Below, in pieces: positions 1 through 30,666 of a DNA stretch of 30,666 nt. The notes beneath the pieces are model-generated. The model saw only the letters and a program-made list of their open reading frames with translations, did not search any database and was not told the DNA's origin. Position 1 is the first letter of the stretch. Each line of letters starts with the position of its first letter. A program made the translations under genes and the position numbers. The DNA lies in the NCBI GenBank assembly GCA_018238625.1, contig JABCSY010000049.1, forward strand, positions 1 to 30,666, given 5' to 3'. This DNA comes from Promethearchaeota archaeon. GTDB taxonomy: Archaea; Asgardarchaeota; Lokiarchaeia; Sigyniarchaeales; SOKP01.

Positions 1-29
1 CTTAAAAAAATGATCAATGGTAAAAAGTT

Positions 30-455
30 ATGGAAGAATCTGAGAAAGAAAACTTGTTTTTAACTTTTAAGGGCGTTGTCGAAAGTATAATCCTAGATAA
101 ACGTAGAAATCCAAAGAACAATAAAATGCTTGATAACTTTCGAGCAAAGTTAAACTTGGGGCTTCAAACTGAAGAGGATTTCTACTTATGGGTTAATCTT
201 ACCGCCGAAAATGGAAAATTCACCATTGGTAAAGGTAAATTGGAAGAGTACGATTTAGAGATAATGGCAACTCCAGAAGATTTGATGGGTTTTTCTAGCG
301 GCGAAAACTCAACGCTCAACATGATGTTGAAAAAGAATAATTACGGATTTAAAAAGTTAAGATATGATAAAAGCAGCGACGGAAAAAGAAATTTTGGTAT
401 ATTGTTAAAACTACCAAAAATCCTAGTCTTAGACAAGGTAAAAGCGCCAAAATAA
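30..455 (+). CDS. Hypothetical protein, probable SCP2/sterol-carrier-like fold
   Basis: 141-aa ORF. The pattern LTAENGKFTIGKGKLEEYDLEIMATPEDLMGF..GE resembles the SCP2 beta-strand / 'D..I....ED...l..Ge' signature. Confidence 0.5.
   Translation: MEESEKENLFLTFKGVVESIILDKRRNPKNNKMLDNFRAKLNLGLQTEEDFYLWVNLTAENGKFTIGKGKLEEYDLEIMATPEDLMGFSSGENSTLNMMLKKNNYGFKKLRYDKSSDGKRNFGILLKLPKILVLDKVKAPK
87..199 (+). repeat. 113-bp direct repeat, copy 1 (inside CDS 30..455)
   Basis: Ungapped match to 6193..6305 with 14 mismatches by manual alignment (~88% identity). Confidence 0.9.
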
Positions 456-669
456 GAAGAATTACTACGAATTATTATTTTTTTTATCTAATTTCTATTA
501 AAAGTTAAAAAATTTGTATACTAAAATTACTTCTTCATTGCTAAAAACATAATTCTCTATTTAAATGAATGTTAAATAAATTATTTAAATTCTCATACAA
601 AAAACTTAACATTTAATCGATAGAGAGAGATTTCTAATTAAATAAAAAAAAATTTTAGAATTTATTATT

Positions 670-759
670 TTAGTATTTCTTCCTTATCTGTTTTCTTATT
701 TCCAGGAGAGAAATTATTGAAATCACGCTAATTAGGAAAATTATATTATATCCAGGAAT
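670..759 (-). other. Loki-CTERM-type C-terminal sorting signal
   Basis: IPGYNIIFLISVISIISLLEIRKQIRKKY: IPG-aromatic motif, TM helix and basic tail. Confidence 0.75.
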
Positions 760-3700
760 TCCAGGGGGAACTGTTTCTGGTAAATCTTCTGGGACTTTTA
801 CAACAATCTTTATAATTCCAGAACAATAGTTATCATAAGGGTCGTATGCCCGCAACTCTAACCAATAAGTCCCAGGATTTAGTATTGTAGTATTTGTTAA
901 TACACCATTGCTATCAATATTGAAATTGGAAGTGTCATTAATCCAATATAAGGTAATACCAGTTAAATCGGAAGCATCCAAGTCGTAATTCAAAGCATCT
1001 CCAAACTCAAGGACTCGATCGATTGGCGTAACATCCCATGTTGGGTCTGTTGTATCTTGTACAGTAATTTTGATTGCAGCTGTGCAATAATAACCATAGG
1101 AATCATAAGCTCGCACTTCTAACCAGTAAACACCTACAGGAACTTGACCAATATTAGTAATTACACCGTTAGTGTCATTAATGGTAAAGTATGTCGTATC
1201 GTTTAACCACCAATCATCTATATTAGAAAGATCAGAAGCATCCAAGTCGTAATTCAAAGCATCTCCAAACTCAAGGTCTTGATCCATTGGCGTAACATCC
1301 CATATTGGGTCTGTTGTATCTTCTACAGTAATCTTAATAGTAGCAGTACAATAATTGTCAGAGGGATCATAAGCTCGAACTTCTACCATATAATCTCCTA
1401 TTGCTAATGCCCCAATATTAGTAATTATCCCATTACTATCAATATTAAAGTTACTTGAATCATTTATCCAATAGTAGTCTATTCCAGAAAGATCGGAGGC
1501 GTCCACATCGTAACTAAACGGATCGCCAAATTCAACCGTCTGGTCGGTCAGCGGCGTATCCCAGGTCGGAGCTGTGGTATCCCCAACGGTAATCGTAATG
1601 GTTGCGGTGCAATAGTGACCGTAATGATCGTAGGCTCTTATTTCAAGCGAGTAATCGCCTACAGACAAAGCTACAGCGTTAGTGATCAAGCCATTACCAT
1701 CGACATTGAAGTTAATCTCATCGTCGATCCAATAGTAGTCTATTCCAGAAAGATCGGAGGCGTCCACATCGTAACTTAGTCCATCTCCAAGCTCGATTAC
1801 TTGATCATCTGGTGGGAAGACCCAAGTTGGAGCTGTTGTATCTTCAACAGTAATTTCAATAATTGCGCTACAATAATTATCATATGGATCATAGGCTCGT
1901 ACTTCTAACGAATAATCTCCAATAGGTAAGGTAATTAAATTGAAAATAGCACCATTTATAGTGATATTAAAATTAAATGTATCGTTAATCCACCAATGAT
2001 CAATTCCCGAAAGATCTGAAGCATTTAAATCGTATAATAATCCTTCACCATATTCAACTACTTGATCAATAGGTATTTGATCCCATGTAGGGGATGTGGT
2101 ATCTTGCACAGTAACTTTAATAAAGAAAGTCACTTGTTTACCTTGAGAATTTGAGCCGTCCCAGATAATCTCATCGAATCCATCACCATCTATATCCCGA
2201 ACATTTAGACGAGGATTAATATCTGTATAAACATCATTTAACTGCAAAATAATTGAACTTTCAAATGAAAGGGATGTTTTACTCCATAGATATAAATTTA
2301 TTTTATCTTCCCAATATCTGTTCGTACTGCTTTGGGGACCAAAACTAATATATCTAGCATATGGATCATTAGGTGATATTTTACCTGTTCCAAATTGATA
2401 AGGTGCATGCCCAGATTGGAGAGTTAGTTTTTTATAGGAAAAGCTTGATGTTGAGGTATTATAAAAGATAATATATCGATAATTATCCACCCATGTATGA
2501 GAATTTCCGACAATTAAATCCTCAATCCCATCTCCATTTAAATCTTCATGGTCATCAAAGTTAGATAAAAAGGTAGTATCTCGCTCAAAATTATATTGAA
2601 TCATTTGAGTATAACCTTGACTAGAATCATCAAAAATTCGAACGTAACCATCTAATCCACTATTATAACCCCATCCACAAGCAATTTCATCATATCCATC
2701 TCCATCAATATCGATAAGGGTTGCATATGCCCACCCATCCCATCCTTGACCAGCATCAAAAGAATGTAATTCCTTAAATGTAGTGCCATTAAATGATATT
2801 AGTCTTCTTCTTTGCGTAGGACTTCCATAATAAGGTCCGTTATCCGCGTAAACTAGTTCTTCTTTCCCATCGTTGTCTATGTCACCAAAACAAATCATTC
2901 CTCGATCATCATAACCAGTTACCCATATATTTTCAAGATTGAGTGTTTTTTCTTCCCAACTGAAATTGTAAAAATAATAATCATAGTTAGTCGTGGGTCT
3001 TCCTACTAATTCATTTATTCCATCTCCATCATAATCTCCGAATTCATAAACTGCGATGGAAATATTTGTATAAAATTCATAGTCATTCGCGATAAGTGAG
3101 TATATTGAAGTTATATAATTGGGCATACTTCTAATTAGCTCTAATTTTCCATCATCATTAAGATCAATAAAATAATGAGGTCTCATTCCATCAATAGCTT
3201 CATTTTCCCAAATTATAGTAAAATTTACTAGCTCTCCAACAGTAAACGACCAAGTTGCAGATTGAGTAGTATCTTGTCCATCATCGGCAATTGCATACCA
3301 TTGATAAGTTATGTCTTCAGAAAGTCCTAACCATGAAATTGAGGCAGTTCCGCCACTGGAAACACCTGTATCAGTTCCAATTAAAGTATCAGAACTATCA
3401 TAAAAGTAGACATCCATCATATCTCCATCGGGATCGGACACATCTACGCTTAATATTGGATTAGTAGAAACTCCAGTAGCGTTATCCGAAGGGTTAGGAT
3501 TTGTAGGTGCATTAGGAGCAGTACTTGTAACAATAGTAGTAAATGACCACGTTGGAGAGGTAGTAGTATCTATACCATCGTCAACAACAACATACCAGGA
3601 ATATATAGTACCTTCAGATAAAGAAGACCATGTTATTGATGCAGTTCCACTACCAGAAATACCGGAATGTATTCCAATCAAGCTATCATCGGAATCATCG

Positions 3701-6045
3701 TAAAAAGACACATCCATTGTATTTCCATCGGGATCGAATACGTCCACGCTTAATATGGGATTGACAGACACTCCAGTAGCATCATCCGCAGGAAGGGGGT
3801 TAGTAGGTGCGTTAGGAGCAGTATTAAATCCTTCAATAGATATTTGGCAAAGTCCATATCCCTCTACAGCCCGGATTGACCAGTAATAAATACCGTTTTC
3901 AGAAGGTGTAAATGTCAACGATTCATCAGTGTCCAAACCACTGTTTATACTTGACATAGAAATAACTGGCCTACCCGTAGCTGAATCGTAATCATCATCA
4001 TAAATTACGAGATCAAAATCTCCAGTTGAGGGAACATCAATGGAAAAATCATAAGAAAATCCTATATCCGCATTAAACGAAAAAAGAAGAACTTTTGGAT
4101 CTTTTGCATAGGAACCGGATCGTCGGTCAAGATAAAATGGTTCATTTACCAAATTACCTGTTGTAGGATGAGTTATGGCTTGAATTACTGCATCCGCCCG
4201 TACCATCCCATAACCCTCCACATTATCTCTTCCTATTCTATTTAAAGAGGGGTTCTGTGGAATCCCATCTCCGTCGCCATCAAATGTTTCTCCCGCATCG
4301 ACTTCCCAAGTCCCCATACATATTAATTGTTTTACTCTTAAAGCATTGGCTTGTGACCAAGTCCAACTTCCCTCAGTTTGAATTATTGCGTCAATTGCAA
4401 GTTGAGCAAGTCCTGCAATATGTGGACATGACATAGAGGTTCCCTGCATCGATAAATAATCGTTAGGACTAGGATCAGCTAAGGCACAATATTTTTCTCC
4501 ATAATTAGAATCAGCTGCAATTATACCATTATAGGGAGAGCTAGAGCCAGATGTAGCATAAGTTCCACCAGGTGCAATAACATCAGGTTTATAATAAGTA
4601 TTATCTCCATTTGAACTATAATAAACTACTTCAAAAGCATCATTAACGGATCCTACTGTGATACACTTTTGTGCTGTACCCGGACTACCAATTGTAGTGA
4701 CAGTTCCACCATTACCGGCAGATGTAACGCAAATAAATCCTTCATCAACAAGGTTATTAACCGCAGTATCTACCGTCGGAACAACACTACCGCCAAAGCC
4801 TAATGACATTGAGACTGTTGTAATGTTATAAGCAGGATTTTTGCCATTATTTGAAATCCAAGTGAATGCATCTAGGAGCATTTGGCCAGTACCACCACCA
4901 ATATCACGCAATACTTTTAAACTAACAATATTACTTTGTGGAGCTATGCCTGTGAATACTGGCGCGTTTGTGGGCTCATCATCTAACATATAATCATATT
5001 CATATTGAATTTGAACGGAATAATCTTTCCCTACCGCTCCTGCAGAATGAGCTGAGCAATACGCTCTATACCAACCAGGTTCCATTTTTCCCATATTTTT
5101 AATAACTGGAGACGAAGAGCTTACTGCATAAGTTCCAACCAGAACATTATCCATAGTGGTTACTCCTAGACGGACAGAACCACCGCCACTATTATCCCAA
5201 GTCATTGTTAATATTGTATCAGGATTGCCAGAATTGTGTTTAATTTCGAATCTATGAGAGGTAAAATATGATCCTGTAGTACTAGGAAAATGGTAGGAGT
5301 AGGTTTGTTTAACCGTCTCTGGATTGATATCTCCTGATCCCGTACCAGCTGCAATTGAAGCACAGTGAGTTCCGTGATGGCCATTATCATATCCTGTACT
5401 TCCACTTGGATATCCATCATCTGTGAAATCTTGAAAATAGAGAAAATTTGTCATATCTGAATGGGTTGAATCAACGCCTGTATCTAAAATCGCAATAGAA
5501 TAGTGAGGACTTCCTTTAATTGTTGGAATTGCGTCCCATACATATGAAGATCCTCTTGCACCCATATTTACGGTGCTCGTATCGAGATGAGCGGTGCTAT
5601 AATATTCTTTTTGAATAAATGTTACTTCATTATCAGCAGCGACAATACTAACCATATCAACAGGCAGAATTGCGTAAACAGCATAGATTAATTCATCGTA
5701 GATAGTTTCAATTTCTGCACCGTATCCACGAAATTTCTCGATTAGAGCATTATCAGGTTTTTTATTAACACAAATGCTAACCTTTACTTTTTCTCCATTT
5801 TCACGTAAAGCATTAGGTGAATCGGTTTCTATTTTAGCTTTTCCATTAATTAACGCCGACAGTTCGTCATCTATCTTATCGCCATCCGCATCAACAATAG
5901 AACTCGGACGAACTACTTTCGGATCAGAAAATGTTGGGAGAACATTATCAGAACTATAGATAGGTAGTGTGAAATAATTTAGCCCCAGAATTGTAGTAAA
6001 TATTAAAAAGATTATTGTAATACCATAGTATTTAGTTTTTGTCAT
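670..6045 (-). CDS. Large membrane-anchored S8 (subtilisin-like) serine protease with PPC-like, FN3-like, FG-GAP/VCBS and Ig-like repeats and a Loki-CTERM-type tail
   Basis: N-terminal signal/TM; catalytic triad motifs AILDTG, HHGTHCA and QGTSMSCP; oxyanion motif SAGN; DxDGDGxxE repeats; C-terminal IPGYN-TM-RKQIRKK. ATG at 6045 follows a TGTGA RBS-like motif (the ORF track starts at GTG 6057). Confidence 0.9.
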   Translation of the reverse strand: MTKTKYYGITIIFLIFTTILGLNYFTLPIYSSDNVLPTFSDPKVVRPSSIVDADGDKIDDELSALINGKAKIETDSPNALRENGEKVKVSICVNKKPDNALIEKFRGYGAEIETIYDELIYAVYAILPVDMVSIVAADNEVTFIQKEYYSTAHLDTSTVNMGARGSSYVWDAIPTIKGSPHYSIAILDTGVDSTHSDMTNFLYFQDFTDDGYPSGSTGYDNGHHGTHCASIAAGTGSGDINPETVKQTYSYHFPSTTGSYFTSHRFEIKHNSGNPDTILTMTWDNSGGGSVRLGVTTMDNVLVGTYAVSSSSPVIKNMGKMEPGWYRAYCSAHSAGAVGKDYSVQIQYEYDYMLDDEPTNAPVFTGIAPQSNIVSLKVLRDIGGGTGQMLLDAFTWISNNGKNPAYNITTVSMSLGFGGSVVPTVDTAVNNLVDEGFICVTSAGNGGTVTTIGSPGTAQKCITVGSVNDAFEVVYYSSNGDNTYYKPDVIAPGGTYATSGSSSPYNGIIAADSNYGEKYCALADPSPNDYLSMQGTSMSCPHIAGLAQLAIDAIIQTEGSWTWSQANALRVKQLICMGTWEVDAGETFDGDGDGIPQNPSLNRIGRDNVEGYGMVRADAVIQAITHPTTGNLVNEPFYLDRRSGSYAKDPKVLLFSFNADIGFSYDFSIDVPSTGDFDLVIYDDDYDSATGRPVISMSSINSGLDTDESLTFTPSENGIYYWSIRAVEGYGLCQISIEGFNTAPNAPTNPLPADDATGVSVNPILSVDVFDPDGNTMDVSFYDDSDDSLIGIHSGISGSGTASITWSSLSEGTIYSWYVVVDDGIDTTTSPTWSFTTIVTSTAPNAPTNPNPSDNATGVSTNPILSVDVSDPDGDMMDVYFYDSSDTLIGTDTGVSSGGTASISWLGLSEDITYQWYAIADDGQDTTQSATWSFTVGELVNFTIIWENEAIDGMRPHYFIDLNDDGKLELIRSMPNYITSIYSLIANDYEFYTNISIAVYEFGDYDGDGINELVGRPTTNYDYYFYNFSWEEKTLNLENIWVTGYDDRGMICFGDIDNDGKEELVYADNGPYYGSPTQRRRLISFNGTTFKELHSFDAGQGWDGWAYATLIDIDGDGYDEIACGWGYNSGLDGYVRIFDDSSQGYTQMIQYNFERDTTFLSNFDDHEDLNGDGIEDLIVGNSHTWVDNYRYIIFYNTSTSSFSYKKLTLQSGHAPYQFGTGKISPNDPYARYISFGPQSSTNRYWEDKINLYLWSKTSLSFESSIILQLNDVYTDINPRLNVRDIDGDGFDEIIWDGSNSQGKQVTFFIKVTVQDTTSPTWDQIPIDQVVEYGEGLLYDLNASDLSGIDHWWINDTFNFNITINGAIFNLITLPIGDYSLEVRAYDPYDNYCSAIIEITVEDTTAPTWVFPPDDQVIELGDGLSYDVDASDLSGIDYYWIDDEINFNVDGNGLITNAVALSVGDYSLEIRAYDHYGHYCTATITITVGDTTAPTWDTPLTDQTVEFGDPFSYDVDASDLSGIDYYWINDSSNFNIDSNGIITNIGALAIGDYMVEVRAYDPSDNYCTATIKITVEDTTDPIWDVTPMDQDLEFGDALNYDLDASDLSNIDDWWLNDTTYFTINDTNGVITNIGQVPVGVYWLEVRAYDSYGYYCTAAIKITVQDTTDPTWDVTPIDRVLEFGDALNYDLDASDLTGITLYWINDTSNFNIDSNGVLTNTTILNPGTYWLELRAYDPYDNYCSGIIKIVVKVPEDLPETVPPGIPGYNIIFLISVISIISLLEIRKQIRKKY
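795..2103 (-). repeat. Five tandem ~87-aa (261-264 nt) Ig-like repeats
   Basis: Recurring unit DTTxPxW…DASDLSGI…W I/L ND…EVRAYD…YC. Identical DNA blocks at 1466-1515/1727-1776 and 971-1012/1235-1276. Confidence 0.9.
3240..3822 (-). repeat. Two tandem ~100-aa FN3/Ig-like repeats
   Basis: TAPNAPTNP.P.D.ATGVS.NPILSVDV.DPDG…WY…DDG.DTT.S.TWSFT occurs twice, offset 300 nt. Confidence 0.85.
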
Positions 6046-6192
6046 ATTTGAATTCACATTTTTTTTATTTGTTTTGATTCAATTTTATTTTTTATTTAGA
6101 TTTTCTAATTCTATAATACTTTTTTATTTAAATGCATTAGGGTTAATTTTTTTTCGAGACATTTTTAAATTATTATTCTGTTTATTTTAAAC

Positions 6193-6305
6193 ATAATCTT
6201 AGATAAACGCAGAAATCCAAAGAATAATATAACGCTTGATAATTTTCAAGCAAAGTTAAACATGGGGCTTCAAATTGAAGAAGGTCTTTACTTATGGGTA
6301 AATCT
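6193..6305 (+). pseudogene. Gene remnant: partial diverged copy of CDS 30..455
   Basis: Translates to IILDKRRNPKNNITLDNFQAKLNMGLQIEEGLYLWVNL versus IILDKRRNPKNNKMLDNFRAKLNLGLQTEEDFYLWVNL. There is no ATG start upstream (in-frame TAA at 6166) and homology is lost on both sides. Confidence 0.85.
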
Positions 6306-6319
6306 AATTTCTTTAATTC

Positions 6320-6946
6320 TTAATATTTATGTCGAATTTTGTTGTTTTCAAAAACAAAATAGGATTTTAAATCCTTAAGTTTCGCAGCTCTTATATCGTA
6401 CTGATATAAAACCACATTAATCTCCCCTGTTTTTTCAATTACACTTAAAGTAATAAACGAAGGATTACCGCTTGCTACAAAAGACCATGCTCCAGTAACG
6501 CTACCGGGATTCAACAGTAAGATATCTTTCTGAAGAAAAATCTCTTCTTTATGCGTATGTCCAGATATTAAAATGTTAAAACTTTTTTCGATAGCAATCA
6601 ACTCAAGTTGAGAACGATCTCCCCTAGGGGATACTTGATGGCCATGAGTTAACCCAACTATTAAATTATCGTTGTTTCCTATAGATATATTTAAACTTTG
6701 ATAGACTGGAGCATCTCGATTTCCCCCGTAATAATCCATATTTCCAATTACAACAAATAAATTTCTCTTTGTAATTAAGTTTAAAAAATTCATGAATTTT
6801 GGAGCATTTACTACATCGCCAGTAAAAAAAGCGTAATCAAATTTTTCAATTTCAATTAATTGCTCTAACTTTTTGATAATTTGATCTGGAACGCTCTTAG
6901 CCCTTCGAGGTAAGTGAGAATCTCCAATTGCTAATATTTTTATCAT
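6320..6946 (-). CDS. Vps29/YfcE (MJ0936)-family metallophosphoesterase
   Basis: Motifs GDSH, TGD, GNMD, THGHQVSPRGD, ILISGHTH and LNPGSVTGAW. Confidence 0.88.
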   Translation of the reverse strand: MIKILAIGDSHLPRRAKSVPDQIIKKLEQLIEIEKFDYAFFTGDVVNAPKFMNFLNLITKRNLFVVIGNMDYYGGNRDAPVYQSLNISIGNNDNLIVGLTHGHQVSPRGDRSQLELIAIEKSFNILISGHTHKEEIFLQKDILLLNPGSVTGAWSFVASGNPSFITLSVIEKTGEINVVLYQYDIRAAKLKDLKSYFVFENNKIRHKY

Positions 6947-7032
6947 AATTAGCTAGCTTGTAGTTTATTATTTAATAAAATAAAAAGATTTCAATAGATA
7001 AGACAATTTGAAAAAAAAATAAAACTCTAAAT

Positions 7033-8169
7033 TTATCTTGTTATTATTAACTCTTCTAAATCTTTTTTCATTTTTTGGATGCTCGGTTGCTCGAAATGTT
7101 TACGGACAGGTTCTAGTATGTCAACAATCTTGTTTGCAACTCCGATTTTCAGATCAAGTGGATGTAGACTTTTTGCTAAAAATGCGCTTTCTAACTCGTC
7201 ATACGAGATAAATTCTATATCTCCACCGAATTTTGGTTTTCTCTCTATCTGAATGCTTGAATTTTTATTTCTGAAAATAACAAATTTAGCCCAATCTAAA
7301 ATTGGATTTATAATAACATTCCCTTCCGGACAAAATGCAGATTTTACCAAATTTTTGATCTTATCAGGAGTATCACTTACAAATACTGCTGAATCTTTTA
7401 CTGATTTACTCATTTTCATATCCGACCACATTTCTTGAAGTTGTGCGGGATCTTCAATAGGCCAGATAGATGGTTTTTTCAATCCAAGTATTAAATGATG
7501 GTGAACGCAGATTGGTTTTATCTTTTCTCCAGAAACATCCATAAGGTTATTTTTTTTCATTCTTAGAGCAACATCTCTAGCAATAACATGCGCTTTTCGC
7601 TGATCATAACCAGCATGAGCTAAATTAACATTTTGTATGAATATGTCGGCTACCTGCATTGCAGGATAGAGTAATTTGGCAAAATCAACGCTTTCACCTA
7701 ACTTTCGCCCCATTATAGTGATGCTTCTATGCATTCTGTTAAGCGTGGTGTTTTTACATACGTCAATAAATGTTTCCCAATAATCATCGTTATTATGATA
7801 AAGATCTGTACCAAGAGTAAACTTAACTTTCTCTGGATCTGCTCCAACGGCTTTCAAGCATGCTTTTAAGCCTTCTTTAAAATATCCAACCGCTACTTTC
7901 TGGATTTGTTCTCGATCTCCACCTAATTTATCGTTTATCCAACTATGCCAATCAGCTAGGAATATTGTGCAATTAGCTCCAGCATCAAGAAAATCCTTGA
8001 TTTTTGACATACAAACGATTCCTGTTCCTAAGTGAACCTTTCCGGAGATTTCAAATCCAATATAGTGATTTAAAGGAATACCTGTTTCTAAATAAAGTCT
8101 TAAATCGTCATCAGTTAATATTTCTTCAGTTCCTCTTTTAATTAAATCAAATCTTTCTGCTACATCCAT
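7033..8169 (-). CDS. tyrS: Tyrosine--tRNA ligase, archaeal type
   Basis: YIGFEISGKVHLG (HIGH), ADWHSWINDK, LYPAMQVADI, GYDQRKAH, KMSKS and LHPLDLK. Confidence 0.95.
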   Translation of the reverse strand: MDVAERFDLIKRGTEEILTDDDLRLYLETGIPLNHYIGFEISGKVHLGTGIVCMSKIKDFLDAGANCTIFLADWHSWINDKLGGDREQIQKVAVGYFKEGLKACLKAVGADPEKVKFTLGTDLYHNNDDYWETFIDVCKNTTLNRMHRSITIMGRKLGESVDFAKLLYPAMQVADIFIQNVNLAHAGYDQRKAHVIARDVALRMKKNNLMDVSGEKIKPICVHHHLILGLKKPSIWPIEDPAQLQEMWSDMKMSKSVKDSAVFVSDTPDKIKNLVKSAFCPEGNVIINPILDWAKFVIFRNKNSSIQIERKPKFGGDIEFISYDELESAFLAKSLHPLDLKIGVANKIVDILEPVRKHFEQPSIQKMKKDLEELIITR

Positions 8170-8419
8170 ATATATAAATAAAATTATAAGGTTTAATTAT
8201 TTTATTACTGAGACTAAAAAGTATGATAAAATAAGGAATAATAAATCAATGTTTACTAATTTTTCCTTAGATTATAGATATTGTTGAATTCTCCCAAGAT
8301 TGTTTTAATTGGTACATCGCTTTTGCTAATTTAATACAAATTTGAATGTTTTCAGTTTAATTTTAAAAGAAATAGTAAATAGTAAAAAAAAGAAATGTAA
8401 TCTAATAGTATAAAATGGT

Positions 8420-11113
8420 TTATTTTTTCCTTTGTTCAATTTCTGCCTGAGCAGCGGCAATTCTCGCGACTGGGATTCTAAATGGAGAACATGATACATA
8501 ATCCAAACCTATTGAATGAGCAAACTTGATCGAGCTCGGCTCGCCTCCATGTTCACCACAAATCCCAAGCTTTAAGTCCGGTCTAGTTTTTCGGCCTAAC
8601 TCAATAGCTATTTTCATTAATTTGCCTACGCCGTCTTGATCTAAGAATTCAAAAGGATTTCGTTCTAAAATTTCTTTATTTAGATATACAGGAATGAATT
8701 TTCCTTCAGCGTCGTCTCGGCTAAATCCAAAGGTCATTTGAGTTAGATCGTTAGTACCAAACGAGAAAAACTCGGCTTCCGTGGCTATTTCATCGGCAGT
8801 TAAAGCGGCTCTCGGGATCTCGATCATTGTGCCAAATTTGTAATCTAACTCGACGCCATATTCCTTAATAGTTTCTTCTGCTATTTCAAGCAATTGAGAT
8901 TTGACAAATTGTAGTTCTGAAATCATACCAATAAGAGGAATCATTACTTCAGGTATAACATTAACACCTTTTAATTTAAGTTCGCAAGCTGCTTGAAATA
9001 TAGCCCTTACTTGCATCTCGTTTATCTCAGGCCAAACAATCCCAAGTCGGCAACCCCTTAATCCCATCATCGGATTTTCTTCGGAGAGCGATCTAATCAA
9101 TCTGATGACTTTATTTTTCTTTTTGAGTTCCTCATCGAGTGGACTAATCTCTAACAGAGTTTTTGACAAAGAATTCGTCATTTGTAGTTCTTGACGCTCC
9201 AGTAAAACTGTGGATAACTCAGGTAAGAACTCATGAAGTGGAGGATCTAATAATCTAATGGTCACTGGTTTTCCCTCCATAATTTTAAAAATCTCTAAGA
9301 AATCGCCTTTTTGCATTGGTAAAATCTTATTTAGGGCGTCTTGACGGTCTTCTTTTGTTTGTGCCATTATCATTTTTTGTACAACCGGTAACCTCTCTTG
9401 TGCCATGAACATGTGCTCTGTCCTACATAACCCAATACCCTCAGCACCGAATTCTATGGCTTTGTTGGCATCTACAGGGGTATCTGCGTTTGCTCGTACG
9501 CCCATAGTTCTAATCTCGTCTGCAATTTCAAGTAATTCTAAAAATTCTCCTTTAATTTCGGGTTGAACCAAAGGAACTTTTCCTTCTATGACGCGTCCTG
9601 TCGTGCCATCAATCGTTATATAATCCCCTTCTTCAATTACAGTTCCAGCTACTCTGAATTCTTTGTTTTCCTCGTCGATTTCGATATCTTGAGCCCCAAC
9701 AACAGCTGGTTTACCCATTCCTCTCGCAACAACAGCTGCGTGAGAAGTTTTTCCACCAAACTGAGTCAATACACCGCTAGAGGCGTATAATCCATGAACA
9801 TCTTCAGGTTTAGTTTGAGGTCGAACTAATATAATCTCTTCTTCTCCAGAATTCGCTAATTCTTCGCACCTATCCGAGTCAAATATCGCAATTCCCGAAA
9901 CTGCGCCCGGTGATGCGTTAATGCCTTTTGCTAAAACATGTACGATAGCATCCTCATCGATGCTTTTAAATAAAAGCTTAGATATTTTATCTGGGTCAAT
10001 GCTCATTATTGCTTTTTCTTTATCTATTAAACCTTCTTTGACCATGTCTACAGCGATTTTAACTGCTGCCGATGGAGTGCGCTTACCATTTCGAGTCTGT
10101 AAAATGAATAACTTTCCATCTTCGATCGTAAACTCGATATCTTGCATATCTCTATAATGATTCTCGAGCTTAACCATCGTACTCTTCAATTCTTTGTATA
10201 TTTCAGGGAATTCTTTGTCCATTTCATCAAGTTTTTTTGGAGTTCGAATTCCCGCAACAACATCTTCTCCTTGAGCGTTAGTTAGGTATTCCCCAAATTT
10301 TATATTATCTCCATTAGAAGGATCTCGCGTAAAAGCTACGCCAGTACCGGAGTTATCTCCTTTATTCCCAAAAACCATAGTTTGTATGTTAACTGCTGTT
10401 CCAAAATTAGGGATATTGGATATCTTCCTGTAAGTAATAGCTCTCTTAGTATTCCAAGATTTAAATACAGCTTCTATTGATAAAAATAATTGTTTAAAAG
10501 GATCTTGAGGAAATGGTGCGCCAATTTCTTTTTCGTAAAGAGCTTTATAATCTACAATAACATTTTGAAGATCAGCTACAGATAAATCTGTATCTTGAGC
10601 AGTTCGCGAGAGTTTTCGTTTATATTTATCCAAAATTCTTTCAAATTTCTCGTCGCCGATGCCCATGACAACATCGCCGAACATTTGAATAAACCTTCGG
10701 TACGAGTCGTACGCAAATCGGGGATTATCTACTTGTTCCGCCATACCTAAAACGGATTCGTCATTTAAGCCCAAATTTAAAACTGTGTCCATCATTCCAG
10801 GCATGCTCATTGGAGCCCCAGAACGTACGGATACTAATAAAGGATTTTTTTTATCTCCGAATTTCTTCTTGGTGAGCTCTTCAAGATGTTTTAGACGGTC
10901 TAAAACCATAGGTTCGACTTCTGCTATCAATTTTTTAGGACTTTTGAAGTAAATTAAACAAGCCTCTGTTGTTAGCGTAAATCCAGGAGGTATATTTAAC
11001 CCTAAATTGGTCATTTCTCCGAGATTTGCCCCTTTTCCTCCAAGTAGATTCTTTAACTCTTTTCTACCTTCGCTAAAATCATAAACATACTTGTGTTTTT
11101 CTGTGGTTGTCAT
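8420..11113 (-). CDS. ppdK: Pyruvate, phosphate dikinase
   Basis: LLGGKGANL, PLLVSVRSGA, MPGMMDTVLN, phospho-His motif GGKTSHAAVVARG, GIGLCRTEHMF, FFSFGTNDLTQ and GICGEHGG. Confidence 0.97.
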   Translation of the reverse strand: MTTTEKHKYVYDFSEGRKELKNLLGGKGANLGEMTNLGLNIPPGFTLTTEACLIYFKSPKKLIAEVEPMVLDRLKHLEELTKKKFGDKKNPLLVSVRSGAPMSMPGMMDTVLNLGLNDESVLGMAEQVDNPRFAYDSYRRFIQMFGDVVMGIGDEKFERILDKYKRKLSRTAQDTDLSVADLQNVIVDYKALYEKEIGAPFPQDPFKQLFLSIEAVFKSWNTKRAITYRKISNIPNFGTAVNIQTMVFGNKGDNSGTGVAFTRDPSNGDNIKFGEYLTNAQGEDVVAGIRTPKKLDEMDKEFPEIYKELKSTMVKLENHYRDMQDIEFTIEDGKLFILQTRNGKRTPSAAVKIAVDMVKEGLIDKEKAIMSIDPDKISKLLFKSIDEDAIVHVLAKGINASPGAVSGIAIFDSDRCEELANSGEEEIILVRPQTKPEDVHGLYASSGVLTQFGGKTSHAAVVARGMGKPAVVGAQDIEIDEENKEFRVAGTVIEEGDYITIDGTTGRVIEGKVPLVQPEIKGEFLELLEIADEIRTMGVRANADTPVDANKAIEFGAEGIGLCRTEHMFMAQERLPVVQKMIMAQTKEDRQDALNKILPMQKGDFLEIFKIMEGKPVTIRLLDPPLHEFLPELSTVLLERQELQMTNSLSKTLLEISPLDEELKKKNKVIRLIRSLSEENPMMGLRGCRLGIVWPEINEMQVRAIFQAACELKLKGVNVIPEVMIPLIGMISELQFVKSQLLEIAEETIKEYGVELDYKFGTMIEIPRAALTADEIATEAEFFSFGTNDLTQMTFGFSRDDAEGKFIPVYLNKEILERNPFEFLDQDGVGKLMKIAIELGRKTRPDLKLGICGEHGGEPSSIKFAHSIGLDYVSCSPFRIPVARIAAAQAEIEQRKK

Positions 11114-11261
11114 TTAATTGTACCAAATTTTCGTTAAAACTAATAAATTTATTTTTACTTTATTCCGCAAATTTTTAGAATACTGCTTTTGATATATTAA
11201 TTTCCCTTTAAAAATAAAATTTTCGATGTGGTGCTATAAACTGGTAAATCTCATAAGTATT

Positions 11262-11275
11262 TAGATTTAAATCTA
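11262..11275. promoter_or_regulatory. Perfect 14-bp palindrome containing a likely TATA box for tnpA/tnpB
   Basis: TAGATTTAAATCTA. Its TTTAAA core lies about 26-31 nt upstream of the tnpA ATG at 11297. Confidence 0.45.
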
Positions 11276-11296
11276 CACCTTTTTTATAAAATTATT

Positions 11297-11524
11297 ATGA
11301 AATCGTCAGACGCTTGTTAATTACTACAAGTTACAAAACCTACGTTATACAAATATGAAAAAAATGGATTTATAAAAGCAAATCGTTTACCTAATGGATA
11401 TTGGGATTTTGATGAAGAATCTGTATATTCATTTTTTAATAAAGATGTTCCACGAAAGATTTATGCTTATGCAAGAGTTTCTACAAATAAACAGAAGAAA
11501 GATCTAGAAAATGGTGGTGCTTAA
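11297..11524 (+). pseudogene. tnpA: IS607 transposase TnpA pseudogene (MerR-like HTH plus start of the serine recombinase domain)
   Basis: MKSSDAC*LLQVTKPTLYKYEKNGFIKANRLPNGYWDFDEESVY…IYAYARVSTNKQKKDLENGGA*. TAA at codon 8 (11318-11320), and the frame ends right after YARVST..QK.DL. Confidence 0.9.
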
Positions 11525-12715
11525 ATGATATTAACTGAGATCATTCAGGTAAAGAGATCAAAGGAACTGTCTAAACTGTGCCACTTAGCTAAGAATTTAT
11601 ATAATTTATCTAATTGGTATTATAGACAAGATTTCTTCAATTTGGGTACTTTTCTCAGTTATTACGATCTGGATTTCGTTTTAAAACGTCATGAATGCTA
11701 TAAGAACTTGCCAGCTCAAACTTCTCAACAAATATTAAAGTTGGTAATCAAGAATTGGAAATCTTACTTTAGAGCCAAGAGAGAATGGAACGCGAACAAG
11801 TTCAAGTTTAAGCGCGTTCCTAAGATACCAAGATACAAGAGAAAAGATGGCGAGTCCATTGTCATTTTCACGAATCAGAACGCAAGAATAAAAGACGATG
11901 GATGCCTTCATTTTCCCAAGAAATGCGATTTAAAACCTGTTAAGACTCGCATTACACAATTTCAACAGGTTAGGATAATACCGTTAGGGATTATATATAA
12001 AATAGAAATAATACACGAGAGAGAAGCAAAAGATTTAGGTTTGAATGAGGACGCTGTATTAAGCGTTGATTTGGGTTTGAACAATCTCATAACTGCTGTA
12101 AATAATAAAGGTTTGAAGCCTTTTATTGTTAAAGGTGGGAACGTCAAATCTGTAAATCATTATTACAACAAGCAATTAGCACGTTATAGAAGCGTTGAAA
12201 GTAAGAAGGGTAATCTTGTAGATACTAAAAGAATTAGGAGGTTACACCTAAAGAGAAATAACAAGATTATAGATCACTTCCACAAGATCTCTAAGAACGT
12301 GATTACATATTGTAAAGAAAACGATATAGGGACGATAGTAATTGGATACAACGAAGGTTGGAAGCAGAAATGCAATATGGGGAGGGTAAACAATCAAAAA
12401 TTTGTGCAAATTCCTTTTAATAAATTATTTCGGCAGATTGCATATAAAGGAGAGTTGATTGGTGTTGACGTAGTGTCAATAGACGAGAGTTATACTAGTA
12501 AATGCTCGTTTTTAGATGGAGAAGAAATCAAGAAACATTCCAAGTATGCGGGTAAGAGAGTTAAAAGAGGATTGTTTAAATCTCGCAATGGAACGATTAT
12601 TAATGCCGACGTGAATGCCGGATACAACATCATGAAGAAAGCATTCCCAAATTCTATAACTGATGATGGGATACAGGGTTTGGTGTTAACCCCAGAAGTT
12701 GTCAAGATTTCTTGA
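11525..12715 (+). CDS. tnpB: TnpB RNA-guided endonuclease (IS607-associated)
   Basis: LCHLAKNLYN, LPAQTSQQ, RuvC-I SVDLG (D182), IVIGYN..WKQ, NQKFVQIPF, DESYTSKC and RuvC-III NADVNAG (D362). Confidence 0.93.
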   Translation: MILTEIIQVKRSKELSKLCHLAKNLYNLSNWYYRQDFFNLGTFLSYYDLDFVLKRHECYKNLPAQTSQQILKLVIKNWKSYFRAKREWNANKFKFKRVPKIPRYKRKDGESIVIFTNQNARIKDDGCLHFPKKCDLKPVKTRITQFQQVRIIPLGIIYKIEIIHEREAKDLGLNEDAVLSVDLGLNNLITAVNNKGLKPFIVKGGNVKSVNHYYNKQLARYRSVESKKGNLVDTKRIRRLHLKRNNKIIDHFHKISKNVITYCKENDIGTIVIGYNEGWKQKCNMGRVNNQKFVQIPFNKLFRQIAYKGELIGVDVVSIDESYTSKCSFLDGEEIKKHSKYAGKRVKRGLFKSRNGTIINADVNAGYNIMKKAFPNSITDDGIQGLVLTPEVVKIS

Positions 12716-12760
12716 TAATTTTAAATAAGAATAGGTAAGTTTTACTAGTTTTGATAACAT
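12640..12760 (+). ncRNA. Putative TnpB omegaRNA (reRNA) scaffold
   Basis: Position inferred from known TnpB systems (3' end of tnpB to the right end). GGGTT…AACCC hairpin at about 12676-12692. Boundaries are not verifiable here. Confidence 0.4.
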
Positions 12761-12794
12761 AAGTAGATTGTGGATTATCTTAAACCGTAAGCGA

Positions 12795-13637
12795 TTATTT
12801 TAAAGCTTCTAAAAAACTCCAAATCCCTTCGATTATAAAATTTGGCTTAGAAGTTTTGCTTTCTTCGATCATCTCTAAGGTCGCTTCTCCAGATAATACG
12901 CAACAAGTTGTCACGCCGACATCTATTCCCATTTTTATGTCAGTATATAACCTATCTCCAAACATTGCTGCGTCTTTAGGATGTATCCCAAGTTCTTCAA
13001 GTTTGAACAAAAGCATTTCTTTATTCGGTTTTCCAAAAACTTTTGGTATTCTTTCTGTTGCTTTATATAGAAGAGCTGCTATTCCTCCAGCATCGGGAAT
13101 ATATCCATTTTTAGTCGGGCATCTATCGTCTAAATGCGTAGCAATGTAAGGTATATTGATTTGAAGTAAGTACGAAGCTTTTACTAACCGTTCATATGTC
13201 AATTCTTGATCAAAAGCGAGAACAACGATTTCAGGATCGGTTTCAGTTAAAATAAAACCTTCTTGGCGAAATTCTCTTTTAAGAGATTCTGTGCCTAATA
13301 GAAAGATTTTTTCGTAATTTTTCTTTTTTAAATAATCTATGGTCGGGTGTTGAGATAGTATTAAATTTTCACGGGTTACGTTTAGGTTTAAATCGTTTAA
13401 CTTTTTAACATAATCTGAAGTAGATTTACTTGAATTATTAGAAAGAAAAAAGAATTTTTTACTTTTTCTTTTCAAAACATCAACTAATTCGATAACACCA
13501 TCGAATAATTGGTCTCCTATATATATTGTGCCGTCTAAATCAAAGAAATAAACTTTTTTCTTTATTAGCTCAGATAAATCCCTTTTAAGAGCGTTCATAA
13601 TATTTAACTTTATGAAAGTATGTACAACTTTTTTCAT
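12795..13637 (-). CDS. HAD-superfamily subfamily IIA (NagD-like) phosphatase
   Basis: FFDLDGTIY, LSNNSS, FGKP and FGDRLYTDI. The real start may be the ATG at 13598. Confidence 0.9.
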   Translation of the reverse strand: MKKVVHTFIKLNIMNALKRDLSELIKKKVYFFDLDGTIYIGDQLFDGVIELVDVLKRKSKKFFFLSNNSSKSTSDYVKKLNDLNLNVTRENLILSQHPTIDYLKKKNYEKIFLLGTESLKREFRQEGFILTETDPEIVVLAFDQELTYERLVKASYLLQINIPYIATHLDDRCPTKNGYIPDAGGIAALLYKATERIPKVFGKPNKEMLLFKLEELGIHPKDAAMFGDRLYTDIKMGIDVGVTTCCVLSGEATLEMIEESKTSKPNFIIEGIWSFLEALK

Positions 13638-13695
13638 TTATTTTAAATTAATTAATTACGCGTAACAAATAAATTAGTCCTTACTAATATCAAAA

Positions 13696-14370
13696 TTAAT
13701 AATTTCCCATTTTCCTCTCGTTTAACATTAACCAAGCTTTATATTTAAAAGTAAACTTTCCCTTGGCTATAGGCTTATAACCGGTTTCCTCTTCAAATAG
13801 GATTTGCTTTATTTCTGAATCAATTAGTTTGAATATTTGGCCAGTCGATCTCTTTTCCATTATGACGAGAAATAAAAATAAGCCGATAATAAACACCACG
13901 ATTAACGTAATAGCATGGGTTAAGGACAGATAAATAGTGGAAAATACAAAAAATATTAACATCGGTGCTATACCAAAATAACATAACAAGCAAAATTCTT
14001 GTAGAGAAAAGAAAAATGAGGGTTTAAAAAATACGTCTATATTATTCTCTTTTGCATTTTTTAACAGCAAAATTTTATATTTTTTACTAAATCTCTTATT
14101 TTTTAACGGATTAGCACCACTCTCATTCAAAAACGTTTCTTGTTTCAATTTTGTGTCTAAAATAACGCAGATCTTTTTTTGTTTATTTTGTAAATAAACT
14201 ATTGCAATTAATAAGCCACAAATGAAAACTAATAAAAAAATATACCATAGAATCTCAATTAATATCTCTAAACTTATTAAAAAAAAAGTTACGATGCTTA
14301 ATAGTATACAATATGTAAAAATTCTTCTCAACTTAAATTTGAAACATAAGCTCAAAAACAACTTTAACAT
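13696..14370 (-). CDS. Hypothetical 4-TM membrane protein with an internal duplication
   Basis: Two units of [2 TM + D..(L/I)KQ..F..E(S/T)G..P….F..KYK..L]. Confidence 0.65.
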   Translation of the reverse strand: MLKLFLSLCFKFKLRRIFTYCILLSIVTFFLISLEILIEILWYIFLLVFICGLLIAIVYLQNKQKKICVILDTKLKQETFLNESGANPLKNKRFSKKYKILLLKNAKENNIDVFFKPSFFFSLQEFCLLCYFGIAPMLIFFVFSTIYLSLTHAITLIVVFIIGLFLFLVIMEKRSTGQIFKLIDSEIKQILFEEETGYKPIAKGKFTFKYKAWLMLNERKMGNY

Positions 14371-14482
14371 TTTAATAATGCAACCAACAATATTTTTCGA
14401 CTATTAATTTAAAAAAAAAGAAGTAAAAATATAAGATTATTTATTTTGTTTGGTTGTGTTTTGATTTAAAGAATTTAAGGAT

Positions 14483-15940
14483 TTACAATTCTACTACAGT
14501 CCCACACCATTTACAGAATTTATCACTAGTTGACAGTTTACTGCCACATAAAGAACACGATTTAGAATTAGCTGGGGTAACTTTTGAAGGCGTTCCAATA
14601 CTTCTACCTTCAATTTTACCTCCACAGCTCGGGCAGAAGTGGGCGTCTTTCCGGACCACAGAACCACAGCGTATACAATTAGATGTTGACGATTTAGCTG
14701 CTTTAGTTGCTTTTAGAGGCTTTTTTGCAGGAATTGATTTAGATGATGGTTTTGATTTCAATTTCTTTTGTCCACTTCGAGCAATTAACGCGGCAACAAC
14801 CACGATACCAGCAATCACTATTATTGTAATTAAAATAGGTTGAATACTTACCCACCTATCAGTAGAAGTAACTCCAGAATCGTACGACACATCGAATGTA
14901 ATGCTCGTAGTTTCTTCTGGAGCTAACATGGGGTCAAAGTAAACGAAAAAATACCAATTTCCATCGTTCGGAACTGTAAAAGTATTTTGAGATATTGAAT
15001 CTACACCTTCTTCATAATAATCTGCTGCCGTTAGATCTATTACATTAGCAGCGGAGTAATCGATTGTCATGTTAACGTTAACTGTAGTTACACCTTCATT
15101 GAACCAAACGAGATAATAATCTCTTGCTTCCGAAATTGAATAATCCCCACTACCTTGGTCTACATTATCTTCAAATAGGTAAAAGGATGGACTACCTCCT
15201 TGATTCCACTCGTAAAAAGCGTATCCGCTCGCAATGAAGAAATCAATCTGACCTGACGCATTATAATTGTAATGAATCGAAGAACCTGGTTTTAGAAAAT
15301 ACGATATATACTCGTAATAATTATTTACAAGAGAAAATTGATCGCTGTCGCTACCTACTTTCGTTGTAGTTGGTAAAGACGAAAAAGGTTGATCCCATAT
15401 TGCAAAACTGATAAGACTTGGAGACGATTGCACTGAGTAGGTAATATCATTTCCCGATTTAATGTATTCATATTCGTACCAATATTCGTTAAAGTAAAGA
15501 GTTTCAGTCGAACGATAATTTACGTAGCCAGCTGTATCTGCAGTACTAAAAGGAAACCATAGAGCAATACCTGCTAGGGGTAACAAGATTAATCCTAAAA
15601 CGATGGCAATTGTAATACCTCCTCCAACATAAACAGGGGAATAGTACCACGGCCTATGCCAGCGTCCTGCCCACCAGGGGTTGTACCACGCGTGCCAATA
15701 CCATGGCCGATAGCCGAACCGAGAGTATCTCCGATGCGGCCTATAATATGAGTGGCTGTAAGGCCCTCTTGGAGCTCTTGAGGTTACTCGCGTGGCACCA
15801 GTTCTGCCAAATGGCGTTCCACTTGACCTAGATCCGCCCATTCGGAACGCTGCGGAACCTCCTCTGAAGCCCCCGCCTCTAAAGCCACCACCACCAAAGC
15901 CACCGCCTCTAAAACCTCCTCCGCCTCCTCCACGGGGCAC
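14483..15940 (-). CDS. Two-TM membrane protein: RGG/Gly-rich N-terminus, GOLD-like extracytoplasmic beta domains, C-terminal double zinc ribbon
   Basis: GTG start with GAGGTG upstream; (FRGGG)n repeats; two hydrophobic segments; CxxC…FCxxCG twice. Confidence 0.85.
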   Translation of the reverse strand: MPRGGGGGGFRGGGFGGGGFRGGGFRGGSAAFRMGGSRSSGTPFGRTGATRVTSRAPRGPYSHSYYRPHRRYSRFGYRPWYWHAWYNPWWAGRWHRPWYYSPVYVGGGITIAIVLGLILLPLAGIALWFPFSTADTAGYVNYRSTETLYFNEYWYEYEYIKSGNDITYSVQSSPSLISFAIWDQPFSSLPTTTKVGSDSDQFSLVNNYYEYISYFLKPGSSIHYNYNASGQIDFFIASGYAFYEWNQGGSPSFYLFEDNVDQGSGDYSISEARDYYLVWFNEGVTTVNVNMTIDYSAANVIDLTAADYYEEGVDSISQNTFTVPNDGNWYFFVYFDPMLAPEETTSITFDVSYDSGVTSTDRWVSIQPILITIIVIAGIVVVAALIARSGQKKLKSKPSSKSIPAKKPLKATKAAKSSTSNCIRCGSVVRKDAHFCPSCGGKIEGRSIGTPSKVTPANSKSCSLCGSKLSTSDKFCKWCGTVVEL

Positions 15941-15942
15941 CT

Positions 15943-16962
15943 TTACCTTGACACCTCATTTTCTATAGCTTGAGAGTCTTTTCCACGGAAGATATAATCT
16001 CGATAAATAGCTGCTATAATTAAAACCATAGAAATAATAGACATTGTCAAACCTATAGCGTTAGGTACCACATTTGTAGATGGAACCGCAGCTGCAAAAG
16101 CAATGCCAAGTAAAACCCACTCAAGAACCATGAAAAATACAAGTAACCAAGGAATTACTGTTCTTATAATTTGACCGATAAAAATATCTTTAGCATCTGA
16201 AAAACTCGCATATATTAATGAAAATAGCCCTAAAACACCAAAAACAAATAGGAGAACGCTACATACAACTACCGAAAGCCAAATAACTCCGTTATTTCCA
16301 ATTAAATCAAGAAAGGGTACAAGAAGATTGAACCCTCGCGCCTCAAATAGGTGAAAAGTAACGATATCTCCTTGAATATCAGCTACCCCAAAAAAACTTA
16401 GGAGATCTGTAGGGTTACCTGAAAAATACCCATAAAGGCCTCCAAAAGGCAATACAATACCAAAAACAAAAGCTAATATCATACATATAGTAGCAAACCA
16501 GAATTCGGCAGTTCTCGTATCAGAAACAGGAATTAACCCTACTTCGTCAACATCTTCGTTGGGAATATAACTCCAACAATCCTGGATCGTGCATACGCCT
16601 ATAAGTTTTCCATCTTCAACAACAGGTACAACATTGACTTGTAAATCGCGCATTCTTGTGAAAGCTTCCGTAACAGGACTATCAAGCGATACTGGCTCAA
16701 TTTTATACATAGTCGCGATAACTTTTGCTTCTTTTAAGTCTTTTCCTTCTGCTATTACATCTTGAATAATATCAAAATCTGCTATAACTCCAAGAACTTT
16801 TTTAGCCTCTCCTTCGACCACTACCAAATCAGGTACTCCTATTTCTTTCATTTTTTTAGCAGCTTCTTGAATCGTTGCCTTAGAATCTATAACTCCGTAC
16901 TCGTCGTCTATTATTAAATCTTTTACAAAATATTCTTTTTTAGACAAGTTCAAATTTATCAC
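15943..16962 (-). CDS. CBS-pair domain protein fused to 4 TM helices
   Basis: TIQEAAKKM…LVVV…VLGVI and PVTEAFTRM…VPVVEDGKLIGVCTIQD, then four hydrophobic segments. The start may be a downstream TTG. Confidence 0.85.
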   Translation of the reverse strand: MINLNLSKKEYFVKDLIIDDEYGVIDSKATIQEAAKKMKEIGVPDLVVVEGEAKKVLGVIADFDIIQDVIAEGKDLKEAKVIATMYKIEPVSLDSPVTEAFTRMRDLQVNVVPVVEDGKLIGVCTIQDCWSYIPNEDVDEVGLIPVSDTRTAEFWFATICMILAFVFGIVLPFGGLYGYFSGNPTDLLSFFGVADIQGDIVTFHLFEARGFNLLVPFLDLIGNNGVIWLSVVVCSVLLFVFGVLGLFSLIYASFSDAKDIFIGQIIRTVIPWLLVFFMVLEWVLLGIAFAAAVPSTNVVPNAIGLTMSIISMVLIIAAIYRDYIFRGKDSQAIENEVSR

Positions 16963-17114
16963 ATTTTTTTTTAGTAGATTAACTATTTACTAAACAGACA
17001 AAACGAACTATTAAAATTAACTATAGTCCAATATTTATTTTTTAGAAAATTCCCTTAGGAAAATAGATGTGTAAAATAAAAATATAAAAGGTTAAAAAAA
17101 AAGAGTAGCTTGAA

Positions 17115-17573
17115 TTAGTAAAATTCAGCCCCTTCTATTTTAGTGGTAGAAACGACTAGTTCCTGCGCAGCTTTTGTTGCTCGCATGACCTTCGCCATGT
17201 TACCTACGAGTTTAAATTTACCGGCCATTAATCCCTGGATTGGATCTAGTTCTTGCTTAAAAACCTTTACCCAATTATCGTAATTTCCTGAAAATACAAA
17301 TTCTGCGCCGATTTTTTCTCCTTCTTTTAAAGGTCGTGCCTCAGAATTAGCGGGTAAAATTTCGTATTCGTCTCCCTCCTTTAGGACTTTACTGCCTGTG
17401 CAGTCTCCTTTATGTAATCCAACAAACATTACAATTTTATGATCCAGATTACCACTTGGTTCCACTACGAAAAGAAAGTCACCTGTCCACCAAGAAGCTG
17501 CCGCTTTATAATTGGCATTATCATTTAAAGCCTTTGTATAGTTTTCTGCCCATTCTTCTGAAAATACTTTCAA
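17115..17573 (-). CDS. SCP2 sterol/lipid-binding domain protein
   Basis: FSEEWA..Y..ALN.N..YK.AA..W.GDF and LDPIQGLMAGKFKLVGNMAKVMR. TTG start at 17573 after GTGAG (the ORF track uses 17582). Confidence 0.85.
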   Translation of the reverse strand: MKVFSEEWAENYTKALNDNANYKAAASWWTGDFLFVVEPSGNLDHKIVMFVGLHKGDCTGSKVLKEGDEYEILPANSEARPLKEGEKIGAEFVFSGNYDNWVKVFKQELDPIQGLMAGKFKLVGNMAKVMRATKAAQELVVSTTKIEGAEFY

Positions 17574-17734
17574 ATTTCTCACACTTCATTATTTTTAAAA
17601 ATTGATTTTTGATATAATTACTATTACTTCATTTTATTTGAAAGTATTTAAATTTAAGTTTTAATGATTTTAACGCTATTAAAATACATTAAATCTAATA
17701 TCTAATATCTAATAATTAGAAATGAAAAGTTAAT

Positions 17735-18889
17735 TTAAACTCCAATTCCTATAGTATTACCTATACCAGCAACAATAATTTTTTCTCCCTTCTCAGTTCG
17801 CTTCCGGATTCCCATTTTAATTTTTTCAACAATAGGATGAACGCTTTGTGTAATTGATCGCGTCATTGTCGTTATCGCGTTCTCTAAAGACTGTCTACAG
17901 ATGAGAGCATCGATTGGAATTGCTTTCTTAGTTGACGAGTCTTCGATATAAAACTTTTCAACTCCAATTCCTCCGATAGCAGCACCGACTCCAATTGCTA
18001 TAGAACCGGTTTTATCTCCAGAAAGTTTCAATCCCGCATCGATCATAATTATCCGGGAAATAGATTCTCCATGTTCTTCGACCAATTTCTTTATTGCTGT
18101 GCCCGGTTTTCCAACGGTTCCTCCAGGACCTTTTGCTCGAACGACATAAACGGTTCTTTCTTCGAAATTTACTACTTGAACAATTGTTTCTTTCGCGATT
18201 TCAATAGCTTCCGTATCGTCTCTTCCTGAAACATCTCTTACAAAGGTACCCACGACCATAGGACCAAGAGCGTCTCCAATTGGGCTACCTTCCGCAAATG
18301 CTTTAGTTGCGTTGTAATATGTTTTAGCAAGGGCTAGTATAATCGACATCTGCATGGAAATCTGCATCAGAATTATGTAAGATTTTGATTTTTTGCCTAT
18401 TATTAAGAAGTGCTTTACAAGTCTATAAACAAAGTCTACAGCCATTACGGCTTCAAGGGTATTCTCTAAGTTCTGCGCATCAGGGTCTCCTAATTCGACA
18501 TTAGGGGCTAATCTTTTAACTTCTTCTTTAAATCGACTATCTCTTACGTTAATAATGTGATCTATTTTTGGGATTATTCCGTATGGATCGAGGGATACGG
18601 GTGATATGGCTACGAAGGTTAAGAAATTTTCAAGTTTTAACATTAAATCCTTATCATTTTCTTTCTTATCAGCGTATTTTTTAAAGTTAGAGAGTAATAT
18701 CTGCTTACATTCGTCGTCCCATTTTTTAAGTTTATCCAAGCCAGATTCTATCTCTTTTCTTGAGCGATACGCTTGTAATTTAGTCCCATAAAACATAGAC
18801 ATAAAGATTAAGAGAAACCATAGCAAATTAAAAATTAAACCGATAGGGTCGGTCTCCGTTTGACCTAGTTGCATTAATTGTACAATCAT
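17735..18889 (-). CDS. DUF1512-family archaeal membrane-anchored protein
   Basis: N-terminal TM; PVSLDPYGI, PIGDALGP, AKGPGGTVGKPG, IIMIDAGLK, GVGAAIGG and GIGNTIGI. Confidence 0.8.
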   Translation of the reverse strand: MIVQLMQLGQTETDPIGLIFNLLWFLLIFMSMFYGTKLQAYRSRKEIESGLDKLKKWDDECKQILLSNFKKYADKKENDKDLMLKLENFLTFVAISPVSLDPYGIIPKIDHIINVRDSRFKEEVKRLAPNVELGDPDAQNLENTLEAVMAVDFVYRLVKHFLIIGKKSKSYIILMQISMQMSIILALAKTYYNATKAFAEGSPIGDALGPMVVGTFVRDVSGRDDTEAIEIAKETIVQVVNFEERTVYVVRAKGPGGTVGKPGTAIKKLVEEHGESISRIIMIDAGLKLSGDKTGSIAIGVGAAIGGIGVEKFYIEDSSTKKAIPIDALICRQSLENAITTMTRSITQSVHPIVEKIKMGIRKRTEKGEKIIVAGIGNTIGIGV

Positions 18890-19043
18890 TTACATCATTC
18901 TTTGATTAGTTAATAAAAATAATAATTGAAAAATTAAACCTACTAAGTTTTCATAATAACAAAATTTATTTAATCTTATATTCTTTTCTATTATAGAATA
19001 GATTATTAGATATCACTAATAACTCATAAGGATACAGACATTC

Positions 19044-19481
19044 ATGATTGATGACGAAAATGATGAGGACATCTTAAATAAGAGCGTTTCTCTCAAGAAA
19101 GTAATGAAGAATATTTTGTTAATTTTATTAATAGGCGTAGGTGCCTTATTTATTTACCTCGGTGGAGAAAATCAAACGACCAATTTTATGATAGGTTTTT
19201 CGTTAATCTGTTTAGGTACTTCATTAATTCAAATTCAAAAACAGAAAACAGAGCCAATTAGACAAACATTAACGATACTTGCTTGTAATTTGTGTAATAT
19301 AACTAACGTAAGACATTACGAACATGGAGATTACGTTTTTAAAGAAATTGGCTCATGCGATAAATGCAACGAATCAATGAGAATAAAACAAATTTACAAC
19401 GTCAAGTTAAAAAAGCCTACAATACAAACTAAAAAATCTGACGAAAAAAAGAAGAAAGAAGAGGAAAAAGTTAAAGCCTAA
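19044..19481 (+). CDS. Hypothetical 2-TM protein with a CxxC…GDYVFK…CxxC zinc site
   Basis: Two TM segments followed by CNLC and CDKC. Confidence 0.75.
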   Translation: MIDDENDEDILNKSVSLKKVMKNILLILLIGVGALFIYLGGENQTTNFMIGFSLICLGTSLIQIQKQKTEPIRQTLTILACNLCNITNVRHYEHGDYVFKEIGSCDKCNESMRIKQIYNVKLKKPTIQTKKSDEKKKKEEEKVKA

Positions 19482-19506
19482 TTCTTTATAGTAAGGTGGT
19501 TCCCAA

Positions 19507-19947
19507 ATTTTTAATAAAGTCGGAATGGGCGGAACTTTCGACCATCTCCATGATGGACATAAGTTTCTAATTAAAACGGCGTTATTATTTTCTAAAAATA
19601 TTGTTATAGGTTTAGCAACAGAAAATTTACTTAAAAATAAAAAGCACGCCGCAAAAATCGAAAACTACAAGACAAGGGAACAAAACCTGAAAGCTTTTAT
19701 AGATTCAATAGGACATTTGAATCGCGTTGAAATAATTCCGTTAAACGACCCATATGGCCCTCCAATTCACGACCCCGAATACGAAGGAATCATTGCCAGT
19801 CAAGAGACTTATAAAAACGCCTTAAAAATAAACGAAATCAGGGAAAACAAGAGTTTCACGCCATTAATTATTATTGTTATACCTATGATTAGAAATTCCC
19901 AAAATTCTATTATAAGCTCTACTTCAATAAGAGAAACGTTAGAATAG
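19507..19947 (+). CDS. coaD: Phosphopantetheine adenylyltransferase (archaeal/eukaryotic type)
   Basis: GGTFDHLHDGH, DPYGP, IIASQET, INEIR and ISSTSIR. The frame extends upstream of ATG 19525 as IFNKVG, so ATT 19507 is the proposed start. Confidence 0.88.
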   Translation: MFNKVGMGGTFDHLHDGHKFLIKTALLFSKNIVIGLATENLLKNKKHAAKIENYKTREQNLKAFIDSIGHLNRVEIIPLNDPYGPPIHDPEYEGIIASQETYKNALKINEIRENKSFTPLIIIVIPMIRNSQNSIISSTSIRETLE

Positions 19948-19985
19948 GAGATTTTTCCTATCGTCTTAGCTTTTTTAATTTAGTT

Positions 19986-21515
19986 TCAGGTATCTTTAGC
20001 TTCTGGAATCAAAACAATAAAATTACTTCCCTTTGTATGGTCTCCTTTAATTCGATCCTCCACCCATATCCTTCCCTTGTAAGATTTAATAATTTGAGTA
20101 ATAAGTGACAATCCAATCCCCATACCCTTTCCTCCCTTCAAATCTTTATAACCTTCTAGGAATATATTCTCTTTATTTGAATCTTGAATTCCTATTCCAT
20201 TATCTTTGAATTCTAATCTCACGTAGTTCCGATCACTTAATTTTTCTTTTGTAATAGTGATAATTATTTCTGGAACTGCATTATGGTTATATTTTATTGC
20301 ATTAATTAAAATATTTTCAAAAACATCTGCTAAGATTTCATTTGCGCTTACAATAATTTGTTTCTCCATCGATTCGACTTTTATTTCAATTCTATCGCTT
20401 AGCATACTCTCTCTTACATAATTGAGGGCATTTGATAAGTATTCTAAAAGAGGTGTGGGTTTTAACTCTATTTCATCTTTTTCAATCTCAGCTAATTTCC
20501 TGATATTTGAAATTAAATTTTTTCCTCTTAATAATTGGCTATTGATGTTTTTAAAAAGGCTCTTAGGCTTTTCAGAATTAAGGTCTGCTCGGTTTTTTCT
20601 CTCCTGATCTAGCAGATATAACGACATTGATATATTCTGAATGATATTGCTAATATCGTGAGTAAACAAGTCCTTGTAAAGAGTAGATCTATTGTAAGCT
20701 TCTTCATATTTTATTTCAGTCTCCCTTAGATTTTCTTCCACTTTTCGCAACTTTTCTACGAGTTGTTTTCTCTTAGGCAGAATTACAAGTCTCAAGGAGA
20801 AAGGTTTTTTTAAGAATAAATCTAAACTTTTTTTATGAATGATCATAAAAGTTAGGAGAAAAGGGCTAAAGCAAATACCCAAAATAAACTTTCCTAAAAC
20901 GCTTCCCACTATAAACTGTCCAAATTCAGGTTCAAAGAATGAAACGATGAATGGAAATAAAAAACCATCCAAGCATAGTATTCCTATGAAAATTACAATA
21001 TATAGGACAATAATTAGAAAGTTAAGCTTAAAATATTCTTTAGTTTTTTCTAACAAGTAAAACATAACAAGAATTTCTATTATAAAAACAAACGAACTAA
21101 CTATGTTAATCGTAATTGTTGTACTGAAAAGCCCCGGAGATACAGAAAAAATATTAATGGTTGTAGGGGCGCTTAAAATTGCTACCAATAACTGATACAA
21201 GAAATACAGAAAAAAGTTAAAAATCAACTGAATACTTATTAGATTTCTTACTACAGTTGGATTTTGAGATGCTACGCCAATAAAAAATGTGATTAGGATG
21301 ATCGAAGAGTAAGCGATATTTCCTCCAGTAATTACAAGATCTTCAGATATTTGTAGTGAATACAAGACAGCAAATAATTGAGTGAAAACATATAAGAATC
21401 CAAAATAAGAATAAAAGAAAGCGGTAGAATTGAATGCTCGGAATACTGTTATTACCAGAAGAGGTGAAAGGCCATAAATTAAAATATGCAATAGTAAGAA
21501 TAATAGAGGTGTCAA
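19986..21515 (-). CDS. Membrane sensor histidine kinase (multi-TM N-terminal domain, HisKA, HATPase)
   Basis: H-box FTHDISN, N-box ENILINAIKY, G1 DNGIGI and G2 GKGMGIGLS; about 7 TM at the N-terminus; GGAGGA RBS before the TTG start. Confidence 0.92.
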   Translation of the reverse strand: MTPLLFLLLHILIYGLSPLLVITVFRAFNSTAFFYSYFGFLYVFTQLFAVLYSLQISEDLVITGGNIAYSSIILITFFIGVASQNPTVVRNLISIQLIFNFFLYFLYQLLVAILSAPTTINIFSVSPGLFSTTITINIVSSFVFIIEILVMFYLLEKTKEYFKLNFLIIVLYIVIFIGILCLDGFLFPFIVSFFEPEFGQFIVGSVLGKFILGICFSPFLLTFMIIHKKSLDLFLKKPFSLRLVILPKRKQLVEKLRKVEENLRETEIKYEEAYNRSTLYKDLFTHDISNIIQNISMSLYLLDQERKNRADLNSEKPKSLFKNINSQLLRGKNLISNIRKLAEIEKDEIELKPTPLLEYLSNALNYVRESMLSDRIEIKVESMEKQIIVSANEILADVFENILINAIKYNHNAVPEIIITITKEKLSDRNYVRLEFKDNGIGIQDSNKENIFLEGYKDLKGGKGMGIGLSLITQIIKSYKGRIWVEDRIKGDHTKGSNFIVLIPEAKDT

Positions 21516-21650
21516 TCTTTTTCTCCTCCAAATTAATGATTTAGTAGCAAAATTCTTATACGGTAATATAGAATAATCCAGTTTAATAAAAAAAGTTTTT
21601 CCTAAAAATGTTGGAGTAGCAAAATTTTTTAGGAGACATTAACTAGATAT

Positions 21651-21656
21651 TTTATA
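21651..21656 (+). promoter_or_regulatory. Candidate TATA box for the Phe-rich leader ORF
   Basis: TTTATA about 30 nt upstream of ATG 21685, the spacing expected for a near-leaderless archaeal transcript. Confidence 0.35.
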
Positions 21657-21684
21657 GTTATTGAATATTTGAGAAGAGTATATT

Positions 21685-21774
21685 ATGAAGCTTTTTAGTT
21701 ATTTATTACTAAATTCAAAACAATTCTATCAAGATTCATTTATCTTTGGCTTCTTTATTTTGCCAAGGGAATAA
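21685..21774 (+). CDS. Putative Phe-rich leader peptide (pheM/pheL-like), 29 aa
   Basis: MKLFSYLLLNSKQFYQDSFIFGFFILPRE*. Six Phe, four of them within six codons; overlaps alternative stems; lies upstream of pheS-pheT-pheA. Confidence 0.4.
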   Translation: MKLFSYLLLNSKQFYQDSFIFGFFILPRE

Positions 21775-21803
21775 CTATATTATTTTACTTTCTTTCCCTT
21801 GGC
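21762..21803 (+). promoter_or_regulatory. GC-rich stem-loop (10-bp perfect inverted repeat)
   Basis: GCCAAGGGAA (21762-21771) pairs with TTCCCTTGGC (21794-21803); 22-nt loop. Confidence 0.6.
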
Positions 21804-21910
21804 TGCGGTTATATAAGAGAGTTGATCGTTTTATAATTAATTGTATACTTTATTCAATCTCAAGCTATCGTTCTAATTCATGAACGAGCAATTTAAAACG
21901 ATTAATTCCA

Positions 21911-21925
21911 CGAAAGATTTAAAAA
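21911..21925 (+). promoter_or_regulatory. Candidate BRE-TATA promoter for pheS
   Basis: CGAAAG followed by TTTAAAAA, ending about 55 nt upstream of the pheS ATG. Confidence 0.45.
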
Positions 21926-21980
21926 GGTTAAAGATTTAGAAAAAATATAACGAAAAGTAAAATGATTTTGATTTTAAGAC

Positions 21981-23516
21981 ATGACGATTAAATTAAAGAA
22001 ACAAGTTATTGAAATTCTCAAAGTTCTGAAGAGTAAAAGCACAGAGCTTATGGCAATAGAATTAGCAAAAGAATTAAATGTTGATTATATAGTACTCATG
22101 GCAGCTATTAACGATCTCATCGATGAAAAATTAGGTGGATTCAAAGAAGAAGAAATAAATCAAATATCTTTAAACGATGAGGGGTTAAATTACTTAGAAG
22201 TCGGATTACCAGAGCGTAAATTGCTTAATTTATTGAATAAATCTGACATTAAAGAGATTGGTATAACAGAATTCCTTAACAAATCTAAATTAGACAATAA
22301 GATTTTTTACGTTGGGCTTTCTAACATGAAAAAGCATCGTTGGGTCGCTCAAAGTAAAGCTACGGGAGAGAGTAAGGTCTTCCTCGTTGCTGAAGAGTTC
22401 CCCGCAACAGATGTTGAGAAATTTATGAAAAAATTCGAAAAGAGCCCAATCCTTAACTATTCTAAATTATCAAAAATTGAATTGGAATGCTTAGACCATC
22501 TAAATAAAAGGAAATTAATAAAAAAAGCAAGAAAAACGCAACGAATTATTTTTCTAACAAAAAAGGGTAGAGATATAAAATTATCTGAAATTAAAGAGTT
22601 GAAGCATGTAAGCAAACTCACCTCGGAGATGCTTAGCTCTGGCTCTTGGAAAGATTACAATTTAAAAGCGTTTGATGTGACCAAACCAGGACCTTCATTG
22701 AAAGGGGGAAAATATCATCCTCTCGTTAATCTCATTAACGAAATCAGAGAGGTTTTTATTTCGATGGGTTTTACGGAAATAAGAGGTCCAATCGTAGAAA
22801 GCGCATTTTATAACTTTGACGCGTTATTTCAACCGCAAGACCATCCTGCTCGCGAACTACAAGATACTTTCTATTTGAACAATCCAAAAATCGCGAAGTT
22901 GCCGGATAAAGATAAAGTAATGGCTGTTAAAGCTACACACGAAAATGGGGGCGATTCTAATTCGCTTGGATGGGGTTACGAATGGGACGAAGAGGTTGCA
23001 AAACAAACGGTATTAAGAACCCATACAACCGCCACAACTATAAGGCGTCTGGCTAAGTTTTATAGAGATAACGAAAAAACGCCTGTAAAAGTCTTTTGTA
23101 TCGATAGGGTTTTTCGAAACGAAAAATTAGATAAATCACATTTAGCTGAATTTACTCAAATAGAAGGTATCGTAATCGACGACCACGTAAACTTAAGCGA
23201 TTTAATTGGTTTATTATCAGAATTTTACAAGAAAATGGGATTTGAAAAAATTGTTACAAGACCGGGATTTTTCCCGTATACAGAACCAAGTATGGAAGTC
23301 TCCGTATATTACGATAAAATAGGAGAATGGTTAGAAATGGGTGGTTCAGGAATATTTAGACCTGAAGTAACGTATCCTTGGGGCATCAAAGAACCCACTC
23401 GAGTTTTAGCGTGGGGGCAAGGACTTGAACGCATAGCAATGTTATACTACGGCCGGAAGGACATTAGAGATTTGTATATTAATCCAATCAAATGGTTAAG
23501 ACAACAACCATATTAA
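21981..23516 (+). CDS. pheS: Phenylalanine--tRNA ligase alpha subunit, long archaeal/eukaryotic type
   Basis: FDALFQPQDHPARELQDTFY, LRTHTT, RVFRNE, EFTQIEG, FFPYTEPS, GGSGIFRPEV and GLERIAM. Confidence 0.97.
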   Translation: MTIKLKKQVIEILKVLKSKSTELMAIELAKELNVDYIVLMAAINDLIDEKLGGFKEEEINQISLNDEGLNYLEVGLPERKLLNLLNKSDIKEIGITEFLNKSKLDNKIFYVGLSNMKKHRWVAQSKATGESKVFLVAEEFPATDVEKFMKKFEKSPILNYSKLSKIELECLDHLNKRKLIKKARKTQRIIFLTKKGRDIKLSEIKELKHVSKLTSEMLSSGSWKDYNLKAFDVTKPGPSLKGGKYHPLVNLINEIREVFISMGFTEIRGPIVESAFYNFDALFQPQDHPARELQDTFYLNNPKIAKLPDKDKVMAVKATHENGGDSNSLGWGYEWDEEVAKQTVLRTHTTATTIRRLAKFYRDNEKTPVKVFCIDRVFRNEKLDKSHLAEFTQIEGIVIDDHVNLSDLIGLLSEFYKKMGFEKIVTRPGFFPYTEPSMEVSVYYDKIGEWLEMGGSGIFRPEVTYPWGIKEPTRVLAWGQGLERIAMLYYGRKDIRDLYINPIKWLRQQPY

Positions 23517-23532
23517 AAAAAGGTGAAAAAAA

Positions 23533-25209
23533 ATACCAACACTCGAATTAAAAATTGAAAGACTAGAAAGATTAGTTGGAAAAAAATTAGACTTAAAAGA
23601 ATTAGAATACGATTTGCAGTGGATAGGTTTAGATTTAGAAGACATTAACGAGGAAGAACAAAAAGTCAAAGTGGAGTATAATCCAAACCGACCTGATTTT
23701 TCTAGTCCAGAAGGTATAGCGAGGACCCTTAAAGGTTATTACGAAATTGAACTAGGGATACCTTCATTCGACATAACACCAAGTGATATTGTAATGAATG
23801 TGGACCCTAGCGTAAAAAAAGTAAGACCTTACATCGTATGTGGAATAGTTCGAAATATTGATTTAGGTGAGGACGAGGTAGCTACCTTGATGACCATTCA
23901 AGAGCACCTTCACTGGGCCGTTGGAAGAGATAGAAAAAAAGTTGCGATCGGAGTACACGACTTAGACAAAGTAAAAGCACCTTACAGATATACTGCCGTG
24001 GAACCAGGTTCAGTAAGTTTTACGCCTTTGCATGGAGATGGATATTCAATGAATTTAGAAGAGATTTTACTCCTTCACGATAAAGGCATTGAATACGCTC
24101 CCATTTTAGAAGGGAAAGAAGTTTACCCGGTAATTTTTGATAGCAATAACGAAGTTCTTTCGTTTCCTCCAATAATAAACGGAGTTCTAACAACTGTAAC
24201 TGAAGAAACGAAGAATTTATTCTTGGATTTGACTGGTACCGATTTTAACGCGGTAAATCTTGCTTTAAACATCTTATCAACGACTTTATCAGACATGGGA
24301 GCGAAAATTGAAAGTGTTAAAGTAAATTACGAAGGAGAAAAAGAAATTAATACCCCAAATTTAGATTCAAAAAAATGGGAAGTTGAAATTGACTATATTA
24401 ACGATTATATCGGTCTGAATTTATCTGCCGCTGAAATGATTAAATGTTTTAAGAAAAGTAGGCTGGAGGCTAAAAGATCCAAGAAAAAAGGATATTTAGA
24501 CATTTATGTTCCTGCCTTTCGAGGTGACATAATGCATCCAGTTGATTTCACTGAAGAAGTCGCGATCGGTTATGGATATTTTAATATACCAAAAACCATT
24601 CGAGAAGGATGCGTCGGAGAATATCACCCTATTCAATCGTTCTCTAATAAAATAAGACTAATTATGATCGGAGCAGGATATTTAGAAGTTCTTAATTTCA
24701 TTTTATCAAATTCTGAAAAACAATTCGATTATATGAAAAAAAAAATGGATGAATCCAAATTAATTCAAATTGCTAACCCTGTATCAAAAGAATACGATAC
24801 CATGCGGACTTCAATACTACCTAAATTAATGGAAACGATACGATTTAACATATCTGAAGAGAAACCAATTAGAATTTTTGAAGTTGGAGACATCATTCTA
24901 CTTTCGAAAGAAGAAGAAACCGGCGCAAAAAGAGAAATTCATCTTTCAGCGACGTCGTACCACGAAGACGCTGATTTTACAGAAATAAGGTCGACTTTAG
25001 ATTTCATCATGACGGCTCTTGGGCTTTATGATAAATACGAGATTAAGCCTGGGAAGAACCCAAGCTATATAAGCGGTCGTTATGGGGATATCTATGTAAA
25101 TGGTGAGAAAATTGGAGAGATTGGAGAGATCCATCCCGAAGTGTTGTTGAACTTTAAACTGGAGTTCCCCGTTGCCGGGTTAGAATTAAATTTGCAAAAA
25201 CTTTTGTAA
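23533..25209 (+). CDS. pheT: Phenylalanine--tRNA ligase beta subunit, archaeal type
   Basis: PNRPD, GRDRKKVAIGVHD, LSFPPIIN, DIMHPVD..EEVAIGYG and GEIHPEVL. The frame extends 27 codons upstream of the TTG at 23614 to ATA 23533 (IPTLE…), which follows AGGTGA. Confidence 0.93.
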   Translation: MPTLELKIERLERLVGKKLDLKELEYDLQWIGLDLEDINEEEQKVKVEYNPNRPDFSSPEGIARTLKGYYEIELGIPSFDITPSDIVMNVDPSVKKVRPYIVCGIVRNIDLGEDEVATLMTIQEHLHWAVGRDRKKVAIGVHDLDKVKAPYRYTAVEPGSVSFTPLHGDGYSMNLEEILLLHDKGIEYAPILEGKEVYPVIFDSNNEVLSFPPIINGVLTTVTEETKNLFLDLTGTDFNAVNLALNILSTTLSDMGAKIESVKVNYEGEKEINTPNLDSKKWEVEIDYINDYIGLNLSAAEMIKCFKKSRLEAKRSKKKGYLDIYVPAFRGDIMHPVDFTEEVAIGYGYFNIPKTIREGCVGEYHPIQSFSNKIRLIMIGAGYLEVLNFILSNSEKQFDYMKKKMDESKLIQIANPVSKEYDTMRTSILPKLMETIRFNISEEKPIRIFEVGDIILLSKEEETGAKREIHLSATSYHEDADFTEIRSTLDFIMTALGLYDKYEIKPGKNPSYISGRYGDIYVNGEKIGEIGEIHPEVLLNFKLEFPVAGLELNLQKLL

Positions 25210-25265
25210 ACTATATTTTTTCTAAATACTTATTTAATAATTATTACAATTATAGGGTGATTAAT

Positions 25266-26366
25266 ATGAGCAAAGAACAGAATTACAAAGAAGATTTAGA
25301 AGAGACCAGAAAAGAAATTAACGAAATTGACGATCGAATCGTTGATCTGTTGAATAAAAGAGGAAACATCGTAATTAAGATTGGAAATTTAAAGAAAAAT
25401 CTGAATTTAGAAATAGTTCAACCCAAAAGGGAGGTGGAAGTTATCGAGAGAATCAAAAATAAATCAACGATATTCGAAAAAGAAAGTATGGAAGCTATTT
25501 GGAAAGAAATTATTAGCGCAAGTAAGGTTATTCAAGACACAGTTACTAAAGTTGGATATTTAGGGCCAAAGGGCACTTTCACGCACCAAGCAGCCCTTGA
25601 ATCTTTTGCTAAAGCTGGAACGCAATTCATTCCGTGCAACTCAACTTCAGAAATCTTTGATGATGTTGAAAAAGAAATATTAAATTACGGGATTGTTCCA
25701 ATTGAAAATAGTTTTTATGGAACCGTGCGAGAGACGCTCGATTTATTGATTGAAAAAGAACTATTTATTTACGGAGAAGTCGAGATGAGAGTCGTCCAGA
25801 ATTTAATAGGCTTAAAAGAAGCAGAAATTTCTCTCGTAAAAAATGTTTTTTCACACCCCCAAGCATTTGCTCAAACCAAATCGTGGTTAAAAAGCAACCT
25901 ACCAAGCTCAAATTTAATTGATATTAGCTCAACTGCCGAAGCTATGCGGAAAATTAAAGAGTTAGCTGATAAATCTTACGCGGCGATTGGCACTGATTTT
26001 GCTGCGAGTATATACGATTTGAAAGTTCTGAACTCGAATATAGAAGATGACCCCTCTAACTTTACAAGGTTTTTAATTATTTCTAAACTAGAAAATCCAT
26101 TAAAAGCTGAAAAAATGAAAACATCAATCGTGTTTGTAACTAAACACATACCAGGAGCTCTATATTGGGTTTTAAAAATTTTTTCAGAGGCAGAGATCAA
26201 TTTGTCAAAAATCGAGTCAAGACCAAGAAAAAAAGGAAGGTGGGAATACATCTTTTTTATGGATTTTGAAGCTGACAAAAACGATCCTAGAGCGAAAAAA
26301 GCGCTCGAGCAAATGAAATCAAGCGTGATTTGGCAAAAAATCTTAGGAACATACCCTCTTAAATAA
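25266..26366 (+). CDS. pheA: Bifunctional chorismate mutase / prephenate dehydratase with an ACT domain
   Basis: R.EI..ID..IV.LL..R (CM type II); YLGPKGTFT, VPIENS, SHPQA and NFTRF (PDT); PGAL and INLSKIESRP (ACT). ATG 25266 follows GGGTGA. Confidence 0.95.
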   Translation: MSKEQNYKEDLEETRKEINEIDDRIVDLLNKRGNIVIKIGNLKKNLNLEIVQPKREVEVIERIKNKSTIFEKESMEAIWKEIISASKVIQDTVTKVGYLGPKGTFTHQAALESFAKAGTQFIPCNSTSEIFDDVEKEILNYGIVPIENSFYGTVRETLDLLIEKELFIYGEVEMRVVQNLIGLKEAEISLVKNVFSHPQAFAQTKSWLKSNLPSSNLIDISSTAEAMRKIKELADKSYAAIGTDFAASIYDLKVLNSNIEDDPSNFTRFLIISKLENPLKAEKMKTSIVFVTKHIPGALYWVLKIFSEAEINLSKIESRPRKKGRWEYIFFMDFEADKNDPRAKKALEQMKSSVIWQKILGTYPLK

Positions 26367-26514
26367 AATTCGCATAAAAATACTAATTCTTTATTTCTAA
26401 CTGCTTTTCTAAAAGTATTTTAATCATTTTTTTTTTCATTAAGTGTATAAAATATTTTTAAAACTCACTTCATATATCTTAAAATACAATTGATAAAAAT
26501 CTGGTTTTATCTAA

Positions 26515-27240
26515 ATGGTTGGAAATGTAAGATTTGACGGAAGAACTTTCGATGAAATTAGGAAAACAACTATCGAAAGGGACTTTTTAAAGTACCCCGA
26601 AGGTTCCGTGTTAATCACTCAAGGAAACACAAAAGTAATCGTTACTGCCTCCGTTCTGGAAAATGTTCCGAGGTTTTTGGTAGATACAGGGTCGGGTTGG
26701 ATAACCGCAGAATATAATATGTTACCAAGAGCGACCCAAAATAGAAACAACAGAGAAAGAGAAAGAAAGGTAAAGGGTAGAACTCACGAAATACAGCGTT
26801 TAATAGGGAGGAGTATGAGAGCCGCGTTCAATTACGAGAAAATTGGCGAACGTACGATTAGAATTGATTGCGACGTCATACAAGCCGATGGCGGTACGAG
26901 ATGTGCCTCGATCACAGGAGCCTTTGTTGCCGTTTTTGACGCCATCAATTTCTTATATAACGAACAAAGAATATACGAGTTTCCCGATTACAAGGTCACT
27001 GCGGGCATATCGCTTGGTCTTAAAAATAACAAGGTTCTTTTAGACCTAAATTACGAAGAAGATTCTAAAGTAGATGTCGATTTTAACTTAGTAGCGAACG
27101 AAGATTTAGAAATTCTCGAAATTCAAGGAACTGCGGAAGGATTACCGTTTAATAAGGAGAAACTAAACGAAATAATCGAAGTCGGAGAAAAGGGTATAAT
27201 GGAATTGATTAAAATTCAAAAAAATGTATTGAACTTATAA
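26515..27240 (+). CDS. rph: Ribonuclease PH, bacterial type
   Basis: GWITAEYNMLPRAT, GRTHEIQRLIGRSMRA, GERTIRIDCDVIQADGGTRCASITG, DLNYEEDS and EIQGTAEG. Confidence 0.92.
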   Translation: MVGNVRFDGRTFDEIRKTTIERDFLKYPEGSVLITQGNTKVIVTASVLENVPRFLVDTGSGWITAEYNMLPRATQNRNNRERERKVKGRTHEIQRLIGRSMRAAFNYEKIGERTIRIDCDVIQADGGTRCASITGAFVAVFDAINFLYNEQRIYEFPDYKVTAGISLGLKNNKVLLDLNYEEDSKVDVDFNLVANEDLEILEIQGTAEGLPFNKEKLNEIIEVGEKGIMELIKIQKNVLNL

Positions 27241-27325
27241 TTTTATCTTTTTATTTCTAATCTTTTTAAAAACAAGCTAATTCTGAATTATCTTCTTCAG
27301 ACTAAAAAAGAAAAAGAAAAAATGA

Positions 27326-27415
27326 TTATTTAATTTTATATTTTTTAATTTTAAGTAAACTTGTTGTTATAATAACAATTGTTAGACACAATAACACAAT
27401 GTTGAATCCTGGGAT
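27326..27415 (-). other. Loki-CTERM-type C-terminal sorting signal
   Basis: IPGFNIVLLCLTIVIITTSLLKIKKYKIK. Confidence 0.75.
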
Positions 27416-30400
27416 TTCTGGTGGTTCTTGCTGGCCACTACTCTTTATTACGATAACTTCTTGATAAACCTCATTACCCGCTTTATCTCTCGCATAGAAT
27501 CTTATCGTTACGGCACCAATTGGTGCGTTATTCCAAGCAATCGAATCTATATAACCAGTCAATTCCGTAAAGTCTATTGTTGTAGCGCCCCCATCGAGAG
27601 TATACCAAGTTGTATCCATATTCACTTCATCAATTGTTAAGTTAAAATGGGGTGGTAAGGCTGTAAAGATCTCTCCAGTTAATGGTGAATTGATTGTAAT
27701 TACTGGATCTAAAGTGTCTTTATTAATTAATACATCAGTATAATATATTTGTCCAAGTGTATCGTTAGCATAGAATCTAATTGTTACCTGCCCATCTAAT
27801 TGATCGTCCCATTCGGTCTGATCTATCGTTCCAGTGAGCCCCGTAAAGGTGATATTTGTAAGCCCGCTATCTATTGTGTACCAAGTAGTGTTTAAGTTTG
27901 GTTCCGTAATAGATATGTCAAAAATAGGAGCTGCTGAACCATAATAATCATCTGCATTCGGTGAATTAATGATTATCGAAGGTAACATCGTATCCTTCTC
28001 AACTAAGACTTCTGCAAAATTAATATGTCCGAAAGTATCGTTAGCATAAAATCTAATTGTTACTTGCCCATCTACTTGATCGTCCCATTCGGTCTGATCT
28101 ATCGTTCCAGTGAACCCCGTAAAGGTGACATTCGTAAGCCCGCTATCTATTGTGTACCAAGTAGCGTTTAAGTTTGGCTCCGTAATAGATATATCAAAAT
28201 TAGGAGCTAATGAATCATAGTGTTCATTTTGAAACGGAGAATTAATTGTTATGATAGGACTTAAATTATCAACAGAGAAGTATTGTAAATCAGAGCTGTA
28301 AATCGTTCCAAGGGAATCGTTTCCGAATACTTGAATATTGTGATTTCCATCTTCTGGAAGAGGAATTGTTGTATTCCCTATAATCGTCTTATTAATTGTT
28401 CCATCTAAAGAATAACCGATCCAATCTAAATTAGTAGCTTTCTCAAAACTAAGTAGCAAACCTTCGTCTAAATTATCGCCTATATTATAATCAGAATCCC
28501 ATGAATATCCGACTGCATCAAAGTAAAAGCTTCCAGTATAAGCGTAATTTGGACCAAAATAAATTCTATCTATAGACGCTACGTTTTGCTTAAATGCGAC
28601 GCTACTTGCCTCAAGAACTCCATTAACATAAAAATCTGCTGTATCCGTTGAAGTATCAAAAGCAACTTTTATGTGGAACCAGGTTTGATCGCTGTAATCA
28701 CCTGCTGCAATTTCCAAATATCCAGCGCCTTGATATGCTTCGAACTTGCCATTATTATTATAATCTATTCTTATCCCCGTAGCAATAACTCCCGCCGACC
28801 TAAGTTCGAAACCTGCTTGAGTACTACCGCTCTCTTTACGGACGTAAAACTCTACAATCCCCGTTGTTTGCGACGTAAAGGTCTGTAGTAAATAGGGGTA
28901 TCCGTTGGTAACAGTATCAACCACCTGTACGACTTTCTTACGACCCCCGAGTTCGGATACTACTTGGGCAGTACCCCCCGTAGCTATTCCTAAAAACCAT
29001 TCTTGAGGGATTGTCCCGTCTAAATCGTTTTCAAACCCGTAAGTTGCGGGATAATACCCATCCATTGGTTCTGTATAAGTTATATTTTCAGGTGTGAATA
29101 TAGTAATATGCTTAACTGTAAAATGTCTCATATCAGATTCATACATCGTTCCTAGTGAATCGTTTCCAAACATTTGAATTCGATGTTGACCATCTTCTGG
29201 CATTGGAAGGGTAGTATTACCGAAAATGGTTTTATTCGCGTTTCCGTCCAATGAGTAACCTTTCCAATCTAAAGTGGTAGTATTATCATAACTTAGCAAT
29301 AAACCCTCGTTAAGATTATCTCCAATAGTATAATCAGAATCCCAAGAAAATCCAAACGCGTCGTAGTAAAAATACCCTCCAGAATCAGCCCAGTAGCCGT
29401 TGTAAAACATTAAACTTTTTACATCAAGTTTATTTTCTAGAAAAGTATAATGACCATAAAGTACTCCGTTGATGTATACATGCCAAGTGTATTGAGAAAG
29501 TCCTTGATAACTTCCCGTCGAGCATTCAAACTCAAGGTTAATATGATACCAAGTGTTTGACGAACACGCTACTATGTTTCCAAGACCATTATAGCGAAAA
29601 TATCCATTATCTACTCCAAAAATGATGCCATGTCCTCCTTCAGTTGCGCTAAAATAAATGTTATAACCAAGATTAACATTTGAAACTCTACACCAAAATT
29701 CTACAGAGCCATAAGTTTGTCCACCATCGTCAATATGATGAGTGACTTGATTTCTTCCATTAGTTGTGCTATCATATGTCTCTAGTACTTTTTTATGCCC
29801 GTCAAGTTCGGCTATTATTTTGGAATAACTACTAGATTCAGACTTGTCATAATCTACAAATCTTATATCTTCTCCCATATTGTCATTATTTTCGTCCTCA
29901 AATCCATAAATGCTGGGGTAATATCCGCTCATTGGCTCAGTATAAGTCGTATTTTCGGGGGTATCAATGTATATATTATGAGATGAATTAATAGTAAAAT
30001 GCTTGATATTTGATTCATACATTGTTCCTAGTGAATCGTTTCCAAACACTTGAATTCGATGTTGACCATCTTCTGGCATTGGAAGGGTAGTATTACCGAA
30101 AATGGTTTTATTCGCGTTTCCGCCCAAAGAATAACCTTGCCATTCTAAATTCGTGGTATTTGAATAACTTAGCAATAAACCCTCGTTGAGATTATCTCCA
30201 AGAGTATAATCAGAATTCCAAGAAAAATCAAATGCGTCGTAGTAAAAATAACCTCCAGAATCGGCCCAGTAGCCGTTGTAAAACATGATACTTTTTACAT
30301 CAGGTTTATTTTCTAGAAAAGTATAATGACCATAAAGTACTCCGTCGATGTATACATGCCACGAGTATTGAGAAAGTCCTTGATAATTACCCGTCGAGCA

Positions 30401-30666
30401 TTCAAACTCAAGGTTAATATGGTACCAAGTGTTTGACGAACACGCAACAATGTTCCCTAGACCATTATAGCGGAAATATCCATTATCTACTCCAAAAATA
30501 ATACCGTATCCTCCTTCAGTTGCGAGGAAATAAATATCATTACCAAGATTAACATTTGAAACTCTAAACCAAAATTCTACAGAGCCATAAGTTTGTCCAC
30601 CATCGTCAATATGATGAGTGACTTGATTTCTTCCATTAGTTGTGCTATCATATGTCTCTAGTACTT
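27326..30666 (-). CDS. Large surface protein, 5'-partial: LamG/ConA-like and Ig-like tandem repeats with a Loki-CTERM-type tail
   Basis: The frame is open from 30664 (VLETYDSTTNG…) to the stop at 27326. Motifs GSVEFW, NTWYHI, YINGV and FYYDA; C-terminal IPGFN-TM-KIKKYKIK. Confidence 0.85.
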   Translation of the reverse strand, partial: VLETYDSTTNGRNQVTHHIDDGGQTYGSVEFWFRVSNVNLGNDIYFLATEGGYGIIFGVDNGYFRYNGLGNIVACSSNTWYHINLEFECSTGNYQGLSQYSWHVYIDGVLYGHYTFLENKPDVKSIMFYNGYWADSGGYFYYDAFDFSWNSDYTLGDNLNEGLLLSYSNTTNLEWQGYSLGGNANKTIFGNTTLPMPEDGQHRIQVFGNDSLGTMYESNIKHFTINSSHNIYIDTPENTTYTEPMSGYYPSIYGFEDENNDNMGEDIRFVDYDKSESSSYSKIIAELDGHKKVLETYDSTTNGRNQVTHHIDDGGQTYGSVEFWCRVSNVNLGYNIYFSATEGGHGIIFGVDNGYFRYNGLGNIVACSSNTWYHINLEFECSTGSYQGLSQYTWHVYINGVLYGHYTFLENKLDVKSLMFYNGYWADSGGYFYYDAFGFSWDSDYTIGDNLNEGLLLSYDNTTTLDWKGYSLDGNANKTIFGNTTLPMPEDGQHRIQMFGNDSLGTMYESDMRHFTVKHITIFTPENITYTEPMDGYYPATYGFENDLDGTIPQEWFLGIATGGTAQVVSELGGRKKVVQVVDTVTNGYPYLLQTFTSQTTGIVEFYVRKESGSTQAGFELRSAGVIATGIRIDYNNNGKFEAYQGAGYLEIAAGDYSDQTWFHIKVAFDTSTDTADFYVNGVLEASSVAFKQNVASIDRIYFGPNYAYTGSFYFDAVGYSWDSDYNIGDNLDEGLLLSFEKATNLDWIGYSLDGTINKTIIGNTTIPLPEDGNHNIQVFGNDSLGTIYSSDLQYFSVDNLSPIITINSPFQNEHYDSLAPNFDISITEPNLNATWYTIDSGLTNVTFTGFTGTIDQTEWDDQVDGQVTIRFYANDTFGHINFAEVLVEKDTMLPSIIINSPNADDYYGSAAPIFDISITEPNLNTTWYTIDSGLTNITFTGLTGTIDQTEWDDQLDGQVTIRFYANDTLGQIYYTDVLINKDTLDPVITINSPLTGEIFTALPPHFNLTIDEVNMDTTWYTLDGGATTIDFTELTGYIDSIAWNNAPIGAVTIRFYARDKAGNEVYQEVIVIKSSGQQEPPEIPGFNIVLLCLTIVIITTSLLKIKKYKIK
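27759..28208 (-). repeat. Near-identical Ig-like repeat pair, 276-nt offset
   Basis: FDISITEPNLN.TWYTIDSGLTN.TFTG.TGTIDQTEWDDQ.DGQVTIRFYANDT occurs twice; a third diverged copy follows. Confidence 0.9.
29135..30666 (-). repeat. 876-nt (292-aa) tandem repeat unit
   Basis: MFYNGYWADSGG at 30286 and 29410. 30016-30666 closely matches 29140-29790. Confidence 0.92.

Follow-up and report, generated by a model that had tools for sequence, protein, structure and literature searches.

Upstream of the phenylalanyl-tRNA synthetase (PheRS) genes of a Lokiarchaeia archaeon lies a short open reading frame (ORF) rich in Phe codons, and the question that this locus raises is whether a ribosome translating this ORF could gauge the supply of Phe-tRNA for the genes that follow. 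Within the window (the whole 30,666-nt stretch of DNA that was analysed) the leader ORF occupies 21685–21774 on the forward strand, and its 29 codons (MKLFSYLLLNSKQFYQDSFIFGFFILPRE), ATG start, 6 Phe and stop codon ending at 21774 match the original prediction in coordinates and content. The Phe codons cluster at 21739–21756 (+; family consensus F-F-F-x-F-F, the last Phe being near-invariant), and the whole element spans ~150 nt. The original prediction held that the position of a ribosome on this Phe-rich leader would gate mutually exclusive RNA stems with the wiring known from E. coli; as detailed below, ribosome position gating a stem at the stop codon is the part of this logic that we retain, while the E. 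coli-type wiring is not.

Downstream of the leader the gene order is pheS (21981–23516, +; PheRS alpha subunit, NF003210, 544 bits with a cut-off of 350), pheT (23533–25209, +; beta subunit, TIGR00471, 561 bits, apparent AUA start), pheA (25257–26366, +; chorismate mutase/prephenate dehydratase, NF008865, 274 bits with a cut-off of 219, and an additional chorismate mutase match under the cut-off at its N-terminus) and RNase PH. Upstream lies a histidine kinase gene on the opposite strand, preceded by coaD. PheS is 68–95% identical to that of named relatives, mostly Promethearchaeota/Promethearchaeia, that is, Lokiarchaeia within the Asgard archaea. The gene 5′ of the leader varies among relatives, and pheS begins ~205–237 nt after the Pro codon near the end of the leader ORF in most loci. 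pheA follows pheT in 13 of 16 assessable family loci (in two of these as the chorismate mutase part alone) and follows it in neither of the two genomes checked of f4, the GC-rich lineage; control of pheA by the leader is plausible only where pheA follows pheT. The apparent pheT start at 23533–23535 is AUA, 7 nt 3′ of a GGTGA ribosome-binding motif, and the codon aligned with it in 23 relatives is ATG in 17, ATA in 5 and TTG in 1, so non-AUG starts exist in this lineage. The kinase gene (19986–21515, –) between coaD and the leader encodes a vitamin-uptake-like sensor domain (PF20973) and is absent from close relatives, and a remnant resembling the end of coaD lies at 21613–21632. The RNase PH gene after pheA (26515–27240, +) is of bacterial type (TIGR01966, 330 bits, over the cut-off) and is also present in several relatives. 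Further away in the window are a TnpB-family RNA-guided endonuclease gene (11525–12715, +; NF040570) and a 145-aa ORF (19044–19481, +) without an NCBIfam or Pfam match that is conserved family-wide upstream of coaD-pheS.

DNA upstream of pheS was compared across 110 loci (30 plus 80 picked from class-wide matches), 86 of which belong to the family of the host (f1), host included. Of these 86, 84 carry the stem motif 5′ of pheS; of the two exceptions, one is a contig end and the other an N-gap at whose readable edge the tail of the motif can be seen. Conservation of the open frame, the stop codon and the pairing spans 12 genera; the loci are related, and all counts given here overstate their independence. 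The conservation check in relatives that the original prediction had proposed thereby came out in its favour for both the ORF and the main stem, and by sequence comparison the element is real, conserved and tied to pheST.

The main stem joins segment 2 (21762–21771, +), which lies under the codons Pro-Arg-Glu, to the pyrimidine-rich segment 3 (21794–21803, +), and the perfect 10-bp helix first described there is present in full. Its first six pairs are intact in 83/83 loci, the seventh is G-C in 45, A-U in 18 and G-U in 17 of the 83, and in the five loci of genus g12 the outer pair has become C-G; the mean fold z-score over 78 loci is –4.1. Segment 3, which is 73% pyrimidine and is paired within the stem, is followed by a 3-nt bulge and a tail (21804–21809, +). 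The bulge begins with a near-invariant U (78/78 loci outside g12), and in most relatives the GGA tail adds a further 3 bp to the stem, these extension pairs being kept in 66, 77 and 62 of 78 loci. A U4 tract 3′ of the stem occurs in 50 of 83 loci, compared with 31% of background 20-mers, and is absent from the 20 nt after the tail in the host genome.

Translation of the leader ORF is strongly implied by the same alignments. Among the 80 loci with enough clean sequence (L003 was omitted as a deletion) the main frame is stop-free over 22 codons in 74, compared with 20 and 3 for the other plus-strand frames, 8, 0 and 18 for the minus-strand frames and 14.6 (maximum 24) for shuffles. At least 18 codons are open in the Pro frame in 77 of 84 loci and fewer than 18 in the other 7; an ATG, TTG or GTG start lies 18–45 codons 5′ of Pro in 74 of the 84, most commonly at exactly 26, and 10 have no standard start. 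The variable N-terminal ten codons contain 8 stops/800 in frame versus 78 and 76 out of frame. The dN/dS proxy of this N-terminal peptide (0.67 versus 0.98 and 0.64, 48 close pairs) gives no clear indication of protein-level selection, and the leader peptide has no match in the protein collection or Pfam. A stop codon stands three codons past Pro in 71 of 84 loci as TAA (56), TAG (8) or TGA (7). Since the frame is kept without clear selection on the peptide and any of the stop codons serves at the same place, the leader has the marks of an ORF in which being translated counts for more than the peptide made.

Phe codons occupy positions Pro-8, -7, -6, -4 and -3 in 55, 43, 61, 64 and 79 of 84 loci, and the density per nine codons is 3.71 as compared with 2.21 for base shuffles, 200 of which peaked at 2.5. 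Might TTT codons and stems nevertheless have come together by chance in AT-rich intergenic DNA? The caution that TTT codons are common in such DNA holds insofar as Phe-rich short ORFs are frequent in the host genome, at least 4 Phe among the last 12 residues being found in 184 of 4107 short upstream ORFs, and Phe richness alone is not unusual; it does not extend to the GC-rich relatives, which keep their Phe codons. However, when the same 4107 ORFs (12–60 aa, from 2063 upstream regions) were scanned for a perfect stem of at least 9 bp and at least 5 G/C with one arm overlapping the ORF end, only the leader ORF was returned. The chance estimate that the original prediction had also proposed is thus a Phe cluster in excess of base shuffles and an ORF-plus-stem combination that is unique in the genome, conserved across 12 genera and present in GC-rich genomes as well; a chance origin is refuted by the conservation data, and we give it next to no weight.

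A covariance model (R1) recovers it in 24 of 25 family genomes, with one copy per genome, and finds 0 matches in 125 genomes outside the family and in 0 of 5 f3/f4 genomes; R1 also misses the GC-rich f4 variant described below, so that its zero counts do not amount to absence from other lineages. In the host genome, motif scans and the covariance model find a single copy and no paralogue. By eye, no obvious cognate-rich ORF with such a stem was seen upstream of pheT, pheA or 19 other matches (aminoacyl-tRNA synthetase families and one prephenate dehydrogenase), and the element was not seen upstream of pheS in 14 loci of family f2, where the gap before pheS is mostly short, or in 5 loci of other orders. 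As separate observations, ~90 nt of the tyrS upstream region (8170–8420) recur on contig C128, 5′ of position 746, before another synthetase gene of the Tyr/Trp family, which may reflect a duplicate or a contaminating strain (assembly contamination, 7.6%); many tRNA genes of the host genome, for example on C22, C125 and C177, have introns in unusual places, and ARAGORN misnames or overlooks them; and several stand directly 5′ of the cognate synthetase gene, such as tRNA-Cys before the synthetase gene on contig C61. Among the 19 tRNAs reported by ARAGORN and those added by a T-loop scan, no tRNA-Phe gene was identified in the assembly.

Several natural variants are informative. In genus g12 (five loci) a 1-nt shift drops Pro-Arg-Glu and leaves an open frame of 28–36 codons, probably starting at AUU; its last residues are Phe-Phe-Ile in four of the loci and Phe-Val-Ile in the fifth, and its TAG stop abuts the stem arm. 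A GC-rich variant occurs at the f4 loci L025 and L028, two of three assessable in that family, and on the metagenome contig L211, all at 53–61% GC. Its ATG lies 18 codons before Pro and opens a 21-residue peptide ending F-I-F-N-G-P-G-N, and it keeps the spacing of 8 nt between the final Phe codon and the stem arm and the stop at +3, with a 9-bp stem that is rewritten. Because these GC-rich loci keep their Phe codons, the codons are not explained by U-richness. At the same three loci we observed by eye that a segment before the AUG is complementary over 6–7 bp to the tail that follows the stem, both strands carrying changes, and that part of the ORF can pair with either of the two. L211 was the one match before pheS among 13 in a metagenome pattern scan, the other 12 looking like chance, and a fuzzy-pattern flag on L134 was rejected, as the pattern is not in its upstream region. 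Finally, L003 lacks the 5′ half of the leader, ~240–330 nt upstream of pheS. The junction falls in a 14-nt near-repeat common to the 3′ end of the kinase gene (~19990–20003) and the leader ORF, and the loss is apparently a deletion between near-identical 14-mers, a misassembly being possible.

The variants also bear on whether the element could be a gene for a small independent protein, or a structured RNA, that shares only synteny with pheS and works in trans or on a different target. It has a candidate promoter of its own upstream of that of pheS, as such a gene would, but constraint at the protein level is slight beyond the RNA helices, Pfam gives no match, the spacing from Phe codons to stem is fixed in two families, and Phe, the residue that recurs, is cognate to the genes that follow; we consider this explanation unlikely. 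A cis-acting Phe sensor of one kind or another is, on the comparative evidence, a probable role for the leader.

If the leader were wired like its E. coli counterparts, then additional helices competing with the main stem should be conserved. The original prediction proposed such a competitor between CTTTGGC (segment 1, 21744–21750, +), inside the Phe cluster, and GCCAAGG (21762–21768). Both sequences are there, but they can pair in only 1/83 loci, that of the host, most loci retaining 3–5 of the 7 pairs, and this 1:2 helix was discarded as a family feature. An alternative 7-bp hairpin between 21755–21761 and 21768–21774, which would join the stop codon to the last Phe codon, fits most loci, but it is weak (average –3.8 kcal/mol, z –0.5) and no more stable than shuffles. 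There is likewise no conserved 3:4 terminator helix, segment 3 pairing with motif D, a conserved motif further downstream, at –6.1 kcal/mol as compared with –6.0 for shuffles. The pairings 3:D, A:D, A:2, B:3 and Phe-cluster:2 were all rejected, as none has a cognate advantage and all lie within ~1.5 kcal/mol of shuffles; a mutual-information ranking of pairs was set aside as well, its signal being mostly phylogenetic. The Rfam model Phe_leader (RF01859) gave 0 matches in the host genome (150 of 2049 first-look candidates scored) with a matching E. coli control, and was absent from a local scan to E = 10, in which the locus gave six Rfam matches, all far below gathering scores, and no T-box. 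With segment 1 private to the host genome, no conserved 3:4 helix and no Phe_leader match, the E. coli-type wiring is not supported.

A different helix, which the original prediction had missed, is present instead. Segment A (21662–21672, +) in the 5′ UTR pairs with segment B (21729–21738, +; codons 15–18), enclosing the start codon of the ORF, and segment B would lie under a ribosome stalled on the Phe cluster. Over 76 loci the cognate A:B duplex averages –8.8 kcal/mol, as compared with –6.7 for non-cognate and –4.7 for shuffled partners, two control segments show no cognate advantage in the same test, and both sides change at 7 of 9 pairs. Pairing across the 22 pairs reaches 84.6% in an alignment of 59 sequences, as compared with 81.0% in column shuffles (0/500) and 37–54% when slid, control values being inflated by relatedness; the 12 pairs changed on both sides in that alignment are not in excess over column shuffles (92/500).

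The caveat that no classic hairpin-plus-U-tract terminator is evident was well placed, as no terminator hairpin was found, and any output of the leader should therefore be either factor-dependent or post-transcriptional. In the latter case ribosome position and stem 2:3 would together set the processing, decay or translation of a long pheST mRNA. The same conservation data speak for this, aCPSF1 is also a nuclease, and the missing terminator hairpin is as expected. However, a helix scan finds no conserved pairing between the leader and the pheS start region, from which it is separated by ~170 nt and a promoter, and we regard a sensor with post-transcriptional output as quite unlikely.

Where the leader transcript begins and what drives pheS were addressed with a promoter weight matrix (PWM) trained on 2059 upstream regions of the host genome. 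The TTTATA box of the original prediction is present at 21651–21656 but falls outside the top 10 promoter scores of 21501–21980; the family median best score in this zone (3.0 bits, at scattered positions) is below the genome 25th percentile (3.8 bits), and it was rejected as a promoter. A candidate promoter, P1, lies at 21618–21635 (+) as a BRE/TATA-like A-run followed by a T-run (5.4 bits, implied start ~21655), with a family median of 4.8 bits at a fixed distance (Pro-146/-145) and a T-tract that is conserved in the alignment. In most relatives P1 directly follows the stop codon of coaD, and its T-tract could instead be the U-tract terminator of that gene; whether gaps are divergent, tandem or convergent, T-tracts occur in them at a similar density (0.24–0.32 per kb). 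Segment A starts 5 nt downstream of TTTATA, and because helix A:B, if formed as RNA, includes segment A, the transcript should start at or before ~21660. Transcription of the leader thus probably begins at ~21655 or continues from coaD, the gene that stands before the leader in most relatives.

The downstream promoter that the original prediction had flagged as a caveat (21911–21925) proved to be strong: P2 (BRE plus TATA, 21910–21927, +) scores 9.6 bits, the best in the region and above the genome 95th percentile (7.4 bits), and its family median is 9.1 bits at –71 to –69 from the pheS ATG. An assembled metatranscriptome contig covers 21890–22140, across the P2 TATA box, but it is unstranded, comes from one study and may be DNA, and we did not count it; assembled RNA contigs gave no coverage of the leader ORF and stem. 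As P2 is strong and belongs to pheS itself, the leader can only modulate pheS expression. Upstream of P2 lies motif D (21873–21884, +; 67 of 73 loci), at a distance of 40–42 nt in 57 loci, 50 in 4, 28–29 in 5 and 59 in 1. Because these spacings step by about one helical turn, the pattern suggests a DNA-binding site, a candidate transcription-factor site for P2.

It is conceivable that the two promoters interfere. In such a model read-through from P1 under ample Phe would cross motif D and P2 and repress pheS, while in starved cells a stall would uncouple ribosome and polymerase, the stem and the U-rich tract would end the leader transcript, and P2 would be freed. The strength and conservation of P2, its helical phasing with motif D and the U-rich sequence after the stem would all suit this scheme, and stalled ribosomes usually favour factor-dependent termination according to the available part of a review that treats Rho (PMC13675443). 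However, a median-strength P1 would poorly repress a P2 among the top 5% (judged from PWM scores only), motif D is missing or shifted where the leader is kept (6 of 73 loci without a match; short spacers in L049, L050 and L053), and archaeal terminators mostly do without a hairpin in the available text of PMC7515710. We consider interference improbable.

The reading that we favour, at a probability of roughly 0.45, is a translation-coupled, factor-dependent attenuator that gauges charged tRNA-Phe and uses aCPSF1/FttA as the terminator nuclease. A transcript from ~21655, or in relatives one reading through from coaD, would carry the leader ORF. With ample Phe-tRNA the ribosome would reach the stop codon and sit on segment 2, so that segment 3, a putative aCPSF1/FttA loading site, would leave the polymerase single-stranded (the geometry comes from constrained folding, and the timing is our assumption); aCPSF1/FttA would load there, cut near U21804 and end the transcript. 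With scarce Phe-tRNA the ribosome would stall in the Phe cluster, stem 2:3 would form and hide the loading site, and read-through into pheS-pheT(-pheA) would add to the basal output of P2. Helix A:B, which is supported by covariation, would shut over the start codon whenever segment B is free of ribosomes; there it might hold back re-initiation or serve as a pause.

The required nuclease is encoded in the host genome (aCPSF1, TIGR03675, 873 bits, over the cut-off), and the available text of PMC7515710 reports that a Lokiarchaeum aCPSF1 orthologue terminates transcription in Methanococcus. FttA is described, in the accessible portion of PMC11616081, as binding U-rich RNA at –30 to –36 and cutting with a U at –23. 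When this geometry is scored over the 83 loci, U21804 ranks first among 82 positions, with the binding tract at the loop edge and the 5′ end of segment 3, a fit that is post hoc and partly reflects sequence conservation. With aCPSF1 present and the FttA geometry matching, attenuation of the mgtA/corA kind with aCPSF1 replacing Rho is therefore the best reading, at the probability given above.

Several difficulties have to be weighed against this attenuator. The first is one of distance, the archaeal ribosome footprint being 27 nt, with 15–16 nt from the P-site codon onward, in the available part of PMC7261190. In constrained folding the probability of stem 2:3 is 1.0 with the A site on the Phe codon at 21739 or 21745 and 0 at the stop codon, as the attenuator model requires, but it is also 0 when the invariant last Phe codon occupies the A site and the footprint is 27 nt, as a ribosome there overlaps 4–5 nt of the segment 2 arm. 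For the model to work, stalls would have to fall on Phe codons further 5′, which are less conserved, or the stem would have to persist up to the mRNA entry site of the ribosome; only such persistence would soften what is a real difficulty. Secondly, given P2 at 9.6 bits and P1 at 5.4, the added read-through may be small. Thirdly, after ribosome release nothing strong keeps segment 3 open. This last problem would be solved by an arrest peptide of the TnaC/SpeFL type, in which free Phe in the exit tunnel would hold the ribosome at Pro-Arg-Glu-stop with segment 2 masked, and the C-terminal motif is indeed strongly conserved (in the motif frame, Pro in 84/84 loci and Arg in 80/84). However, the Pro-Arg-Glu codons are at the same time the stem arm, with Pro always encoded by CCA, and this C-terminus is lost by the g12 frameshift and reads Gly-Pro-Gly-Asn in the GC-rich lineage. 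Residues conserved independently of RNA structure, as an arrest peptide would have, are thus not found, and we judge this explanation very unlikely.

Finally, the pheST leader can be compared with known systems. In E. coli, the Phe biosynthesis gene pheA is preceded by pheL, a Phe-rich leader ORF overlapped by stems. E. coli pheM-pheST likewise has a short Phe-rich ORF overlapped by stems before the PheRS genes (as described in the available part of PMC5371410). The Asgard leader shares with these classical attenuators the short ORF rich in cognate codons upstream of an operon; it differs from them in lacking both an intrinsic 3:4 terminator made of a GC hairpin and a U tract and any strong 1:2 or 3:4 helix that is conserved, in its 29 codons with Phe at the C-terminal end and an extra helix over the start codon, and in a second strong promoter between leader and gene, all read by archaeal machinery. 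Another parallel is offered by Salmonella mgtL-mgtA and corL-corA, where, in the accessible text of PMC12360218, complete translation of the upstream ORF reshapes the leader and unmasks a site for the termination factor Rho; here, however, the proposed factor is the nuclease aCPSF1/FttA and the proposed signal Phe-tRNA. The same excerpt describes tnaC and speFL, in which a ribosome at the leader stop codon likewise governs factor-dependent termination. Those leaders, however, sense a free metabolite through their peptide sequence and induce catabolic genes, whereas the end of the Asgard peptide is not conserved across lineages.

In archaea, premature termination by aCPSF1 has been proposed as a genome-wide regulatory step, which, unlike the proposed pheST leader, is tied to no leader ORF or amino-acid signal in the available part of that study (PMC8448881). 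Among the titles and abstract beginnings covered, with subscription journals mostly outside this coverage, we found no tested leader-peptide attenuator from archaea or Asgard archaea, and the word stem 'attenuat' does not occur in the accessible part of a 2026 termination review (PMC13675443). Competition between ribosome and FttA on nascent RNA is stated as a hypothesis in the accessible portion of PMC11616081, and the pheST leader makes it directly testable, with natural variants as controls. More broadly, we think it slightly better than an even bet that Asgard archaea practise amino-acid attenuation read out by the ribosome, a leader ORF together with an RNA stem gating the CPSF73-like nuclease aCPSF1/FttA and combining a bacterial-type sensor with a eukaryote-type cleavage terminator that is additive to or interfering with a second promoter, and that the pheST leader is one of a wider set. 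Ribosome-mediated control by amino acids is familiar from bacteria, and the Asgard leader, if this is true, would be an archaeal case of it.
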